Shown here: positions 1 to 64,000 of the stretch, piece by piece
How positions within the stretch are numbered: the stretch's first letter is position 1
Layout: every line of letters begins with the position of its first letter
Assembly: GCF_054482595.1 (NCBI RefSeq)
Contig: NZ_CM137008.1
Reading direction: 5' to 3' (one strand)
Length of the DNA stretch: 64,000 nt
The notes under the pieces: generated by a model
The model's input: only the letters and a program-made list of their open reading frames with translations
What the model was told of the DNA's origin: nothing
Database searches by the model: none
Translations under genes and position numbers: made by a program

Positions 1-589
1 TGTGATTGACGCTGCCCAGCGTTCGCCTGTCTACAAAATGGCGATGGACTGGAAACTGGCGCTACCGTTGCACCCTGAATACCGCACCCTGCCGATGGTC
101 TGGTACGTTCCTCCGCTGTCACCGATTCAGTCTTACGCTGATGCGGGCGGTTTGCCGAAAAGCGAAGGCGTGCTCCCCGCCATCGAAAGCCTGCGTATTC
201 CGGTGCAATATCTCGCCAATATGTTGAGTGCCGGCGATACCGGTCCGGTACTGCGGGCGCTAAAACGGATGATGGCGATGCGCCACTATATGCGTTCACA
301 AACCGTGGAAGGCGTTACTGATACTCGTGCCATCGACGAAGTAGGCCTGAGCATCGCCCAGGTCGAAGAAATGTATCGCTATCTCGCCATTGCCAACTAT
401 GAAGATCGTTTTGTTATCCCGACCAGCCATCGGGAAATGGCGGGCGATGCCTTCGCTGAACGCAACGGCTGCGGTTTTACCTTTGGCGACGGTTGCCACG
501 GTTCGGACAGTAAATTCAACCTGTTCAACAGTAGCCGTATCGATGCCATCAACATCACCGAAGTGCGCGACAAAGCGGAGGGCGAATAA
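1..589 (+). CDS. narY: Respiratory nitrate reductase 2 beta subunit, C-terminal part only; the 5' end lies upstream of the window
   Basis: ORF 2..589 runs to the window edge; NarH/NarY-like C-terminal sequence; followed by narW and narV homologs with TAATG and ATGA overlaps. Confidence 0.85.
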   Translation, partial: VIDAAQRSPVYKMAMDWKLALPLHPEYRTLPMVWYVPPLSPIQSYADAGGLPKSEGVLPAIESLRIPVQYLANMLSAGDTGPVLRALKRMMAMRHYMRSQTVEGVTDTRAIDEVGLSIAQVEEMYRYLAIANYEDRFVIPTSHREMAGDAFAERNGCGFTFGDGCHGSDSKFNLFNSSRIDAINITEVRDKAEGE

Positions 590-1284
590 TGCAGATCCTC
601 AAAGTGATCGGCCTGTTGATGGAGTATCCGGACGAGCTGTTGTGGGAATGCAAGGAGGACGCGCTGGCGTTGATCCGCCGCGACGCGCCGATGCTTACGG
701 ATTTCACCCGCAACCTGCTTAACGCGCCGCTGCTGGATAAACAGGCCGAATGGTGCGAAGTGTTTGACCGCGGGCGCACCACGTCGCTGCTGCTGTTCGA
801 ACATGTTCATGCCGAGTCCCGCGATCGCGGCCAGGCAATGGTGGACCTGCTGGCGGAGTATGAAAAGGTCGGCCTGCAGCTGGATTGTCGGGAACTGCCC
901 GATTATCTACCGCTGTATCTGGAGTATTTAAGCGTACTGCCTGACGATCAGGCGAAAAAAGGATTGCTCAATGTTGCGCCGATCCTCGCCCTGCTTGGCG
1001 GTCGCTTAAAACAACGCGAGGCACCGTGGTACGCGTTGTTTGATGCTCTGCTGCAACTGGCGGGAAGTACACTTTCAAGTGACAGTGTCACAAAACAAGT
1101 AAACAGCGAAGAGCGCGATGACACCCGCCAGGCGCTTGATGCAGTGTGGGAAGAGGAACAGGTGAAGTTTATTGAAGATAACGCCACGGCGTGTGACAGC
1201 TCGCCGCTTAATCAATATCAGCGACGCTTTAGCCAGGATGTCGCGCCGCAGTATGTCGACATCAGTGCGGGAGGTGAGAAATGA
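589..1284 (+). CDS. narW: Nitrate reductase 2 assembly chaperone (NarJ family)
   Basis: 231-aa ORF; start overlaps narY stop; position between beta and gamma subunit genes. Confidence 0.85.
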
Positions 1285-1961
1285 TTCAGTATCTGAACGT
1301 CTTTTTTTACGATATCTACCCGTACATTTGTGCGACGGTGTTTTTCCTCGGCAGCTGGCTGCGCTACGACTACGGGCAGTACACCTGGCGCGCCTCCTCA
1401 AGTCAAATGCTCGATAAACGCGGGATGGTGATATGGTCGAATCTGTTCCATATTGGCATTTTGGGGATTTTCTTCGGGCACCTGTTCGGCATGTTAACGC
1501 CGCACTGGATGTACGCGTGGTTTTTGCCGGTGGCAGCGAAACAACTAATGGCGATGGTGCTCGGAGGCATTTGCGGTGTGTTGACGTTGATTGGTGGCGC
1601 AGGACTGCTGTGGCGCAGGCTGACAAATCAGCGCGTGCGTGCCACTTCCACTACGCCGGATATCATCATCATGAGCATTTTGCTGGTCCAGTGTCTGTTG
1701 GGGCTAAGCACCATACCGTTTTCAGCACAGTATCCTGATGGTAGCGAAATGATGAAGCTGGTGGGTTGGGCGCAAAGCATTGTCACTTTCCGTGGTGGAT
1801 CGTCAGAGATGCTTAACGGTGTAGCGTTCGTCTTCCGCCTGCATCTGGTGTTGGGAATGACCATCTTCCTGCTCTTCCCGTTCACTAGACTGGTGCATGT
1901 GTGGAGCGCGCCGTTTGAGTACTTTACTCGTCGGTATCAGATTGTGCGTTCGCGGCGATAA
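1281..1961 (+). CDS. narV: Respiratory nitrate reductase 2 gamma subunit (membrane cytochrome b)
   Basis: 226-aa hydrophobic ORF; ATGA overlap with narW; NarI-like. Confidence 0.85.
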
Positions 1962-2040
1962 TTTTCACCCTGGCCGGATAGCCCTTCGCTCTCCGGCCAC
2001 TTGCAGGCTATGATAGTTCTCCAGTCACAGGAGAACGTTA

Positions 2041-2934
2041 ATGAAACCGCAGATTTACCACGTCGATGCTTTTACCTCTCAACCATTTCGCGGCAATTCT
2101 GCCGGTGTTGTTTTCCCCGCCGATAATCTTAGCGAAGCGCAAATGCAGCTTATCGCCCGCGAATTAGGTCATTCGGAAACTGCTTTTCTGCTGCACAGCG
2201 ACGACAGCGATGTGCGCATCCGCTACTTTACGCCAACGGTTGAAGTTCCGATTTGTGGTCACGCGACAGTAGCTGCGCACTATGTACGTGCGAAGGTGTT
2301 AGGTTTAGGAAATTGCACGGTCTGGCAAACATCGCTGGCAGGAAAACATCGCGTGACTATCGAAAAGCACCACGATGATTATCGTATTTCGCTGGAACAA
2401 GGTACGCCGGGCTTTGAGCCACCGCTGGAAGATGAAACACGTGCGGCGATTATCAACGCGCTTCATCTCACTGAGGACGATATTCTGCCAGGCTTGCCAA
2501 TTCAGGTGGCAACAACAGGACACTCAAAAGTGATGATCCCGTTGAAACCAGAAGTGGATATCGACGCCCTTTCGCCTGATCTTGCTGCGCTGAGCGCTAT
2601 CAGCAAACAGATTGGCTGCAATGGTTTCTTCCCGTTCCAGATCCGCCCAGGCAAAAACGAAACCGATGGTCGCATGTTCTCGCCTGCGATTGGTATTGTG
2701 GAAGATCCGGTGACTGGCAATGCCAATGGCCCGATGGGTGCATGGTTGGTACATCACAACGTATTGCCCCACGATGGCAAGGTGCTGCGTGTTAAAGGCC
2801 ATCAGGGGCGCGCATTGGGGCGTGACGGCGTGATTGAAGTGACGGTGACAATTCGTGATAACCAACCGGAAAAAGTCACCATTTCTGGCGCGGCGGTGAT
2901 TTTGTTTCATGCCGAATGGGCAATTAAACTCTGA
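2041..2934 (+). CDS. yddE: PhzF-family isomerase-like protein
   Basis: 297-aa ORF; synteny downstream of narV. Confidence 0.8.
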   Translation: MKPQIYHVDAFTSQPFRGNSAGVVFPADNLSEAQMQLIARELGHSETAFLLHSDDSDVRIRYFTPTVEVPICGHATVAAHYVRAKVLGLGNCTVWQTSLAGKHRVTIEKHHDDYRISLEQGTPGFEPPLEDETRAAIINALHLTEDDILPGLPIQVATTGHSKVMIPLKPEVDIDALSPDLAALSAISKQIGCNGFFPFQIRPGKNETDGRMFSPAIGIVEDPVTGNANGPMGAWLVHHNVLPHDGKVLRVKGHQGRALGRDGVIEVTVTIRDNQPEKVTISGAAVILFHAEWAIKL

Positions 2935-2941
2935 AACCGTT

Positions 2942-3017
2942 GCCTGATGCGCTTCGCTTATCAGGTCTACAACCGAGCTAATGTATGCCGGATAAGGCGT
3001 TTACGCCGCATCCGGCA
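2942..3017. repeat. Two REP-type palindromic units (BIME-like) in the convergent yddE/nhoA gap
   Basis: gcctgatgcgcttcgcttatcaggtctac and gccggataaggcgtttacgccgcatccggca, typical enterobacterial REP palindromes; the overlapping + ORF 2947..3204 is spurious. Confidence 0.6.
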
Positions 3018-3029
3018 ACCTGACATAAA

Positions 3030-3875
3030 TTATTTTCCCGCCTCCGGGTGCGTATCAAACGCCGCCATCACCAGCGCTAACTCATCCACGGTTAAGCCAT
3101 GTTTCGCATCATCCACGCCCAGACCAAACTGTTCTTGCATCACAGCATATAATGACGCCACATCCGGTAGATTTCGCTGCTCCACCGCGTGCCCATTTTC
3201 ATAATGGGTAAAATGAAAATTGGTCAGTGTCAGCTTGCCGCCGTCCGGCAAATGGCGGCACATCAGCAAATGATGGCGAAAATGCGACTGCGGCCAGTGC
3301 GCCGACCAGAAATTGCCCATCACATAATCGCTTTGTTGCTGCTCGCAGAGATCAAAACGGTACATCGACTGCCAATGCTGATGATGATTAAACTGCAACA
3401 CCCAATCATCACCCTCCTGCAACAACCGATACTCTCCGTGTGGCGTGGTCTGCACGAGATCGGGAACTAAACGAATCGGCGCGGTTAGCGTCTGCCCACC
3501 GAAACCGACATCAGCAATCCATTTTTCCCCTTCCAGTTCCACCAACAGCAAACGATGGGTGCGCGGCGGTAATGCTGGCGGATTTGATAACACTACCCGC
3601 CCTAACAAGCTGCGAACGTTAAACCCCAGCTCGCGTAACACCCGCTCAAACACGCCATTCTGCTCAAAACAGTAACCGCCACGACGGGCTATCACCAGTT
3701 TCTCTTCCAGCGATTGATCATCAAGCTGTATTTCCCTCGGCAGCAAAACGTCGAGGTTTTCAAACGGAATGGTGCAATTGTGTTTCAGGTGCAATGCACG
3801 AAGCGTATCAATATTGACCGCAGCAGCTCCCGACCAGTTAATACGGGCAAAATAGTGATTCAGAATGGGCGTCAT
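3030..3875 (-). CDS. nhoA: Arylamine N-acetyltransferase (N-hydroxyarylamine O-acetyltransferase)
   Basis: 281-aa ORF; NAT-family sequence; synteny. Confidence 0.85.
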   Translation of the reverse strand: MTPILNHYFARINWSGAAAVNIDTLRALHLKHNCTIPFENLDVLLPREIQLDDQSLEEKLVIARRGGYCFEQNGVFERVLRELGFNVRSLLGRVVLSNPPALPPRTHRLLLVELEGEKWIADVGFGGQTLTAPIRLVPDLVQTTPHGEYRLLQEGDDWVLQFNHHQHWQSMYRFDLCEQQQSDYVMGNFWSAHWPQSHFRHHLLMCRHLPDGGKLTLTNFHFTHYENGHAVEQRNLPDVASLYAVMQEQFGLGVDDAKHGLTVDELALVMAAFDTHPEAGK

Positions 3876-4047
3876 CAGGCGTTTCCCTTAGTGGTTTTCT
3901 CAACTTATAACCTGGAATAGACGCCGCACCGGCTATTTTGTGCGATCGCGGACATGCATCACGTTCGCAAATCGCCAATCCCGTTAATTTCGTTACTTAT
4001 TGCGTTACGGACTACGCTTAAAAAAACCTTCTTCGCGAGGCGATACC

Positions 4048-4617
4048 ATGAGCCGATTCATCCCCATAGAATTACACCATGCCAGCCGTCTGTTAAATCA
4101 TGGCCCAACTGTCTTGATCACCAGTTTCGATGAGCAATCCCAGCGGCGTAACATTATGGCTGCAGCCTGGTCAATGCCGGTGGAGTTTGAACCTCCACGC
4201 GTGGCGATTGTGGTAGATAAATCGACATGGACCAGGGAGTTGATTGAACATAACGGTAAATTTGGCATCGTTATCCCGGGCGTTGCAGCAACTAACTGGA
4301 CGTGGGCAGTGGGAAGTGTATCTGGGCGTGAAGAAGATAAATTTAATTGCTACGGCATTCCGGTGGTGAAAGGTCCGGTGCTTGGTTTGCCACTTGTTGA
4401 AGAGAAATGCCTGGCGTGGATGGAGTGCCGCCTGCTACCTGCGACTTCTGCGCAACAAAAATACGACACGCTGTTTGGCGAGGTGGTATCAGCAGCGGCA
4501 GACGCACGGGTATTTGTCGAAGGCCGCTGGCAGTTTGATGATGATAAGCTCAATACGTTGCATCATTTAGGTGCTGGCACGTTTGTTACCAGCGGCAAGC
4601 GAGTTACGGCGGGTTAA
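4048..4617 (+). CDS. yddH: Flavin reductase-like protein
   Basis: ORF 4000..4617; start placed at the internal Met (MSRFIPIELHH) to give about 189 aa. Confidence 0.75.
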   Translation: MSRFIPIELHHASRLLNHGPTVLITSFDEQSQRRNIMAAAWSMPVEFEPPRVAIVVDKSTWTRELIEHNGKFGIVIPGVAATNWTWAVGSVSGREEDKFNCYGIPVVKGPVLGLPLVEEKCLAWMECRLLPATSAQQKYDTLFGEVVSAAADARVFVEGRWQFDDDKLNTLHHLGAGTFVTSGKRVTAG

Positions 4618-4620
4618 GCA

Positions 4621-4848
4621 TTACATGCTGTAACCGGGTTTCTTTATCAAAGCCTCCATTTGGGGCGCGATTTCGGCATCCCAGATAGCTTGCCATGATT
4701 CTGGTTGAATCTGCTGTAGAGAAATGCTTATCGAGCTATCTTTACTGTTCAGATGGCGAATAATAACGTCGGTAATATCTGCAGCAAGTGCTGCTTTTTG
4801 TTGTTCGTCCAGTTCACGCGGAAAACATTTAATGTCGATGTGCGGCAT
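4621..4848 (-). CDS. pptA: 4-oxalocrotonate tautomerase-family protein
   Basis: Start placed at MPHIDIK within ORF 4621..4962; N-terminal Pro1 after Met is typical of the tautomerase superfamily. Confidence 0.75.
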
Positions 4849-5283
4849 GATTACGCTCCTTTTGAAAGATGTCAGTAAAATTAACACACATTGTGAATGT
4901 CGTATGTCCGGTGATGCGTTTTTACGACAATAATGCCTGCTTGAAATTGTAGATATTTGCACTACACCCTTTTAAATAAAGCACCAACAAATCGTCAACT
5001 TGCAGAACATATTCTTCTGCCTACATACCATTAAGAAAACATCAAGTTCCCGACTTGCCAATTTATTAACGCCCATTATAGACGCTGAAACAAGCTACGG
5101 ACAAAGGAGATGCCAAAATTACCGGCAATGCAGAAAAACTCAACGAACCATGGCTCTTTACCACAGCAGCCGGGGTTGTTTGGGACCGACTTCCGACAGC
5201 AGATCCCGGTGGGCCTGCCACCATCTCTTCACAAGTTTATGCTTATTACATGCAAAACGTCCCGTTTTGCATCTTTGTGCCTA

Positions 5284-5400
5284 CGGCACACCGTGATCTT
5301 TCCCTGGTCCCTGTCCCGGATTGTAGTACCGGTGCCAGTTGTAGTGCAGTTCGGATTCGTCGTCATACTGCTAGCCCGGATGGCGGAGCAGTTGCTCTAG
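5284..5400 (-). pseudogene. Decayed fragment of an Rhs core end (orphan rhs remnant), interrupted by stops
   Basis: Minus-strand translation gives ...QYDDESELHYNWHRYYNPGQG..., resembling the Rhs core terminus [12 protein letters not shown]; stop codons on both sides; no intact downstream ORF. Confidence 0.5.
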
Positions 5401-5442
5401 TCACTCAGAATATTGTAATAGTGATAGAGTGCAGTGCCGGTT

Positions 5443-5856
5443 TCAATATCCTAACGCTGGTCTTTTGCCTGTATTAACTGATTTAGCTGGTTTGCTACAT
5501 ATTAATGCCTTCAGATTTTCCCTTTCCTTGTCTGTGATACTGTCACAAACCCTACTAGCCCATTCTACTTCACTCTTCTCCAGGCATTCTATTTTCTTAT
5601 TGCTCATTGTTCTAATGTTTGGTGTTGCATCTCCATTTAATAACATCCATGTTTCATTTTTCTTCATAAAACATCTTCCATTATGTTCAAAGATATTAGG
5701 TGTGAATATATTATCAGAATCCCATGTTACGACTTGCTCGAGGGCTATATTATCTTGATAGTCCATGCCAGCATTATAATAATCACAAGATATAATTATC
5801 ATGGAAATAATTATCATGGAAATAATTATCACTAATATCTTCCCAAGCATTTCCAT
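5443..5856 (-). CDS. Putative Rhs immunity protein, predicted lipoprotein
   Basis: 137-aa ORF whose ATG directly abuts the rhs stop codon; AT-rich; N-terminal hydrophobic segment ending in a lipobox-like IISC with Asp at +2. Confidence 0.55.
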   Translation of the reverse strand: MEMLGKILVIIISMIIISMIIISCDYYNAGMDYQDNIALEQVVTWDSDNIFTPNIFEHNGRCFMKKNETWMLLNGDATPNIRTMSNKKIECLEKSEVEWASRVCDSITDKERENLKALICSKPAKSVNTGKRPALGY

Positions 5857-8800
5857 TTACTTTACCTCTTGAAATTCAAATGGGAATCCAGTGAAAGGAC
5901 CTTTAGGCATAATATATCTTTGATATCCATAAAGCTCACCGAGCACTTGTAGGCTTATAGGCGCATTTGTATTCATAGAGGGGTTGTTAAACCCGCACGC
6001 CTCAAAAATCATGTTCGTTCGGCTAAAACAATTATTTAAAACAGGAAGAGGCCCGAGGTTAATAGTTTTTAGTTTTTTATTAAGGTCTATTGCCTTATTC
6101 ATCATACATTGTTCTTCTTCATCTGTTGTATCTATTATCCAAATCCAGGTATCTCTGCGGGATTGTATCTTTTTAAAATAATCAGAGACAGAGGCTCCCA
6201 TCTCATCCCCAGTTCCCGAACTCATTAATCCATATCGATTTGCCGCCGCAGCATGCCCAAAAGGATTATCAGGAACGGGGCCGTTACCTATTATCATAGT
6301 ACTAAGCCCTAATGGATCAACGTGTTGCACTGGATTCAGCGGATATTGGTACAGATTCCATCCCCCCTTCAGCCCTATCGGGTCCTGAGTGATATACCGC
6401 CCCTGCAACGGATCGTAGTACCGGTTCCGGTTGTAGTACAGCCCCGACTCCTTATCATACTGCTGCCCCGGCAGCCGGTACGGCTGGTGCAGGTGATGCG
6501 GGTTCTCCTCATTAAGCTGGTTGCCCCATTCATCATACTCCGCGCTCCACGCCGTATTGCCGTCTTCACTGATAAGCGCCAGCGGCAGGCCCCGGTGGTC
6601 GCAGTGGTAAAGATGAACTTTTCTCGCCGGTGTGTATTCCGGCTCCATCTGTCTGGCCAGTTGCTCCACCGTCAGCCCGCACTGCGCAAGCCACGCCCGG
6701 CTTTCACTGCTCACGCGGTCTGCCCGGATTTCTTCCTCCAGTCTGTCCAGCAGCCGCACCAGTTCAGCCGGAAATACCACGCCGTGCCCGTCCTCGCTCC
6801 CTTCCTGCTGCATCTTCTCCGCCAGGCTGCGGCGCTGCGCTTTCTCCCGCTCGCCGTTCTCTGTCTCGCCCCGGATGAGCGGCGTGAAGCTTCCCGGCTC
6901 GTATACCGTCTGGATACGTGTGGTGTCAGTCTGCACCGTCGTCAGCCTGTCGCCGTCCCACCCGTACCATGTCTCCTCCGGTTTACGCGACAGCGACATC
7001 CATCCCGTCAGGTCACGCCCGCGACGCCACACCCGTTTCGCCATTCGCCGTCCCAGCGGGTCGTAGAGGTAGCAGCTCTCGACCAGTGGCTCGCCATGCT
7101 GTATCCGCGTGTAGAACACCAGGCGGTGCTGGCTGTCGTAGTGATAGTGGTGGGTGCGCTCGTCGTGCATCCGGATAACCCCTTCCGGGATACGGTCCGT
7201 CTTCTCCGCCAGCCTGCCGTATTCATCGTAGCGGTAGACATAGTGCGCATCTTCCGCGATGCGGTTATCCGGCCACGCCGTGAAGGTGCTGTCCGGGTGC
7301 AGTTCCGGGTCCGGCAGCCGGTTTCCTGCCGGGTCCGTCGCATACGGGATATCGATATCCAGGTTCGCTGCCGTGGTGTGGACGCCCGTCAGCCTTCCCG
7401 TGCCGCTGTAACGGTACTCCCGGCTCTCCTGCGGGCCGCTGATGCGGATTAGCTGTCCGTTGTCGTTCCAGTCGTAGTCATGGTCAAGCTGCGGAAGGTT
7501 CAGGTGCCTGCTCCGGAGCTGGCCGCTGGTATTCCAGGCGGTGGCAAGTTCATATGCCTCCCCGCCGAAGCTGCGGGCCGTCTCACGGTGCAGCCGGTCC
7601 CGCGTGTACTCGACCAGCGGCGTTCCGCCCAGCTTCATCCCCGCAAGATAACCGCTGCCATACGTCAGCCACTCCACCCGCGGCAGGCTGTCCGGCGTGA
7701 CGCGGTTTGCCAGACCCTGTTCGTTGTATGCGTGCTCTGTCTCATGCTGCCACAGCAGTTCCCCCGTCTCCGGGTTATGCACCGTCTGGCGTTCGCCGGC
7801 CAGGCGACCCTTATCATCATAACCGTAATGCACCGCCACCTGATGGCCTTCGCTCAGGTGGCTGATGTCTGTCAGCCAGCCGTGGCCGTCATACTGCCAC
7901 TGCTCTGCCGGTTCACCGTTCACCGTGCGGTGAGTGATACGGTCCGATTCGTCGTAGTGCCAGAGGGTGACAAGTCCCTCATCCTCACTCTGTGTGAGTT
8001 TTCCGGTCAGGTCATAATGATAACGCTGCGTCCGCCCGTCAAAGCCGCCCTGCTGTACCAGGCGGTCCAGCGCATCGTAGCTGAAGTCGCTGTGACTGCC
8101 GTTCTCGTTGGTCAGGCTGATGACACGTCCGGCAGCATCGTACTCCATACTGCGCGTCAGCCCGCCCTGCGTGGTGCTGACCGCCTTTCCCCACGCATCG
8201 TACTGTGTCTCGCTCCGGTTGCCGTCCGGGGTGATAACGGCAGTCAGGTCGCCTGCGGCGTTGTATTCATACCGCGTTTCACGGCCCTGTGCGTCTTTCA
8301 CCGAGGTTAACCGGCCACGGTTGTCATAGCGGCGGTAAAGGCTGATGCCTTCCTCGCGGTGGACCGCCGTCATCTGGCCGAAGCGGTCGTATTCATAGCG
8401 GGTCTGGTAGCCCGAGCAGTCGGTGAACGCCAGCAACTGACCGTAGCGGCTCCACGTCATCTGCCGGGTGCTGCCCGTCGCATCTGTTGTCGTGGCCGGT
8501 AATTCACTGTGCGCATCATCATAGCGGTAGCGTACTGTCTCCCCGCTGCGCGATGTCTCCGTTACCAGCCTGTCCAGTTCATCATATGCCCGGCGGCTCT
8601 CCAGCCCGTCCGGGGACACCACCGCCGTCAGCTGGTTCCCGTCGTTATAGTAAAATTTCGTCTCCCGCCCGTCCGGTGTGGTGATGTCCGTGATATCGCC
8701 GGACACCACATTCAGACCGTACTCTGTCCGCCGTCCCGCCGCGTCCGTCTGCGCCGTGAGCCTTCCTGCCGCGTCATACCCGCTGTGCGTGACGCTGCCA

Positions 8801-10062
8801 TCCGCCAGTTCTTTTTTCACCACCCGTTTCAGCCCGCCTTCACCTTCTGTATGCAGCACCTCACGCCGGTTCAGGCTGTCGGTGACGGTGATGCGGTCCT
8901 GCTCATACTGGTAGCGGTAACTCAGGCCTGCCGGGTTAAGCTGCTCCACCACCCGCCCGGTATCGTCGTAGCGGTAGCGCATCTCCGGCCTTCCCGCATA
9001 ACGGTGCCCCACCATCCGGCCCGGGTGCTGCGCGTCATACGTGAAAGCGCGCACCTGTGTCCCGCTGCGGTCATATACCGCCAGCAGTTCACCGGCTTCC
9101 GTATACGTGTACCGCGCCAGTGGCGCTCCGGGCAGGCTCTCCGGGTATGCCGGGTCGTGCATCAGCCACACCGCCAAAAGGCGGATACCCCTGTCGGGGC
9201 CGTATTCGGTACCGGGCAGTGTGTCGGGGAACGCTGAGGCTGAGAGAGGGCGGGAACGGTCAGAAGAAGATAGCGAAGAGGTGCGGGCCTCTTCCGCACG
9301 CTGCGCCTGCGTGGTCAGCACCAGACGGAACTCCCGCCCGGCACCGTCCGTCACGCCGGTGATTTCCCCGGCCAGGTCACCGGCGGCCTCACGCCGGTAC
9401 GTCAGCGTCCGCCCGAAGCGGTCCGCCATCCCGGTAAGCACCCGGTACGGCGGCAGCGGCGCTGGCAGTACGTCCTCAGCACCCGGCACCCGCTCAGACC
9501 ACCCCAGTATCCACCACGGCCCCTGTGCGCTGTTGGTCGCCAGGTAAAGATGCGGGCTTAACCGGATATCCGGCGGCAGCGACGCCCACAGCCGTGCCAG
9601 CGTATGGCCGTCCGGCTGCGTTGCCTTACCGCCACGCACCAGCCACAGGGACTCGCTGCGGCTGTACACCGCCTCACCCGGCAGCAGCGGCTCAAAGTGA
9701 ATGCTCCGTCCGCCGTTGTCGTTGAGTACCAGTGCATCATCGCGTAGCTGTAAGCGGATATCAGAAGGCGCTTTCCAGCCGGGGCCAAAAATCCCCACCG
9801 GTGCAGGCGTCTTCGTCCGGTAGCTGCTGTAGGTGCGGGAGAGAATGAACGGCAGCGGGCCGGGCAGCGCAAGGTCCGTCTCGCCGGGCAGCACCTTCGC
9901 CCCCAGTAGCGGGTTTACCGGGTTAGAATAGGTGATACCGCCCGGACACACCGAGCACGCCACACCGGTCGGCGCGCCTATCAGTACCCCCGCTGACCCC
10001 TGGACTATCGGACCGCCGTACTGGGTCATATCTCCCTGGCGTGCCGCTGGTTTTCCGCTCAT
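5857..10062 (-). CDS. rhs: Rhs-family polymorphic toxin with N-terminal PAAR-like domain, YD-repeat core and variable C-terminal toxin tip
   Basis: 1401-aa ORF; N-terminus [11 protein letters not shown]...; many YD repeats; core terminus PxxxxDPLGL near 6305 followed by a roughly 148-aa AT-rich tip. Confidence 0.9.
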
Positions 10063-10129
10063 GATTCAAATTCCTTCTTCTGTTTATTTTTAATGCTGGT
10101 TTGTTACTGAATACCGAACAGGTACGGGA

Positions 10130-12238
10130 TCAGTACTCTCTCATATCCGGCGTATCCTGCTTTTCATCAGGTGTCTTCGGTGGGGATTTCGAGGCTGCAC
10201 AGTTCAAGTTAATCAACAGTGAGTCACCATTAACCTGCTCCTTACCCTGCAAATGAATTTTTGTGCCGTTGAGAAAAATTTGTCCGTCCTTCGTCAGCAC
10301 CAGCCTTGCCTTACCACAGCAGAGCTCCAGATGCTCCCCGGCAGAGTAAATCGCTGTCTGTCCGGTATCATCCTTCTTCGTTTTACCCACGGTGAAGGTG
10401 ACGTTATTTCCGACTTTAACGTCATATCCTTTCCCCACAAGCAGCGATTTATTTACCCCCACCTGCGAGGACTGCATCAGCGCCACCGAGGTGTTCATAA
10501 TGCCACCTACCGTCGTCTGATACGCCACGCCCACGGTCAGCGCACGAACAAGTCCAATCGTTTCCACCTGAACAGAACCCACTTTAATTATCTGGTTACT
10601 GCCCACCGTCTCTATCTGGTTAACACCCACCGTCTGTATCTGATTGTTGGTAACCGCAATCATCTGATTGTTGCCAATGGTTTCAGCATGGTTGTTTATC
10701 ACATCCGTGGTGCGGTTATTCAGCACCTCGGTGTTCATGTTCTTCTGCGCGTGGATGTAGACCTGTTCTTTCCCTGTCGCATCGTCAAACTTCAGTTCAT
10801 TAAACCCGCTGCCCTTATAGGTTTTCGAACGAATGGTCATCTGCGTCTTCGTCCCCGGCAGGCTGCCGGGGGTGCGGTTTTCCTGGTGGTAGGTACGCCC
10901 CATAATAATCGGCTGGTCCGGATCGCCGTTGAGGAAGTCCACAATCACCTCCTGACCCACACGCGGTATCGCCAGGTTGCCAAAGCCGGTGCCTGCCCAC
11001 GCCTGTGCCACACGGATCCAGCATGAACTGTCCTGGTTTGACGGGTTATAGCGGTCCCAGTTAAATTTCACCCGCACGCGGCCATGTTCATCACAGAAGA
11101 TTTCCTCGCCTGCCGGTCCCGTCACGACGGCGCTCTGCGGGCCGTCCACCATCGGTTTCAGCAACGGCTGTGGCCGCCATGTCCGGTCTGCCGGGATTAC
11201 CGCAAAGTGGTTATTCAGCGTGGTACCTGAACCACTGCGTCCCGGCACCGCCTGCGGCTGCTCGCCGTGCAGTTCACTTGCCACCACCTGCCATTCCCGG
11301 TTCAGGTTCGCCTGCGGATGCCCCGTCAGCGCAATTCGCCGTCCCGGCCATATCTCCGGAGAACGGCTTGTTCCGCGCGCCACTTCTGCGTTGTTTCGCC
11401 AGCCATCCATCTGCCAGCGGGCAAAGTTCTGCCCGTGGGCACCCTTGAAACGTCCGGGGTAGTCATACACTTCATACTGTGTGCGCTGGTAATCCTGGTA
11501 CTGGCCTTCCTGATCAAAACGCCCTGCCCAGCCGGGTCGTTTAAAGGTGTAGTCTTTGGTCACCACGGAAGAAGGGCGGATTTGTGCGCTGTAGCGAAAC
11601 TGGCTGATGCATAGGGTGCTCACCTCGGTACGGGTGTTCGGGTTCCAGGGGATCTCAAAGGACTCCGGCAGATAACGCACGGTGTCGCACAGGACCAGGC
11701 TCTGGTCGATACTTTTTTGCGCGTGCTCCTCATAAAAGAAGATGCCTTCCTCCGCCGCCATCCGGCACAGGAAATCGTAATCGGTTTCGCCGTACTGGAC
11801 ACAAAACTCACGGGAAGGATGTGGCTCGCTGAACAGCGGGCTCCACTCGGTAACCCCGTTTTCCTGCAATATCGTGCCGAGGATGCTTTCGATGTCCTCA
11901 TTCTGGAAGATACGGAAGTTCTGGCGCAGCCCTGTGCGCCACAGCGGTGGGCACACCTTCATGCTGTACAGCATCTGGTTTTTGTCGTTCTCCCCCAGTT
12001 CAAACCAGGTCACCATACCTTTCACCCGGCGCTGTACGTCATCGCCCTGCCATACCGTCAGGTAGGCCATTTTGTCCAGCACCTGCGCAAATTCAAGGGA
12101 AAGAAACTGCTGACTGACCAGAGAAAGGTCGAGGGAAAAAAGTGAAGAGAGTGACTGGGAGAGGTGAAAGGAAACCACCGCAAAAGCATCCGGTGGCAGG
12201 CCGTCCACTTCAAGTGTGAAACGTAATCCGGTTGACAT
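10130..12238 (-). CDS. vgrG: Type VI secretion spike protein VgrG
   Basis: ORF 10130..12274; start placed at MSTGLRFTLEVDGLPPDAF with a ggagg SD just upstream; gp27/gp5-like sequence with C-terminal Val/Gly-rich repeats. Confidence 0.85.
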   Translation of the reverse strand: MSTGLRFTLEVDGLPPDAFAVVSFHLSQSLSSLFSLDLSLVSQQFLSLEFAQVLDKMAYLTVWQGDDVQRRVKGMVTWFELGENDKNQMLYSMKVCPPLWRTGLRQNFRIFQNEDIESILGTILQENGVTEWSPLFSEPHPSREFCVQYGETDYDFLCRMAAEEGIFFYEEHAQKSIDQSLVLCDTVRYLPESFEIPWNPNTRTEVSTLCISQFRYSAQIRPSSVVTKDYTFKRPGWAGRFDQEGQYQDYQRTQYEVYDYPGRFKGAHGQNFARWQMDGWRNNAEVARGTSRSPEIWPGRRIALTGHPQANLNREWQVVASELHGEQPQAVPGRSGSGTTLNNHFAVIPADRTWRPQPLLKPMVDGPQSAVVTGPAGEEIFCDEHGRVRVKFNWDRYNPSNQDSSCWIRVAQAWAGTGFGNLAIPRVGQEVIVDFLNGDPDQPIIMGRTYHQENRTPGSLPGTKTQMTIRSKTYKGSGFNELKFDDATGKEQVYIHAQKNMNTEVLNNRTTDVINNHAETIGNNQMIAVTNNQIQTVGVNQIETVGSNQIIKVGSVQVETIGLVRALTVGVAYQTTVGGIMNTSVALMQSSQVGVNKSLLVGKGYDVKVGNNVTFTVGKTKKDDTGQTAIYSAGEHLELCCGKARLVLTKDGQIFLNGTKIHLQGKEQVNGDSLLINLNCAASKSPPKTPDEKQDTPDMREY

Positions 12239-13346
12239 AGCAACCTCCGTGAAAATGAATAATAATCCGCACATATTGCATGTACAACATGTCGGGCGGA
12301 TGAGATAAGCGAGTCGACATCTGGCGTTACCGGGGAATATCAGAAAAATGTCATGGTTATGTGATGATTTAGTCTGGGATTTTACTTCAGAGAAACGGGT
12401 GTCTGTTTAGTCAACAAAATAATCACAAACGCAACGGATGGGTTCTCGACGTTATTCACGACAGGCTCGTACATTACAGCGAGTAATAAAAAACCCGATA
12501 TGCAAAGTCAAACCAATATTCATAATGTCTTTTTATTCACAACAATAAATAATTTAATAACAATCATTGAAATGAATGATGATTTGTATAAGGAATATAC
12601 GCTACCGCCCCACCCTGATAACATGATCTGCACATTGCCATCTTAACGTCGTTAAACACTGGCTTAATAGTGGATATTTCAAATTAGGAATTTATTAAAT
12701 TCACCTGATGAATATCATAAGCAAATAGCATAGAAAATAATGACAACTCCCCCGAGGGGACCATTTCCAAAGCACTGCACCACCACCTGGTGCCCGGATG
12801 ATCTTGCTTCAGTGGTAAGAGTACCTGATTCATTGTTCCCAAAATGGTGTTTTCCCCTGCCCCTCCAATAATGTGCAGCTCTCACGTGATAATCTATTGA
12901 TTAGGTTATATTAAGAATCAATATTTAAAATACATCCATTTTCTTGAATAAATCAACATGTTTATTAATCAATTGCTGTTTTAGCTCTGACTCATCAAGC
13001 TCTCCATATTTGTCCTACAGATAATTGCGAATAAATACAGAGAACGCCATTTATCCTTTTAGCATACCTGCCGGATATTTTTATTTGTATTAATATTAAT
13101 TGCATCTCCAACTCCGAGCATATCCATCATTAAAAAAATTTTGAGATTATAGAATACCTGTGATAACAAGTGAAACATCTGCACAATGTGAATAGTTAGT
13201 TTCTTTTCAGAGGAAATGAAATAGACACGCTGAATGAAAGGGAGAGTGATATAAATTAAAAAACATAACGTGAATTTAATTAATTACGCCCATCATTGTG
13301 GATAAAGTTACTGAATAATAAATAACATAATCTTCTGGTATCCCAC

Positions 13347-13964
13347 TCAAATAATTTCATTCCTTTTTAGTATTTCTTGTAACGTTGGTAACTGACATAC
13401 AGCATCAGCAATCGCACTGATATTCGTGGCATTATCCTGAAACCATTCATGCCCAGGCCCCCATGTGCGCATAGTGCAAAGATAACAGTCCACCAGCGTT
13501 AGTTGCTCACCAAACGCATAAGGTTCAGCGGTCAATTGTGAATTCAGCCAGATATAAAGCGATTTACGATATTCAATAACATTCTTCTTTAACTGTTCGG
13601 GTGCGTCAGGAGCCCAACGCTCAGGGTAATCGGCGAAAGTGAATGTTGGATAGACATTAGCAACCAGCCAGACCAATAGCCGTTGAAACTGCTGACGTTC
13701 GGCGCGCCCAACCGGTGGCGCAAGGTCCGGGCGACGATCGAGAACCATCAATGCAATCGCCGCTGTCTCCGTCATAATCTCGTCATTTTCCAATGCCAGT
13801 GTCGGAACCTGACACAACGGGTTCAGGGTTTTCAATAACTCGCGTGAAGCTCCCTCGTGGTCAAAACCACTGACATCAACGAACTGATAAGGAATATCAG
13901 CCAGTGTTAGCATCAGCTCACTGATTGTAGAGCCCCATCCGGGTACGCCATACACCTTAATCAT
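13347..13964 (-). CDS. yncG: Glutathione S-transferase homolog
   Basis: 205-aa ORF; GST-like N-terminal thioredoxin fold; synteny next to ansP. Confidence 0.8.
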   Translation of the reverse strand: MIKVYGVPGWGSTISELMLTLADIPYQFVDVSGFDHEGASRELLKTLNPLCQVPTLALENDEIMTETAAIALMVLDRRPDLAPPVGRAERQQFQRLLVWLVANVYPTFTFADYPERWAPDAPEQLKKNVIEYRKSLYIWLNSQLTAEPYAFGEQLTLVDCYLCTMRTWGPGHEWFQDNATNISAIADAVCQLPTLQEILKRNEII

Positions 13965-14230
13965 ATGCCCCTCACAATCTTTTAAAGATTAAGTGTAGGA
14001 CAGTACACAGGTTAACCAGCAAAAGGATTTGTCATTTTTTCGTCAGTTGTATTAATCCCCTTCAGGATTGTAAGGGGATGTTTTGCATCGTTTATCGATA
14101 ACGGGTAGGATGCTGCGCCGATAGTTTTATACCCATAAAGAATAATGGTGATAACTATCATCGCCAGGATGAATAAACATTGTTCATGGCAACTTATATG
14201 ACTTTTTCATTAAAGCAATCAGGGAGAGCA

Positions 14231-15730
14231 ATGAGTAAACACGACACCGACACTTCAGATCAACACGCCGCGAAACGCCGCTGGCTTAATGCCCACGAAG
14301 AGGGGTATCACAAAGCGATGGGCAATCGCCAGGTACAGATGATCGCCATTGGCGGCGCGATTGGCACCGGCTTGTTTTTAGGTGCAGGAGCCCGACTGCA
14401 AATGGCGGGTCCAGCACTGGCACTGGTTTATTTAATTTGTGGCTTGTTTTCGTTTTTTATTCTGCGTGCATTGGGTGAGCTGGTGCTACACCGCCCTTCC
14501 AGTGGCAGTTTTGTCTCTTATGCCCGTGAGTTTTTGGGTGAGAAAGCCGCTTATGTTGCTGGCTGGATGTACTTCATCAACTGGGCGATGACGGGGATTG
14601 TTGATATTACCGCCGTCGCTCTGTATATGCATTACTGGGGTGCGTTTGGCGGCGTGCCGCAGTGGGTCTTTGCGCTCGCTGCACTTACCATCGTTGGCAC
14701 CATGAATATGATCGGTGTGAAATGGTTTGCGGAGATGGAGTTCTGGTTTGCGCTTATTAAAGTGCTCGCCATTGTGACCTTTTTGGTCGTGGGTACAGTG
14801 TTCCTCGGTAGTGGTCAGCCGCTGGATGGCAACACCACTGGCTTTCATTTAATCACCGATAATGGCGGCTTCTTCCCCCACGGTTTGCTGCCTGCGCTGG
14901 TGTTGATTCAGGGCGTAGTGTTTGCTTTTGCCTCCATTGAAATGGTGGGTACAGCTGCCGGAGAATGTAAAGATCCGCAGACCATGGTGCCTAAAGCGAT
15001 TAACAGTGTGATTTGGCGTATTGGCCTGTTTTACGTCGGCTCCGTGGTGTTGCTGGTTATGTTATTGCCGTGGAGCGCGTATCAGGCGGGGCAAAGTCCG
15101 TTCGTGACGTTTTTCTCTAAACTGGGTGTGCCATATATCGGCAGCATTATGAACATTGTGGTGCTGACCGCTGCCCTCTCCAGCCTGAATTCAGGTCTGT
15201 ACTGCACCGGACGTATTCTGCGCTCAATGGCGATGGGCGGTTCCGCACCGAGTTTTATGGCGAAAATGAGTCGTCAGCATGTACCGTATGCCGGGATTCT
15301 GGCGACACTGGTTGTGTATGTCGTCGGCGTATTCCTCAACTATCTGGTGCCGTCGCGCGTATTTGAGATTGTGTTGAACTTCGCGTCGCTGGGAATCATC
15401 GCTTCATGGGCGTTTATCATCGTGTGCCAGATGCGCCTGCGTAAAGCGATTAAAGAAGGCAAAGCAGCGGATGTCAGTTTTAAACTGCCTGGCGCGCCCT
15501 TCACTTCCTGGCTGACATTACTGTTTTTACTGAGTGTCCTTGTGCTGATGGCGTTCGATTACCCGAACGGGACTTATACTATCGCGGCGCTGCCGATTAT
15601 CGGTATTCTGCTGGTTATAGGCTGGTTTGGTGTGCGCAAACGCGTTGCCGAAATTCACAGCACTGCGCCAGTCGTCGAGGAAGATGAAGAAAAACAGGAA
15701 ATTGTGTTTAAGCCTGAAACGGCGAGTTAA
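14231..15730 (+). CDS. ansP: L-asparagine permease (APC-family amino acid transporter)
   Basis: ORF 14180..15730; start placed at MSKHDTDTSDQ to give 499 aa; multi-pass membrane protein. Confidence 0.85.
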   Translation: MSKHDTDTSDQHAAKRRWLNAHEEGYHKAMGNRQVQMIAIGGAIGTGLFLGAGARLQMAGPALALVYLICGLFSFFILRALGELVLHRPSSGSFVSYAREFLGEKAAYVAGWMYFINWAMTGIVDITAVALYMHYWGAFGGVPQWVFALAALTIVGTMNMIGVKWFAEMEFWFALIKVLAIVTFLVVGTVFLGSGQPLDGNTTGFHLITDNGGFFPHGLLPALVLIQGVVFAFASIEMVGTAAGECKDPQTMVPKAINSVIWRIGLFYVGSVVLLVMLLPWSAYQAGQSPFVTFFSKLGVPYIGSIMNIVVLTAALSSLNSGLYCTGRILRSMAMGGSAPSFMAKMSRQHVPYAGILATLVVYVVGVFLNYLVPSRVFEIVLNFASLGIIASWAFIIVCQMRLRKAIKEGKAADVSFKLPGAPFTSWLTLLFLLSVLVLMAFDYPNGTYTIAALPIIGILLVIGWFGVRKRVAEIHSTAPVVEEDEEKQEIVFKPETAS

Positions 15731-15735
15731 TTGCA

Positions 15736-15764
15736 AAGTTGCCCGGCTACGTGCCGGGCAACTT
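15736..15764. terminator. Hairpin in the convergent ansP/yncE gap, probable bidirectional terminator
   Basis: aagttgcccggc-tacgt-gccgggcaactt, a perfect 12-bp stem. Confidence 0.5.
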
Positions 15765-15842
15765 CAAATTACTGACGAAGGTGCCGGATACGGCGTGATC
15801 AAAGTCAGGCAAGTCTCTCCGTTATCACCCTCGCCATGTCTA

Positions 15843-16904
15843 TTACAGCGCAATACGAATCACATCGTCTGGCTGGGTAGCTTCCTGCTGTTTAGTGGAT
15901 TTTTGTTTCACACTGACATACAGCGTTTTGCCATCGGCAGACAGCGCCAGGCTGTTTGGATGAGTCGGCGTATCGAACGTTTTCACCACTTTATAGCTTT
16001 TCGCGTCAATCACACTGACTTTACCTGCCTGACGATGCGTTACGTAGGCTTCATTACGCGCTGAGTTAAACAGTACAGCCAGTGATTCCGGTGCCGCAAC
16101 CTTCGCCAGAATATTGCCATTACGGGTATCGACCACTAACACTTCTGCGGCTTTAGAATCGGTGATAAATGCACGCTGCCTGGCGGTATCAAGGCTAATG
16201 TTGATAAAGAAGTGCTCTTTGCCGTCATCCAGCAGCTTTTTACGGCTGAGGATTTTATTGTCGGCGGTGTCGATGGTAATCAATTCGCCGTCAGCGTTAG
16301 TGGTGTAAAGACGTTTGCCTTTGCTATCCAGCGCCAGACCGGTACTCATTTTACCGGTGTTCTGGATGGCGGTTTTCAGTTTGATATTCTCGCCATCAAC
16401 GACCCAAATCACGCTCTCTTTACCAATACCACTGATGTAAACGGTGTTCGTGGCATCATCAGCTACCAGCTCACGCGGTTGCAGCGGGCGCACCTCTTCC
16501 GTGCGCTTACGATCATCCAGCACCAGACGGCCTTTCACTTCGCCCGTTTTGGCATCTATCGCCGTGACCGCGCTGTTTACGGTGTTACCAAACCACAACG
16601 TCTGAGTCGTGTTATTGATGGTGGCACCAAACGGCTTGAGATCGTTATGGATCGCCTGCGTCACTTCCAGAGTGACCGGATCAAGACGATAAACCACGCC
16701 ACCTTTATCCAGTTTGCGGCTTTGCGAAGTGGCGAGCCACAGCGCGTTTTCTTGCTGGCTATAAGCCATTTCGTAGGCACCTTTACCTACCGCTTTACGC
16801 AGCATTTCTTCTGCGGCCTGCGTACTGAATGATGAAGCAACAAGCAATGAACCTAACAGTAATGAACCACGCAGGCGCAATGAAAACAGATGACGTAAAT
16901 GCAT
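15843..16904 (-). CDS. yncE: Secreted beta-propeller protein YncE
   Basis: 353-aa ORF with signal peptide; synteny. Confidence 0.85.
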   Translation of the reverse strand: MHLRHLFSLRLRGSLLLGSLLVASSFSTQAAEEMLRKAVGKGAYEMAYSQQENALWLATSQSRKLDKGGVVYRLDPVTLEVTQAIHNDLKPFGATINNTTQTLWFGNTVNSAVTAIDAKTGEVKGRLVLDDRKRTEEVRPLQPRELVADDATNTVYISGIGKESVIWVVDGENIKLKTAIQNTGKMSTGLALDSKGKRLYTTNADGELITIDTADNKILSRKKLLDDGKEHFFINISLDTARQRAFITDSKAAEVLVVDTRNGNILAKVAAPESLAVLFNSARNEAYVTHRQAGKVSVIDAKSYKVVKTFDTPTHPNSLALSADGKTLYVSVKQKSTKQQEATQPDDVIRIAL

Positions 16905-16990
16905 GACGACTCCCTTTGATGAACCGATATTTTTGCTGCTTCACAATGCTTCGCTAAGCGTAATCATCGTTACGCTCTTGTTATAAATGG

Positions 16991-17009
16991 GAATGGTAAT
17001 CATTATTTT
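16991..17009. promoter_or_regulatory. Candidate Fur box in the divergent yncE/yncD promoter region
   Basis: gaatggtaatcattatttt resembles the Fur consensus gataatgataatcattatc; lies between an iron-receptor gene and yncE. Confidence 0.4.
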
Positions 17010-17145
17010 CTCAAATGTGGAGCATTTCTTGCCGTTACGACTACAATTTTCTCAATTACTTAACGTATTGTGCCGTTTCATTTTCCATAAATTTACAATT
17101 TCATTACCATGACGGCGTTTTCCCATTCTTAACCTGGCTTTTTTC

Positions 17146-19248
17146 ATGAAGATTTTTTCCGTCCGACAGACCGTTTTGCCCGCACTGCTTGTCCTTTCCC
17201 CCGTTGTTTTTGCCGCTGATGAACAGACCATGATTGTCAGTGCCGCGCCGCAGGTGGTTTCAGAACTGGATACCCCTGCAGCAGTAAGCGTGGTGGATGG
17301 CGAGGAGATGCGCCTGGCAACACCGCGCATTAACTTGTCCGAATCACTGACCGGCGTGCCTGGTTTGCAGGTACAAAACCGGCAGAACTATGCGCAAGAT
17401 TTACAGCTGTCGATTCGCGGATTTGGCTCCCGTTCCACTTACGGAATTCGCGGTATTCGCCTGTATGTGGACGGTATTCCCGCCACCATGCCCGACGGGC
17501 AAGGGCAAACATCCAACATCGATTTAAGCAGTGTGCAAAATGTGGAAGTGCTGCGTGGCCCCTTCTCTGCCCTGTATGGCAACGCGTCTGGCGGTGTAAT
17601 GAATGTCACCACCCAGACCGGACAACAGCCACCAACCATTGAAGCCAGTAGTTACTACGGCAGTTTTGGCAGCTGGCGCTATGGGCTGAAAGCAACGGGC
17701 GCAACGGGAGACGGCACACAGCCCGGCGATGTCGATTACACCGTCTCAACCACGCGTTTTACGACCCACGGCTATCGTGACCATAGTGGCGCACAGAAAA
17801 ATTTAGCCAATGCCAAACTGGGCGTACGCATTGATGAAGCCAGCAAATTAAGCCTGATTTTCAATAGTGTGGATATCAAAGCAGATGACCCTGGTGGGCT
17901 AACCAAAGCAGAATGGAAGGCGAATCCACAACAAGCGCCTCGTGCAGAACAGTACGACACGCGAAAAACCATCAAGCAAACTCAGGCTGGGTTGCGCTAT
18001 GAACGTAGCCTGAGTTCGCGGGATGATATGAGTGTGATGATGTATGCCGGAGAGCGAGAAACGACCCAGTATCAGTCAATACCCATGGCACCACAACTTA
18101 ACCCGTCACATGCGGGCGGCGTGATTACCCTGCAACGCCATTACCAGGGAATAGACAGCCGCTGGACACACCGTGGTGAACTGGGCGTTCCGGTCACGTT
18201 CACTACCGGCCTGAACTACGAAAACATGAGTGAAAACCGCAAGGGCTACAATAACTTCCGCCTGAATAGCGGCATGCCGGAGTACGGGCAAAAAGGTGAG
18301 TTGCGTCGCGACGAACGCAATCTGATGTGGAACATCGATCCCTATTTACAGACGCAGTGGCAGCTGAGCGAAAAACTGTCGCTGGATGCTGGCGTGCGCT
18401 ACAGCTCCGTGTGGTTTGATTCCAACGACCATTACGTTACTCCGGGTAACGGCGATGACAGCGGTGATGCCAGTTATCACAAATGGCTACCTGCCGGATC
18501 GCTAAAATATGCAATGACCGATGCCTGGAATATCTATCTGGCAGCCGGGCGTGGTTTTGAAACGCCGACGGTTAATGAGCTGTCTTATCGTGCTGATGGG
18601 CAAAGCGGTATGAACTTTGGTTTAAAACCATCCACCAACGATACAATTGAGATCGGCAGTAAAACGCGTATTGGTGATGGGCTGCTTAGTCTCGCATTGT
18701 TCCAGACCGACACCGATGATGAAATTGTTGTCGATAGCAGTAGCGGTGGGCGTACGACTTACAAAAATGCCGGAAAGACCCGTCGTCAAGGCGTTGAACT
18801 GGCATGGGATCAACGTTTCGCGGGAGATTTTCGCGTAAACGCGTCCTGGACCTGGCTTGATGCGACCTATCGCAGCAATGTTTGCAACGAACAGGATTGT
18901 AACGGTAATCGGATGCCAGGGATCGCCCGTAATATGGGCTTTGCGTCGATAGGTTATGTACCGGAAGATGGTTGGTATGCAGGCACGGAAGCGCGTTATA
19001 TGGGCGATATTATGGCAGATGATGAAAATACGGCAAAAGCGCCGTCTTATACTCTCGTCGGCTTATTCACCGGGTATAAATACAATTACCACAATTTAAC
19101 TGTGGATTTATTTGGTCGTGTCGATAATTTATTCGATAAAGAATACGTTGGTTCTGTCATTGTCAATGAGTCAAACGGGCGATATTACGAACCTGCGCCC
19201 GGACGAAATTATGGTGTCGGCGTGAATATTGCGTTGAGATTTGAGTAA
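17146..19248 (+). CDS. yncD: TonB-dependent outer-membrane receptor
   Basis: 700-aa ORF; signal peptide, plug and beta-barrel; C-terminal aromatic residue (ALRFE-stop). Confidence 0.85.
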   Translation: MKIFSVRQTVLPALLVLSPVVFAADEQTMIVSAAPQVVSELDTPAAVSVVDGEEMRLATPRINLSESLTGVPGLQVQNRQNYAQDLQLSIRGFGSRSTYGIRGIRLYVDGIPATMPDGQGQTSNIDLSSVQNVEVLRGPFSALYGNASGGVMNVTTQTGQQPPTIEASSYYGSFGSWRYGLKATGATGDGTQPGDVDYTVSTTRFTTHGYRDHSGAQKNLANAKLGVRIDEASKLSLIFNSVDIKADDPGGLTKAEWKANPQQAPRAEQYDTRKTIKQTQAGLRYERSLSSRDDMSVMMYAGERETTQYQSIPMAPQLNPSHAGGVITLQRHYQGIDSRWTHRGELGVPVTFTTGLNYENMSENRKGYNNFRLNSGMPEYGQKGELRRDERNLMWNIDPYLQTQWQLSEKLSLDAGVRYSSVWFDSNDHYVTPGNGDDSGDASYHKWLPAGSLKYAMTDAWNIYLAAGRGFETPTVNELSYRADGQSGMNFGLKPSTNDTIEIGSKTRIGDGLLSLALFQTDTDDEIVVDSSSGGRTTYKNAGKTRRQGVELAWDQRFAGDFRVNASWTWLDATYRSNVCNEQDCNGNRMPGIARNMGFASIGYVPEDGWYAGTEARYMGDIMADDENTAKAPSYTLVGLFTGYKYNYHNLTVDLFGRVDNLFDKEYVGSVIVNESNGRYYEPAPGRNYGVGVNIALRFE

Positions 19249-19256
19249 TTACCTTG

Positions 19257-19278
19257 ATGCCCGGTATTTTCCGGGCAT
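19257..19278. terminator. Hairpin in the convergent yncD/mcbR gap
   Basis: atgcccgg-tatttt-ccgggcat, an 8-bp stem followed by T-rich sequence. Confidence 0.5.
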
Positions 19279-19283
19279 TTACT

Positions 19284-19949
19284 TTAACGATTGTATTGCT
19301 GGTATAAAATAGCAATATTTTGTTGCATAATTTCAGCAAGACAATGTTTGCATCCCTCTTTGTCTTTTGCTTTTAACGCGGCGAGTAATAGACGATAGTT
19401 TTCTATACGCTCCCGTAATTCCGCTGGATTAATCTCTTCATAGAGATAATGTAAACCAGGTCCCATCCTGACCCACAGTTGTTCAATCATCTCACACAGG
19501 ATGGGCATATTTGAGCGATGATAAATCGCTAAGCGAAATAGCCTGTTTACATTAATGATTTGTTCCATGTCGCCCTTTTCTTGCGCCTGCTGTAATTTCT
19601 CGAGCAATTCCTGGAGTTCCGCCAGGTCTTGGGGGGTGAGGTGTTCAACAGCCAGAGCAACTGCCATTAATTCCAGTTCGTAGCGGATCCGATTGATTTC
19701 GTCTAATTGACGTTTCCCCACTTCCGGAACTGTAAATGCTTGCGCTGGTGCGACAGAAAGCGCATTCACCGAAACCAGACGTAATAATGCTTCACGCACA
19801 GGTGTAATACTCATACCTAATTGCTCCGCCAGATTTTTAGTAATCAGGCGTGCGCCAGGTTTTAGTGCGCCAATACTAAGCTGATGTTTCAGGTCGTTCT
19901 CAACCTGCAGAGTCAAACTGACATGTTTCATTTTTCCCGTTCCAGGCAT
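19284..19949 (-). CDS. mcbR: GntR-family transcriptional regulator (colanic acid/biofilm regulator)
   Basis: ORF 19284..20006; start placed at MPGTGKMKHV for about 221 aa; N-terminal winged HTH. Confidence 0.8.
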   Translation of the reverse strand: MPGTGKMKHVSLTLQVENDLKHQLSIGALKPGARLITKNLAEQLGMSITPVREALLRLVSVNALSVAPAQAFTVPEVGKRQLDEINRIRYELELMAVALAVEHLTPQDLAELQELLEKLQQAQEKGDMEQIINVNRLFRLAIYHRSNMPILCEMIEQLWVRMGPGLHYLYEEINPAELRERIENYRLLLAALKAKDKEGCKHCLAEIMQQNIAILYQQYNR

Positions 19950-20146
19950 TTTAATTCCTTCGCGTGTTTTCTGTCCAACCCTGCCTGCATGGCAGAAGGA
20001 GTTCACCTAGTGTATTAAAGTGAATAATCATAAACCACTCACCTTTGTTGTTATTAGCAGCAGAACAATGATGTGGTTAGTTAATTAAAGCTGAAAATAA
20101 GCTTTTTGCCTGGATTTTTATGGCGGCTTACGCCGCCGTTGAAACT

Positions 20147-21184
20147 TTAATCATCACCCGCCACGCGGATCACCACTTTGCCGAAGTTTTTACCCTTCAG
20201 CAGGCCGATAAACGTCTGTGGCGCATTCTCTAAACCGTCAGTAATTTCTTCGCGGTAGTGGATTTTATCCTCTTTCACCCATTGCCCCATCTCCCTCTGA
20301 AACTCATGGATGCGGTGACTATAATCCTGAGCGATAATAAAACCTTGCAAGCGAATACGTTTTTTCAGCACTGTAGCCATCAACAGAGGTAAACGATCCG
20401 GACCGGGTGGTAGCTCTGTAGCGTTATAGCTGCTCACTAATCCGCAGACGGGAATGCGCGCAGATGTATTAAGTAACGGTAGCACCGCATCGAATACCTT
20501 ACCGCCCACGTTTTCATAATAGATATCAATACCTTTTGGGCACGCTTTCGCCAGTTGTTCGGCAAAATCATCCGCGTGGTGATCAAGACAAACATCGAAG
20601 CCTAACACCTCGGTAGCATGGCGGCATTTTTCCGCGCCACCGGCTACCCCCACCACTCTGCAACCTTTAAGTTTGCCGATTTGCCCCACCGTCGCCCCCA
20701 CTGGTCCTGTCGCCGCAGCTACCACCAACGTTTCGCCCTCTTTAGGCTGACCGATATCCAGTAGGCCCATATAAGCGGTAAAGCCTGGCATCCCTAGCAC
20801 ACCCAGCGACCACGATGGATTTTGCGGATGATCGCCAAGTTTCACCAGATCATCACCACTGGATATGTCATAGTCTTGCCATCCACTGTAGCCCAGCACC
20901 CAGTCGCCAGACTGATAATCAGGATGATTCGACTCCACGACACGGCTCACCGTACCGCCGACCATCACGCCGCCAATATCAACCGGCGGTGAATAAGATG
21001 GCTCATCGCTCATACGTCCACGCATATACGGGTCCAGGGACAAATAAACTGTGCGCAGTAACACCTGTCCTTCACCCGGTGTGGCGACATCATCTTCTTC
21101 AAGACGGAAATTCTCCGGAACCGGTACGCCATGTGGACGCGAGGCCAGAACCCAACGTCGATTACGCTGCTTTTGTTGCCCCAT
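20147..21184 (-). CDS. curA: NADPH-dependent curcumin/dihydrocurcumin reductase (MDR superfamily)
   Basis: ORF 20147..21277; start placed at MGQQKQRNRRW for 345 aa. Confidence 0.8.
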   Translation of the reverse strand: MGQQKQRNRRWVLASRPHGVPVPENFRLEEDDVATPGEGQVLLRTVYLSLDPYMRGRMSDEPSYSPPVDIGGVMVGGTVSRVVESNHPDYQSGDWVLGYSGWQDYDISSGDDLVKLGDHPQNPSWSLGVLGMPGFTAYMGLLDIGQPKEGETLVVAAATGPVGATVGQIGKLKGCRVVGVAGGAEKCRHATEVLGFDVCLDHHADDFAEQLAKACPKGIDIYYENVGGKVFDAVLPLLNTSARIPVCGLVSSYNATELPPGPDRLPLLMATVLKKRIRLQGFIIAQDYSHRIHEFQREMGQWVKEDKIHYREEITDGLENAPQTFIGLLKGKNFGKVVIRVAGDD

Positions 21185-21364
21185 AATGCTCTCCTGTGCT
21201 TTTGGCATGAATCCATCAATAGTAGCAGGCTCGCAGGATTGGTTTTGTTTGCAGCCGTCACACCCCCTCTGCAACACGCAATAATTTCATCGAGGAATCC
21301 GTTGCTTCGGGCTGTTTTCGATAGTATTGATAACATCATCATCATTATTTTATTGAGGCCAGAC

Positions 21365-21883
21365 ATGTCCATCCGTTTTGCCCGCAAAGCCGACTGTGCT
21401 GCCATTGCGGAAATTTATAACCACGCCGTGTTGTATACGGCGGCTATCTGGAATGACCAAACGGTGGATGCAGATAACCGCATTGCCTGGTTTGAAGCGC
21501 GGACCATAGCAGGTTATCCGGTGCTGGTAAGTGAAGAAGATGGCGTAGTGACGGGATATGCCTCATTTGGCGACTGGCGTAGTTTCGATGGTTTTCGCCA
21601 TACCGTGGAACATTCGGTTTATGTCCATCCCGATCATCAGGGCAAAGGTCTGGGGCGTAAATTGTTAAGCCGATTGATTGATGAAGCGCGAGATTGCGGG
21701 AAGCATGTCATGGTCGCCGGGATCGAATCGCAAAATCAGGCCTCGCTGCATCTGCACCAGTCGCTGGGATTTGTCGTCACCGCACAAATGCCGCAGGTGG
21801 GCACTAAATTTGGGCGCTGGCTGGATCTGACATTTATGCAGTTGCAACTCGACGAACGCACTGAACCGGACGCGATTGGATGA
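21365..21883 (+). CDS. mnaT: GNAT-family L-amino acid N-acyltransferase
   Basis: Start placed at MSIRFARKADC within ORF 21131..21883; 172 aa; GNAT motifs. Confidence 0.8.
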   Translation: MSIRFARKADCAAIAEIYNHAVLYTAAIWNDQTVDADNRIAWFEARTIAGYPVLVSEEDGVVTGYASFGDWRSFDGFRHTVEHSVYVHPDHQGKGLGRKLLSRLIDEARDCGKHVMVAGIESQNQASLHLHQSLGFVVTAQMPQVGTKFGRWLDLTFMQLQLDERTEPDAIG

Positions 21884-22329
21884 ATCAGTCGCTCACCCTT
21901 GCCTTTTTGATTGCCGCCGGAATTGGTCTGGTAGTCCAGAACACGCTGATGGTGCGCATCACCCAGACCTCCTCTACCATTCTCATCGCCATGTTGCTGA
22001 ACTCACTGGTGGGGATTGTGCTCTTTGTTTCTATTTTATGGTTTAAACAAGGTATGGCGGGGTTTGGCGAACTGGTGTCCAGCGTGCGCTGGTGGACACT
22101 TATACCCGGCTTGCTGGGATCGTTTTTTGTCTTTGCCAGTATCAGCGGATATCAGAATGTGGGAGCGGCGACAACTATTGCAGTACTGGTCGCCAGCCAG
22201 CTGATTGGCGGTCTGGTGCTGGATATCTTCCGCAGTCATGGCGTACCACTACGGACATTGTTCGGCCCAATTTGTGGCGCAATTTTACTTGTGGTTGGCG
22301 CCTGGTTGGTAGCCAGACGCTCATTTTAA
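21880..22329 (+). CDS. ydcZ: Inner-membrane protein (DMT-like)
   Basis: 149-aa hydrophobic ORF; ATGA overlap with mnaT. Confidence 0.8.
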   Translation: MNQSLTLAFLIAAGIGLVVQNTLMVRITQTSSTILIAMLLNSLVGIVLFVSILWFKQGMAGFGELVSSVRWWTLIPGLLGSFFVFASISGYQNVGAATTIAVLVASQLIGGLVLDIFRSHGVPLRTLFGPICGAILLVVGAWLVARRSF

Positions 22330-22563
22330 TCACAGGATGGTGCCGCCTTTGGTTAACTGTTCATGGCGCGCTTCCATATCTTCTTTATGCTTGCGACCGT
22401 GATGAGCAATAGCGGTGCGCAAACGCTGCTGCTGGGTGTAGCGATCTTCCCGACTTAACTCCGCGTCATCGCTCAGAGCGATTAATAATTCGTTCATATG
22501 GGCAATGACGCTCTCTTCAATCGCGGCATCCACGCGCGCGATGACTTCATCCAGATGCGACAT
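22330..22563 (-). CDS. ydcY: Small uncharacterised protein
   Basis: 77-aa ORF; synteny. Confidence 0.65.
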   Translation of the reverse strand: MSHLDEVIARVDAAIEESVIAHMNELLIALSDDAELSREDRYTQQQRLRTAIAHHGRKHKEDMEARHEQLTKGGTIL

Positions 22564-22648
22564 ACTTTCTCCTTAGCCACTTGTGAAATTTATCGATTCA
22601 TCCAAATGATATAAGTCTGCGTGGTGCCGTCAAGCCAGTGAGTAAGAT

Positions 22649-22822
22649 TTAAAACAGTGAAAACAACAGCGCCACCGGGAAACTCATCGGCCATGTTGCC
22701 CCCACCAGAAAGGCGCTTAAGAAACGGATGCGTTTCTTATCGTGAGAAAGAAACCAGGTGATAAGAAATGCGATTGCTGCCATAACCGCATAAAAAACAA
22801 GCATGTGTTGATAGAGAGACAT
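22649..22822 (-). CDS. ortT: Orphan membrane toxin OrtT (GhoT-like)
   Basis: Start placed at MSLYQHMLVFYAV within ORF 22649..22897; 57 aa, two hydrophobic helices. Confidence 0.7.
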   Translation of the reverse strand: MSLYQHMLVFYAVMAAIAFLITWFLSHDKKRIRFLSAFLVGATWPMSFPVALLFSLF

Positions 22823-23006
22823 GTACGGGCGTCCAGCCAGATGAATAAAACGCGCGCAAATATGCGTCATTTTTTGATGTGCATCAAGTTTTTTCACCAG
22901 TTAGAGAAAAAATCATCAAACAGCAACTTGCCCTTATCCATCTTCAGAATGAGTATTATTGCGGATTTTCTTAACCCGTACTATACACATAGGGGCAATG
23001 ATAAAA

Positions 23007-23102
23007 GGTGGCAAAAATGAATGTTTCCAGTAGAACTGTAGTACTGATAAATGTCTTTGCTGCTGTTGGTTTGTTTACTCTTATCTCTATGAGATTTGGC
23101 TG
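23007..23102 (+). CDS. yncL: Small membrane protein YncL (31 aa)
   Basis: atg at 23007 with SD aaaggtgg upstream; encodes MNVSSRTVVLINVFAAVGLFTLISMRFGWFI; too short for the ORF track. Confidence 0.6.
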
Positions 23103-23208
23103 GTTTATTTGATGTAGTGATTTTGCACGCAGCACGTACTGTCAGAGAAATCAGTGCTCTGACAGTACGCAAGATCATCTCATACTCTTACGATCTGCAA
23201 TATTATCC

Positions 23209-24633
23209 TTAATGTTTAACCATGACGTGGCGGACGACGGTGTAATCCTCCAGCCCATAAAGTGACATATCCTTGCCGTAACCAGAAAGTTTCTGCCCAC
23301 CGTGCGGCATTTCACTTACCAGCATGAAATGGGTATTGACCCAGGTACAACCATATTGCAGCCGTGCGCTGACGCGATGCGCCCTGCCCACATCTTTCGT
23401 CCATACCGAAGATGCAAGTCCGTACTGGCTGTCATTCGCCCAGTTCACCACCTGTTCTTCGTTGTCGAAGGGCGTAACACTCACTACTGGACCAAATACC
23501 TCTTTTTGCACGATGGCATCGTCCTGTAATGCGCCAGCCAGCAGCGTCGGCGCATAGTAATAGCCATTACCCTTGCGCTTTTCACCGCCAGTGATCACTT
23601 TGATGTGCCCTGTCGCTTTCGCCTCTTCTACTGCCTTGCTGACGCGTTCGAGATGCGCCAGCGAGCTTAAAGGTCCAAGCTCCGTAGACTCGTCATCCGG
23701 CGCACCAGATTTTAACGTTGCCACCGCAGCACCCAGTTTTTCCACCAGCGTATCGTAAATGCCTTTTTGCGCGTAGATCCGACAAGCCGCAGTACAATCC
23801 TGTCCAGCATTGTAATAGCCAAATGTACGTACACCTTCGACCACTGCTTCAATATCCGCATCATCAAAAACAATCACTGGCGCTTTGCCACCAAGTTCCA
23901 TATGAGTACGCTTAATGGACGACGCGGTATGGCTGATGATGTGCTCGCCGGTGGCGATAGAGCCCGTCAGCGACACCATCCGCACTTTGGGATGACCGGT
24001 CAGCGGATCACCCACCGTTTTGCCTCTGCCAAACAGTACGTTAATCACGCCTGCCGGGAAGATATCTTTCGCCAGCTCTGCCAACTTCAACGCGGTCAGC
24101 GGGGTAATTTCTGATGGTTTAAGCACTACGCAGTTCCCTGCCGCCAGCGCCGGAGCCAGTTTCCACGCTGCCATCATCAGCGGATAATTCCACGGTGCGA
24201 TAGAAGCCACGACCCCCAACGGATCGCGACGGATCATCGAAGTATGACCTTCAAGATATTCACCTGCCGCCAGACCATTCAGACAGCGCGCCGCACCCGC
24301 GAAAAAGCGAAAAACATCGACAATCGCCGGGATTTCATCATTGAACGCACTATGCAGCGGTTTGCCACAATTACGGGACTCCAGTTCGGCAAAAACCTGA
24401 CCATTTTCTTCGATAACATCAGCCAGTTTCAGCAGACATTCCGCACGCACTTTCGGCGTGGTTTGCCCCCATTCGGCAAATGCTGCATCTGCCGCGCGCA
24501 CAGCAGCATCGACCTGCTCTGCGGATGCCTCGGCAATCTCCAGTAAAACGTCCCCCGTTGCCGGATTATAGACAGGCTGTTTTTCCCCTTCGCCGCTAAC
24601 CAGTTCTCCGTTAATCAGTAACTTATGTTGCAT
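23209..24633 (-). CDS. patD: Gamma-aminobutyraldehyde dehydrogenase
   Basis: 474-aa aldehyde dehydrogenase ORF; synteny with ydcSTUV. Confidence 0.9.
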
Positions 24634-24654
24634 AGCATATTCCTGTATCAGTGG

Positions 24655-25449
24655 TTATTGACCATTGTCGCCTTCGCGGGTTAGCCACCAAGCCCCCAGG
24701 ATCGGCAAGGTTGTTACCAACATAACCAGCAGTGCCACCACGTTAGTTACCGGTACATCACGCGGTCGCCCAAGCTGATTGAGCAACCACAACGGTAACG
24801 TTCGTTCATGACCTGCCGTAAAAGTCGTAACGATGATTTCATCGAACGACAAGGCAAACGCCAGCATTCCTCCTGCCAGTAGCGCCGAACTGAGATTCGG
24901 CAACACTACGTAGCGGAAGGTTTGCCAGCCATTGGCCCCAAGATCCATTGACGCCTCAACCAGACTCCACGAGGTGCGGCGAAAACGGGCGATGACATTG
25001 TTAAACACCACCACTACGCAAAAAGTCGCATGACCGACCACGATGGTGAAAAATCCCGGCTCCAGATTGATGGTTTTAAAAGCGGTTAATAGCGCCAGAC
25101 CAGTGACAATGCCCGGCAGCGCAATGGGCAGCAGCAGTAACAGCGAAATGGCGTTTTTGCCGAAAAAGTCTCGTCGCCACAGCGCGGCAGCTGCCAGCGT
25201 CCCTAACACCAGCGCAATTAATGTCGCCAGCGCCGCCACTTTAAGTGACAGTGTCACGGCATCAAGAATATCACTACGCCGTGCTGCCACGCTAAACCAG
25301 TGCAGCGTCAGGCCCTGCGGTGGAAAACTAAACGCCGCATCTTCAGTGTTAAACGCATAGGCGGCGATTATCAGGATGGGAAAATGTAGGAAAACAACGC
25401 CGCCCCAGGCCGCCAGTTTGAGGAAAAACGGTGCGCGTTCAGAGTGCAT
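24655..25449 (-). CDS. ydcV: ABC transporter permease
   Basis: 264-aa membrane ORF with permease signature region. Confidence 0.85.
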
Positions 25450-26380
25450 CGAACGCTCCCAGACGTTTCACGAACGCCAGGTACAGTGCGATGAGAACAA
25501 TCGGCACCAGGGTGAATGCCGCCGCCATCGGCATATTGCCAATCGCCCCCTGCTGGGAATAAACCATATTGCCGATAAAATATCCTGGAGGACCAACCAG
25601 CTGCGGGACGATAAAATCGCCCAGTGTGAGTGAGAAGGTAAAGATAGAGCCAGCGGCAATACCCGGGATTGCCAGCGGCAGCACCACATAGCGAAAGGTT
25701 TGTCGTGGACGTGCGCCGAGATCAGCCGACGCCTGCAACAATGACGGCGGCAAACGCTCAAGCGCCGCCTGAACGGGCAGGATCATGAACGGCAACCAGA
25801 TATAGAGAAACACCAGAAAGCGCCCCAGCCCGGAAGTTGACAGCGTATTTCCGCCCACCGCAGGTAATGTAAGGAACGCAGTCAGCAGTGGTTCCAGCCC
25901 AAGATGTTGTAAAAACCACTGAGCCACGCCATCTTTTGCCAGCAATAACGTCCAGGCATAGGCTTTAACAATGTAGCTCGCCCACATCGGCAACATTACC
26001 GCAATATAAAAAAAAGCTTTCATTTTCCCGCTGGTATAGCGCGCCATATACCACGCCATTGGAAAAGCCAGAATGGCGCTGGCGATAGTGACTGCCACAG
26101 CCATAGTCAGCGTGCGGAGAATGATGTCGTAATTCGCCGGATTAAACAGCGCACGGATATTCGCCAGCGTCAGTTCCGGCGTTACCGACATGGTGAAATC
26201 GTCAAAAGTATAAAATCCCTGCCATAACAGTGTCAGCAGCGAGCCGAAATAGACAATGCCAAACCACATTAGCGGGCCAAGCAGCAGTAAAAACAGCCCC
26301 AGCCCCGGATTACGCCAGAAGAAACCGGACACCTTACCCAGACCTGGACGTGAAGGTGATTGCAATACATTCATCGCCAT
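25439..26380 (-). CDS. ydcU: ABC transporter permease
   Basis: 313-aa membrane ORF; overlaps ydcV start. Confidence 0.85.
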
Positions 26381-27394
26381 TCACCTCTCCTCAACCAGCG
26401 GCACCATCACATCACGCGACCAGGAAACCATCACCTGTTGTCCGGGCGTGAGCGTGGCAGGCAGTTCTTCGCCTGTCATATTGGCCTGACTCACAAGCAG
26501 TTTTTCACCGCCGTTCAATTTCAGTTCAAAACGAGTTGCCGCGCCCTGATATTGCACCGCCTGGATCGTGCCATTGGCCTGCAGTTCACCAGGGGTGTTG
26601 AGGCGGATATGTTCCGGTCGCAGGGCGAAGCTTCCCGTCATGCCACAAAGTTTCTCTGCCATCAGTCCATCAAAAACGTTGGATGTCCCGACGAATCCGG
26701 CAACAAACGGCGTGCGCGGGCGCATATAGAGATCGCGCGGGGAATCGACCTGCTCAATGCGTCCATTATTGAAAACCGCCACACGATCGGACATCGATAA
26801 CGCTTCGCCCTGATCGTGGGTAACGAAGATAAAAGTGATACCGAGAGACTGTTGCAGTTTTTTCAGTTCCAGCTGCATCTGCTCACGCAATTTGAGATCC
26901 AGTGCGCCGAGCGGTTCATCCAACAGCAATACGCGCGGTTCATTCACCAATGCTCTGGCGATAGCAACCCGCTGGCGCTGACCACCAGAAAGTTGTGACG
27001 GTTTACGTTGCTGTACAAACCCCAACGCCACTTTCTCCAGCGCCTCTTGCGCCATTGCGTGCCGCTGCTTTTTATTCACGCCTTTGACCATCAGCCCATA
27101 GGCGACATTGTCAAGAATCGACATATGCGGAAATAGCGCGTAGTCCTGAAAGACAGTATTCACGTCCCGCTCCCACGGTGGCAGATTGCTGGCGGGTTTA
27201 CCAAAGATAGAGATAGCCCCGCCGGAAAGCTGTTCGAAGCCAGCAATCAGGCGCAGGCAGGTGGTTTTGCCGGAGCCGGACGGCCCCAGCATAGAGAAGA
27301 ACTCACCATCTTTTATCGCAATACTGACGCCATCTACTGCGCGCACGTCACCGTACAACCGCGAGACGTTGTCAAACTCCACTGCGTACGTCAT
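26381..27394 (-). CDS. ydcT: ABC transporter ATP-binding protein
   Basis: 337-aa ORF with Walker A GPSGSGKTT and LSGGQRQR signature. Confidence 0.9.
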   Translation of the reverse strand: MTYAVEFDNVSRLYGDVRAVDGVSIAIKDGEFFSMLGPSGSGKTTCLRLIAGFEQLSGGAISIFGKPASNLPPWERDVNTVFQDYALFPHMSILDNVAYGLMVKGVNKKQRHAMAQEALEKVALGFVQQRKPSQLSGGQRQRVAIARALVNEPRVLLLDEPLGALDLKLREQMQLELKKLQQSLGITFIFVTHDQGEALSMSDRVAVFNNGRIEQVDSPRDLYMRPRTPFVAGFVGTSNVFDGLMAEKLCGMTGSFALRPEHIRLNTPGELQANGTIQAVQYQGAATRFELKLNGGEKLLVSQANMTGEELPATLTPGQQVMVSWSRDVMVPLVEER

Positions 27395-27411
27395 AAAGCA
27401 CCCCAGCGAAG

Positions 27412-28557
27412 TTAGCGACCGCCCATAATGGCAATGTAATCCTGCGTCCAGCGACTGTAGGGAACAAACTTGCCCCCTTCTGCTATAGGCGTTTTCCAGA
27501 AGGCGATTTTGTCGAAATAGTTAAAACCGTTGGTTTCACAACCTTTTTCGCCTAATAACGGACTGGCTTTACACCCTTCCGGCACTACCGGTAACGAGCC
27601 AAACCAGGCCGCCACATCGCCCTGCACTTTTGGCGTTAATGACCAGTTCATCCATTTGTAGGCGCAAACCGGATGTTTCGCTTCGCTATGCAGCATGGTG
27701 GTATCAGCCCAACCGGTAACACCCTCCTTCGGGAAAACGGTAGCAACAGGCTGGCCTTCGGCTTTCAGGGCGTTGGCCTGATAGGGCCAGGCACTGGAAG
27801 CAACCACACCCTCGTTTTTGAAATCGCTCATTTGCACGGTAGTGTCATGCCAGTAGCGATGGATCAAACTGTGTTGAGCGCGCAGCACTTTCAGCACCGC
27901 CTGGTACTGTTCTTCGGTTAGTTGATACGGATCGCTGATGCCCAACTGCGGCTGAGTGGCTTTAACGAACAACGCAGCGTCCGCAATGTAGATAGGGCCA
28001 TCATAAGCCTGAACGCGGCCTTTATTGCTCTTGCCGTCCGGCAGATTTTGCTCAACAAAAACCACTTGCCAGTTATCCGGCGGCGTCGGGAAGGTTTTAG
28101 TGTTGTACATCAGCAGGTTCGGCCCCCATTGGTAAGGTGTGCCGTAAACTTTGCCGCCAACATTAAACCAGTCGCCTTTAACCACGCGCGGATCGAGCGT
28201 TTTCCAGTTGGGAATCAAGGCGGTATTAATCGGCTGCACGCGTTTGCCCATAATCAAACGCAGCGAGGCATCGCCGGATGCCGTAACCAGATCGTAACCC
28301 CCTTTGGTCATCAGACTGACCATTTCATCGGAAGTCGCGGCGGTTTTCACATTCACCGCGCAGCCTGTCTCTTTTTCAAATTGCGTTACCCAGTCGTATT
28401 GTTTATCAGTTTGTCCGCGTTCGATGTATCCCGGCCAGGCGATAATATCCAGTCGCCCTTCCGGTTTATCTAAATTGGTAGGTGGTTCGGCGGCGTGAGC
28501 GGTCATTATTGTCATGGTGAGCGCACACAGGCTGCTGCGGGCAAATGTCTTGCTCAT
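27412..28557 (-). CDS. ydcS: Periplasmic substrate-binding protein (polyamine-type)
   Basis: 381-aa ORF with signal peptide; first gene of the ydcSTUV-patD cluster. Confidence 0.85.
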   Translation of the reverse strand: MSKTFARSSLCALTMTIMTAHAAEPPTNLDKPEGRLDIIAWPGYIERGQTDKQYDWVTQFEKETGCAVNVKTAATSDEMVSLMTKGGYDLVTASGDASLRLIMGKRVQPINTALIPNWKTLDPRVVKGDWFNVGGKVYGTPYQWGPNLLMYNTKTFPTPPDNWQVVFVEQNLPDGKSNKGRVQAYDGPIYIADAALFVKATQPQLGISDPYQLTEEQYQAVLKVLRAQHSLIHRYWHDTTVQMSDFKNEGVVASSAWPYQANALKAEGQPVATVFPKEGVTGWADTTMLHSEAKHPVCAYKWMNWSLTPKVQGDVAAWFGSLPVVPEGCKASPLLGEKGCETNGFNYFDKIAFWKTPIAEGGKFVPYSRWTQDYIAIMGGR

Positions 28558-28801
28558 AAGGTCTTACTCCTGTCGTAATTAATTGTTCAGCCGCCGTGCC
28601 GTAAAAATATCTCCTTGTTTAACCATAGACGGCGGCTTGCAGGCACACCTTCGCCCCTGAGAAAATTTAATCAGGTTGTGAGCTACCGCGCATTATGCCG
28701 TCTGTAAGGTTATCTTCTGGAGTATAGACAAGGGGTTAGGAAATATGACTGCTATTCGAAATTCATATTACCCAATCTAAGAGGAATTAAATTAAACGCT
28801 A

Positions 28802-30208
28802 TTACAGCCGTTCTTGAATAAGTTTGCCTAATTGTTTTACCGCCTGTTCTTCACGTTCTCCCCACTGCCACGCGGTATTAAAACGAAAAAAACGTGACCA
28901 GTTTTCACCGGTAGAAAACATTTTACCCGGCGCAATACTGATATGATGCGTCAGTGCCGCCAGGCTTAATTCGCCGGCATCTAACGGCTCGGGGAGCTCC
29001 AGCCAGAGAAAATAACCGCTGTCACTATGATGAATTTTAACTTCCGCAGGCAGATAACGCAGCAGTGCCTGCCAGGCACGTTGTTTACGTTCCGCAAGCT
29101 GGCGACGCAGGCGACGAAGATGGGCGTCGTATCGGCGCGTGGAAAGGTAATCCACCAGCGCAAGTTGCATCGGTGAGCTGGTGGAAAGCGTACTCATCAA
29201 CTGCAAGCGTTGAATTTTACGTGCATGTTTTCCGGCGGCGACCCAACCAATACGAAAACCAGGCACCAGACATTTCGAAAACGAAGAGCAATGCAAAACG
29301 CCATCGTGGCGATCCCACGCTTTCGCAGGCAGCGGTTTTTCCCGTCCAAAATAAAGTTCGCTGTAAACGTCATCTTCAATCAGCGTTACGTTGTACTGAT
29401 TGAGTAACGCCACCAGTTGTGCTTTATTTTGCGGCGTTAAGGTAAATCCGAGTGGGTTCTGGCTATTAGTCATCAGCCAGCACGCTTTCACCGGATAATC
29501 CTGCAACGCCAGTTCCAGCGCCTGAAGATCGATCCCTTCTTTAACATCCGTCGCCACCGATAACGCCTTCAGCCGTAGCCGCTCCAGCGCCTGCAACGCA
29601 CCGTAGAAACAAGGATTCTCTACTATCACCCAATCGCCCGGTTCAGTTACCGCTTGCAAACTGAGGTTTAATGCCTCTAACGCCCCGGCAGTAATGACAA
29701 TTTCATCAGGAGAAATGGTGATGCCCTGTAAGGCATAGCGACGAGCAATAGCCTGACGCAGTTCTGCGTTTCCTGGCGGTAAGTTTTCAATCACGCTCAT
29801 CGCCGTGGCGGTTTTGCTTACCTGCGCCAGCGAGCGGTTTAGTTGTTGGAGGGGGAAAAGTCGCGGGTCGGGAAAGGCCGAGGCAAACGGAACGACCGAC
29901 GGATCGCGACTGGCCTGCAACATATCAAAAATATAAGTGTTGATATCGACTGCTTCATCTCGAGTGACTGGAATGACTGGCGCTTTCGGCATTTTTATTG
30001 CCTGTGGCGCAACGTAATAACCCGACTGCGGTCGTGCGATAATATATCCCTGACTTTCGAGCAACTGATAGGCATGGCTGACAGTCATAAAGCTCATGCC
30101 TGAAAGCGCCACCTGGTCACGCAACGAAGGCAAACGATCGCCGGGTTGCCAGATACCCGACGCAATCTGCTCGCGTAATTGTTCTGCAAGCTGCTGGTAT
30201 TTTTTCAT
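28802..30208 (-). CDS. ydcR: MocR-family regulator (GntR HTH fused to aminotransferase-like domain)
   Basis: 468-aa ORF; N-terminal HTH, C-terminal PLP-fold domain. Confidence 0.85.
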   Translation of the reverse strand: MKKYQQLAEQLREQIASGIWQPGDRLPSLRDQVALSGMSFMTVSHAYQLLESQGYIIARPQSGYYVAPQAIKMPKAPVIPVTRDEAVDINTYIFDMLQASRDPSVVPFASAFPDPRLFPLQQLNRSLAQVSKTATAMSVIENLPPGNAELRQAIARRYALQGITISPDEIVITAGALEALNLSLQAVTEPGDWVIVENPCFYGALQALERLRLKALSVATDVKEGIDLQALELALQDYPVKACWLMTNSQNPLGFTLTPQNKAQLVALLNQYNVTLIEDDVYSELYFGREKPLPAKAWDRHDGVLHCSSFSKCLVPGFRIGWVAAGKHARKIQRLQLMSTLSTSSPMQLALVDYLSTRRYDAHLRRLRRQLAERKQRAWQALLRYLPAEVKIHHSDSGYFLWLELPEPLDAGELSLAALTHHISIAPGKMFSTGENWSRFFRFNTAWQWGEREEQAVKQLGKLIQERL

Positions 30209-30286
30209 TATCGAATCGTAATTATGTGCAGATGATTCGGCAGTCTATATCAGTTGTTAAAAATGACAACTTTTCGTTAACTGTAA

Positions 30287-30703
<417 letters not shown>

Positions 30704-30748
30704 AATTTCGACTGTCTCTCGCATGTCATTAACCTTTTTAATTGGCGA

Positions 30749-30903
30749 TTAACTCAAACCGAGTTGTTTCAGGATTGCTTTACGCAGGAGTGACGCGGCA
30801 TGACACTGCGCCTCCCATGAAACCTGAGTTTCAAATGGTTGCGGCCATTCGCTACATCGACGCCCTGAGATTCGAGCCAACGTCTGAACTCGCTTTGTTT
30901 CAC
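30749..30903 (-). pseudogene. hicA: hicA toxin gene, apparently frameshifted
   Basis: From GTG at 30903 the frame encodes MKQSEFRRWLESQGVDVANGRNHLKLRFHGRRSVMPRHSC then stops after 44 codons at 30769; the HicA-like C-terminus LRKAILKQLGLS is in another frame ending at 30749. Confidence 0.5.
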
Positions 30904-31124
30904 ATCGCCTCCCTGCCGCTGAGTATATCAACAAAGTAAACATTATTGTTTACCTCCGTGTGTAATTTGCTCGAAAATAGCACTAAATCGCCGCAACGGC
31001 AGAATGCCATGCAAAATCAGGAAGGAAGATTCCAGAATTTCTTTGCGCTAATTTGCAAAACTGAATAATAACCTCAAGAAACGATCGGCATCATAGCGGC
31101 AAAAGGTAAGAAAAAGGTGGCAGG

Positions 31125-31355
31125 ATGTTTACGAAGGCGTTATCGGTTGTCTTATTAACGTGTGCGCTGTTCTCAGGACAACTCATGGCAGGGCACAAAG
31201 GACATGAATTTGTGTGGGTAAAGAATGTGGATCATCAGCTGCGTCATGAAGCGGACAGCGATGAATTGCGTGCTGTGGCGGAAGAGTCGGCGGAAGGTTT
31301 GCGCGAGCATTTTTACTGGCAAAAATCGCGCAAACCAGAAGCGGGACAACGTTGA
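31125..31355 (+). CDS. yncJ: Small secreted protein
   Basis: 76-aa ORF with signal peptide. Confidence 0.75.
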   Translation: MFTKALSVVLLTCALFSGQLMAGHKGHEFVWVKNVDHQLRHEADSDELRAVAEESAEGLREHFYWQKSRKPEAGQR

Positions 31356-31446
31356 GTCATTTGTTGCCGGATGCGGCGAGACGCCTTACCCGGCAGGCAA
31401 TATCATGCAGATTCAATGAGTTGTGAGTAACCAGAAAACTGGCGTT

Positions 31447-33408
31447 TTACCCTTTTCGCTTAGGCAATGTTTTCAGCAGCTCATCCGGACTTACGGATGC
31501 CACTACGCTTCCCGGTAACGGCATTTTCAGTATGTGATTTTTGATTTTGCCAATGACGTGCATCTCGCATGGGCGGCAATCAAACTTTAGCGTTAATACT
31601 TCATCGCCGTTAACCAGTTGCATTGGCGTCGCCTTCCAGCTTTTGATATTGCCTTTCGCCTGTTTCGGGCACAGATTAAAGGCAAAGCGCAGACAATGCT
31701 TGGTGATCATCACCGGGACTTCGCCCTTCTCTTCATGTGCTTCATACGCCGCGTCAATCAGCTGCACACCATAGCGATGATAAAATTCACGCGCTTTCTG
31801 GTTGTATACGTTCGCGAGGAAACTCAGATGCGTTTGCGGATAAACCGGCGCAGGATCAGCAACCGGTTTACGGCTGCCGCGCTGGTAACTGGCAAGACGC
31901 GCAGCATCCAGCATGTCAGCAGCTTCACGGCGGAACTGGTTTAACAGACTGTTTGGTACAAACAGCGCCCCCGGCAAATTAATTTGCACATCGCGGGCGT
32001 AATAGAGGGTTTGCCCCAGTTTTGCCAGACCATCCTTCAGATTGTTCATTGCTTTTTCGGCGTTATTGGCTTCGTCGAACTGCCCGTCCAGCGTATGCGT
32101 GATGCTGACACCCTCTTCACTGGTGAGGGTCAGAATCAGTTGTTCCTGCCAGCCGCCCAGTTCAATGTCTACCGCCACCCGACGTTCGCTGGAGGTTTTT
32201 GTCAGTGCCTGCTGCCAGTTATGATCAAGATTACGGTTTAGTGGGTGATGTGGACGAATTTTGTGCAAATCTGCTGGCATTTCATTGGGCCAGACGCGGT
32301 ACTGATTTTCTCCGGTTTTCTCGACCGTATTGGCACGAAAACCGACGACTTCACGTTTAATCATCACGTTCAGGCCATCACCATTTGCCAGTGGCTCGGT
32401 GACGGCAACATCGAGATGATCTTTCGCCACTTTCAATACTTCGCCTACCGGCAGGCCGATAAATTTCGGCGAATCGAACGCGCCAATATCGCCTTTACGG
32501 GCATTCACAAAATAATCTGTGCTACCACGGTGGAAAGTCTTTTCCGTCGATGGAACAAAGAAATGTTCAGTACGACCTGATGAAGCGCGCGCCAGATCGC
32601 CACGTTCTTCAATAATGGCATCAAGCATCTGGCGATAATGGGCGGTGATATTCTTCACGTAGCTCATATCTTTGTAACGCCCTTCAATCTTGAAGGAGCG
32701 TACGCCAGCATCAATCAGCGCGCCGAGGTTGGCAGTCTGATCGTTATCTTTCATCGACAGCAGATGTTTTTCATAGGAAACCACCCGCCCCTGATCGTCT
32801 TTCAATGTGTATGGCAAACGGCACGCCTGCGAGCAATCACCACGGTTGGCGCTACGCCCTGTTTGCGCATGAGAAATGTAGCACTGACCCGAATAGGCCA
32901 CGCACAGTGCCCCATGAATAAAGAATTCAATGGTCGCGTCCGTGGCCTGGTGAATCGCGCGGATCTGCTCAAGATTCAGCTCTCGCGCCAGCACAATCTG
33001 CGTGAAGCCAACATCAGAGAGGAACTTCGCTTTTTCAACTGTACGAATGTCGCACTGCGTACTGGCGTGCAGTTCAATCGGCGGAATATCAAGTTCCAGA
33101 ATCCCCATATCCTGAACAATCAGCGCATCGACACCGGTCTGGTAGAGGTCAGTAATCAGCCGTTGCGCGGGTTCCAGCTCATCATCATGCAAAATGGTGT
33201 TAAGCGTGACGAAAATTTTTGCACCATAACGATGGGCAAACGGCACCAGCTCGGCAATATCTTTCAGGCTATTACTGGCATTATGACGGGCACCAAAACC
33301 AGGGCCGCCGATATAAACAGCATCGGCACCGTGCAAAATAGCTTCGCGGGCAATGGCGGCATCGCGTGCCGGGCTTAACAGTTCAAGTCGATGAGAAGAT
33401 ACGGTCAC
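31447..33408 (-). CDS. rlhA: Peptidase U32-family protein, 23S rRNA hydroxycytidine synthesis factor
   Basis: ORF 31447..33450; start placed at the GTG giving MTVSSHRLELLSPARDA and 653 aa. Confidence 0.8.
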   Translation of the reverse strand: MTVSSHRLELLSPARDAAIAREAILHGADAVYIGGPGFGARHNASNSLKDIAELVPFAHRYGAKIFVTLNTILHDDELEPAQRLITDLYQTGVDALIVQDMGILELDIPPIELHASTQCDIRTVEKAKFLSDVGFTQIVLARELNLEQIRAIHQATDATIEFFIHGALCVAYSGQCYISHAQTGRSANRGDCSQACRLPYTLKDDQGRVVSYEKHLLSMKDNDQTANLGALIDAGVRSFKIEGRYKDMSYVKNITAHYRQMLDAIIEERGDLARASSGRTEHFFVPSTEKTFHRGSTDYFVNARKGDIGAFDSPKFIGLPVGEVLKVAKDHLDVAVTEPLANGDGLNVMIKREVVGFRANTVEKTGENQYRVWPNEMPADLHKIRPHHPLNRNLDHNWQQALTKTSSERRVAVDIELGGWQEQLILTLTSEEGVSITHTLDGQFDEANNAEKAMNNLKDGLAKLGQTLYYARDVQINLPGALFVPNSLLNQFRREAADMLDAARLASYQRGSRKPVADPAPVYPQTHLSFLANVYNQKAREFYHRYGVQLIDAAYEAHEEKGEVPVMITKHCLRFAFNLCPKQAKGNIKSWKATPMQLVNGDEVLTLKFDCRPCEMHVIGKIKNHILKMPLPGSVVASVSPDELLKTLPKRKG

Positions 33409-33480
33409 ATTCTTATCCAGTAGCTGAAAAATGGCGGCTATTTTAGCCACAAGCGCGACGTTGCGAAATAGTTTTCCCGC

Positions 33481-34017
33481 TTAACTGCGCGGGTAATGGA
33501 TGAGGGAATGAAAATGTACGGTTTGCTCCCCACCATTACGATAGATATGCGTGACGTCTGCAGCAAATCGAACGCCTTCCCCACAATTAAGGGTCTGCCA
33601 TTCCCCATCAACGCACAGATCAAGTTGTCCATCAATGACGACGACATGTTCGATTACCCCCTTCTCATGGGGCGTCGATTCGCTTATTGCACCAGATGCC
33701 ATCTGAATCGAGAAGTGTTCGAAGCAGAGTTGTGGATCATAAGGAAACAGCGAAGTGATCACCATCGCCTGCTGTTGTGGATCATAAACTGAAGGCGTAG
33801 CGGACTGCGGCGGAGAAATAAATGTTGAAAATGGTACGTTCAACCCGGTGGCAATTTTCCATAATGTCGCGACCGTCGGACTGGACTCATTACGCTCAAT
33901 CTGCCCTAACATTGCTTTAGAAACGCCCGTCGCTTCTGCCAGTCGCGAAAGACTCCAGCCGCGCTGCTGGCGTAGTTGTTTAAGTGTGGTGGATAAAAAG
34001 CGAGCGAGATTTTCCAT
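33481..34017 (-). CDS. sutR: XRE-HTH/cupin transcriptional regulator
   Basis: 178-aa ORF; N-terminal HTH, C-terminal cupin. Confidence 0.8.
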   Translation of the reverse strand: MENLARFLSTTLKQLRQQRGWSLSRLAEATGVSKAMLGQIERNESSPTVATLWKIATGLNVPFSTFISPPQSATPSVYDPQQQAMVITSLFPYDPQLCFEHFSIQMASGAISESTPHEKGVIEHVVVIDGQLDLCVDGEWQTLNCGEGVRFAADVTHIYRNGGEQTVHFHSLIHYPRS

Positions 34018-34108
34018 GCGACTCCTCCGGCAAAACGGAAGTTTATCACTTGTGCGTTATAACGGACAAATGCTACGGTGCCTGTACGCTATAACGCACG
34101 AGGTGACT

Positions 34109-35284
34109 ATGCGTCTGTTTTCTATTCCTCCACCCACGCTACTGGCGGGGTTTCTGGCGGTATTAATTGGCTACGCCAGTTCAGCGGCAATAATCTGGCA
34201 AGCAGCGATTGTCGCCGGAGCCACCACTGCACAAATCTCTGGCTGGATGACGGCGCTGGGGCTGGCAATGGGCGTCAGTACGCTGACTCTGACATTATGG
34301 TATCGCGTACCTGTTCTCACCGCATGGTCAACGCCTGGCGCGGCTTTGTTGGTCACCGGATTGCAGGGACTAACACTTAACGAAGCCATCGGCGTTTTTA
34401 TTGTCACCAACGCGTTAATAGTCCTCTGCGGCATAACGGGACTCTTTGCTCGTCTGATGCGCATTATTCCGCACTCGCTTGCGGCGGCAATGCTTGCCGG
34501 GATTTTATTACGCTTTGGTTTACAGGCGTTTGCCAGTCTGGACGGTCAATTTACGTTGTGTGGAAGTATGTTGCTGGTATGGCTGGCAACCAAGGCCGTT
34601 GCGCCGCGCTATGCGGTAATTGCCGCGATGATTATTGGGATCGTGATCGTCATCGCGCAAGGTGACGTTGTCACAACTGATGTTGTCTTTAAACCCGTTC
34701 TCCCCACTTATATTACCCCTGATTTTTCGTTTGCTCACAGCCTGAGCGTTGCACTCCCCCTTTTTCTGGTGACGATGGCATCGCAAAACGCACCGGGTAT
34801 CGCAGCAATGAAAGCAGCTGGATATTCGGCTCCTGTTTCGCCATTAATTGTATTTACTGGATTGCTGGCACTGGTTTTTTCCCCTTTCGGCGTTTATTCC
34901 GTCGGTATTGCGGCAATCACCGCGGCTATTTGCCAAAGCCCGGAAGCGCATCCGGATAAAGATCAACGTTGGCTGGCAGCTGCCGTTGCAGGCATTTTCT
35001 ATTTGCTCGCAGGTCTGTTTGGTAGTGCCATTACCGGGATGATGGCTGCCCTGCCCGTAAGTTGGATCCAGATGCTGGCAGGTCTGGCGCTGTTGAGTAC
35101 CATTGGCGGCAGTTTGTATCAGGCGCTGCATAATGAGCGTGAGCGCGACGCGGCGGTGGTGGCATTTCTGGTAACGGCAAGTGGATTGACGCTGGTCGGG
35201 ATTGGTTCTGCGTTCTGGGGATTAATTGCCGGAGGCGTTTGTTACGTGGTGTTGAATTTAATCGCTGACAGAAACCGATATTGA
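34109..35284 (+). CDS. ydcO: BenE-family membrane transporter
   Basis: Start placed at MRLFSIPPPTLLAG within ORF 33848..35284; 391 aa. Confidence 0.8.
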   Translation: MRLFSIPPPTLLAGFLAVLIGYASSAAIIWQAAIVAGATTAQISGWMTALGLAMGVSTLTLTLWYRVPVLTAWSTPGAALLVTGLQGLTLNEAIGVFIVTNALIVLCGITGLFARLMRIIPHSLAAAMLAGILLRFGLQAFASLDGQFTLCGSMLLVWLATKAVAPRYAVIAAMIIGIVIVIAQGDVVTTDVVFKPVLPTYITPDFSFAHSLSVALPLFLVTMASQNAPGIAAMKAAGYSAPVSPLIVFTGLLALVFSPFGVYSVGIAAITAAICQSPEAHPDKDQRWLAAAVAGIFYLLAGLFGSAITGMMAALPVSWIQMLAGLALLSTIGGSLYQALHNERERDAAVVAFLVTASGLTLVGIGSAFWGLIAGGVCYVVLNLIADRNRY

Positions 35285-35323
35285 CATCCTCCACGCCCTG
35301 AAGGACGTGGATCCCTGCTACGT

Positions 35324-36532
35324 TCAGGCTGTCGCCTGAATCATTTCGGTGGGTTCCTGCTTCAACGGGCGGCCTGACTGCACCATCTCTCCACAGGCAA
35401 GAACGGCGTGCCCCGCCGCTAAAATGTTACGAGCGCCATTTACATCGGCGTTCGCTGTATATCCACATACCTGGCATCTGAATTTACTTTGTGACAGGCG
35501 GTTCTCTTTCGCTGTATGACCACAGTACGCGCAACGCTGGCTTGTATACGCTGGCGGAACAGCAAGCACCTGACCGCCACGCCAGAGCTGCTTGTACTCA
35601 AGCTGGCGGTGCATTTCATACCAGCCCTGATCCAGTATCGAACGGTTTAAACCTGATTTTGCCCGGACATTGCGCCCCGGCTGGCTGACCGTACCCGCTG
35701 CTGACTTTGACATGTTGCTGACCTTCAAATCCTCAATGACTATCATTGCGTGGTTTTTGCTGACGGCCGTTGTGACTTTGTGAAGGTAGTCCCTGCGGAT
35801 ATTTGCGATACAGGAATGCAGTCGCTGTATTTTGCGTTTCTGCTTCTGCCAGTTGTTGCTGAATTTGACCTTGCGGCTTAACTGTCGCTGAAGTCTCGCC
35901 AGCGTCTTCTGGTTTTTCTGAAAACTGTTTACAGGCTCAAAGACTGTGCCATCTGACAGCGTGGCGAGTTTAGCCACGCCAGCATCCAGCCCGACCATTG
36001 ATGCTGAAGGGTGAGCCGGAGTGGATACTTCACTTTCTGTCTGAATACTGATGTACCACTTACCGCAGGACTGGCTGACAGTGACATTTTTCACAACACC
36101 CGTGACCTGACGGCTGTTCCGGTAGCGCATCCAGCCCAGTTTCGGCAGAAAAATACGGCTGTTTTCCTGATCGAGCTTAACGCCCTGCGGGTAGCGGAAT
36201 GCATCATTCTGTCCCCGCTTTTTGAATCGGGGAAAAGCAGCCCGCTTCCGGAAGAAGTTTTTGTAAGCCCGCTCAAGGTCTTTCAGTGACTGTTGCAATG
36301 GCTGTGAGGGAGAATCTTTAAGCCATTGCGTTTCAGTGGCATTTTTCCACTCAACCAGCCAGGAAGCCATTTTCCCGTAAGGGATGTATTTATTACCGGC
36401 CTCATGATTCTCATTCTGACGTGCCAGAGCACGATTGAAAACGAAACGACATGCGCCTGCGAAGCGCCTCATTTCACACTCCTGTTGACCACCTGGTCTT
36501 AACTGGAATTTAAATGCCTGTAATCGTTTCAC
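35324..36532 (-). CDS. insQ: TnpB (OrfB) IS200/IS605 accessory protein, RuvC-like with C-terminal zinc finger
   Basis: 402-aa ORF; C-terminal CAYCGH...CQVCG zinc finger and RuvC-like region. Confidence 0.8.
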
Positions 36533-36539
36533 AGGTCAA

Positions 36540-37046
36540 ATGATACTTTGGTCTGTGAAAAAAGAAACCGATATCCGGCGTGGAAGGCATTGTGTTTTCC
36601 TGATGCATGTTCACCTGGTCTTTGTCACCAGATACCGACGCCAGATTTTTGACCATGACGCGACAGAAAAACTACGCACTTACTTTTCAAATGTATGTGC
36701 TTATTTTGAAGCTGAACTGGTTGAAATGGATGGCGAACCAGATCACGTCCATTTGTTAATTAACTAACCTCCCAAACTGGCGATATCCAGTCTGGTAAAC
36801 AGCCTCAAAGGCGTATCGGGTAGGTTACTGCGACGAGATCGACCAGATATTGCAGTCAGGTATTACTACAAAGGCGTTTTGTGGAGTCCTGGCTATTTTG
36901 CCAGTAGCTGCGGAGGTGCGCCAATATCCGTCATCCGCCAATACATTGAACAACAGCAAACACCTGGTCAGGTGGAAAACCGCGCCTTATATCCCCGCCC
37001 TGAAGGATGGGGTTTTACGGCGCACCGGATAAAAAGCGCCATCTAA
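36540..37046 (+). pseudogene. IS200-type TnpA (Y1 transposase) interrupted by an in-frame TAA
   Basis: HVHLLIN-stop-PPKLAISSLVNSLKG...YYYKGVLWSPGYF: HuH motif and catalytic-Tyr region in one frame, split by TAA at 36765..36767. Confidence 0.65.
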
Positions 37047-37063
37047 CGATGGCGCGTCTGGAA

Positions 37064-37732
37064 CTACTTTTTGTTAACGTCAAACATGGTGGCATCGGTC
37101 GCCATGTCATCAATAACTTGTTTAATATTTTCGAAAGCCATTGGCGTACTTTCGTTATTCAGGTCTTTACCTTCGCCCTGACGAACGACTTTGATAACCG
37201 GTTTATTAGTCGCTGCATCAATCAGCTCACCTTCAAAATAGAGGCGAGTATCCATGGTACGGTGGCCTGTAGCCATTTGCGTCCCCGCAACCACTAATGC
37301 AACAGGAACCACTTCATAGAATTGCAGCCCTTCTTTGCTGGTATCTACACCGGTAATGGCCCCACGGAAAATCAGACTACGCGGCCCAGCGGTGGTAACC
37401 ACTGGTTTACGCTGCGCTATCGCTTCTTTCATTTCGGTGTTGGTATAGTTCAAAATTTTATCCAGAACTTTCTGCCCTACCTGGGTAGAAGGTTTTGGTA
37501 CCGGATAATAAGTGATTGGGTTCCAGACGATGCTGTCATATTTGCTTTGATCAAAACTCGGGTCTACCCAACGTAAAACAGGTTTACCTGTTGCTGAGGT
37601 TGTTTCTTTTAAATCAGAGTAATTGTTTAAAAAACCAGAATATTTATCTGGCTGGGTGATTTTAGAGGCACAACCAGACAGAGCCAACAAGCCGCATAAA
37701 GCTGCAACTTTCGCAAATGATGTGGTACGCAT
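37064..37732 (-). CDS. ydcL: Lipoprotein (DUF3313-like)
   Basis: 222-aa ORF; signal peptide with lipobox LSGC. Confidence 0.8.
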   Translation of the reverse strand: MRTTSFAKVAALCGLLALSGCASKITQPDKYSGFLNNYSDLKETTSATGKPVLRWVDPSFDQSKYDSIVWNPITYYPVPKPSTQVGQKVLDKILNYTNTEMKEAIAQRKPVVTTAGPRSLIFRGAITGVDTSKEGLQFYEVVPVALVVAGTQMATGHRTMDTRLYFEGELIDAATNKPVIKVVRQGEGKDLNNESTPMAFENIKQVIDDMATDATMFDVNKK

Positions 37733-38035
37733 GAATAGTTTCCTGAGATGATTATATTACTTTTTAAGTTATAGCAAAAAGCGCCGCTTCGTGTTGTGGC
37801 AAAAAAAGTGTTGGTGAAAATAAATTTTTTTAGCCCCTTTTCAGACGACATAGTCAATGCCGCAAAAGGGGCTAAGTCAATCATCAGTAGTTAAATTTCA
37901 GTAAGTTAAGCTGCTAAAAAACTTCGACTACTGTGATTAATTTCACATCCCTTCGATAAAAAATATGCTTACCGAAAAGAAGAACAGTAAATCATCTCAG
38001 CGTGGGGAATTTTCACGCGCCTTATTCTTAGCGGG

Positions 38036-38629
38036 TCATTTTTTACGTGCCAGCATCGTGGCGAAACGCAGTTTAATACGATTACCGTTGGCGTCGGTGC
38101 GGTGCAGCTCGCCGACGTCTTCATTGTATTTCACCCTCTCCCAGCCTTCGTAATATCGACGTAATTCTCCCTCTTTGAAGGCAAACGGGAAGCCGACGGT
38201 ACATGGATAATCAGCGGTATCCATCGCCGCCACAATCAGGTTGTAACCACCAGGTTTAGTGCAACGTTGCATATTGGCAATCAACCCGGGGATGGTTTTA
38301 GCCTCAAGGAACATCAGCACCACAGTCGAAAGAATAAAATCGTACTGTCCATCAAATGTGAGGTTATTCAGATCAACGACCCGGGTGTGTAAATTATCCA
38401 GATTTTCAATGGATTTAATGCGCTCGACGTTGGCGATACTCATGGCATTTTTATCCCATGCGTCAACATCATAACCATTGGCTGCCAGGTAAAGACTGTT
38501 ACGACCATTGCCACAGCCCAGATCCAGCGTTTTACCCGGTTTAACCACTTTCACCGCTTCCAGTACTTCAGAGTGTGTGCGGGTTAATTCATATTTATCA
38601 GTAAAATAGTTTTCGTCACGAATGATCAT
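38036..38629 (-). CDS. tehB: Tellurite-resistance SAM-dependent methyltransferase
   Basis: 197-aa ORF with SAM-binding motif [10 protein letters not shown]; ATGA overlap with tehA. Confidence 0.9.
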
Positions 38630-39618
38630 TCTTTGTCCTCTGCTTTCATTAAAACGGCGCGCTCGGTTCTGACTAACAATTTTCCCTGCATCAGAAGCGC
38701 GAAAGTACGGATGAGCAGTATTGCAATAATAAAATTGGTAAAGATAAACAGCGGTACCGCCAGCGTATGGAAAAATCCATTTTCGCTGCCACTCCCCAGA
38801 TGCAAACCGGTGGTTGCCAGTGCAGATACGCCGAACGAGAAACTCCAGAATGAAGCATTAAATGGCTGGGAGAGATACCATGGCATCAGACGTAGCATAA
38901 ACAGCAGTTGCAGCAGTCCATAACCAAAAAGCATTTTCGCCAGCGTATCACCCTCGCCGCCGTTGACGCTCAACCAAGCACTACAGGCCACCAGCGCAGG
39001 AGCGAGCTGAATGCCGAGTGATGTCCGCAGTGCCGTGGGTAATTCTCCCGAACTGCGCAGACGCTGCAAGATCACAGGTTCAAGGCTTAGCCATGAGAAA
39101 ACGCCTGCGCCTAAAAACACCAGACCGGCGTCGGTGTAGCCCAACGCACCACAGGCCATTGCGCTGATAAAGTTGTTGGCAACTGTCGGCAGATACAGTC
39201 CAGGCGTGGTAGCTTCTTCAGGGTGAGATCCGCGCCATAATCCCGCAGTTTGCCAGGCGGCATAAGCCAACTGAACCACGACACCAAAACTGAACAGGCA
39301 CACCGCCAGTGGGCGAAACCACGGAACAAAACCAATCGCCACCAGCATCGTCGTTGCCGGAAACAAACTCACAAAACTGCTCATCACTGGATGGCGCACT
39401 TCTGCCAGCACGCTATGCGGAAAGCGTATGAGTCGGGTAATAAATGCGCTAGTTAACAATCCCCAGATGATCATCGCCAGAATCACCAGCCCATCCCCTA
39501 ACCAGTGGCTGACCTGCCAAACCTGGCTGGCATAGCGCCAGGCAAATCCCATCCCTATCGTCCCCAACACAATACCAAAGTAGCCTGCCGGCAAATTGAG
39601 CACTTTATCGCTCTGCAT
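38626..39618 (-). CDS. tehA: Tellurite-resistance/dicarboxylate-transporter-family membrane protein
   Basis: ORF 38626..39726; start placed at [15 protein letters not shown] for 330 aa. Confidence 0.85.
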
Positions 39619-39741
39619 CTTCTTACTCATTTTGTTTAATTTATAAAGTATATTTGAAATGCATTTTATGGAATTTTCTCGAGCATAGCCAGAGCCGCAG
39701 AATTTGCTACGGTTATAGTAAGTCACCTGTGGGAAAACGCT

Positions 39742-40722
39742 ATGCGCAAATATCGTCTAAGTGAAGAACAGCGAGCCTTTAGTTATCAGGAAGATGGCAC
39801 TAAAAAAAATGTGTTATTACGGCAGATTATCGCCATTAGCGATTTTAACGATGTGATAGCAGGAACCGCTGGCGGCTGGATCGATCGCGAAACGGTGTTA
39901 GCACAGGAAGGAAATTGCTGGATTTACGACCAGAACGCTATTGCGTTCGGCGGAGCGGTGATTTCCGGTAATACGCGCATCACCGGCACCAGCGTGCTGT
40001 GGGGAGAGGTTTACGCAACGGATAATGTCTGGATCGATAATAGTGAAATCAGCCAGGGTGCATATATAAGTGACAGCGTCACCATTCATGACTCACTGGT
40101 TTGCGGGCAATGTAGAATATTTGGTCACGCCTTAATTAATCAACATTCTATGATCGTCGCAGCACAAGGCTTAACGCCTGACCATCAACTCCTGCTACAA
40201 ATTTATGATCGCGCAAGGGTTAGCGCCTCGCGTATTGTCCACCAGGCACAAATTTATGGCGATGCCGTCATCCGGTATGCTTTTATTGAACATCGTGCCG
40301 AAGTTTTTGATTTTGCCAGTATTGAAGGTAATGAAGAGAACAACGTCTGGCTATGCGATTGCGCTAAAGTCTACGGTCACGCGCAGGTGAAAGCTGGCAT
40401 AGAAGAAGATGCCATTCCAACGATTCATTACAGTTCGCAGGTGGCGGAATATGCCATTGTGGAAGGTAATTGTGTGTTAAAACATCATGTCTTGATTGGC
40501 GGAAATGCCGTGGTACGTGGTGGACCGATTCTGCTCGACGAGCACGTTGTAATACAAGGTGAGAGCCGTATTACAGGTGCGGTGATAATTGAAAACCATG
40601 TGGAGTTAACCGACCACGCCGTCGTTGAAGCCTTTGATGGCGACACGGTTCATGTCCGTGGTCCAAAAGTCATTAACGGCGAGGAGCGCATTACGCGAAC
40701 GCCGCTGGCAGGGTTATTATGA
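39742..40722 (+). CDS. ydcK: Uncharacterised protein YdcK (hexapeptide-repeat/beta-helix-like)
   Basis: 326-aa ORF; repetitive beta-helix-like sequence. Confidence 0.8.
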
Positions 40723-41253
40723 ATCGATAATACGCGCGTATAAGTTCACATCATCATAGGCATCATTCAGGAACTCAGCCTGTTTCAGGCAACCTTCAAG
40801 GATAAAACCATTGCGCAAAGCGACCTGGTTGCTTTGCGGATTGTCCACCCGACATTTGATCACGAAGCGTCTAAGTTCACCAGACTGGGCGTAATGATGA
40901 ATCAATGCCTGCAGCGCCTGAGAAATGATCCCCTGCCCCTGATGAGATTCGTCCAGCCAGTAGCCTATTTCAGCGGTTTTATTCAGTGGTTCAATACGAT
41001 TAAACGAGATAACGCCGATAAGTTCATCTTCTTTGAAAATCATGAACATTTTGGCATAGCCGCGTTGATGCAACATCACATTACCCTGCACCGTTTTTCG
41101 CGTGTCCTCTTCACTCTGAACGAACTGCGGCCAGTTTAGCGACTGCTGTAACCAGGTTTTATTTTTACAGATTAACTGATAAAGAGGAGTGACGTGATTT
41201 TCTGCAACAGCATGTAATTCAAGTGATTCGCTTACTTTTATCGTTTCAGTCAT
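40717..41253 (-). CDS. rimL: Ribosomal protein L7/L12 N-acetyltransferase (GNAT)
   Basis: ORF 40717..41268; start placed at [16 protein letters not shown]. Confidence 0.85.
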
Positions 41254-41315
41254 CTTATCTCCAGTCAATCCATGCTGTTGTTAAAAAAGCCGCCTGGCTG
41301 GCGGCTTAGGAAAGT

Positions 41316-41540
41316 TTACACCTCTTTGACGCTCTCCTGCTGCAGGATTTTGAGCATCTCATCTTTTAACTGTAGCTTTTGTTTTTTCATGCGGACCACT
41401 TCCGCATTGTACCCTCGACCGTCGGAACCTTCCTTTCTGGCAATTTCATGATCAAGTTTATTGTGTTTATCGAACAAGGACATAAAGCGAGGATTTTCGT
41501 TTTTCAGACGGGATATTAAATCTCGGTATTCTGGAAACAT
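41316..41540 (-). CDS. ydcH: Small DUF465-family protein
   Basis: About 74-aa ORF; synteny. Confidence 0.7.
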   Translation of the reverse strand: MFPEYRDLISRLKNENPRFMSLFDKHNKLDHEIARKEGSDGRGYNAEVVRMKKQKLQLKDEMLKILQQESVKEV

Positions 41541-41679
41541 ACGCACTCCCTGTTAGTGGCTGACAAGGTGTATCTGAAATACACACCATCAGATTACTCA
41601 TTTAACTTAGGGAAAAATGCGAGCGGGATCGTGTTTAACCAGACGGCACCTCCCGAAGAAGGTGCCGAAGAAAAAACGA

Positions 41680-43335
41680 TTAACTCATCACGCGGTCGTC
41701 AACATACTGACGTTTATCCGGCGCTGGCGGGAAATACTGATACAGCCATGTTTCACTGATAGCGTCCCCCTGACAACGTAGATACATCCGCATATCGACC
41801 GGATCAGTGGAGTCCGAAGTCGGATACCAGTCAAACTGAATACGATAACCATCGATGGGTTCAATATAGAGAATTTCGATTTGCTTCGCTTCCCCACTGG
41901 AAAGCGTAATCACCGGCTCAATGCCTTTTGGCGCGGCAGCTTTCAGATCACCACCAACGAAATCAACGGCAAAACGACGCGCCCATTTTTCGGGATAGTG
42001 TTCACCTGGCGCCCAACCTTCCGGGAAACCGCCCATGCCGGTACGCGTCGCCATAACGCGCGCTAATGGGCAATGAACAGGCGGTTGCGCACTCCAGTAC
42101 AGACGATACTGGAATGCAAACTCATCACCTGCTTTTACAGCTTTTTCTGGCTGCCAGAAGCAGACAATGTTATCCAGCGTTTCGCCCGTTGTTGGGATTT
42201 CCATCAGGCCGATGGTGCCCTTACCCCACTTGTTACGCGGTTCCACCCACAGACTTGGGCGTTTGTTATACCAGCCCATAATGTCCTGATAATGGGAGAA
42301 GTCACGATCCAGTTGCAATAAACCAAACCCTTTCGGGTTGTTGTCGGTGTAAGCATTGAATTGCAATTTTTGCGGATTATTCAGCGGACGGCAAATCCAC
42401 TCGCCGTTGCCCCGCCACATGGACAGACGATCAGAGTCATGAATTTGCGGATGAATTGTATCGCACATCCGACGTTCATTAGTACCGCAGCTGAACATAC
42501 TGGTCATCGGCGCAATGCCCAGCTGTTTAATGTCTTTGCGCGCATACAGGTGATTTTCCACATCCATAATCACCTGACTTTTCTCACAATGGATAGTGAA
42601 CTTATAGGCACCAGTAATGCTGGCGCTATCGAGCAACGCATAAACGGTAAAGGTAGTTGCCCCCGGTTTTACCGTATCAAACCAGAAGGCGGTAAAGTCG
42701 GGGAACTCTTCTTTACTGTCGGTGTAAGTGTCGATCGCCAGGCCGCGGGCCGACAAACCGTATTGATATGTATCATCAACGGCGCGGAAATAACTCGCGC
42801 CGAGAAATGATACTACATCACGGCGCGCCAGTTCGGGGGCTTTAAACACGCGAAAACCGGCAAAGCCGAGATCGCTTTGCCCTTCTAATTGTTTTGTATC
42901 AACACCTGCATCGTTGTATTTGAACAACTCCGGGCGAAAGTGAATTTCACGCGCCAGATGTGTTGCTGGATCTACAGAAAACATACGAACGCGGCGACGG
43001 AATCCCATTCCCATATGGAAGAACTGAGCGTCCAGTTGACGGTTCTCAACGTTATGCCAGAGCGATTTTTCGGCGTCGTATTGAATACTGTTATAAGCCT
43101 GCGGCGTCATTGTCGCCAGCGTGTCAGGTAACGGACGAGGCGCACCACGCCACGCTGTTTGCGCTAAGTCGTGCGCCATTGACTGTAGAATGGAGAAGTC
43201 AAAACGCTGGGTTTGCCCGTCGGCAATATCAGAATCTGCCGCGAATGCCGCCTGAGAAAAAAGAGAAGCAATGCCGCTGGTACCGCACACGGCGGCCATA
43301 GCCATTGAACCTTTAATAAATCGTCTACGATCCAT
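41680..43335 (-). CDS. opgD: Periplasmic glucan biosynthesis protein D, Tat-exported
   Basis: 551-aa ORF; twin-arginine signal [10 protein letters not shown]. Confidence 0.9.
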
Positions 43336-43559
43336 ACCTGAAAGTGAGTCCTTCTGGTGTTGTGAATGGTCCCGCGCTGGTCGTTTTCAGCGGCAAGAAA
43401 GTGCTTATTTATGACCGCTCACTCTAGACAATATTTATTAATAATCCAATTGTTGAACTGAGAGAATATGCATAAATCGGCATTTTTTTTATGTCGATGG
43501 GATGAGCCTGATTCGTTTGTAAAATCAGGCAAATTTTTGCAAAGGCGGATGGTCAGAAT

Positions 43560-44903
43560 TTAAAGCAAACCACAGCGACGTTTACTGCGTTCTTCCGCTT
43601 CCTGGTAAAGCTGGAACTCATCCAAAACCGGACAACCCAACGCCTGCTCAAATGCTTCGCGACTGGCATTACCGTGACTGCGTGTCTGCGTTTCATTACC
43701 CAGATTTGACTGGAAGATCCCCGCCGCGCTAACGGGCAAGAAATCTTCATAGGTGATGGGTTGCGCCACTACCCAACCACGTTCAATTAAGGGCTGTGGA
43801 TCGTCTCCAGGATGAATCGCCTGACGATGCGCCTCACCCGAAGGCGTCAGACGGTACCGGAACCATGCCAACCCTTGCTGACGCATTAAAAACTCACTGT
43901 CAGGAAAAGTGCGGAAGGTTTCCTGTAAATGCATTTGGTGAGTGAGATTATCCTGCCCGGTTCCAGCGTTACGCAGAAGATCATCATACAGTTGTCGCCC
44001 TTTCGGCGTTAATGCCACACCACGCTGCTCTATTTCACCAAAGCGCGCAGTATGCGTGCCCTGTTTCTGCCCCGCAAACAACACCGTCTCTTCCAGTGCT
44101 TTAAAGCTGGTCTGGCGTAGTAAAATCGGTACCTCGCGGCGCGGCGGCCCTTCGATCAGAATTTTTGGTTCAATTCCGCATTCAGGCATCATCGACTGCA
44201 CCCGGTCAATATCCAGCGTACGTGGCGTCAGGTGGTTGATATGGCATCCAGGAAAACAGACCACATCAGCAATCAACCGATGTTCGTTGTGCAAGGCGCG
44301 ATAGGTTTCTTCATCTACCGTTGCTGACTGGTGCCAGCGAAACGTTTCCAGGGCTTCCTGCACAAACTCCTGTGCCTGTGTTTCGTTAAAACCGCCCTGC
44401 TGCTCATATTCCTCTAACAGTTGTCGACAACGTGGGGTGAAGATATCGCGCTGACGCAGAATCTCCGCCGCTTTCTGGCGCAAAATTTCGTTCTCGATAA
44501 GCTCAAGGCGGAGTAAGGAGGTAAAAACGCGGAAGGGATTACGCGCCAGAGAAGCATCATCAATGGGCCGAAATGCTGTCGAATGTACCGGCACCCCTGC
44601 CTGCGAGAGATCGTAATAGCTCACCGGGTACATCCCCATAATGGCAAACATCCGCCGAAGAGTAGCAAGCTCTTGTGCAGTCCCAACGCGAATCGCCCCA
44701 TGACGTTCAACATTCAGTCGCGCCAGCTCGTCTGCATTTACCATTTTTTCGTGCAGTTGAGGATTGTTTTCCAGCACAGCCAGATTCACATCAGCTACCA
44801 GTTCCAGCAGCGTGCCATATTGCGGAACTTCTTGCTGGTACATGGCTGACATTGCCTGCGAAAACTGTTCCCGAATCTCATCCGCCGTGATGCTGTTCGC
44901 CAT
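43560..44903 (-). CDS. ydcJ: DUF1338-family protein (putative 2-oxoacid dioxygenase/decarboxylase-like)
   Basis: 447-aa ORF; synteny. Confidence 0.8.
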   Translation of the reverse strand: MANSITADEIREQFSQAMSAMYQQEVPQYGTLLELVADVNLAVLENNPQLHEKMVNADELARLNVERHGAIRVGTAQELATLRRMFAIMGMYPVSYYDLSQAGVPVHSTAFRPIDDASLARNPFRVFTSLLRLELIENEILRQKAAEILRQRDIFTPRCRQLLEEYEQQGGFNETQAQEFVQEALETFRWHQSATVDEETYRALHNEHRLIADVVCFPGCHINHLTPRTLDIDRVQSMMPECGIEPKILIEGPPRREVPILLRQTSFKALEETVLFAGQKQGTHTARFGEIEQRGVALTPKGRQLYDDLLRNAGTGQDNLTHQMHLQETFRTFPDSEFLMRQQGLAWFRYRLTPSGEAHRQAIHPGDDPQPLIERGWVVAQPITYEDFLPVSAAGIFQSNLGNETQTRSHGNASREAFEQALGCPVLDEFQLYQEAEERSKRRCGLL

Positions 44904-45119
44904 AGTGTCTGCCTCCAGTGGTCAGTAATCTGGAGTGTAGGTAACCGCATTCACTCTGGCGGGAAGAATTTACAAACTGTGATCTCGCCGCGAAAACATC
45001 AATATTATCCATTTTGCTGTAACACAATTGCTTTAATTGTTAATAATATTTTGCAATCAAGTTATCATAATCAAACAACTTCACTTGTCAGCGACACCGC
45101 TTCGTTTTTAACATCGCTT

Positions 45120-46043
45120 ATGGAAAAAAATAGTCTGTTTAGTCAGCGCATCCGTTTGCGCCACCTTCATACATTCGTAGCTGTCGCACAACAAGGAACT
45201 TTGGGGCGCGCGGCTGAAACCCTTAATTTGAGTCAACCTGCGCTCTCTAAGACATTGAATGAACTGGAGCAGCTGACTGGCGCTCGCTTGTTTGAGCGTG
45301 GTCGTCAGGGGGCGCAACTTACCTTACCCGGCGAACAATTTTTAACGCATGCAGTCAGAGTTCTTGACGCCATCAACACTGCCGGACAGTCGCTTCATCG
45401 TAAAGAAGGTCTTAATAATGATGTCGTCAGGGTTGGTGCACTACCTACTGCGGCACTGGGGATATTACCTTCGGTTATAGGTCAGTTTCATCAGCAACAA
45501 AAAGAGACGACCTTGCAAGTTGCGACAATGAGTAACCCTATGATTCTGGCGGGTTTAAAAACCGGGGAAATCGATATCGGCATTGGTCGGATGTCAGATC
45601 CTGAACTGATGACCGGGCTTAATTACGAACTGCTGTTTCTTGAATCGTTGAAGCTGGTTGTCCGCCCTAATCACCCGCTACTTCAGGAGAACGTAACGCT
45701 AAGCCGGGTGCTGGAATGGCCGGTCGTTGTATCACCAGAAGGCACTGCGCCACGCCAGCATTCAGATGCATTAGTGCAGAGCCAGGGCTGTAAAATTCCT
45801 TCGGGTTGTATCGAAACGCTGTCTGCTTCGCTATCTCGTCAACTTACGGTTGAATACGATTACGTGTGGTTTGTCCCTTCTGGCGCTGTAAAAGACGACC
45901 TGCGTCATGCCACGCTGGTGGCCCTGCCTGTTCCGGGACATGGTGCAGGCGAACCGATTGGAATACTGACCCGCGTAGATGCGACGTTCTCTTCTGGTTG
46001 CCAGTTGATGATTAACGCTATTCGAAAATCAATGCCGTTCTGA
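45120..46043 (+). CDS. ydcI: LysR-type transcriptional regulator
   Basis: ORF 44979..46043; start placed at MEKNSLFSQRIRLRHLHTF for 307 aa; LysR HTH. Confidence 0.8.
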   Translation: MEKNSLFSQRIRLRHLHTFVAVAQQGTLGRAAETLNLSQPALSKTLNELEQLTGARLFERGRQGAQLTLPGEQFLTHAVRVLDAINTAGQSLHRKEGLNNDVVRVGALPTAALGILPSVIGQFHQQQKETTLQVATMSNPMILAGLKTGEIDIGIGRMSDPELMTGLNYELLFLESLKLVVRPNHPLLQENVTLSRVLEWPVVVSPEGTAPRQHSDALVQSQGCKIPSGCIETLSASLSRQLTVEYDYVWFVPSGAVKDDLRHATLVALPVPGHGAGEPIGILTRVDATFSSGCQLMINAIRKSMPF

Positions 46044-46080
46044 AAGGTGAAGGGATCTGTCGATCCCTCCTTGAACATTT

Positions 46081-47721
46081 TCACACCGTAGCGAAACTAA
46101 CTGGTTCACCCGCTCCGCGAGGTTCTGCCGACACAGAATGTTTGTGCAGACGGAATACATCCACCGCCTCAGTTAATCGTGCCGCCTGTTCTTCAAGGGA
46201 CACCGCCGCCGCTGAGGCCTCTTCTACCAGAGAAGCATTCTGTTGCGTCACCTTATCCATTTCAGAAATCGCCTGGCTAACCTGCGTTATGCCCCTACTT
46301 TGCTCATCCGAGGCGGCGGCAATTTCCTGCATGATATGTGTGACACTCGCGACGGCATCAACAATAGTGCTCATGGTTTTCCCGGCCGTTGCCACCTCAT
46401 CCGATCCCAGGTCAATTAACCTGACTGATTCACTGATCAAGCCTTCAATTTCTTTTGCCGCCTGGGCGCTGCGGCTTGCGAGTGTCCGTACTTCGCTGGC
46501 GACAACGGCAAATCCACGCCCTTGCTCACCCGCTCGCGCAGCTTCAACGGCAGCATTCAGTGCCAGAATATTCGTCTGGAAAGCAATACTGTTGATGACG
46601 GCGGTGATCTCAGAAATTTTCTTCGAACTCGTGGAGATAGCGCCCATCGTTTTTACTACACCGGAAACCGTCTGCCCGCCATCGCTGGCTTTAATAGAAG
46701 CCTCTTGCGCCAGTTTACTGGCATAATGCGCATTATCCGCATTCTGTTTCACCGTCGCAGTGAGTTGCTCCATGCTGGCGGCAGTTTGTTCAATTGCCGC
46801 CGCTTGTTCTTCGGTGCGAGATGAAAGGTCCGCATTGCCAGCGGAAATTTCGCTGGTGCCACGATAAATCTCTTCCGCGCCCTGTCGAACAGTCCCTACT
46901 GTCATCCCCAGTGAATGCTGCATTTGCTGTAAATGACGACTTAAGCGACCGATTTCATTACGACCCGCCGGTTCATCATTCATCGTCAGATCGCCACTGG
47001 CGATTTTTTCAATCCGTTGTGCGGCATGTTGCAGTGGACGAATGACGATCCGACGTAGCACCATAAATGTTATCAGCGTCATGACCAGGGCAAGCACAAA
47101 CGCGCCAATCATAAACATCCCACCCAGGCTGGTGCGCTGATGGGCCAGTTCCGCCAGTTGGTTGGCTCTGGTGCTACGTATCTTAACGGCTTTGTTCAAA
47201 ATATCGGTATAAGCATTATCCAGCGTTCGGATCTGCTCACTTTCATGATTGATAATCGCTTCAAACATGCCATTTTTGGCATATTTCATCATAGGTTGCA
47301 TACCCGTGATATAAGCCTGGAAGCGTTGATTTAATTCAGTGTCTAGGGCTTCATCAGCAGGTGTTTTCACCGGCCGATTCTGATAAGCACGATAACCTTG
47401 CTGCGACTGTTTAATCTCCGATTCGGCTTGCGTAATATTTCGCTTCATTGCTTCCATTTCCGCAATACGACTCGCAGCCCCGGCCTGAATCATATTGATC
47501 CGGGCTGAACGCAAAAAATCTGAACTGTTCGCTAACCCGGTCCGAATCTCAATCTCCGCAGTAACATCACGCTGATCGCGATCGGCCTGCCAGAGGAAAT
47601 AGCCAGCCAGGGCTGAACTTAATGCGAATAGAACTAAGATACCGCCTAGAATGCAGGCAAATAACGGAACCAACCTGATGTGATGCAAAAAACCTAATCG
47701 CTGTGAGGGAGTTGTATTCAT
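46081..47721 (-). CDS. trg: Methyl-accepting chemotaxis protein III (ribose/galactose sensor)
   Basis: 546-aa ORF; two transmembrane segments, HAMP and highly conserved MCP signalling domain. Confidence 0.9.
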
Positions 47722-48061
47722 TACCGTTGTCTCTCGTCCAGGTTTACTCCTGATAGAAAGTCATCGGCATTTGACGGTAATTACTTACGACTAAAAGCCT
47801 CTTTGCGTCACATTTTTACAACAATTATTGCAGAGAAGATTAATGCCATTGGAATGAAGAGAGTAACGAATGGTTAAACTGGCTAACCCGAATGACGAAA
47901 AATTCTGGAAAACAGCACGCAATTTCGTCAGGTGATTATTTTCGTCCCTAAGGAAACCACATAGGATGCTCACGGGTGCCTGAGACTTTCTGTTTTCAGG
48001 CTAACCGGGAATCAGAAAGACGAAGGCCCCGACCGATATTTCTATCAACCGAGGCCAACGA

Positions 48062-48269
<208 letters not shown>

Positions 48270-48340
48270 GGGCAAGCGCGGGGATTTTCCCCGCGCATCT
48301 GACTAGCAGATTCATTTTCTCATGGCACCCCTTTTACACT

Positions 48341-48514
48341 TCAGTTAGTGCATGTTTTTTTCGATGCACTAATAGAACCATCATTACAGACAAATTTGCC
48401 GCCTGCCGTACAGTGTGAGATCCCCCCTTTCGAACCAGAACAGGGTTTGCGCCCGGCATCGGCATAAAAGGAAACAAGCGTTCCCATAAACAAAATAAGT
48501 GCCAGTTTTTTCAT
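48341..48514 (-). CDS. ydcA: Small secreted protein YdcA (57 aa)
   Basis: Encodes MKKLALILFMGTLVSFYADA... with signal peptide; too short for the ORF track. Confidence 0.6.
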   Translation of the reverse strand: MKKLALILFMGTLVSFYADAGRKPCSGSKGGISHCTAGGKFVCNDGSISASKKTCTN

Positions 48515-48675
48515 ATAACCTCCATGGTTTATCGAATCTTATGTTCGATTTGAACGTTATACGCTGGTTTATTTTGATACCGTTGATGAGATCAAAGATC
48601 GGGTGAATTGATTAAAAATAAGGCAGATGGACGTATGGGCAAGGATTATGGTTTTATTTGTCATACAAATAAATA

Positions 48676-48739
48676 TAATAGGCGCTTCCGATGTAGACCC
48701 GTATTCTTCGCCTGTACCACGGGTCGGTTTTAGTACAGG
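48676..48739 (+). ncRNA. rydC: RydC small regulatory RNA
   Basis: tataat -10 at 48664..48669; transcript begins cttccgatgtagaccc...; terminator stem cgcctgtac/gtacaggcg followed by ttttcttt; convergent with cybB. Confidence 0.55.
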
Positions 48740-48758
48740 CGTTTTCTTTAAATATCCT

Positions 48759-49289
48759 TCAGGAACGTTTACGCGGCATCATGCGTAGAAGTGTGTTGTC
48801 CTTCCAGAAATAGTGGTGTGCCAGTGCAGCCGCAGCGTGCAACCCGATGAGAAAATATCCCAGATTCGCCAGCGTCTCATGCCACGACTTTAAGCTATCA
48901 ACCCGTTCGAAATTGGCCTCTGAAGCGTAAGGCATCGTCAAACCAAACACAAACCACGGGTTGCCCCGGTTATACATCATCACCAAACCAATCACTGGCA
49001 GCGCAATAAACAGGAGATAAATCACCAAATGTCCCAAATGCGCCAGTCCCGTCATCATCGGTTTCGGCTTAGGTATAATCGGCGGGGTTGGGTATTTCAG
49101 TCTTAACAAAAGACGAACCACCATCAGCACGAGAATTGAGATGCCACAGGAAACATGAATCATGTTGATGAGCGGCCGATCGCTACGTGGGAAGAAACCC
49201 CGAAACTCCATTGCGCAATACGCTGCGATAACCAGCAAAAAGACCAGCCAGTGAATGCTGATTTGTAACCTTGAGTATTTATTTTCCAT
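48759..49289 (-). CDS. cybB: Cytochrome b561
   Basis: ORF 48759..49325; start placed at MENKYSRLQISIHWLVF for 176 aa; haem-ligand histidines in membrane helices. Confidence 0.85.
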   Translation of the reverse strand: MENKYSRLQISIHWLVFLLVIAAYCAMEFRGFFPRSDRPLINMIHVSCGISILVLMVVRLLLRLKYPTPPIIPKPKPMMTGLAHLGHLVIYLLFIALPVIGLVMMYNRGNPWFVFGLTMPYASEANFERVDSLKSWHETLANLGYFLIGLHAAAALAHHYFWKDNTLLRMMPRKRS

Positions 49290-49477
49290 AACATTTCCTG
49301 CTTTAACATAATTTTCCGTTAACATAACGGGCTTTTCTCAAAATTTCATTAAATATTGTTCACCCGTTTTCAGTACGTTACGTTTCACTGTAAGAATGGA
49401 GATTGCCCATCCCACAATCCTGGGCTAAGCCTGGAAAGGATCAATTTTCATCCGAACGTTCCTGACAGGAGAAAACC

Positions 49478-50479
49478 ATGAGTAAAGTTGGTATTAACGG
49501 TTTTGGTCGTATCGGTCGACTGGTGTTGCGTCGATTACTTGAAGTCAAAAGCAACATAGACGTTGTCGCTATTAATGATCTTACTTCCCCAAAAATTCTC
49601 GCCTATCTGCTGAAACATGATTCAAACTATGGTCCGTTCCCCTGGAGCGTTGATTTTACGGAAGATTCACTTATCGTTGATGGGAAAAGTATCTCGGTTT
49701 ACGCCGAAAAAGAGGCTAAAAATATTCCGTGGAAAGCGAAAGGTGCAGAAATCATTGTCGAATGTACTGGCTTTTATACCTCCGCCGATAAATCGCAGGC
49801 GCATCTTGATGCTGGTGCGAAGAAGGTGTTGATTTCCGCTCCTGCCGGTGAAATGAAAACCATCGTTTATAACGTTAATGACGACACTCTGGATGGCAAC
49901 GATACCATTGTTTCCGTGGCGTCATGCACCACTAACTGCCTTGCGCCGATGGCCAAAGCCTTGCATGACAGTTTCGGGATAGAAGTCGGCACGATGACGA
50001 CCATTCATGCCTATACTGGCACCCAGTCACTGGTGGATGGCCCGCATGGTAAAGATTTACGTGCTTCACGCGCCGCGGCAGAAAATATCATTCCCCACAC
50101 TACGGGCGCGGCAAAAGCCATTGGTCTGGTGATCCCGGAACTGAGCGGCAAACTGAAAGGTCATGCGCAACGCGTGCCGGTGAAAACAGGTTCGGTCACT
50201 GAACTGGTATCGATTCTCGGAAAAAAAGTGACTGCCGAAGAGGTGAATAACGCACTTAAACAAGCAACCACCAATAACGAGTCATTTGGTTATACCGATG
50301 AAGAAATAGTCTCTTCCGATATCATTGGCAGCCATTTCGGTTCGGTGTTTGATGCCACGCAAACGGAAATTACCGCCGTGGGCGATTTACAACTGGTGAA
50401 AACGGTCGCCTGGTACGATAACGAATATGGCTTCGTCACGCAGCTTATTCGCACCCTCGAAAAATTCGCTAAACTCTGA
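49478..50479 (+). CDS. gapC: Glyceraldehyde-3-phosphate dehydrogenase C, uninterrupted
   Basis: Continuous 333-aa ORF with NAD-binding GFGRIGR and active-site SCTTNC. Confidence 0.85.
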
Positions 50480-50520
50480 CGCGCACAGGCGGAGGAAAAA
50501 ACCTCCGCCTCTTTCACTCA

Positions 50521-51960
50521 TCAAGACTGTAAATAAACCACCTGGGTCTGCAGATATTCATGCAGGCCATGTTTACCATCTGCGCCGCCAATACCGGATT
50601 TACGCCATCCGGCGTGGAAGCCTTGCATAGCTTCGAAGTTTTCACGGTTGATGTAAGTTTCACCAAACTTCAGCCCTTTAATGGCTTTCATCGCGACGTT
50701 CAGATTTTGGGTATAGATTGATGAGGTCAGGCCGTAATCACTGTCATTAGCCATTGAGATAGCATCTTCCAGCGTGTCAAATGCGACTACCGGCAGAACC
50801 GGGCCAAAGGTTTCCTCATGCATAATCGACATTTCCTGGCGAACATCCAGCAGCAATGTCGGCGGATAATAATATCCTTTCCCCTCTACCGCTTTGCCAC
50901 CCAACGCCACTCTCGCCCCTTCTTCTACTGCGCGCGCCACTTTTTGCTCGACCCTTTCCAGCGCCGCGGCGTTAATCAACGGCCCCATCGCAATGTCGTT
51001 GCGTTCAGCGGGGTTACCAAATTGAACCGCCTGCATCGCTTCACCCAGCCGATTGACGAACTGATCATAAATGCCTTTCTGTACATAAACACGTTCTGCA
51101 CAGTTACACACTTGCCCACTATTAATGACACGTGAATCAACGATGGCTTTGACTGCCAGTTCAAGATCGGCATCGTCCATTACGATAGCTGGTGCTTTAC
51201 CCCCCAGTTCCAGGCACACTTTGGTGATGTTTTTCGCCGCAGTCGCCATGATCTTCTCACCTGCAGAGACGCTGCCTGTCATACTGACCATTGCGACCTT
51301 TGGGTTACCCGCCAGTTCTTGCCCAACGGTTTCACCACGCCCCAGAACAAGGTTAAACACGCCGCGCGGAAGGCCTATTTCATCGACGATTTTGGCGAAT
51401 GCAATCGCATTGTTTGGCGTAAATTCACTGGGTTTAATGACAATGGTATTACCAGTCAAAAGAGCGGGAGCCATTTTGCGGGCAATGAGGAAGAACGGGA
51501 AGTTCCACGGCAGAATGCCGGTAGTCACACCAAGCGCACGTTTAAACAGAAGAATATTTTCTCCTGGACGATCGCTTTGAATAATCTCGCCCTCGTAACG
51601 CCGTGCCCACTCCGCCATGTAATCGATATAGTCGGCAGTAAAAGCCACTTCGACTTCAGCCAGCTGCTGGATCTTGCCCCCTTCTTCAACAATCAGCGCA
51701 CTGATTTCACTGGCGCGTTCGCGGATCCCGGCGGAGATTTTGCGCAACCAACTGGCGCGTTCAATTGCAGGCAACGCTTCCCATTCTGGTTGTGCACGTT
51801 CTGCTGCATCGATTGCCTTACGGGCATCCTCGGCCTGACCATCGGGAATGCGGGAAATGACAGCCTCTGTAGCAGGGTTTACCACATCAATCCATGCGTC
51901 TCCACGCCAGGTAACAAACTGTCCATCAATATACATAGGATGTTGAACGGGTACTGACAT
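50521..51960 (-). CDS. aldA: Lactaldehyde dehydrogenase
   Basis: 479-aa aldehyde dehydrogenase ORF; synteny. Confidence 0.9.
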   Translation of the reverse strand: MSVPVQHPMYIDGQFVTWRGDAWIDVVNPATEAVISRIPDGQAEDARKAIDAAERAQPEWEALPAIERASWLRKISAGIRERASEISALIVEEGGKIQQLAEVEVAFTADYIDYMAEWARRYEGEIIQSDRPGENILLFKRALGVTTGILPWNFPFFLIARKMAPALLTGNTIVIKPSEFTPNNAIAFAKIVDEIGLPRGVFNLVLGRGETVGQELAGNPKVAMVSMTGSVSAGEKIMATAAKNITKVCLELGGKAPAIVMDDADLELAVKAIVDSRVINSGQVCNCAERVYVQKGIYDQFVNRLGEAMQAVQFGNPAERNDIAMGPLINAAALERVEQKVARAVEEGARVALGGKAVEGKGYYYPPTLLLDVRQEMSIMHEETFGPVLPVVAFDTLEDAISMANDSDYGLTSSIYTQNLNVAMKAIKGLKFGETYINRENFEAMQGFHAGWRKSGIGGADGKHGLHEYLQTQVVYLQS

Positions 51961-52156
51961 GGGCGACTCCTGTGATTTATATGTTTGTTTTTGGTGAATA
52001 CATTGTTAATTAACATCAATCATCAGAGAGACGGCATCGCGAAAGGACAATTCTGTGAAGGGCTTCATAAAAACAAGTGTAAAAGGAATAAAAGGCAGAA
52101 ATAAAAGTCAGGAGTCATGCCCGTTTGCAAACAAGTGGTTCACAAACGGGCAATTT

Positions 52157-52957
52157 TTAACGTAACGAGCGACTTTCCATCGCCTCGATGAGCACCGCAT
52201 CGTGTTTCAGCGTTTGCCATGCATGGATGACTTCTGCCGGAAAATCAACGTGAACGATAAAATCTCGCCCGCGGGGACCGTAGCCATCGCTATCATCGCG
52301 TAAACGCGGCAGCTCGCCAGTGAGTAGTGAGAGATAACGCTCAACCGGCCATAATCCTTGTAACTGATTAATAAAGATTACACTGTCTGCGTTATTTCCT
52401 AACTGAGGAACGAATCCGGGATAACTCAACCAGCGGGGTGCATCGGGATTGTCCCCGGTCATACGGCGGAACGTTGCCATCGTGCGCCGCTGCATGGTGG
52501 GGTCCTGTACAACGATAGCCGTATGAACTCGTTCTACGGCCTGATTCAATAGCGCGATGCTAAAGCGTGCGTTTTCACCGCAGTTTGTTGACTGGTCTTC
52601 AATCCAGATTTTTTCATGCGGAATATGCCAGAACTGATGAGCGATATCCGCCAGGATGGTCGCTTCTGCTCTGCCAGTGGTGCGGATAGTGTTGTAGTGC
52701 GGATGCTGTGCGATGGCGCTATACAAAAAAGTGGTCGAGTGACCGATACCACCACTAATCAGTAAAGGAATTTGCTGATCGCGAGCAATCTTACATGCCG
52801 CATCGATAGTCGGCATAACCGCATTTCCTGCAAGTATGACGCAATCAGCCTGATACGGCACCTCACCGGAGAAATCATCCTGCGCCAGCCACTGTCCGAT
52901 AACATTTATGGCATCTATAGTTGCCGTCGAAAGCGTCGGAAACGGGGTAATGTTCAT
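52157..52957 (-). CDS. ydcF: DUF218-family protein
   Basis: 266-aa ORF; synteny. Confidence 0.8.
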
Positions 52958-53170
52958 GGTTCCTCCTTATCGTTCCCTTAAGAATACTGCGTGAGATAAT
53001 AGTGAGAAGCGGAGCACTCTGAAAGGAGGATGTCGTATTTCCTTAACCGCCACTCCGCAAGCCTGACATATCTTTTAAGGAAATGCTGTAGATAAACATT
53101 ATTCATCTTGCAGCAGAGAATTGTATTTTTCTGAATTCCTGAATTTTTGCCCTTACCGTTTTAGAATTAA

Positions 53171-53202
53171 TAAAAAACCCGGCGCTAAATGCTTACCGGG
53201 TT
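53171..53202 (-). terminator. Rho-independent terminator downstream of hrpA
   Basis: On the minus strand, stem aacccgg/ccgggtt with 13-nt loop followed by a U-rich tract. Confidence 0.45.
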
Positions 53203-53228
53203 TTATATTTATCAGGCAAATAGCCGCG

Positions 53229-56200
53229 TTAACCGCTAATCTGCTCCATCGCCTGCAAAATACGCTTATCTGAAATCGGATAAGGTGTACCGAGTTGTTG
53301 GGCAAAATAGCTGACGCGCAGCTCTTCTATCATCCAACGGATCTCTTTCACGTCTTCATCCTCACGACGTGCAGGCGGCAGTTTGTTGATCCATTGCTGC
53401 CACGCCTGCTGGACGTTTTCGACTTTCAGCATCTGAGCACGGTCGCGATGTGGGTCAACCCCCAGTTTTTCCAGTCGTTTTTCAATCGCCTGCAAATAAC
53501 GCAGCGTGTCGCCCAGCCGTTTGAAGCCGTTACCAGTCACAAAACCGCGATACACCAACCCGCCCATCTGCGCTTTAATGTCAGAAAGCCCCAGCGCCAT
53601 GGTCATATCCACCCGCCCTTTCAGGCGTTTGTTGATATTGAACACTGCCGTAAGGATTTGCTCGACCTGCTTCGCAATATCCACCACCGTGTCGTTCAGT
53701 TCAGCGCGAACTTTTTCATGCAGCGCAGCAAAGCCTTCTTCCGTCCAGACCGGGCCACCATTGGCGTCGATCAGTTGATCCACACCGCAGGAGATACAGT
53801 CGTCGATCAGCTCCAGCACTTTGCCATACGGGTTAAAGTACAGCCCCAGCTTGGCTTTGTTTGGTAACTTCTCATGTAAATACTTGATTGGTGAGGGAAT
53901 ATTCAGCAGCAGTAGACGGCGAAGACCGTTCCACATTGCCTGTTTTTGCTCCAGCGGGTTATCAAACAGTTTGATCGCCACACTGTCGCGCTCATCCACC
54001 AGCGCCGGCCACGCCTTCACTTTGTAGTTACCACGCTTCTGTTCGTAGCTTTCCGGCAACTGACCAAAACTCCAGATATGTAAGCCGCTCTGCTCGATAC
54101 CGTCATCCGCCACCGCAGATAGCGTTTCCTGCACTTTGCCTTTCAGCGCATCTTTCAGATCTTGTAGCGAGCGCCCTTCTTTTAGCTTCTTGTTTTTGTC
54201 ATCCACCACGCGGAAGGTGATTTTCAGGTGATCGGGCACCTGATCCCAGTGCCAGTCTTCGCGGTCAACGGTAACGCCGGTCATCCGCCGTAACTCGCGC
54301 TCAAGGCTGTCGAGCAACGGTAACTCCAGCGGTGTGACGCGGCCTAAAAACGCTTCGGCATAGTTTGGCGCAGGTACAAAATTACGGCGTACCGGTTTCG
54401 GCAACGATTTAATCAGAGCAATCACCAGTTCGCGGCGCAGACCAGGGATCTGCCATTCAAACCCGCTTTCCTCAACCTGGTTAAGTAACGGCAGCGGAAT
54501 ATGTACGGTCACACCGTCAGCATCCGCGCCGGGCTCAAACTGATAGCTCAAACGCAGCTTGAGATTGCCCTGATGCCAGAAGTTCGGGTAATCCAGCTTG
54601 CTGATCTTTTCCGCCCCTTCTTTGATCAACATGCTCTTTTCAAAGTTGAGCAAATCAGGCGTTTCGCGGCTGACTTTTTTCCACCAGCTGTCGAAGTGAC
54701 GAGCGGAGATTACATCGTGGCTGATGCGCTGGTCGTAGAACTCAAACAGCGTTTCGTCATCAACCAGAATATCGCGGCGACGTGATTTGTGTTCAAGCTC
54801 TTCCACTTCGGCCCGCAGTTTCAGGTTTTCACGGAAGAATGCGTGACGCGTCTGCCAGTCACCTTCCACCAGCGCGTGGCGAATAAAGAGTTCACGACAT
54901 AACGCCGGATCGATCTGGCTGTAGTTGACCTTGCGCGCGGCAACAATCGGCAAACCATAAACAGTGACTTTTTCCGTTGCCATCACCGCGCCCTGCGCCC
55001 GTTCCCAGTGCGGTTCGCTGTAGGTACGTTTAATCAAATGCTGAGCGACAGGCTCCACCCATTCCGGGTCGATACGCGCAGCAATGCGCCCCCACAGGCG
55101 GCTGGTTTCTACCAGTTCCGCCACCATTACCCATTTCGGCGGTTTTTTGAATAAACCAGAACCGGGGAAGATGGAGAAACGCGCGTTACGTGCGCCGGTA
55201 TATTCTTGTTTATCGGCATCTTTCATGCCGATATGGGAAAGCAAACCCGTCAGCAACGCAATGTGAATTTCGCGATATTCCGCCGGTTCGCTGTTCACCG
55301 GAATGCCGAGTTCTTTCACCACCTGGCGCAACTGGGTGTAGATATCCTGCCATTCGCGCACGCGCAGATAGTTGAGATAATCGGTACGACACAGGCGACG
55401 GAAGGCGTTGGAAGAAAGCGCCTTTTGCTGCTCGCCAAGATAATTCCACAGATTCACAAACGCGAGGAAGTCAGACTCTTTGTCGTGGAAGCGACGATGT
55501 TTTTCGTCCGATGCCTGCTGTTTGTCCATCGGACGTTCGCGCGGATCCTGAATGGAGAGCGCGGACGTGATAATCATCGCCTCACGCACGCAGCCATGTT
55601 TTTGCGCTTCCAGCACCATACGCGCCAGACGTGGGTCGACAGGCAACTGCGAGAGCTGGCGACCGAGCGGCGTCAATTTATAGGCGCTGGCCTGTTCATC
55701 AGTGGTGATCGCGCCCAGCTCTTCGAGCAGACGCACGCCATCCTGGATATTGCGTTTATCCGGTGCTTCGACAAACGGGAACGCAGCGATATCGCCCAGC
55801 CCCAGCGCGGTCATCTGCAAAATAACCGAGGCCAGGTTGGTACGCAGAATTTCCGGGTCGGTAAACTCCGGGCGCGAGAGGAAATCGTCTTCGGAATAGA
55901 GACGAATACAGATCCCTTCGGACACACGACCACAGCGGCCTTTACGCTGATTGGCAGACGCCTGCGAAATGGGCTCAATCGGCAAACGCTGCACTTTGGT
56001 GCGATAGCTGTAGCGGCTGATACGCGCCGTACCGGGGTCGATAACGTATTTAATCCCCGGTACAGTCAGCGAGGTTTCCGCGACGTTGGTCGCCAGCACA
56101 ATGCGTCGCCCGCTGTGCGACTGGAACACGCGGTTCTGTTCGCTATTCGAAAGCCGCGCATAAAGCGGCAAGATTTCGGTATGGCGTAAGTTCAGCTTGT

Positions 56201-57131
56201 TCAGCGCATCGGCGGTATCGCGAATTTCCCGCTCGCCGCTCATAAAGATCAGAATGTCGCCGGGGCTTTCCTGGCTTAGTTCGTCTACGGCGTCAAAAAT
56301 CGCCTGCAACTGATCGCGCTCGGTGTCATCGGCTTCTTCAACAATCGGGCGATAGCGCACTTCCACCGGATAGGTCCGACCGGAGACTTCAATAATCGGC
56401 GCATTATTAAAGTGGCGCGAAAAGCGTTCCGGGTCGATAGTCGCGGAAGTGATAATGATTTTTAGGTCAGGACGCCGCGGCAGCAACTCTTTCAAATAGC
56501 CGAGCAGAAAATCGATATTCAGGCTGCGTTCGTGCGCTTCGTCAATAATGATGGTGTCGTACTGCATCAGCAGGCGGTCTTGCTGGATCTCCGCCAGCAG
56601 GATACCGTCGGTCATCAGCTTGACCATCGTGTTATCACTTACGTGATCGCTGAAACGCACTTTGTAACCGATGCAACCGCCCGGCTCCGTTTTCAGCTCT
56701 TCCGCAATACGGTTCGCCACCGTTCTTGCCGCCAGGCGACGCGGCTGGGTATGGCCGATCAGCCCTTTAATCCCGCGCCCCAGCTCCATACAGATTTTCG
56801 GTAACTGAGTCGTTTTACCAGAACCCGTTTCCCCGGCGACGATCACCACCTGGTGATCACGAATCGCTTCGAGAATGTCCTGCTTTTTCTGACTAACCGG
56901 TAAATTGTCAGGATAAGTAATTTCCGGTCGTGCCGCTTCACGCAGCAGGACTTTCCCTGCCGCCTGGTCAATCTCTTTCGCCATCTCCTGGAAAATGGCC
57001 TGTTGTGCATCAGGATTTTTAACCTTCTTCACGCCGTGCAGACGGCGAGAAAAACGCAGTCTGTCACGCAGCATCAGCGAATCCAGCCGCTGCTGCAAGG
57101 CCGTAAAGGTCAATTTTTGTTGTTCTGTCAT
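53229..57131 (-). CDS. hrpA: ATP-dependent RNA helicase HrpA (DEAH-box)
   Basis: 1300-aa ORF; Walker A GETGSGKTTQ, DEAH motif, helicase C-terminal domains. Confidence 0.9.
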   Translation of the reverse strand: MTEQQKLTFTALQQRLDSLMLRDRLRFSRRLHGVKKVKNPDAQQAIFQEMAKEIDQAAGKVLLREAARPEITYPDNLPVSQKKQDILEAIRDHQVVIVAGETGSGKTTQLPKICMELGRGIKGLIGHTQPRRLAARTVANRIAEELKTEPGGCIGYKVRFSDHVSDNTMVKLMTDGILLAEIQQDRLLMQYDTIIIDEAHERSLNIDFLLGYLKELLPRRPDLKIIITSATIDPERFSRHFNNAPIIEVSGRTYPVEVRYRPIVEEADDTERDQLQAIFDAVDELSQESPGDILIFMSGEREIRDTADALNKLNLRHTEILPLYARLSNSEQNRVFQSHSGRRIVLATNVAETSLTVPGIKYVIDPGTARISRYSYRTKVQRLPIEPISQASANQRKGRCGRVSEGICIRLYSEDDFLSRPEFTDPEILRTNLASVILQMTALGLGDIAAFPFVEAPDKRNIQDGVRLLEELGAITTDEQASAYKLTPLGRQLSQLPVDPRLARMVLEAQKHGCVREAMIITSALSIQDPRERPMDKQQASDEKHRRFHDKESDFLAFVNLWNYLGEQQKALSSNAFRRLCRTDYLNYLRVREWQDIYTQLRQVVKELGIPVNSEPAEYREIHIALLTGLLSHIGMKDADKQEYTGARNARFSIFPGSGLFKKPPKWVMVAELVETSRLWGRIAARIDPEWVEPVAQHLIKRTYSEPHWERAQGAVMATEKVTVYGLPIVAARKVNYSQIDPALCRELFIRHALVEGDWQTRHAFFRENLKLRAEVEELEHKSRRRDILVDDETLFEFYDQRISHDVISARHFDSWWKKVSRETPDLLNFEKSMLIKEGAEKISKLDYPNFWHQGNLKLRLSYQFEPGADADGVTVHIPLPLLNQVEESGFEWQIPGLRRELVIALIKSLPKPVRRNFVPAPNYAEAFLGRVTPLELPLLDSLERELRRMTGVTVDREDWHWDQVPDHLKITFRVVDDKNKKLKEGRSLQDLKDALKGKVQETLSAVADDGIEQSGLHIWSFGQLPESYEQKRGNYKVKAWPALVDERDSVAIKLFDNPLEQKQAMWNGLRRLLLLNIPSPIKYLHEKLPNKAKLGLYFNPYGKVLELIDDCISCGVDQLIDANGGPVWTEEGFAALHEKVRAELNDTVVDIAKQVEQILTAVFNINKRLKGRVDMTMALGLSDIKAQMGGLVYRGFVTGNGFKRLGDTLRYLQAIEKRLEKLGVDPHRDRAQMLKVENVQQAWQQWINKLPPARREDEDVKEIRWMIEELRVSYFAQQLGTPYPISDKRILQAMEQISG

Positions 57132-57322
57132 AACGTTAGTGGGCAGTAGTCTGCCTGATTAATTTTCTTTGAAATGATAGATATAGAGTACCACATCGCG
57201 GCTTTCTATGCGTTGTTCAATAAATTCGAACATAGGCTTCGATTTATTGCGCTATCTCTGTGGCAGGATTGTGAATAAAGTGTCAACAAGCAACGGGGCA
57301 TCGCCCATTCAAATATCCATAA

Positions 57323-57937
<615 letters not shown>

Positions 57938-57990
57938 CCGGACACGGTCTTGATGTGGACTGTAGATATTCAGTCCACATCTCAATCCAC

Positions 57991-61054
<3,064 letters not shown>

Positions 61055-61069
61055 TTTCTCTATTTTCCT

Positions 61070-61966
61070 TCAGTAACAGCAGTAGCGAATAAAATAAAAA
61101 AATACCGGAGCGGTGAAAATTAATGAGTCAATCCTGTCAAGGAGTCCGCCATGTCCTGGTAATAGTTTTCCGCTATCTTTAACACTAATATCTCGTTTGA
61201 TGGCTGACATCACTACATCGCCGCAAAAACCACTAATACCAATTAACAAACCCGCTAATAATGCCTGTAATGTATTTAGCGGTGTCAGCAACGGTCCAAT
61301 AATAAGTGACGCAATCATGGTGGTGATTACGCCCCCCACCAGACCTTCCAGCGTTTTTCCCGGGCTGACTTTGGGGACCACTTTTCTTCTGCCGCAGGAT
61401 TTCCCCCATAAATACTGTGCAATATCGTTTGACTCTGTTGTCGCCAAAAGAAATAACACCAGTAACGCCCCGCCCTGGGTATTTGTGGTTGGCAACATTA
61501 ATAACCAGGCGGCATGACTCAAGGCGAAAACGGTCATTATCCAGCCCCAAAAAATGGCGCTCACGGTATGCAGAAAACCGGAGGTATCACCTACTAAAAC
61601 TCGCCAGGTGGTTAATATCAGAAACCCAGCCAAAGGTATAAATAACAGAAACAGCTCAAAGCAATTAAAACCGATAAGCAAATAGTTAAGAGGAATAACC
61701 CAATATAACCAACGCGGAAAATGTACGGATATAAGCGTACAATATTCTTTCAATGCCAGAAAACTTATCAGCGCAAAAAACGTCAACGTCATCCAGCGTG
61801 GACCTGAAATCACCAGTGAAAAACAAATGACGATACCCCACCAGGTACGAATACGTAATGTAACTTCATCCTCTTTTCTCTCCGGTAACCGCCATACCCG
61901 AAAACGGTTTATCAGCGTTGCTAAAATTAACAACGCGAAAAGTGTTGCCAGAGATTTTTCCAGCAT
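61070..61966 (-). CDS. ynbB: CDP-diglyceride synthase (CdsA)-like membrane protein
   Basis: 298-aa hydrophobic ORF; CdsA-like C-terminal region. Confidence 0.8.
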   Translation of the reverse strand: MLEKSLATLFALLILATLINRFRVWRLPERKEDEVTLRIRTWWGIVICFSLVISGPRWMTLTFFALISFLALKEYCTLISVHFPRWLYWVIPLNYLLIGFNCFELFLLFIPLAGFLILTTWRVLVGDTSGFLHTVSAIFWGWIMTVFALSHAAWLLMLPTTNTQGGALLVLFLLATTESNDIAQYLWGKSCGRRKVVPKVSPGKTLEGLVGGVITTMIASLIIGPLLTPLNTLQALLAGLLIGISGFCGDVVMSAIKRDISVKDSGKLLPGHGGLLDRIDSLIFTAPVFFYFIRYCCY

Positions 61967-62577
61967 TATCTTTCAGCACTCATCAGGAGCACACTCCGAC
62001 AACGATTAATCGCAGTCCAGATAAGCAGAATTGAAGCAATGCCCCATAAAAGATTATTCCATTGCATCCACTGTGGATAAATGGCAACGGCCAGCCCCCA
62101 CAACCCAAATATTAACGCACGATCGCTTTTGCCGAATGGACCGGCATAACTGCGAATACCGTTAATCGTCTGCGCGAGTAAACCGCAAAACTCAGTCAAT
62201 ATGGTGAAAAATAACATGAGTATTACGAGTGATGCGTTACTTTCTGGTAAAAATAAAAACGGTAAATAGAGCGCAATATCGGAAATAACATCGCCAGTTT
62301 CATTCAAAATCGCCCCCAGACGTGTTTGCAGATTGCACTCACGCGCCAACATGCCATCCAGCGCATTGAGTGCCATACGGATAAAAAGCACGATGGGCAA
62401 TAGCAAAAAGAGGATGGGTTGTGCGACCAACATCAACAGCAATCCGGTAATAAGAGAAAGCGCCAGTGCAGCAAGAGTGATGTGATTCGCTGTAACATGG
62501 TGCTTATAAAGCCAAAACATCGTCGGCCTTAACAGCGACTGAAAGAGCGGTTTTATCTGGTAGAGCGTCATTATCAA
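61966..62577 (-). CDS. ynbA: CDP-alcohol phosphatidyltransferase-family membrane protein
   Basis: 203-aa ORF; D-G-x2-A-R...G-x3-D-x3-D-like motif; 1-nt overlap with ynbB. Confidence 0.8.
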   Translation of the reverse strand: MIMTLYQIKPLFQSLLRPTMFWLYKHHVTANHITLAALALSLITGLLLMLVAQPILFLLLPIVLFIRMALNALDGMLARECNLQTRLGAILNETGDVISDIALYLPFLFLPESNASLVILMLFFTILTEFCGLLAQTINGIRSYAGPFGKSDRALIFGLWGLAVAIYPQWMQWNNLLWGIASILLIWTAINRCRSVLLMSAER

Positions 62578-62740
62578 TCCTTGATAATTCGGTTTGCGCT
62601 ATGGTGCATCAATTCCCCTGACGGAGATATCGCAACACGACGCTTCATTAAAAATTCAGAATATATCAAGGTATTGGGGACTCACTGTCAGGAATGATTA
62701 TCCCAATAAATCAAGTGGTTAAAAATTATTACGCTGTTAT

Positions 62741-64000
62741 TCAATACAACTCATCAAGTTTTCTCATCGCTTGTTCCCGTATTGCGCGCGTCTTACCGTT
62801 AAGCGCCAGCTGGCGAACTAAATCCAGTTCAGGGTTAACAAGCTCTAACGCCAGCAAAGGATCACGTTTCAGCCTCGCCTTTAATACATCAACTGGAAAA
62901 CGGGGATTATTCATCGCCACAATCCACCACTCGGGATCAATTTCTGCCGCCAGTACTGCAGGCGGTGTGTGGCGGTTGTTAAGTGCGCCGAACTTGAAAA
63001 ATGTGAGATTGCTTTTCGCCAGTGTACTCCACCATATACGATCCGGTTGTTTTGCCAGTACATCCAGTTGTGCTAACGCATCGGGGTCTAGTGCATAATA
63101 AACACGTAACGCTTCGTTAACCTGCGCACGGGAACTGTTTTCCTGCCTCAGAAAAAACTTCGCCCAAATATCATTGCGTGGCGTGTTTTGCTGTAATTCC
63201 TTGAGAACAACAGCGGGTAAATTATCCCAACTAATTAATGCTCTCTCTAAAAAGTCCCAGTCGTCCGAACGTATCAGAGAGGTGGCATTTAATAGCATCT
63301 GGTCATCAACTTCACCGTAGCTGATAAGCTCAGACAAAATCATATCAGCGCTGGTTTCATATGCATCTGAATCTGCTTTGGGATTATTTTTCCGATGCGA
63401 TAAAGCACGTTGCCAAATTTTTTGTTTCATCGACGTGCTCAGATACTGATTTTTCGCCAGATTACTCCACCCCTCAGGATCGTTGAAACGTGTCAATAAC
63501 CGTTGTAAAGCAGCGTCAGAGTGAATTATCTGCATATCCCGACAGCAAAAGTAGGCAGGGGATTTTTTCTCCATCCTTTTAACAAAATTAAACTGTAAGT
63601 TATCTGGCAACGCTAAAAATAACGCACCTATTAGATCATCGTCATTCTCGAATTTTTGGTATAAATATACTGCTATTTTGTCACTCTCTTGTGGCGTCAT
63701 CCGCAACAATTGACCATGGTGTTTCATCTCTGCCAGCTTTAACGCTAAGCTTGTGACAACATCGTTTGATGAATCGTTCGCCAACTGCATTGCCTGATTG
63801 TAGGTGAGTTGTCCTCCAGCACCGACCTGACGAATAGAGGAATCATCACTGCGGATATAGCCATCAATAATGGATTCGGGCAATAACCACGCATCTTTAT
63901 AAAGCTCCTGAATGATCATATCCCAATCTCTTTTCGCCAGAGTCATGACGATATCCAGAGGGAGATTTTCACGTAGCGCAAGATTCAACGGACCGACACC
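62741..64000 (-). CDS. ydbD: Uncharacterised protein, C-terminal part only; the 5' end lies beyond the window
   Basis: ORF 62741..63988 runs to the window edge; assignment is by synteny upstream of ynbA only. Confidence 0.5.
   Translation of the reverse strand, partial: GVGPLNLALRENLPLDIVMTLAKRDWDMIIQELYKDAWLLPESIIDGYIRSDDSSIRQVGAGGQLTYNQAMQLANDSSNDVVTSLALKLAEMKHHGQLLRMTPQESDKIAVYLYQKFENDDDLIGALFLALPDNLQFNFVKRMEKKSPAYFCCRDMQIIHSDAALQRLLTRFNDPEGWSNLAKNQYLSTSMKQKIWQRALSHRKNNPKADSDAYETSADMILSELISYGEVDDQMLLNATSLIRSDDWDFLERALISWDNLPAVVLKELQQNTPRNDIWAKFFLRQENSSRAQVNEALRVYYALDPDALAQLDVLAKQPDRIWWSTLAKSNLTFFKFGALNNRHTPPAVLAAEIDPEWWIVAMNNPRFPVDVLKARLKRDPLLALELVNPELDLVRQLALNGKTRAIREQAMRKLDELY

Follow-up and report, generated by a model that had tools for sequence, protein, structure and literature searches.

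The small membrane-protein genes ortT and yncL, which lie between ydcY and patD in a 64-kb window (the whole stretch of DNA that was analysed), are very probably two independently transcribed, divergent genes of the E. coli core chromosome, both of which start at their annotated ATGs. The window derives from the E. coli chromosome, and the 1.2 kb around ortT and yncL are 100% identical to E. coli THO-010, whose RefSeq annotation was mapped onto the window to obtain the gene coordinates (locus position 3001 corresponds to window position 22300; Table 1). The locus matched 5415 of the 5426 complete genomes of E. coli. Mobility of the two genes, as suggested by matches to E. coli 'plasmid' entries, was rejected because the PLSDB records concerned are multi-megabase or chromosomal-type. 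The initial annotation had named both genes and placed them between ydcY and patD from the sequence alone. This is borne out by RefSeq, which gives the product names 'orphan toxin OrtT' and 'stress response membrane protein YncL' to these genes across thousands of genomes of the species, and by protein-family matches (PF10753 and NF000537) far above the cut-offs. Both are real genes that were annotated and studied before, and the finding is, except for a 10-nt slip in the position of yncL, correct but ordinary.

With both genes present in RefSeq and each the subject of dedicated papers, the finding itself matters little. It does exemplify how an ORF track with a length threshold hides or mis-starts small genes, as ortT was displayed with 82 aa and yncL was displaced by a spurious antisense ORF of 65 aa, and the corrected yncL coordinates are useful to those who reuse the finding. 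The pairing of yncL with ortT, combined with an FNR box at a fixed distance, provides a testable lead on the control of an antitoxin-less membrane toxin. If a YncL-OrtT partnership were true, OrtT would not be truly orphan, and a functional link would be of moderate relevance to the toxin-antitoxin and small-protein fields.

Table 1. Features of the ortT-yncL locus (positions refer to the window)
Feature	Position	Strand	Remarks
ydcY	22330..22563	−	RefSeq; DUF2526, PF10735
ortT (ydcX) CDS	22649..22822	−	RefSeq; 57 aa + stop; two-helix inner-membrane toxin, GhoT/OrtT family
In-frame ortT extension	22823..22897	−	82-aa mechanical ORF from GTG 22897; not coding
Candidate ortT promoter	22859..22887	−	Inferred; −35 TTGATG (22887..22882), 17 bp, −10 CATATT (22864..22859), then GCGCGCG
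FNR-consensus palindrome TTGATGTGCATCAA	22874..22887	.	Centre ~58 nt upstream of ortT ATG; perfect dyad TTGAT-N4-ATCAA
Possible yncL −35 TTGCGG	22959..22964	+
Candidate yncL −10 CTATACA	22981..22987	+	σS-like: C at −13 + TATACA
65-aa ORF antisense to yncL	22981..23178	−	ATG start; spurious
yncL Shine-Dalgarno AAAGGTGG	23004..23011	+	Contains GTG 23008, which opens a 34-aa mechanical ORF
yncL CDS	23017..23112	+	RefSeq; 31 aa + stop; single-helix membrane protein
Hairpin between convergent yncL and patD	23134..23170	.	12-bp perfect stem
patD	23209..24633	−	RefSeq

Identity, fold and published biology of OrtT and YncL

The coordinates and the length first given for ortT are identical to the RefSeq annotation (protein WP_000061178.1). 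The product was recognized by the Pfam model PF10753 (Toxin_GhoT_OrtT) with an E value of 8.3e-28 and 96.9 bits (gathering cut-off 22.1), with residues 4–57 spanning the whole profile (positions 1–55 of 55). Its description as a two-helix peptide agrees with two hydrophobic segments parted by SHDKKRIR, with the two maxima of the Kyte-Doolittle profile (GRAVY 1.11) and with an AlphaFold2 model (16-sequence alignment, mean pLDDT 74.5) that contains helices at residues 3–27 and 29–56. Residues T43, W44, P45, S47, F48 and P49 are invariant in the 16-sequence alignment. As for the orphan status of the toxin, no ghoS-like gene adjoins ortT, its neighbours being ydcY and yncL, and the Pfam scan returned no GhoS-family match for the products of these two neighbours. 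YncL consists of a single hydrophobic stretch (GRAVY 1.39) and matches residues 1–30 of 30 of the NCBIfam equivalog NF000537 (E 1.8e-20, 72.5 bits, cut-off 35). The local Pfam copy holds no model for YncL, and the precomputed labels of its orthologues read PF28073:YncL.

Production of OrtT from pCA24N is toxic, damages the membrane, depletes ATP and arrests growth (PMC4344625). In the same study, ortT was induced under stringent conditions, neither YdcY nor GhoS nor flanking intergenic RNA could neutralise the toxin, and a genomic-library screen for an antitoxin found none (PMC4344625). Production of YncL leads to sublethal membrane depolarisation and nucleoid condensation; its inducers include heat shock and growth in minimal medium, and detection of the protein by Hemm et al. 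is cited in the same paper (PMC12542507). YncL is also a substrate of RseP that is degraded in vivo (PMC10470546). The data on OrtT toxicity and YncL depolarisation were all obtained by plasmid expression. The text of the ribosome-profiling preprint of Weaver et al. mentions neither ortT nor yncL.

The observations from the window and the published work combine as follows. OrtT is a 57-aa helical-hairpin inner-membrane peptide whose accumulation harms the membrane, leads to a collapse of the proton-motive force and of ATP and brings growth to a halt. Because no antitoxin was found, ortT is presumably restrained through control of its expression. YncL is a membrane protein of 31 aa with one helix, and it is produced under conditions of σS activity or stress. 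A control region of 194 bp is common to both genes and contains a candidate σS-type promoter for yncL and an FNR site just upstream of, or overlapping, the candidate ortT promoter.

Comparison with known systems places both proteins in familiar company. OrtT of E. coli K-12 (YdcX) is encoded by the same gene at the same chromosomal position and has the same 57 aa without a detected coding difference; the spacers of 194 bp upstream and 85 bp downstream are those quoted for K-12 (PMC4344625). GhoT, the toxin of the type V GhoT/GhoS system, is of the same PF10753 family and the same size, shares 63% identity and a membrane-lytic action with OrtT and likewise loses its toxicity upon F38R exchange (PMC4344625). 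In contrast to ghoT, which is co-transcribed with ghoS and whose mRNA is cleaved by GhoS, ortT has no adjacent ghoS-like gene. The Salmonella YncL (STnc1110/STM14_1932, NF000537) shares with the E. coli protein its 31 aa, one hydrophobic helix, a strong Shine-Dalgarno (SD) sequence and a σS-type −10 element. YohP, TisB and HokB are, like OrtT and YncL, short hydrophobic inner-membrane peptides that lower the membrane potential and push cells toward low metabolic activity. One study dealt with YncL and YohP together, and YncL has the degradation by RseP in vivo in common with HokB, but none of these three peptides shows a sequence relationship to OrtT or YncL. The genes also appear to differ from those of type I toxins: an antisense RNA antitoxin is neither known nor was one detected here, and type I loci usually carry long structured 5' UTRs, whereas the leaders inferred for ortT and yncL are short.

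FNR box and candidate promoters in the shared spacer

The ATGs of ortT and yncL are separated by 194 bp, and a cross-genus alignment of this spacer revealed three conserved blocks. One of them is the FNR-consensus palindrome, whose half-sites are conserved while its central 4 nt are variable. This dyad is the sole match in the 64-kb window, where 0.13 matches are expected. The half-sites keep a fixed distance to the ortT ATG in Escherichia, Salmonella, Citrobacter and Intestinirhabdus, with Klebsiella as the exception; in 14 of 16 loci, this distance is 55–61 nt. Read on the ortT strand, the box is perfect in the window (TTGATGCACATCAA), whereas the K-12 box (TTGATGCACGTCAA) contains one mismatch (…GTCAA). 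The K-12 spacer was bound by FNR in a ChIP-chip experiment (PMC1802558), and the supplements to a ChIP-seq study list a strong FNR peak there (PMC3688515). In Table S9 of that study by Myers et al., the spacer peak is among the sites without an FNR-dependent expression change in glucose minimal medium (PMC3688515). Anaerobic cultures of CFT073 showed an approximately 12-fold increase of ydcX, which is part of the list of NO/nitrate-induced genes (PMC5320621). This induction would fit a relief of FNR repression and is compatible with it without amounting to proof. A SELEX peak of the σS holoenzyme lies within the same spacer (PMC5493296). The binding of FNR and of σS polymerase to this spacer is therefore already published and not new.

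The second conserved block, CCGTACTATA, is situated beside yncL and is invariant in Escherichia, Salmonella, Citrobacter, Intestinirhabdus and Klebsiella. It holds the candidate yncL −10 element, and the core CTATAC is placed 35–37 nt upstream of the yncL ATG in 16 of 16 loci. If this element is used as its sequence suggests, yncL transcription would start near 22994. On the ortT side, AATATGC (around 22859..22865) and CATCAA are invariant or nearly so in 11 taxa, and the candidate ortT promoter is composed of these two elements. If its −35 element is read as TTGATG, the FNR site overlaps the candidate −35. With CATATT as the −10 element, ortT transcription would start at about 22852 and the position of FNR would imply repression; a start at about 22839 would instead place the centre of the FNR site at −41.5 and imply class II activation. 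The exact promoters and transcription start sites, as well as the direction of FNR control, are inferred. The consensus promoter/terminator scan called neither the ortT nor the yncL promoter, and its 2 promoter-like matches compare with 2.0 in shuffled sequence. Two terminator-like matches from the scan, one within ortT and one in the spacer, probably arose by chance. Beyond the promoter-like blocks and the FNR box, the alignment contained no conserved spacer elements; an undescribed antisense RNA could still exist.

Two further observations concern the promoters of this region. A GC-rich stretch, GCGCGCG at 22851..22858 on the minus strand, is conserved directly after the candidate ortT −10 element. 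GC-rich discriminators usually mark promoters that are inhibited by ppGpp. At ortT, a gene reported to respond to stringent conditions with induction, such a run is unexpected. In the 85-bp spacer between ortT and ydcY (22564..22648), a promoter-like sequence, TTGACG-16-TATCAT, is located at 22606..22633 on the minus strand and has 10 of 12 matches. This sequence is a candidate promoter of ydcY, in line with the published statement that the two genes do not form an operon.

Gene neighbourhoods and the pairing of yncL with ortT

The first survey of gene neighbourhoods was anchored on ydcY, which avoided a bias toward ortT or yncL, and covered 80 species-level loci. The genes ortT, yncL and patD were found beside ydcY in only six of them, all from Escherichia, and in other genera a gene for a 532-aa ABC substrate-binding protein is located upstream of ydcY. 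A restriction of ortT and yncL themselves to Escherichia was nevertheless rejected, since look-ups anchored on OrtT and YncL place the pair in Salmonella, Citrobacter, Intestinirhabdus and Klebsiella. The Escherichia-specific feature is the junction of ydcY and ortT, while the ydcY–ydcZ arrangement is conserved across the Enterobacteriaceae. In Salmonella, the gene order is patD, yncL, ortT, srfC, srfB. Citrobacter retains this order with inserted AraC and MFS genes or a T6SS-type island, Intestinirhabdus carries a GH25 lysozyme gene in place of patD, and in Klebsiella small hypothetical genes separate yncL from patD. The srfC and srfB genes that adjoin ortT in other genera are absent from the ortT flank in the window. 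Overall, the outer neighbours vary on the ortT side (ydcY, srfC, a hydrolase gene or a T6SS-type island) as well as on the yncL side (patD, a CatB-like gene, AraC and MFS genes, a GH25 lysozyme gene or small hypothetical genes).

The arrangement of the two small genes is constant: in 16 of 16 loci they are divergently oriented with a spacer of 179–198 bp, even though the outer neighbours change on both sides. These 16 loci were chosen for carrying both genes and comprise Escherichia, Salmonella, Citrobacter, Intestinirhabdus and Klebsiella as well as two further lineages. An independent test of the pairing was provided by the contexts retrieved with YncL as query, namely those of K. pneumoniae and of the two most divergent YncL representatives, and in each of them an OrtT-family gene adjoins yncL. 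With 9 representatives at 50% identity, the YncL family is very small. Buttiauxella, Kosakonia and a large Pantoea plasmid carry OrtT-family genes but no yncL. A discussion of the ortT–yncL pairing across genera was not found in the literature searched, where the OrtT paper is the only one that names both genes and uses yncL as a landmark (PMC4344625).

These neighbourhoods bear on the question whether the two genes form a functionally coupled module, in which YncL would modulate or neutralise OrtT or both would act as graded depolarisers. The divergent spacing that persists despite differing outer neighbours, the adjoining OrtT-family gene in every YncL-query context and the small size of the YncL family are in favour of such a module, and both proteins depolarise the membrane (PMC4344625, PMC12542507). 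In addition, the 'UTR' construct of the OrtT study comprised 217 bp upstream of ortT, corresponding to the spacer and approximately 23 nt of yncL, so that full-length YncL was not directly tested with it (PMC4344625). On the other hand, OrtT-family genes in Buttiauxella, Kosakonia and Pantoea exist without yncL, the genomic-library screen yielded no antitoxin and YncL itself is mildly toxic. The taxa with the pair are all fairly close relatives, and selection against insertions into a region of back-to-back promoters could explain the pairing without coupling at the protein level. We therefore consider a coupled module unlikely, while still the best of the alternatives to two independently transcribed genes. 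The narrower proposal that YncL is an obligate partner of the OrtT family, linked to it through the FNR- and σS-bound spacer of ~190 bp and modulating or possibly antagonising the toxin, is viewed with slightly more doubt.

In Kosakonia, two OrtT-family genes are arranged in tandem with no yncL detectable nearby (4001..4443 in both L086 and L087). The first copy was called with 60 aa that include a 57-aa conserved core, and the second has 57 aa and shares ~65% identity with OrtT of E. coli. In Pantoea, another 57-aa ORF next to the OrtT homologue resembled a tandem copy at first but was rejected as unrelated.

Translation starts, coding selection and misleading open reading frames

The single error in the initial annotation concerns the position of yncL, a matter of observation rather than of interpretation. 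The gene had been placed at 23007..23102, which has the same length of 96 nt as the annotated CDS but is shifted by 10 nt. Translation of that interval is out of frame and gives GGKNECFQ, an internal stop and then NCSTD, and its end coordinate drops the last 10 nt of the gene. Translation of 23017..23112 yields MNVSSRTVVLINVFAAVGLFTLISMRFGWFI followed by the stop codon. The good SD sequence ascribed to yncL is indeed present: AAAGGTGG is located 5 nt before the ATG, and its duplex with the anti-SD has a predicted energy of −7.2 kcal/mol, compared with −9.1 kcal/mol for ydcY and −4.3 kcal/mol for patD.

Conservation of yncL was evaluated in an alignment of 11 taxa that spans four genera. The GGTGG of the SD sequence and the ATG are both invariant among them, and GGTGG is kept in K. 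pneumoniae. Among the 16 loci with both genes, 15 carry GGTGG, and the exception, GCA_019237635, has GGAGG. The GTG three codons upstream of yncL is part of the SD sequence itself (AGGTGG); in 5 of the 11 taxa it is not among the in-frame upstream starts, since their spacing between SD sequence and ATG deviates by 1–2 nt. Variable columns are concentrated at the third codon position (8/5/22 for positions 1/2/3), and the pairwise dN/dS values range from 0.09 to 0.21. This pattern, the low dN/dS and the invariant SD sequence and ATG demonstrate selection on the protein.

Such codon-level selection also argues against the view that the main or an additional function of the yncL transcript is that of a regulatory sRNA (a dual-function RNA), with the peptide being secondary. 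In Salmonella, the yncL mRNA was initially listed as an sRNA, STnc1110, and a Flag-tagged YncL was not detected there; in the same work, however, translational (lacZ) fusions to yncL were expressed and required σS (PMC5437024). A phenotype is known for the YncL protein (PMC12542507). RIL-seq pairs yncL with the sRNA KilS, but lists it as a target and not as a regulator (PMC8175672). A search of 21800..24000 against Rfam at E ≤ 1 gave no match, including none to a catalogued sRNA or to the STnc1110 family. The remaining point in support of an RNA function is the conserved hairpin at the end of the yncL transcript, in which compensatory changes occur. All in all, a mainly or additionally regulatory role of the transcript appears improbable, more so than either form of coupling to OrtT.

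The hairpin lies between the convergent yncL and patD genes and folds better than shuffled sequence on the plus strand (z −3.3). RNAalifold identified compensatory changes in 9 of its 19 pairs among Escherichia, Salmonella and C. amalonaticus. A T-run follows the hairpin in Salmonella but is absent in E. coli on both strands, and the structure is a probable 3'-end or terminator structure. The lack of a T-run in E. coli agrees with published evidence that the transcripts of patD and yncL overlap, the two being listed as a convergent excludon (PMC12288877). In approximately 22% of the complete E. coli genomes, the yncL–patD junction (~23113..23218) is unaligned and the match breaks at query position 919. 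The one genome inspected in this respect contains a gene for a CatB-related O-acetyltransferase inserted between yncL and patD (L093, 5215..6024).

For ortT, only a weak SD sequence (CTGGA, −3.3 kcal/mol) precedes the ATG at 22822. Sequence context by itself is therefore insufficient to assign 22822 as the true start, and comparative evidence is needed. This evidence agrees with the earlier claim that translation begins at 22822 and that the gene is shorter than the ORF on the track, as the ATG is kept in the 11 taxa and PF10753 covers the 57-aa core. The Pfam alignment begins at residue 4 of the 57-aa form, which corresponds to residue 29 of the 82-aa form. No in-frame start upstream is conserved among the 11 taxa, and such starts are entirely absent from E. 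whittamii and Escherichia sp. E1V33. Salmonella and Citrobacter contain an extra in-frame ATG 3 codons upstream, so that a 60-aa form is possible in these genera. Variable ortT columns are likewise concentrated at the third codon position (24/12/50), with pairwise dN/dS values of 0.05–0.10. In the literature consulted, no experiment that mapped the native ortT start was found. An ATG→ACG mutant was made in the His-tagged pCA24N construct (PMC4344625); this exchange shows that the protein is needed and does not tell which chromosomal codon is used.

The initial annotation had rightly remarked that both genes fall below or are obscured by the threshold of the ORF track. The mechanical ORF of yncL, opened by the GTG at 23008, has 34 aa and is shorter than the default of 60 aa, and ortT is displayed only in its 82-aa form (22649..22897, minus strand). 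The minus-strand ORF that had been described as antisense to yncL and as spurious exists, overlaps the gene and does not behave as coding sequence: its pN/pS is 0.85–0.93, in comparison with 0.15–0.29 in the yncL frame, and it is interrupted by an internal stop in C. amalonaticus. It has a weak SD sequence and no Pfam match. Opposite hydrophobic codons, long open antisense frames are to be expected. In the taxa examined, the frames antisense to yncL are open for 38–73 codons. The in-frame extension of ortT has no SD sequence before the GTG at 22897, and among the aligned sequences only those of the two E. coli rows contain this GTG, 25 codons upstream of the ATG. Outside Escherichia, these 25 codons are not conserved as protein, and stops interrupt them in S. 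salamae, Citrobacter sp. and C. amalonaticus. That these longer frames are the real genes, with ortT starting at GTG 22897 or the 65-aa ORF replacing yncL, is hardly credible: both frames are open in the window, public OrtT entries from automatic gene callers range from 53 to 97 aa and one caller annotated an 81-aa ORF antisense to yncL in Citrobacter, but the unconserved, SD-less extension lies outside the PF10753 core and the antisense frame has a pN/pS near 0.9, a stop in C. amalonaticus and no family match. The same artefact of the ORF track is seen at mnaT, for which the mechanical ORF (21131..21883, plus strand) has 250 aa and the annotated protein 172 aa (21365..21883).

Follow-up and report, generated by a model that had tools for sequence, protein, structure and literature searches.

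The hicAB locus between yncJ and ydcR

The DNA analysed here is a stretch of 64,000 nucleotides from an E. coli chromosome, referred to below as the window. On its minus strand it carries ydcR, hicB, hicA, yncJ and rlhA in this order, and the hicAB locus sits between yncJ and ydcR as it does in K-12. The following features were assigned (positions are those of the window).

30749..30903, minus strand: hicA pseudogene, complete remnant (GTG start through original TAA stop); its extent is that of the PGAP pseudogene 'mRNA interferase, frameshifted' of window-identical genomes and of the alignment with K-12 hicA, which has one 22-bp gap
30769..30903, minus strand: N-terminal hicA frame from the ORF list, 44 codons plus TGA, with residues 1-40 those of HicA, followed by the shifted-frame residues VKQS
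30783..30786, minus strand: deletion junction, the single TGCG that remains of two direct copies (K-12 alignment and junction-specific probe)
30749..30787, minus strand: out-of-frame HicA C-terminus, LRKAILKQLGLS plus stop, comprising most of helix alpha2 (ORF list and translation; the AF2 model of intact HicA has alpha2 at residues 44-55)
30908..30913, minus strand: hicA Shine-Dalgarno sequence GGGAGG, 4 nt 5' of the GTG, the same as in K-12
30936..30953, no strand: perfect inverted repeat GTAAACA-N4-TGTTTAC with 7-bp arms, 5' of hicA, candidate HicB operator of P2
30287..30703, minus strand: hicB antitoxin gene, intact, 138 aa, with an alternative upstream ATG at 30724 that gives 145 aa; the protein is identical to that of K-12

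The reading frames are those that the original prediction had described from the letters of the sequence. It had hicA starting from the GTG at 30903 and stopping after 44 codons at 30769, and the ORF list holds an ORF with the same coordinates (30769..30903, minus strand) and the product MKQSEFRRWLESQGVDVANGRNHLKLRFHGRRSVMPRHSCVKQS. The C-terminus of HicA had been placed in a different frame ending at 30749, and 30787..30749 does translate to LRKAILKQLGLS followed by a stop codon. The K-12 protein that served for orientation had been given as 58 aa long with the end ...MPRHPCDEIKEPLRKAILKQLGLS, and the K-12 sequence agrees.

This DNA is the orthologue of the characterised hicA of K-12 (hicAB: PDB 6HPB, 6HPC and 6U0I). 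It lies at the same locus and carries two substitutions besides the 22-bp gap, S21R (30843, AGC>CGC) and P39S (30789, CCC>TCC). Except for these two, the first 40 hicA codons are shared with K-12, as are the hicA start and the Shine-Dalgarno sequence, and the upstream inverted repeat is conserved. When 851 bp of the window were compared with K-12, nine positions differed besides the gap: two 5' of hicA (31008 and 30946), two in hicA and five in hicB. All five differences in hicB are synonymous and the encoded protein is identical to K-12 HicB, so the original prediction of an intact hicB beside a truncated toxin gene holds.

Pfam assigns two domains to HicB, PF15919 HicB_lk_antitox (residues 3-67) and PF01381 HTH_3 (residues 88-134), and the protein is 100% identical to the crystallised proteins 6hpb_B and 6u0i_A (138-aa and 145-aa constructs). 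Both domains are encoded by one uninterrupted ORF downstream of hicA, as expected of a HicB antitoxin. An NCBIfam scan of HicB gave sub-threshold HTH matches only, and no NCBIfam model detects even intact HicA. The start of hicB is ambiguous: RefSeq and PDB 6HPB have 138 aa (ATG 30703), and PDB 6U0I has 145 aa beginning with MRETVEIM (ATG 30724). Functional type II hicAB modules have both genes intact in one operon; in the window the toxin ORF is disrupted and PGAP calls it a pseudogene.

Two promoters have been described for the operon. P1 (CRP-S/Sxy) drives expression of HicA and HicB, and the HicB-repressed P2 that of HicB only (PMC11594946, PMC7167474); P2 also carries the operator hicO (PMC11594946). 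A scan for simple sigma-70 and terminator consensus sequences detected no promoter upstream of hicA and located neither P1 nor P2. The region 5' of hicA differs from K-12 at only two positions. Both arms of the inverted repeat at 30936-30953 are intact in the window, the window-specific A/C SNP at 30946 falling within the spacer, and the repeat is a plausible candidate for hicO of P2. Because hicB, its ribosome-binding context and the inverted repeat are unchanged, the published K-12 model suggests that HicB is probably still produced and autoregulated. By analogy with K-12, HicB would probably still repress its own P2 and would represent a solitary autoregulated HTH protein without a cognate toxin.

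Two neighbouring loci deserve mention. About 8 kb from the hicAB remnant lies ortT, annotated 'orphan toxin OrtT' (window 22649-22822, minus strand), which places a toxin without antitoxin near an antitoxin without toxin. On the other side, an IS200/IS605-family tnpA (window 36540-37046, plus strand) is a pseudogene with an internal stop according to the annotation of genome THO-010, and it is adjoined by insQ (35324-36532, minus strand), an intact InsQ/TnpB RNA-guided endonuclease gene.

The 22-bp deletion and the truncated HicA

A DNA alignment of the window, K-12 and E. coli O104:H4 showed a single gap of exactly 22 bp in the hicA of the window relative to K-12. The segment lost reads ATGAGATTAAAGAACCATTGCG in K-12 or, equivalently, TGCGATGAGATTAAAGAACCAT. 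In the K-12 context, TGCG bounds the lost segment on both sides (CC-TGCG-ATGAGATTAAAGAACCAT-TGCG-TAAAG), and the window keeps one of these copies at 30783-30786. The original prediction had proposed a deletion of about 22 bp between CTGCG repeats. Its size was right, but the repeat has to be shortened to the 4-nt TGCG, as the two K-12 copies stand in CTGCG and TTGCG. The comparison with K-12 hicAB that had been suggested as a check thus returned the 22-bp gap, the frameshifted hicA and the intact hicB.

Junction microhomology of at least 4 nt is expected at only ~1.6% of random deletions. Given this low chance expectation, the TGCG at the junction makes slipped-strand replication or a microhomology-mediated deletion likely. 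The loss between the two TGCG copies took away hicA codons 41-47 plus one base, so that the frame shifts after Cys40 and comes to a stop four codons on. Deletions between short repeats that lead to a frameshift are a common route of toxin inactivation (bioRxiv 10.1101/2022.07.18.500305).

We then compared the truncated product with the intact protein. Intact K-12 HicA, used as a positive control, matches Pfam PF07927 HicA_toxin (E=3.7e-7, residues 5-57), and the 44-aa remnant has no HicA_toxin match in Pfam at E<=10. The AF2 model of intact HicA (single-sequence, pLDDT 69.7) consists of alpha1 (residues 3-12), beta1 (16-19), beta2 (23-28), beta3 (31-36) and alpha2 (44-55), a topology that agrees with the published dsRBD-like alpha-beta-beta-beta-alpha fold. 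EcHicA has this dsRBD-like fold with His23 as catalytic residue (PMC11594946). For the remnant only alpha1 was predicted and no sheet, which is weak evidence as these single-sequence AF2 models are only moderately confident (pLDDT ~70). The codons of alpha2 are partly deleted in the window and the rest of them are out of frame, leaving no complete HicA fold encoded.

With respect to its sequence, the 44-aa product would keep alpha1, the residues of all three beta-strands and His23, and would be devoid of the whole C-terminal alpha2. The catalytic His23 is present in the 44-aa frame, with S21R two residues upstream of it. As the frameshift after Cys40 eliminates the whole of alpha2, the remnant is expected not to fold and hence to be non-toxic. 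This expectation derives from the loss of the fold and not from the loss of an active-site residue, since His23 is kept. In comparison with K-12 hicAB, the hicA of the window is thus shorter by 22 bp, frameshifted after codon 40 and without alpha2 or a Pfam match, and the prediction for this half of the module, the toxin, is that it is dead.

We considered whether the 44-aa HicA might nevertheless be functional, either as a weaker RNase toxin or as a peptide that is not toxic but still binds HicB and titrates it away from the P2 operator, with the locus then acting as an altered regulatory unit. Retention of the start codon, the Shine-Dalgarno sequence, His23 and the residues of the beta-sheet together with alpha1 makes some residual activity or HicB binding formally conceivable, and as the catalytic histidine lies at the HicB interface in HicAB complexes (PMC11594946), this interface may partly survive. 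The complete loss of alpha2, the missing Pfam match and the lack of a predicted beta-sheet speak against such a function. We regard it as very unlikely, also in view of the variation among genomes described below.

Translational rescue of the frame would be a different route to a functional product. It could occur by programmed -1 frameshifting or by use of the alternative frame, a 64-codon ORF running from the ATG at 30943 to 30749, as a new protein. This frame is open for 64 codons (54 in K-12) and has a GGAGG 9 nt before its ATG. A rescued product would still be without residues 41-47, and the GGAGG is altered in the genomes ECO2947, EL361 and GN04592. Rescue in either form appears hardly credible to us.

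Both routes were also looked at individually. Programmed -1 frameshifting was dismissed, as the hicA frame contains no canonical slippery site (X_XXY_YYZ). The 64-codon ORF (30749-30943, minus strand) was rejected as a gene: it carries a stop in MRSN346355 and its ATG lies within the inverted repeat at 30936-30953. It has no NCBIfam match, a result that is uninformative as NCBIfam misses intact HicA too. Judged by its sequence, this ORF is probably non-coding and a by-product.

Distribution and evolution of the deletion allele

A 48-nt probe centred on the deletion junction matched at full length in 810 of 5426 complete E. coli genomes (15%). Every full-length match listed is annotated 'mRNA interferase', and genomes with intact hicA match only the right-hand 30 nt of the probe. 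Using the 851-bp query, the locus was found in 5414 of the 5426 genomes. Matches of at least 99% identity span 851 bp and bear the annotation 'mRNA interferase', and those resembling K-12 span 873 bp and bear the annotation hicA. Full-length matches without the 22-bp deletion junction were obtained for ~3445 genomes (4255 minus 810), and all six intact alleles that were examined encode a 58-aa HicA.

The original prediction had left room for a sequencing or assembly error, with the 22 bp really present and hicA intact. The same junction, however, recurs in 810 complete genomes, which stem from a wide range of laboratories, hosts and countries. Moreover, at least five genomes that were assembled independently match the 24 kb around the locus (window 20000-44000) with 100% identity; they came from humans, a pig, chicken meat and the environment. 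THO-010 belongs to these identical genomes, and its pseudogene (JLH08_RS11895, 'mRNA interferase'), when mapped back onto the window, has exactly the coordinates 30749-30903 that had been predicted. Over these 24 kb, O157:H16 Santai also shows ~100% identity to the window. There are also sub-lineages with further mutations nested on the deleted background, and such nesting is not expected from an artefact. An error is therefore practically excluded.

The sequence does not coincide with a functional hicA allele either, which had been named as an observation that would contradict the frameshift: the sampled intact alleles are all 22 bp longer, and RefSeq marks the gene as a frameshifted pseudogene. 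The PGAP note in every carrier inspected is 'frameshifted', and for O104:H4 2009EL-2050 it reads 'frameshifted; internal stop'. With the ORF disrupted relative to intact orthologues, and this disruption recurring in independent genomes, the remnant qualifies as a pseudogene. The allele is thus already annotated as a RefSeq frameshifted pseudogene in hundreds of genomes. Among the papers covered by literature searches, none was found that reports this specific hicA allele. In summary, the 22-bp allele is real, but common and ordinary.

To follow the allele over time, we compared 13 carriers, namely ten genomes taken at even steps down the junction-probe ranking plus the window, H1 and O104:H4, with the six intact alleles. 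The carriers form a nested series. UMB200201_11, PI7 and OkiPb01678 have the deletion only and represent an earlier form of the allele that, unlike the window, is without P39S and S21R. P39S (30789 C>T) is found in O104:H4 and in all carriers beyond these three, and S21R (30843 A>C) on top of P39S defines the type of the window. The deletion junctions of O104:H4 2009EL-2050 (O3M_RS13745) and THO-010 are identical to that of the window. THO-010 does not differ from the window at all over 24 kb, whereas O104:H4 2009EL-2050 is without S21R and has an additional AGA>TGA stop at hicA codon 7 (window equivalent 30885). This stop is a second, independent inactivating change in the dead gene. After the initial lesion, the inherited hicA went on gathering damage, first P39S and then S21R, and separately the stop at codon 7.

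Among the 13 carriers, the variable codons of the remnant comprise no synonymous and three nonsynonymous or nonsense changes, compared with eight synonymous and five nonsynonymous in the intact hicA alleles. Numbers are small, yet at the sequence level this variation is a signature of relaxed constraint. It bears on the idea of a functional 44-aa HicA in that all later changes (S21R and the codon 7 stop of O104:H4 among them) are nonsynonymous or nonsense, as expected under relaxed selection and not for a conserved peptide.

Between the closest intact haplotype, that of 2013C-4361, and the earliest deleted one, the differences are one private SNP and the deletion. A single origin of the deletion on a 2013C-4361-like background would be the most parsimonious explanation of these sequences. 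The deletion state and the SNPs at 30467 and 31008 occur in all four combinations among the sampled genomes, so the locus must have undergone either internal recombination or repeated loss of the 22 bp at the TGCG repeats.

The 22-bp deletion is not the only one at the locus. For about 1159 of the 5426 genomes the match covers under 80% of the 851-bp query, and two of them, L004 and L005, were examined; both are without hicA and part of hicB. In L004, a 444-bp deletion begins ~45 nt 5' of the hicA GTG and ends near hicB codon 59 (L004:3100-3400). The deletion in L005 shares this left edge but measures 617 bp, leaving only the last 67 nt of hicB (L005:3100-3220). This common left edge is at the inverted repeat (window ~30948) and suggests that the repeat is a hotspot for deletions or that one deletion was followed by a second one nested on it. 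Altogether, roughly a third of the complete E. coli genomes are without a full-length hicA, owing to at least three different deletions, and of the three deletion alleles only the 22-bp one preserves hicB. The complete deletion of hicA in other lineages again argues against a function of the 44-aa product.

Fate of hicB and decay of the module

We wondered whether the intact hicB might be kept by selection as an orphan antitoxin, conferring anti-addiction or immunity against plasmid- or phage-borne HicA, or serving as a co-opted transcription factor. The HicB protein accession is that of K-12 in 12 of the 13 sampled carriers, the inverted repeat and the hicB reading frame are intact, and for ccd systems anti-addiction is an established concept (PMC2654758). 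Against selective retention, hicB is already damaged in one of the 13 carriers: in PI7 unrelated sequence has taken the place of its 3' end, so that hicB too has been inactivated there, by a rearrangement or an insertion. Beside the break in PI7 (L014:1100-1448) lies a 'lysozyme inhibitor LprI family' gene, and ydcR is not its neighbour. L004 and L005 lost part of hicB together with hicA, which indicates that hicB is dispensable. Among the carriers, one hicB codon is polymorphic (one synonymous and no nonsynonymous change), and a single polymorphic codon has no statistical power with regard to selective retention. Taken together, we consider retention of hicB by selection unlikely.

Searches of plasmid and phage collections turned up essentially no close HicA homologue on a genuine E. 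coli plasmid or in an E. coli phage. On true mobile elements, the best matches were 81% identical (an Arsenophonus plasmid) and 70% identical (a Cronobacter phage), neither of them from E. coli. An anti-addiction role of the orphan HicB was set aside as unsupported by these searches, which returned no close HicA from an E. coli plasmid or phage. The only near-identical HicA matches in the plasmid collection were three chromosome-size records, PLSDB NZ_CP134663.1, NZ_CP141089.1 and NZ_OL790696.1, listed as 'plasmid' with 4.8-4.9 Mb and evidently E. coli chromosomes. NZ_OL790696.1 matches HicA residues 1-40 only, as the deletion allele predicts.

An extended version of this idea has selection maintaining an autoregulated orphan HicB, either for immunity against mobile HicA or as a regulator of host genes, with the 44-aa stub possibly acting as a non-toxic modulator that binds HicB. 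We find this combination slightly more doubtful.

Comparable decay has been reported for other modules. For chromosomal TA loci of E. coli, decay through deletions and nonsense mutations is documented (PMC7167474, with reference to Fiedoruk 2015 and Mine 2009; PMC2654758). The ccdO157 locus and the surveyed E. coli chromosomal TA loci resemble hicAB, where three deletion alleles are seen, in being type II modules at a conserved position that are degenerate in some lineages. HicAB differs from ccdO157 in belonging to another TA family, in its reverse gene order and its two promoters.

We conclude, with a probability of about 0.92, that the window carries a chromosomal hicAB toxin-antitoxin locus in decay, its toxin gene having been inactivated first. 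This toxin-first decay agrees with the notion that E. coli can do without chromosomal modules of this kind. The 22-bp junction provides a handy lineage marker, and carriers of the deletion, O104:H4 included, should not be credited with the phenotypes derived from K-12 hicAB (persistence, stress response, Sxy/CRP regulation). Otherwise mainly of value for annotation, the locus represents a clean, population-wide case of the toxin-first decay of a chromosomal TA module.

Follow-up and report, generated by a model that had tools for sequence, protein, structure and literature searches.

A non-autonomous IS609 copy with an intact TnpB and a predicted omegaRNA at the ydcO–ydcL locus of Escherichia coli

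IS609 lies between ydcO and ydcL in most Escherichia coli, and the copy at this locus is already described by public annotation and in the literature. For the K-12 copy, a stop codon in the transposase gene and a lack of transposition were reported (PMC2891674), and no new insertion of IS609 was recovered from mutation-accumulation lines (PMC5009759). Transcripts of insQ and insP were found in STEC (PMC6033998). The TnpB mechanism is likewise established, and in the TnpB/omegaRNA architecture the sequence flanking the element end RE on its 3′ side acts as the guide (PMC8612924). One study worked with a purified TnpB of the IS609 type and with TTAT as its TAM; this enzyme falls outside the high trans-cleavage group in the same study (PMC12781874). 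A literature search for an E. coli study of endogenous insQ or its omegaRNA returned nothing specific.

The stretch of DNA analysed here (the window) comprises 64,000 nucleotides of contig NZ_CM137008.1 from RefSeq assembly GCF_054482595.1. Its host is E. coli: over positions 35200..37150 it shares 100 % identity with strain XH990 and 99.2 % with J53, a derivative of K-12. In the RefSeq annotation the genes follow one another in the order rlhA, sutR, ydcO, insQ, tnpA (a pseudogene flagged "internal stop"), ydcL, tehB and tehA; insQ and the tnpA pseudogene are already named correctly at the locus, the former as WP_000826403.1, "RNA-guided endonuclease InsQ/TnpB family protein". The feature between ydcO and ydcL is IS609, which belongs to the IS200/IS605 family and has tnpA and tnpB in divergent orientation. 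It was compared with an O157:H7 copy, in which the transposase is intact and tnpA is named by RefSeq as "IS200/IS605-like element IS609 family transposase" (97.8 % identity over 1,753 bp). The family had been proposed from the letters of the window in an initial annotation, and this identity, the direct-orientation subterminal hairpins, the fixed 5′ target motif and the lack of a target duplication bear the proposal out. The present copy is a family member by descent, but it is non-autonomous. Taken as a whole, the locus very probably holds a resident, non-autonomous IS609 with an intact TnpB and a structured omegaRNA guided from the flank. The features are collected in Table 1.

Table 1. Features of the IS609 copy and its flanks, with positions in the window.
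Feature	Position	Strand	Basis
Complete IS609 element, 1,748 bp	35281..37028	- (oriented by tnpB)	Empty-site comparison with ATCC 25922
insQ/tnpB, 402 aa, GTG start, intact	35324..36532	-	ORF, domain and structure-alignment matches
tnpA pseudogene (Y1 HUH transposase), original 143-codon frame	36540..36971	+	NF033573; RefSeq "internal stop"
Premature stop TAA (Y76*)	36765..36767	+	TAT in intact IS609
Normal tnpA stop TAG changed to CAG	36969..36971	+	Comparison with intact O157:H7 copy
Predicted omegaRNA (reRNA) scaffold, six helices, at least 140 nt	35281..35420	-	Covariation, conservation
Predicted omegaRNA guide UAUCGGUUUCUGUCAG, length assumed	about 35265..35280	-	Flank just 3′ of RE
ydcO stop codon TGA, supplied by the IS	35282..35284	+	Empty/filled comparison, ORFs
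Target/TAM pentanucleotide 5′-TTTAT, directly 5′ of LE, outside the element	37029..37033	-	Constant at 5/5 sites
Terminator-like hairpin directly 3′ of the ydcL stop codon	37036..37055	-	Sequence scan
RE subterminal imperfect hairpin CCACGTCC-TTCA-GGGCGTGG (tnpB strand)	35291..35310	-	Direct repeat D3 with LE hairpin; helix 6
LE subterminal hairpin CCCCATCC-TTCA-GGGCGGGG (tnpB strand)	36993..37012	-	Direct repeat D3

The ends were set by comparison with ATCC 25922, in which the site is empty and ydcO and ydcL are adjacent. The two sequences agree up to 35280 on the left and again from 37029 on the right, unambiguously and with no duplicated bases; the empty-site junction reads ...AACCGATA/ATAAAAAGCG. 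LE is the high-coordinate end and RE the low-coordinate end. The span of 35290..37060 given previously is replaced by the ends in Table 1, and the view that the element merely abuts the ydcO stop codon does not hold either, as that codon sits inside the IS itself: AAC CGA TAA (…NR*) at the empty site becomes AAC CGA TAT TGA (...NRY*) at the filled site, so that the IS adds one Tyr to YdcO and provides its stop.

Five independent insertion sites were compared (ydcO/ydcL, ytfB/TetR, a DUF3251 gene, hslO/yhgE and a plasmid). Read along the tnpB strand, all five have TTTAT directly before LE, preceded by a base that differs among the sites (position −6), and RE terminates in each of them in GGAGGATGTCAA, followed by unrelated sequence. 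The TAM TTAT, which is paired with the IS609-type TnpB in Table S2 of the 2026 paper PMC12781874, agrees with this target. Terminal inverted repeats are lacking; the imperfect LE and RE hairpins form a direct repeat (86 % identity, TTCA loop in both) and have the same orientation, as in IS200/IS605 elements, and together with the TTTAT target and the fixed RE end they are hallmarks of this family. The LE hairpin carries a locus-specific change at 37008 that gives an A.C mismatch. At the ydcO–ydcL locus the TTTAT is drawn from the T-tract (TTTTTAT) of the ydcL terminator-like hairpin, and an ancestral IS609 would have been inserted here as single-stranded DNA, 3′ of this motif and without target duplication.

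The tnpA gene was assigned with codon 76 read as Tyr, which gave 144.6 bits on NF033573 (cut-off 55). A single frame split by the TAA had been described from the letters alone and was recovered as such, beginning at 36540, with the HUH motif (H69-V-H71) before the stop and the catalytic Y135 after it. Two details of that description were revised. The residue replaced by the stop is the Tyr (TAT) of intact IS609 and not Ile, a residue that only the remote IS608 TnpA has at this column. The motif LWSPGYF, taken for the catalytic Tyr region, is conserved, but it is Y135, in RQYIEQQ, that aligns to Y127 of IS608 TnpA, which we take, from the published structures, to be the nucleophile. H69/H71 and Y135 align to the TnpA structures of both IS608 and ISDra2. 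The second lesion, the lost normal stop, leads to a 25-aa read-through across LE to a TAA at 37044..37046. A 14-nt palindrome across the start codons of tnpA and tnpB (36527..36560) was considered as a regulatory element and rejected, as it is not conserved in relatives.

The TAA might have been a sequencing or assembly error in an otherwise ordinary autonomous IS609, and such an error had been named beforehand as grounds for abandoning the reading of a broken gene. The possibility was put to the test and refuted. An exact 55-mer centred on the TAA, detectable by megablast only with a matching central base, was found in 1,024 complete, independent E. coli genomes; the RefSeq record that is 100 % identical is flagged with an internal stop; and in EC5502, O111:H8 99.1145, E2865 and 13081 (sampled) the TAA is accompanied by an additional 5-bp deletion. 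An error can be practically dismissed.

For a view of the population, the RE–ydcO junction was searched in complete genomes and was found in 3,263 of 5,426 (about 60 %); 1,993 (about 37 %) have the site empty. At gene level, 13 copies at the ydcO locus were surveyed, with counts that are not tree-aware. InsQ has 402 aa in each of the 13, and each has CAG at the position of the tnpA stop; the LE change at 37008 is present in the eight copies that were aligned (8/8) and is missing from copies at other sites. Only one of the 13 (RM9513) has a tnpA that is otherwise uninterrupted; the other 12 carry Y76*, Y76* with a 5-bp deletion, L96* (K-12), E62*, or E62* with a 1-bp deletion. Polymorphism among the 13 copies gave a pN/pS of 0.42 for insQ (binomial p = 0.006 vs neutrality) and of 0.97 for tnpA. 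These data suggest one old insertion, followed by repeated neutral decay of tnpA and by moderate purifying selection on insQ.

Since translation ends at codon 76, ahead of the catalytic Tyr, no active TnpA is made in cis. A product of 75 aa would keep H69-V-H71 without the Tyr helix and would be inactive. The word "immobile", which had been applied with a "probably" to this copy, is thus upheld in the sense of non-autonomous, and it is in line with the non-transposing K-12 copy (PMC2891674, PMC5009759). Because RE is intact, and the LE hairpin too except for one mismatch, the element could in principle move with TnpA made by a different IS609 copy, so that "immobile" would be wrong for the strain in question. 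For this, the RE sequence does not differ from that of copies that look active, genes for an intact IS609 TnpA of 143 aa are known from E. coli, and 4,878 genomes have the tnpA segment in its TAT (non-TAA) form (median 2 places). Three places in the XH990 chromosome record match the query, but the remaining two may be fragments. The A.C mismatch, present in all eight aligned locus copies and absent elsewhere, may also impair recognition by TnpA, and the CAG in 13/13 sampled copies together with this change in 8/8 fits a single old, stationary insertion. Mobilisation in trans is accordingly judged improbable, and the preferred reading is that of a resident copy which, lacking active TnpA, can neither excise nor insert by itself.

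The TnpB protein, by comparison, has kept its parts. InsQ has the HTH/WED-REC-RuvC-TNB architecture of TnpB nucleases: it matched the Pfam families HTH_OrfB_IS605 (PF12323), OrfB_IS605 (PF01385) and Cas12f1-like_TNB (PF07282) and scored 378.6 bits against NCBIfam NF040570 (cut-off 100); against the narrower "exception" model NF038281 it scored 305.8 bits, under the cut-off of 425. Residues 3–372 align to ISDra2 TnpB (8bf8/8exa/8h1j) with E-values of 2.6e-55 to about 3e-55. The zinc finger is formed by two CxxC pairs (C334/C337 and C353/C356). D183, E267 and D363 fall on the RuvC catalytic triad of ISDra2 TnpB (motifs GVD, TEH and DRDEN), which is presumably D191/E278/D361. With the triad and the four Cys present, the earlier description of an intact, RuvC-like TnpB of 402 aa with a zinc finger is confirmed, and mutated catalytic residues, which would have spoken against it, were not found in the alignment to ISDra2.

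The 3′ end of tnpB and the DNA downstream of it were compared in relatives from 80 loci (57–94 % amino-acid identity; Enterobacterales, Burkholderiales and other groups). Non-coding conservation past the 3′ end of tnpB ends exactly at ...GGAGGATGTCAA, the GTCAA terminus (61 relatives). Covariation was evaluated for a subset of 25 sequences by using an author-specified structure of six helices with 36 pairs (window 35420..35291). Standard pairs were formed by 90.3 % of cells, vs 37–47 % when the 3′ partners were slid by 1–3 columns; compensatory double changes were seen in 25 of the 36 pairs (shuffle mean 11.6), and none of 500 shuffles matched the observed pairing values. RNAalifold returned only four helices from the full 62-sequence alignment, which is disrupted by lineage-specific insertions. 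Helices 1–3 lie within the tnpB coding sequence, helices 4 and 5 straddle the stop codon of tnpB, and the RE hairpin constitutes helix 6. In helices 1–3 the protein sequence varies in such a way that pairing is kept (e.g., GCGGCG/CGCCGT vs GCGCGA/TCGCGT), and, as TnpA requires only the terminal hairpin, these helices point to an RNA, the putative omegaRNA scaffold. Helix 6 doubles as the single-stranded DNA site of TnpA, and its covariation does not separate the two roles.

The comparison of relatives thus supports a structured omegaRNA that would overlap the 3′ end of tnpB and RE and end at the transposon boundary. Of the guide RNA call made in the initial annotation, the existence of the RNA gained support from covariation; the proposed coordinates, 35290..35330, did not stand, as the predicted scaffold is at least 140 nt long and the guide would lie outside the element. 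In an Rfam E-value scan of 33000..39000 all matches were below the gathering thresholds (HgcC 22.2/50, RAGATH-18 25.4/44.9, sot0042 17/88). The matches to HgcC, sot0042 and RAGATH-18 coincide with the scaffold, that to RAGATH-18 (35354..35397) with helices 2 and 3; they were taken as a hint and not as evidence. A simple sigma-70 scan gave no promoter for tnpB or the omegaRNA.

The predicted guide runs antisense to the final codons of ydcO, and the sequence 3′ of GTCAA was different at every insertion site that was compared. In the window the guide sequence occurs once only, in the RE flank, where GTCAA takes the place of the TAM; on the empty allele TTTAT stands in front of it. By analogy, this difference between the occupied and the empty site is the self/non-self logic described for TnpB. 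A 12-nt exact repeat, AGAAACCGATAT, shared by the guide region and the inside of tnpA was rejected as a self-target: there is no TTTAT at the internal copy, and such a repeat is expected by chance in about 1 in 10 cases.

From these elements a course of events may be proposed. The 3′ end of tnpB and RE would encode the omegaRNA, the 3′ guide of which, of assumed length, would be read from the flank. If the omegaRNA is expressed and the complex active, TnpB–omegaRNA would cut TTTAT + TATCGGTTTCTGTCAG at the empty site, as judged by analogy with ISDra2 and Geobacillus TnpB, and the occupied locus would be spared. Cutting of the empty site would bias repair or recombination toward retention of the element.

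This scheme raises the question of whether insQ is kept at its fixed locus by selection independent of its transposase, either as a locus-guarding, addiction-like nuclease or as one co-opted by the host. Several observations lean this way: the frequency of the insertion at one site, the constant length of InsQ in the 13 sampled copies, and a pN/pS that is lower for insQ than for tnpA. In tnpA, three different nonsense mutations (Y76*, L96* and E62*) and two different frameshifts were counted, and if lesions were proportional to gene length, the chance of all five lying in tnpA would be about 0.26^5 = 0.001. The K-12 chromosome record gave a single match in the whole-element search, so that apparently no other IS609 is present there to supply TnpA. 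Against these stand the small sample of 13 genomes with its counts that are not tree-aware, the moderate constraint on insQ, and the median of three matching places in genomes with any match, so that retention could be due to TnpA provided in trans or to active copies serving as templates for gene conversion. Moreover, the RuvC triad is intact, in contrast to domesticated TldR regulators, and insQ is without a known phenotype. On balance, independent selection on insQ is regarded as possible but rather unlikely. The same tentative standing is given to its two concrete forms: a host-co-opted nuclease, or a selfish locus guard, in which pre-formed TnpB–omegaRNA would cut TTTAT + TATCGGTTTCTGTCAG on an empty allele arising by loss of the element or by recombinational replacement from an IS-free strain. 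Either, if true, would explain multiple independent tnpA lesions beside an insQ intact in 13/13 copies sampled from an insertion at 60 % frequency.

The reading preferred here, a resident and non-autonomous IS609 with an intact TnpB, carries little weight as a discovery, since RefSeq and the literature on E. coli already cover IS609, the broken tnpA and the identity of insQ as a gene for an RNA-guided endonuclease. The population context of the 13 copies is the one addition to the known picture and is mildly interesting. What the analysis offers in practice is a tidier account of the locus, with its exact ends, TTTAT as the target, a predicted guide and, for relatives of IS609, a model of the omegaRNA that covariation supports. 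A locus that is polymorphic (present in about 60 % and absent in 37 % of genomes), and at which an intact TnpB outlives its transposase, could moreover be used, in the most thoroughly studied of bacteria, to test whether TnpB alone stabilises an element.

Among the closest known systems, the IS609 of K-12 (insQ, formerly ydcM, with the insP/yncK pseudogene) occupies the same ydcO/ydcL locus, and tnpB is intact and tnpA a pseudogene in both. The disabling lesion differs, being Y76* (TAA) here and L96* (TGA) in K-12, where codon 76 stays TAT. The TnpB–omegaRNA of ISDra2 (8exa, 8bf8, 8h1j; PMC8612924, PMC10097598) shares the D-E-D triad and the zinc finger over a near whole-length alignment. In ISDra2, and by prediction in IS609, the RNA overlaps both RE and the 3′ end of tnpB, the flank provides the guide, and the TAM is the same sequence as the transposon target. 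The TAM itself is TTTAT in IS609 and TTGAT in ISDra2, and tnpA is divergent in IS609 (the IS605/IS609 layout) but co-directional in ISDra2.

IS608 of Helicobacter pylori (TnpA 2a6m, 2vjv) also has a Y1 HUH TnpA, with its Y127 aligned to Y135 of IS609. Both elements have direct-orientation subterminal hairpins, an RE ending in TCAA and insertion 3′ of a short target without duplication. The target is TTAC in IS608 and TTTAT in IS609, the genes of IS608 are co-directional, unlike the divergent tnpA and tnpB of IS609, and the two TnpA proteins are distant (E about 1e-18), with Ile in IS608 at the column of Tyr76. TldR (bioRxiv 10.1101/2023.11.30.569447) resembles InsQ as a TnpB-family protein kept without a working transposase. 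A TldR-type domesticated TnpB was considered for InsQ and rejected, as the RuvC site of such proteins is inactivated: TldR is a nuclease-dead, domesticated regulator, whereas InsQ retains its RuvC triad and its gene still lies inside an IS with both ends.

In the IS609 element between ydcO and ydcL, the transposase gene tnpA has been disabled differently by lineage, and the RNA-guided endonuclease gene insQ (tnpB) has been kept. Among 13 copies at the ydcO locus (the window and loci L004-L010 and L095-L099), insQ was intact in all 13 and tnpA was uninterrupted in one strain. The tnpA lesions comprised Y76*, Y76* with a 5-bp deletion, L96* (K-12), E62*, and E62* with a 1-bp deletion. Across these copies pN/pS was 0.42 for insQ versus 0.97 for tnpA. 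The same tendency to retain tnpB and lose tnpA was found among IS609 copies elsewhere (L011, L013 and L014): a copy in E-1246 at another site carries an internal stop in tnpA, the EC958 copy adjoining hslO has a truncated tnpA, and on plasmid pNT1F34-108k most of tnpA is gone and tnpB is intact.

A base change in the left-end (LE) hairpin, present in 8/8 aligned ydcO-locus copies, creates an A.C mismatch adjoining a T.G pair; the hairpin is fully paired in five IS609 copies at other sites. Because of the mismatch, recognition by TnpA could be impaired in cis.

The TTTAT target of IS609 is the last part of the T-tract of a terminator-like hairpin past ydcL, which places the element between convergent genes, right behind that hairpin. 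At the opposite end, insertion altered the 3′ end of ydcO, which reads AAC CGA TAT TGA (NRY*) and terminates as AAC CGA TAA (NR*) in empty-site strains; the stop codon in the window is IS-derived sequence. An exact 12-nt direct repeat, AGAAACCGATAT, is found here and within tnpA. The internal copy has no adjacent TTTAT, and in a region of this size chance alone would yield such a 12-nt repeat about one time in ten.

Features of the IS609 region and its flanks (positions in the window)
Feature	Coordinates	Strand	Remarks
ydcO 3′ end, altered	35276..35284		
12-nt repeat, outer copy	35270..35281		ydcO end/guide region
12-nt repeat, internal copy	36563..36574		5′ part of tnpA
RAGATH-18 match	35354..35397	minus	helices 2 and 3 of omegaRNA model
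tnpB start region	36533..36560		TATCAT
tnpA	36540..36971		
LE hairpin	36993..37012		
LE hairpin base change	37008		
Terminator-like hairpin and T-tract	37029..37055	minus	GCGCCATCGTTAGATGGCGC TTTTTAT, just downstream of ydcL

In relatives (loci L015-L041, around position 1460..1510) a conserved TATAAT precedes the tnpB ATG by approximately 7 nt, suggesting that their tnpB mRNA is leaderless or nearly so. At the matching place E. coli IS609 has TATCAT instead, and tnpB starts with GTG; the same difference produces the annotated tnpA start, an in-frame ATG lying upstream. One relative, L024 (NZ_BMTT01000064.1, a 2,057-bp contig labelled 'Streptomyces mutabilis'), carries a tnpB whose product shares 81% identity with that of E. 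coli; the contig probably represents enterobacterial contamination.

In betaproteobacterial relatives, additional GC-rich hairpins occur within the helix 3 loop and the right-end hairpin of the region encoding the predicted guide-RNA scaffold (omegaRNA), as exemplified by L047, L050, L065, L069 and L074 in alignment A1 of this region (columns 100-134 and 223-266); the scaffold therefore tolerates lineage-specific expansions. The Rfam family RAGATH-18 matched the E. coli omegaRNA region with 25.4 bits, below its gathering threshold of 44.9, and sub-threshold matches to HgcC and sot0042 overlap the region too, which hints that these three families are omegaRNA-like.

Follow-up and report, generated by a model that had tools for sequence, protein, structure and literature searches.

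RydC, a trans-acting small RNA of enterobacteria that depends on Hfq, was characterised from 2003-2005 onwards, and its complex with Hfq has been crystallised. The crystal structure with Hfq revealed the three-dimensional pseudoknot fold of the RNA, which is destabilised by mutation of G37 or G39 (PMC4337610). Base-pairing of the RydC seed at an RNase E site on the long isoform of the cfa mRNA stabilises that transcript; the compensatory changes RydC C4G and cfa G101C have confirmed the pairing, and cells with a mutated rydC are sensitive to acid (PMC6755755). A second effect is on Rho-dependent termination in the cfa leader, which RydC counteracts; OmrB antagonises RydC (PMC11340327).

The control of the gene itself was described more recently. 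Bianco et al. (2024, PMC11340327) described a sigma-70 promoter that has a perfect TATAAT but lacks an obvious -35 element. Their genetic data showed about 20-fold repression of rydC by YieP, a regulator of the GntR family, and RydC appeared on a northern blot only in a yieP deletion strain. In the same work, rydC borders cybB and runs convergently to it, and in E. coli and Shigella its 5' neighbour is ydcA (PMC11340327). A YieP motif derived by ChIP-exo has been published as atTTGTaTGAcaAAT; in a yieP deletion, no operons are de-repressed more strongly than ykgEFG and yohJK (PMC7642389).

Here we compare with these systems a locus in 64,000 nucleotides of contig NZ_CM137008.1 (RefSeq assembly GCF_054482595.1), hereafter the window. 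The RNA itself is not new; the sole increment of the present analysis would be the location, to the base, of a probable YieP operator in its promoter, together with the distribution of the operator alleles.

Identity and setting of the gene

The whole window was searched with Rfam 15 at gathering thresholds. The plus strand at 48685..48748 matched RydC (RF00505) over model positions 1-64 of 64, scoring 92.5 bits (E = 5e-17), almost twice the gathering score of 48. When 48250..48900 was searched permissively (E <= 1, both strands), RydC remained the sole match. The curated K-12 gene rydC (b4597) aligns to 48685..48749, 65 nt, and the 64 nt of RydC are identical in K-12 without exception. The gene order ydcA-rydC-cybB is that of K-12 and agrees with the published synteny. 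The sequence-only reading had proposed RydC for a 64-nt unit lying between ydcA and cybB and convergent with the latter, and the covariance-model match, the K-12 identity and the flanking genes bear it out in each of these respects. We are close to certain that this interval is the gene for RydC.

The interval first proposed for the unit was 48676..48739, which has the correct length but must be moved by +9 nt. As proposed, it would begin within the TATAAT and end within the 3' arm of the terminator stem. It also contradicts the accompanying remark that the -10 box lies about 7 bp upstream, which points to a 9-nt counting slip. The sequence around the gene runs ...ATTTGTCATACAAATAAATATAATAGGCG, then CTTCCGATGTAGACCCGTATTCTTCGCCTGTACCACGGGTCGGTTTTAGTACAGGCGTTTTCTT, then T..., and its features are collected in Table 1.

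Table 1. Positions of the rydC gene, its parts and its neighbours in the window (RydC numbering: C48685 = nt 1)
Feature	Position	Strand	Role or basis
trg	46081..47721	-	Neighbour in the window
sokB/hokB/mokB	47974..48269	+	Type I toxin-antitoxin locus; Rfam sok, 109.7 bits; known K-12 genes
ydcA, 57-aa periplasmic protein	48341..48514	-	Divergent upstream neighbour; ORF list and RefSeq annotation
Perfect 6-3-6 palindrome ATTTGT-CAT-ACAAAT (ATTTGTCATACAAAT)	48656..48670 (-29..-15)	.	Probable YieP operator
-10 box TATAAT	48674..48679 (-11..-6)	+	Sigma-70 rydC promoter; read from the sequence
RydC sRNA, 64 nt	48685..48748	+	RF00505 and K-12 identity
Single-stranded 5' seed, nt 1-12, CUUCCGAUGUAG	48685..48696	+	nt 3-12 pair with cfa mRNA
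S1 5' arm, nt 12-18, GACCCGU	48696..48702	+	Pairs with nt 35-41
U23/U24 step, loop I	48707..48708	+	Hfq lateral-surface contact (role: PMC4337610)
S2/terminator stem 5' arm, nt 25-33, CGCCUGUAC	48709..48717	+	Within the S1 loop; MFE and centroid fold
S1 3' arm, nt 35-41, ACGGGUC	48719..48725	+	Contains G37 and G39
U46/U47 step, loop II	48730..48731	+	Hfq lateral-surface contact (role: PMC4337610)
S2/terminator stem 3' arm, nt 49-57, GUACAGGCG	48733..48741	+	Folding and ortholog alignment
U-tail UUUUCUU	48742..48748	+	Terminator T-run and Hfq proximal-face site (sequence; RydC-Hfq crystal structure, PMC4337610)
cybB, cytochrome b561 / superoxide oxidase	48759..49289	-	Convergent neighbour of rydC

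The intergenic region between ydcA and cybB is identical to that of K-12 at 244 of 246 positions. Both differences lie upstream of the gene: position 48623 is G here and C in K-12, and position 48660 is G here and A in K-12. The window is E. coli DNA. A 281-nt query around the locus matched 5,415 of 5,426 complete E. coli genomes and was 100% identical in strain XH990, from which the first 50 kb of the window differ at only 7 positions. RydC is single-copy in 5,411 of the 5,426 genomes, and in 4,063 it is 100% identical. Five apparent plasmid copies of the locus were set aside, three being mislabelled chromosomes of 4.8-4.9 Mb and two being large non-mobilizable records, and they give no evidence of mobility. 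The PGAP-annotated RefSeq E. coli genomes carry no rydC feature at the match site, and only the curated K-12 record annotates the gene. Given that PGAP does not annotate it, the recovery of rydC from sequence alone is a useful sanity check of the scan.

Beyond cybB, gapC and aldA follow as further neighbours in the window. The mechanical ORF of cybB (48759-49325, minus strand) has 188 aa from an ATG at 49325, and the RefSeq protein has 176 aa from 49289, a start-codon ambiguity only. The gapC gene (49478-50479, plus strand) is an intact 333-aa ORF, for which XH990 carries the annotation type I GAPDH; the K-12 copy is a pseudogene. On the other side of the locus, yncP, also a known K-12 gene, is annotated antisense at 48247-48315 near sokB/hokB/mokB.

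Several elements elsewhere in the window were recorded in passing. An isolated group II intron D1-D4-2 match (5117-5222, minus strand, 49.2 bits) sits between pptA and a hypothetical ORF that lies downstream of an RHS core protein and VgrG, in a stretch where XH990 has no annotated feature. No other intron domain was found within 4600-6000, and the match is probably an intron remnant in an Rhs/T6SS island. The XH990 annotation further places a frameshifted hicA beside an intact hicB at 30749-30903, and at 35324-37046 an IS200/IS605 unit whose tnpA contains an internal stop and whose insQ (TnpB-family) is intact.

Promoter and candidate YieP operator

The sequence-only reading had noted a near-consensus -10 element about 7 bp upstream of the unit. 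The element is a perfect TATAAT, and 5 nt separate it from +1. A -10 box a short way upstream and a terminator at the 3' end suit the corrected interval and not the one first proposed. Across 10 promoters from Escherichia, Salmonella and Citrobacter, the column identity of the -10 box is 98%. In the Citrobacter koseri rydC promoter the box reads TATACT, not TATAAT. A consensus promoter scan returned no two-hexamer promoter, because no -35 element is recognisable, in agreement with Bianco et al. (PMC11340327). A missing transcript of about 64 nt in a wild-type strain under standard conditions would not overturn the identification as RydC, since YieP represses the gene about 20-fold and northern detection succeeded only in the yieP deletion.

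Immediately upstream of the -10 box lies a perfect palindrome, whose minus strand agrees with the published YieP motif at 15 of 15 positions; it is the sole zero-mismatch site in the 64 kb window. When positions -60..+10 were aligned for 10 genomes of three genera, the palindrome showed a column identity of 96%, against 56% for -60..-30. The element is thus kept across Escherichia, Salmonella and Citrobacter. In C. koseri (L007:8632-8646) the same 15-mer occurs with the central triplet flipped, ATTTGTATGACAAAT. In K-12, the identical 15 nt recur upstream of ykgE, with their end 117 nt ahead of its ATG, and a version of the motif with 3 mismatches lies 24-38 nt upstream of yohJ.

It could be argued that RydC is real and that the palindrome nevertheless belongs to another regulator, or forms part of the divergent ydcA promoter. 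The element is 142-156 nt from the start codon of ydcA, on its upstream side, and could serve that gene too. In addition, Bianco et al. stated that RegulonDB holds no known transcription-factor site for rydC and that the 2018 ChIP-exo regulon does not include it (PMC11340327), so that the assignment to YieP rests on the motif match and the alignment. However, the motif that the palindrome matches in full was derived independently, the same 15-mer precedes the strongly de-repressed ykgE, and a position of -29..-15 is typical of a repressor. ChIP-exo with 3-HP (Nguyen-Vo et al.) moreover listed both rydC and ydcA as YieP targets; the text and supplement of that study give no coordinates for the peak near rydC (PMC7642389). 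The alternative is, in our judgement, unlikely, and the palindrome is very probably the operator through which YieP represses rydC. Seated at this site, the GntR/FadR-type repressor would occlude RNA polymerase at the core promoter.

One of the two differences from K-12 falls within the palindrome. The K-12 allele, ATTTATCATACAAAT, carries A at 48660 and has one half-site mismatch. As computed from the alignment, the site corresponds to K-12 positions 1,491,521..1,491,535. Searches with allele-specific 35-mers found the perfect palindrome in 3,971 (about 73%) and the K-12 form in 1,237 (about 23%) of the 5,426 complete E. coli genomes. The placement of the operator, with K-12 carrying a minority imperfect allele, would link the ChIP-exo motif of 2020 to the YieP-rydC genetics of 2024. 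One may go further and propose that the palindrome is a YieP operator whose natural polymorphism makes RydC levels, and through them the activation of cfa, differ between lineages. We regard this as a tentative and unlikely proposal; if true, silencing of rydC in most E. coli would be tighter than measurements based on K-12 suggest.

The motif was also traced at other sites. The K-12 yieP region contains no site with up to 3 mismatches, so autoregulation is not explained by this consensus. The window contains 6 motif matches with up to 3 mismatches, against a chance expectation of 2.3 +/- 1.5, and 2 of 100 shuffles reached 6. A match with 2 mismatches, ATCTGTAGGACAAAT, lies at 13008-13022 on the minus strand, between yncH and vgrG.

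Architecture of the RNA

The two helices of the published pseudoknot can be traced in the window base by base. All 16 pairs of S1 and S2 form, and the 5' arm of S2 lies in the loop of S1, the arrangement of an H-type pseudoknot. The 5' seed, CUUCCGAUGU, is the same as in the Rfam consensus and in K-12. At their published numbering, the window also has U23U24, G37/G39, U46U47 and the UUUUCUU tail. On its own, S1 has a free energy of -10.5 kcal/mol and S2, a 9-bp stem with a 15-nt loop, one of -13.8 kcal/mol. The stem and the UUUUCUU that follows it close the 64-nt unit, in keeping with the intrinsic terminator that had been read at its 3' end. For the identical sequence, crystallography and half-life assays have established Hfq binding and Hfq-dependent stability (PMC4337610), and the sequence determinants of that binding (hairpin, 3' U-tail and UU steps) are all present here.

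Standard predictors respond poorly to this architecture. The MFE fold of RydC recovers S2 only, and its z-score of -0.48 makes it no more stable than shuffled sequences. This result is expected, since a pseudoknot is not representable in nested folding, and for a pseudoknotted RNA such as RydC the MFE stability can neither flag nor confirm the element. S2 escaped the consensus terminator scan because that scan allows loops of up to 8 nt and the S2 loop has 15. What the terminator scan returned instead, a weak hairpin spanning 48710..48724 and two sites at chance level within cybB and ydcA, was not used.

Comparative evidence was drawn from an alignment of the window with 9 orthologs from Escherichia, Salmonella and Citrobacter. 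The ortholog pattern search had yielded 13 loci, of which 3 were chance matches in unrelated MAGs and 1, from Salmonella, was too short to score; the Klebsiella and Enterobacter orthologs were not retrieved by this pattern. All aligned sequences form 7 of 7 pairs in S1 and 9 of 9 in S2. The pseudoknot cells pair in register in 100% of cases, against 27-47% when the partners are slid, and 4 of the 9 S2 pairs show compensatory double changes across genera. S1 is invariant among the aligned orthologs. Because the search pattern fixed nt 1-10 and 12-18, the lack of variation between genera in the seed and in the S1 5' arm is no independent evidence.

Within E. coli, S1 varies only to G·U wobbles: the common A13G and the rarer A35G turn A-U and U-A into G·U and U·G, and the helix stays paired. 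Among three sampled strains (L021-L023: E. coli EcPNK004, VTB96933v and WL297), two have A13G as a one-mismatch RydC variant. The RydC of WL297 additionally carries U20C, C22U and A35G, and its stem changes all keep pairing. The 95-99% RydC identity band holds 1,346 E. coli genomes.

A rival view would hold that the hairpin and U-run merely terminate cybB, or belong to its 3'-UTR, on the other strand, and that there is no independent sRNA gene here. The two genes are convergent, the cybB stop codon lies 10 nt past the 3' end of RydC, and the S2 hairpin would form on either strand. On the minus strand, however, the hairpin is followed by AAGAAUACGGG, without a U-run, and the plus-strand unit has its own conserved TATAAT. 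The covariance-model match is also full-length and includes the 5' 24 nt, which lie outside the hairpin, and the identical sequence in K-12 is an experimentally detected, Hfq-bound RNA (PMC11340327, PMC4337610). We give this view practically no credence. Nor is there any appreciable chance that the region encodes a small protein from the overlapping plus-strand ORFs of 41 aa (48608..48733) and 53 aa (48627..48788), for although both stand in the six-frame list, they begin ahead of the mapped +1 and the -10 box, which leaves them off the RydC transcript, the variation across genera is compensatory in the RNA helices and comes with 1-nt frame-shifting indels, and the curated K-12 record annotates no gene at either.

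The cfa target and comparison with known systems

RydC as placed here retains the pairing with its target cfa. Nucleotides 3-12 pair with positions -108..-99 of K-12 cfa (UACGUCGGAU..., on GG/AUU) in 10 pairs, one of them G·U. This duplex has a predicted energy of -15.2 kcal/mol, which 0.4% of 2000 shuffled seeds equal, and it covers the mapped RNase E site. The cfa gene lies outside the window; a 35-mer with the target site is exact in 5,420 of the 5,426 E. coli genomes. The duplex of full-length RydC with the cfa leader (-39.7 kcal/mol) was discarded as meaningless, since it ignores the intramolecular structure, and the seed-only duplex was used instead.

Published work on the identical K-12 sequence and on the Salmonella ortholog suggests how the gene would act. 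Transcription would start at C48685 from the sigma-70 promoter with its perfect TATAAT and no -35, and would end at the S2 hairpin and U-run. The RNA would then fold into a compact H-type pseudoknot (S1, nt 12-18/35-41; S2, nt 25-33/49-57), and Hfq would hold the 3' U-tail in its proximal pore and U23U24 and U46U47 on its rim, leaving the 5' seed free. The seed would pair with the long, sigma-70-dependent cfa isoform at about -108..-99, mask the RNase E site GG/AUU and counter Rho-dependent termination. The resulting increase in CFA synthase would cyclopropanate the membrane lipids and raise acid resistance. RydC would also modestly repress yejABEF, csgD, pheA and trpE, with OmrB as its antagonist.

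To conclude, the locus can be set beside known systems at both of its levels. At the promoter, the rydC site shares the 15-mer ATTTGTCATACAAAT with the ykgE operator and fits the YieP consensus atTTGTaTGAcaAAT. In contrast to the YieP operators of ykgEFG and yohJK, the site at rydC would lie inside the core promoter of an sRNA, between the -35 position and the -10 box. At the RNA level, the site of ArrS on cfa overlaps that of RydC (PMC6755755). RydC also resembles other Hfq-dependent 5'-seed sRNAs that block RNase E or Rho, whose seed binds inside a long 5' UTR and makes the mRNA more stable. It is unusual among them in that its terminator hairpin forms part of an H-type pseudoknot, as one of the two helices, and is not a simple stem-loop.

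Follow-up and report, generated by a model that had tools for sequence, protein, structure and literature searches.

The closest described enzyme to the one considered here is EcGAPDH1 of Escherichia coli (WP_000048667.1 in E. coli B REL606, O104:H4 and AR434; UniProt P58072 for O157:H7), which oxidises D-glyceraldehyde-3-phosphate (D-G3P) with NAD+, with a Km for G3P of 0.73 mM (PMC8615399). Activity was abolished in the C150A mutant and reduced about 10^4-fold in C150S or H177A (about 8000-fold for H177A), and crystal complexes have been reported with NAD+, phosphate, G3P, the thioacyl intermediate and 1,3-bisphosphoglycerate (PMC8615399). The assays were performed at 50 °C and pH 10 (PMC8615399), conditions which tell little about the physiological role of the enzyme.

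The gene encoding this type of protein, gapC, is broken in E. coli K-12. The sequence-only reading of the DNA described below had described it as two pseudogene fragments, in agreement with the record: in NC_000913.3 gapC is b4493, a pseudogene of 1001 bp flanked by aldA and cybB, formerly divided into gapC_1 (b1417) and gapC_2 (b1416), names that appear in a table of PMC4512719. Outside K-12, intact gapC is already known from the literature, UniProt, RefSeq and the PDB. It is on record in Hidalgo et al. 1996 and, for natural isolates, in Espinosa-Urgel and Kolter 1998 (both as cited by later papers), and is found as UniProt P58072 (O157:H7), in the RefSeq annotation of thousands of genomes and in PDB structures; the gene even serves as an E. 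coli qPCR marker (PMC10614358). The novelty that the sequence-only reading had implied for an intact copy does not hold, as this is the majority state in E. coli and already in the literature.

With respect to expression, a sigma-S RNA polymerase ChIP-seq peak has been reported at the gapC_1/cybB region of K-12 (PMC4447067), and a table of K-12 genes with differential expression gives gapC_1 a value of 5.6-fold, in a paper dealing with RpoS and cAMP-CRP in carbon-limited growth (PMC4512719). According to a paper co-authored by Espinosa-Urgel, environmental isolates have an intact gapC, whose expression is preferential in fresh water (PMC2949598). When low-temperature or physiological studies of E. 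coli GapC were sought in the literature, only papers on plant and Staphylococcus GapC came up.

The DNA investigated here, referred to as the window, is the whole stretch of 64,000 nt taken from contig NZ_CM137008.1 of assembly GCF_054482595.1, an E. coli strain. The gapC locus in this window comprises the following features:

48759..49289, minus strand: cybB (cytochrome b561 / superoxide oxidase), divergent from gapC; RefSeq CDS of 531 nt
49290..49477, no strand: cybB-gapC intergenic region, 188 nt, divergent, presumed to hold the gapC promoter
49467..49471, plus strand: putative Shine-Dalgarno sequence AGGAG, 6 nt 5' of the gapC ATG
49478..50479, plus strand: gapC, 333 codons, ATG start, TGA stop at 50477-50479, predicted type I NAD-dependent glyceraldehyde-3-phosphate dehydrogenase (GAPDH)
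50487..50510, no strand: GC-rich hairpin with a 9-bp stem and a 6-nt loop
50521..51960, minus strand: aldA (aldehyde dehydrogenase A), convergent with gapC after a 41-nt gap; supported by the ORF and by the XH990 and K-12 annotation

That gapC forms one unbroken ORF of 333 aa, as had been claimed from the letters alone, is borne out by the ORF listing, which gives exactly 49478..50479 on the plus strand, from ATG to TGA. An open frame of this size has a chance probability of ~(61/64)^333, about 1e-7. The claimed proximity to aldA was likewise found, the two ORFs converging with 41 nt between them. The AGGAG motif, read from the sequence, is the same in 18 out of 18 aligned alleles, and presumably acts as a functional Shine-Dalgarno sequence. 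The order cybB-gapC-aldA is present in K-12, in XH990 and in 13 of 16 other sampled strains, and the remaining three share the gapC-aldA side.

The hairpin between gapC and aldA is predicted to fold as RNA with -18.1 kcal/mol (z = -4.5 versus shuffles) and its stem is conserved in 18/18 alleles; it is probably a terminator shared by both genes, and its weak U-tract explains why a simple terminator scan missed it. On the other side of gapC, the ORF of cybB (48759-49325, minus strand) reaches an upstream in-frame ATG, giving a protein of 188 aa compared to the 176 aa of RefSeq that start at 49289; with this longer form, the cybB-gapC intergenic region would be only 152 nt. A sigma-70 consensus scan of 49200-50700 returned one weak site (49283-49312), located in the 5' end of cybB, although shuffled sequences would be expected to give more, and no gapC promoter was identified in this interval. 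Two small RNAs were detected by Rfam further along the cybB side, both as in K-12: the sRNA RydC (48685-48748, plus strand, 92.5 bits), which lies immediately 3' of cybB, and the antitoxin RNA sok of hokB/sokB (47974-48125, plus strand, 109.7 bits).

In two of the sampled strains an IS1A-family element replaces the cybB side, at ~112 nt (REL606) and ~139 nt (2017.13.01CC) 5' of the gapC start. The IS1 sequence occupies positions 1-190 of the REL606 locus and 1-160 of the 2017.13.01CC locus, at the place matching ~49290-49366 of the window, and it might affect the transcription of gapC in E. coli B strains.

The predicted protein matches TIGR01534 (type I GAPDH) with 448.1 bits (E 1.8e-134, cutoff 367.2) over profile positions 1-330 of 330, and the Pfam domains Gp_dh_N (PF00044, 123 bits) and Gp_dh_C (PF02800, 197 bits). 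A 100% identical CDS in XH990 has been annotated as WP_021556770.1, type I GAPDH. Other members of the superfamily were considered on the basis of curated cutoffs and rejected: a GapA-type GAPDH (NF011954 / PRK15425, 299.1 bits against a cutoff of 662), Epd (NF010058, 282.6 versus 539 bits; TIGR01532, 279.3 versus 530.55 bits) and the ArsJ-associated GAPDH (NF033735, 308.2 bits against 450), the neighbours at this locus being cybB and aldA. A type II GAPDH was also ruled out on these curated cutoffs.

Both motifs that the sequence-only reading had assigned to the ORF, the NAD-binding motif and the catalytic SCTTNC, were located, and the functional sites can be given as follows:

49490..49519, plus strand: Rossmann-fold dinucleotide-binding motif, codons 5-14, containing the NAD contacts R11 and I12; invariant across the orthologues and GapA
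49922..49939, plus strand: active-site peptide SCTTNC, codons 149-154 (S149-C150-T151-T152-N153-C154), with Cys150 as nucleophile
50006..50008, plus strand: His177, codon 177 (CAT), catalytic base, on which H177A data exist for EcGAPDH1 (PMC8615399)

In total, the window protein keeps nearly all the residues to which PMC8615399 assigns a part in catalysis, phosphate binding or NAD contact, namely R11, I12, D34, S120, S149, C150, T151, H177, T180, T182, T209, G210, R232 and N315. The GxGxxG motif is found as G8-F-G10-R-I-G13, together with D34. In Rossmann folds in general, an acidic residue at a position of the D34 type favours NAD over NADP. The phosphate sites are complete as well, with T180, T182 and R232 in the Ps site and S149, T151, T209 and G210 in the new Pi site; the roles of these residues, as well as the participation of R11 and I12 in the NAD contacts, were taken from the work on EcGAPDH1 (PMC8615399). 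The same publication mentions an "Arg78" among the NAD+ contacts, at a position where the window and the sequence deposited in the PDB both have Lys78 (YAEKEAK; 49709-49711, codon 78), so that this exception does not represent a real difference and is probably a labelling slip in PMC8615399.

The best PDB match of the window protein is this same E. coli enzyme (7C5F, 7C5H, 7C5P, 7C7K and mutants), with 330 identical residues over 333. The sequence of EcGAPDH1 in the PDB equals the GapC of REL606, O104:H4 and AR434 at all 13 sites that vary among the intact alleles sampled, and the three substitutions by which the window protein departs from it are A73S, E104D and R190H. The published G3P:NAD+ oxidoreductase activity therefore refers to the allele with R190, A73 and E104; for the exact allele of the window, we infer its activity, as well as its expression and physiological role. 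The suggestion that gapC may encode a second functional GAPDH agrees with every sequence criterion for a phosphorylating GAPDH that was applied here and with the identity of 330/333 with the active EcGAPDH1, and we estimate at about 0.88 the probability that the product is indeed a functional NAD-dependent GAPDH.

An alignment with the K-12 gene, which had been proposed along with the original observation, gave 98% nucleotide identity with the same neighbours and a 188-nt upstream region within 1-5 positions. The lesions that distinguish K-12 (R18G, the TAA stop K39* and a frameshift by shortening of A7 to A6) are all missing from the window, where the corresponding sites read:

49529-49531, plus strand: codon 18, CGT (Arg); R18G in K-12
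49592..49594, plus strand: codon 39, AAA (Lys); A>T at nt 115 of the gene gives the TAA stop of K-12 and of all four broken alleles examined
50221..50227, plus strand: homopolymer A7 (gene nt 744-750); A6 in K-12, causing a frameshift

Arg18 is invariant in every aligned orthologue and in GapA. The window gapC is best explained as the intact, ancestral form of the E. coli gene.

All four broken alleles examined (K-12, H1, BL12 from duck and 2017.13.01CC from human) carry R18G, K39* and A6 together, and two of the four present an extra deletion of a T at nt 988. They are 5-7 sites apart from the nearest intact allele, that of AR434. The sharing of one triple-lesion allele, with so few differences from AR434, points to a single and fairly recent ancestral inactivation, which would have occurred in nature in a lineage that includes human and duck isolates. 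Independent decay in the laboratory does not fit the sequences of these broken alleles. Compared to the phrasing used in the literature, this is a nuance. The shared triple-lesion allele and the ~20% frequency of the lesion haplotypes, described below, are mildly new, as is the rare R190H change of the window allele.

The gapC locus was detected in 5417 of 5426 complete E. coli genomes, with 90-100% nucleotide identity and one copy per genome. Nine complete genomes lack a gapC match and a few contain a truncated match only, such as SCPM-O-B-7615 (20% coverage); matches on records labelled as plasmids amounted to 5 out of 5429. The census of intact and broken alleles was approximated by combining diagnostic 61-71-mers, a ranked spread sample and the inspection of 17 alleles besides the window, among them K-12, O157:H7, O104:H4, E. 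coli B REL606 and the most divergent ones (95% identity). Of the 5426 genomes, 1152 contain an exact match to the K-12 61-mer with TAA39, 1041 to the K-12 70-mer with A6 and 1425 to the A7 71-mer. Among the 39 full-length matches of the ranked spread sample, 30 span 1002 nt and nine span 1000-1001 nt. The sampled alleles of 1002 nt (the window and 13 others) were all open (14/14) and are annotated by RefSeq as CDS, and the three short alleles sampled (H1, BL12 and 2017.13.01CC) were all flagged as pseudogenes. Taken together, the K-12 k-mer counts and the sampled alleles imply that approximately one fifth of the complete genomes harbor a broken gene of the K-12 type and about three quarters or more an intact one. 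By this approximation, intact gapC is the rule in E. coli and not the exception. As a working copy is lacking in about one fifth of E. coli genomes, gapC is dispensable in at least some lineages.

The 14 intact alleles show 83 segregating nucleotide sites and 13 variable amino-acid positions. Nei-Gojobori dN/dS values against the window lie between 0.04 and 0.12, and mean dN divided by mean dS gives 0.044, indicating that the intact alleles are under strong purifying selection. Orthologues of GapC with 87-96% protein identity were found in E. albertii, Citrobacter, Trabulsiella, Klebsiella oxytoca, K. grimontii, Enterobacter, Phytobacter, Scandinavium and Pseudescherichia. It is conceivable, although we regard it as rather doubtful, that gapC represents a natural presence/absence-of-function polymorphism instead of a laboratory casualty, maintained perhaps by niche, for example life in a secondary aquatic or low-temperature environment versus a host-restricted one.

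The allele of the window is rare: only 27 of the 5417 genomes carry a gapC that is at least 99% identical to it. Two of its three differences from EcGAPDH1 fall at positions that vary among the orthologues (A, T or S at position 73; D or E at position 104). The third is lineage-specific among the sampled E. coli alleles:

50045..50047, plus strand: R190H, codon 190 (CAT, His), in the S-loop

All 13 of the other intact E. coli alleles have Arg at residue 190, as do 14 of 15 aligned GapC-type sequences; one K. oxytoca protein has His there and GapA has Ser. The S-loop has been reported as related to the entry of NAD+ into the catalytic domain (PMC8615399), and in this lineage R190H could tune cofactor binding, or may result in reduced or altered kinetics.

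Three alternatives to a functional enzyme with the expected activity have to be weighed. The intactness of the ORF might be an artefact of the assembly, a miscounted A7 hiding a real frameshift, a suspicion which arises from the fact that the K-12 frameshift sits in the very same A-run and that some sequencing chemistries are prone to errors in homopolymers. However, TAA39 and R18G are missing too, so the haplotype of the window is clearly not of the K-12 type, and the A7 71-mer counted above occurs exactly in 1425 complete genomes. Moreover, at least 12 independent assemblies of duck, human, pig and chicken origin, among them O157:H16 Santai and XH990, match the 20 kb around the window gapC with 100% identity, which indicates that neither the A7 run nor H190 is a sequencing error. 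The homopolymer artefact is thus effectively refuted, its remaining probability being negligible. A real but silent or impaired gene deserves more consideration: R190H might cripple the binding of the cofactor or the contacts within the tetramer, or the promoter might go unused, and gapC would then be a cryptic gene turning into a pseudogene in the lineage of the window. The near-invariance of Arg190 in E. coli and in GapC-type sequences, the rarity of the allele, the mutational loss of the gene in about 20% of the genomes and the failure of the scan to find a clear sigma-70 promoter all speak in its favour. On the other hand, the His of the K. oxytoca orthologue and the Ser of GapA imply that residue 190 is not strictly required for catalysis, and we judge R190H to be most likely tolerated. 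In addition, the catalytic and phosphate-site residues are all unchanged, the allele has been kept without change in those genomes from different hosts, and the 188-nt upstream region is equal to that of TW10573, with 1-5 differences from other phylogroup-typical intact alleles and from K-12. For these reasons a silent or impaired gapC is considered improbable.

A catalytically competent GapC could also have its main role elsewhere, acting on another phosphorylated aldehyde, in the gluconeogenic direction or as a moonlighting protein. Glycolytic GAPDH is already supplied by GapA, to which GapC is only 47% identical, the paralogue Epd is an example of how this fold can change its substrate, in that case to erythrose-4-phosphate, and the neighbour aldA is annotated as acting on other aldehydes. 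Against this, the cutoffs for Epd and for the ArsJ-associated enzyme are missed (282 vs 539 and 308 vs 450) and the protein passes no equivalog cutoff but the generic one for type I GAPDH. In addition, a 99% identical enzyme uses NAD+ to oxidise D-G3P and produces BPG in the crystal (PMC8615399). Nor do gapC and aldA form an operon, as their orientation is convergent. Such a different main role appears even somewhat less probable than a silent or impaired gene, and we retain the reading of gapC as a functional NAD-dependent GAPDH.

As such, GapC would be a homotetrameric, NAD-dependent, phosphorylating type I GAPDH, in which Cys150 would attack the aldehyde of G3P, with His177 acting as the base and hydride being transferred to NAD+, after which phosphate would resolve the thioacyl intermediate to give 1,3-bisphosphoglycerate. 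This corresponds to the textbook mechanism of GAPDH, for which structures of the near-identical EcGAPDH1 provide the documentation. Within the cell it would most likely be an accessory enzyme with stationary-phase (sigma-S) or environmental expression, rather than the main glycolytic enzyme; this role was derived from the literature, as no promoter was assignable from the sequence.

The intact gapC of the window is real, ordinary and already known, and as a discovery it matters little. It does bear on the use of K-12 as a reference, as metabolic models derived from K-12, assumptions on the essentiality of gapA and knockout designs do not transfer automatically to strains with intact gapC, and strains like that of the window can in principle make a second GAPDH. 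Furthermore, the K-12 lesions constitute an allele shared by natural isolates, with haplotypes in ~20% of complete genomes, which corrects the framing of gapC as a case of laboratory decay.

With regard to the known systems, the housekeeping enzyme GapA (b1779) shares fold and chemistry with GapC, including His177, Arg232 and the WYDNE motif, but is encoded at a different locus, shows 47% identity to the window protein (154/327) and differs in the S-loop (DGPSHKDWRGGR in GapA). Epd (GapB, erythrose-4-phosphate dehydrogenase) belongs to the same GAPDH superfamily, and the window protein is not Epd, given that its 282 and 279 bits lie below the equivalog cutoffs of 539 and 530. With 47% identity to GapA and with the GapA-type, Epd and ArsJ cutoffs all failed, GapC represents a distinct bacterial-type isoenzyme. 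The counterpart of the window protein is EcGAPDH1, which is encoded at the same cybB-gapC-aldA locus, has the same length and is identical to it in all catalytic, phosphate-site and NAD-contact residues.
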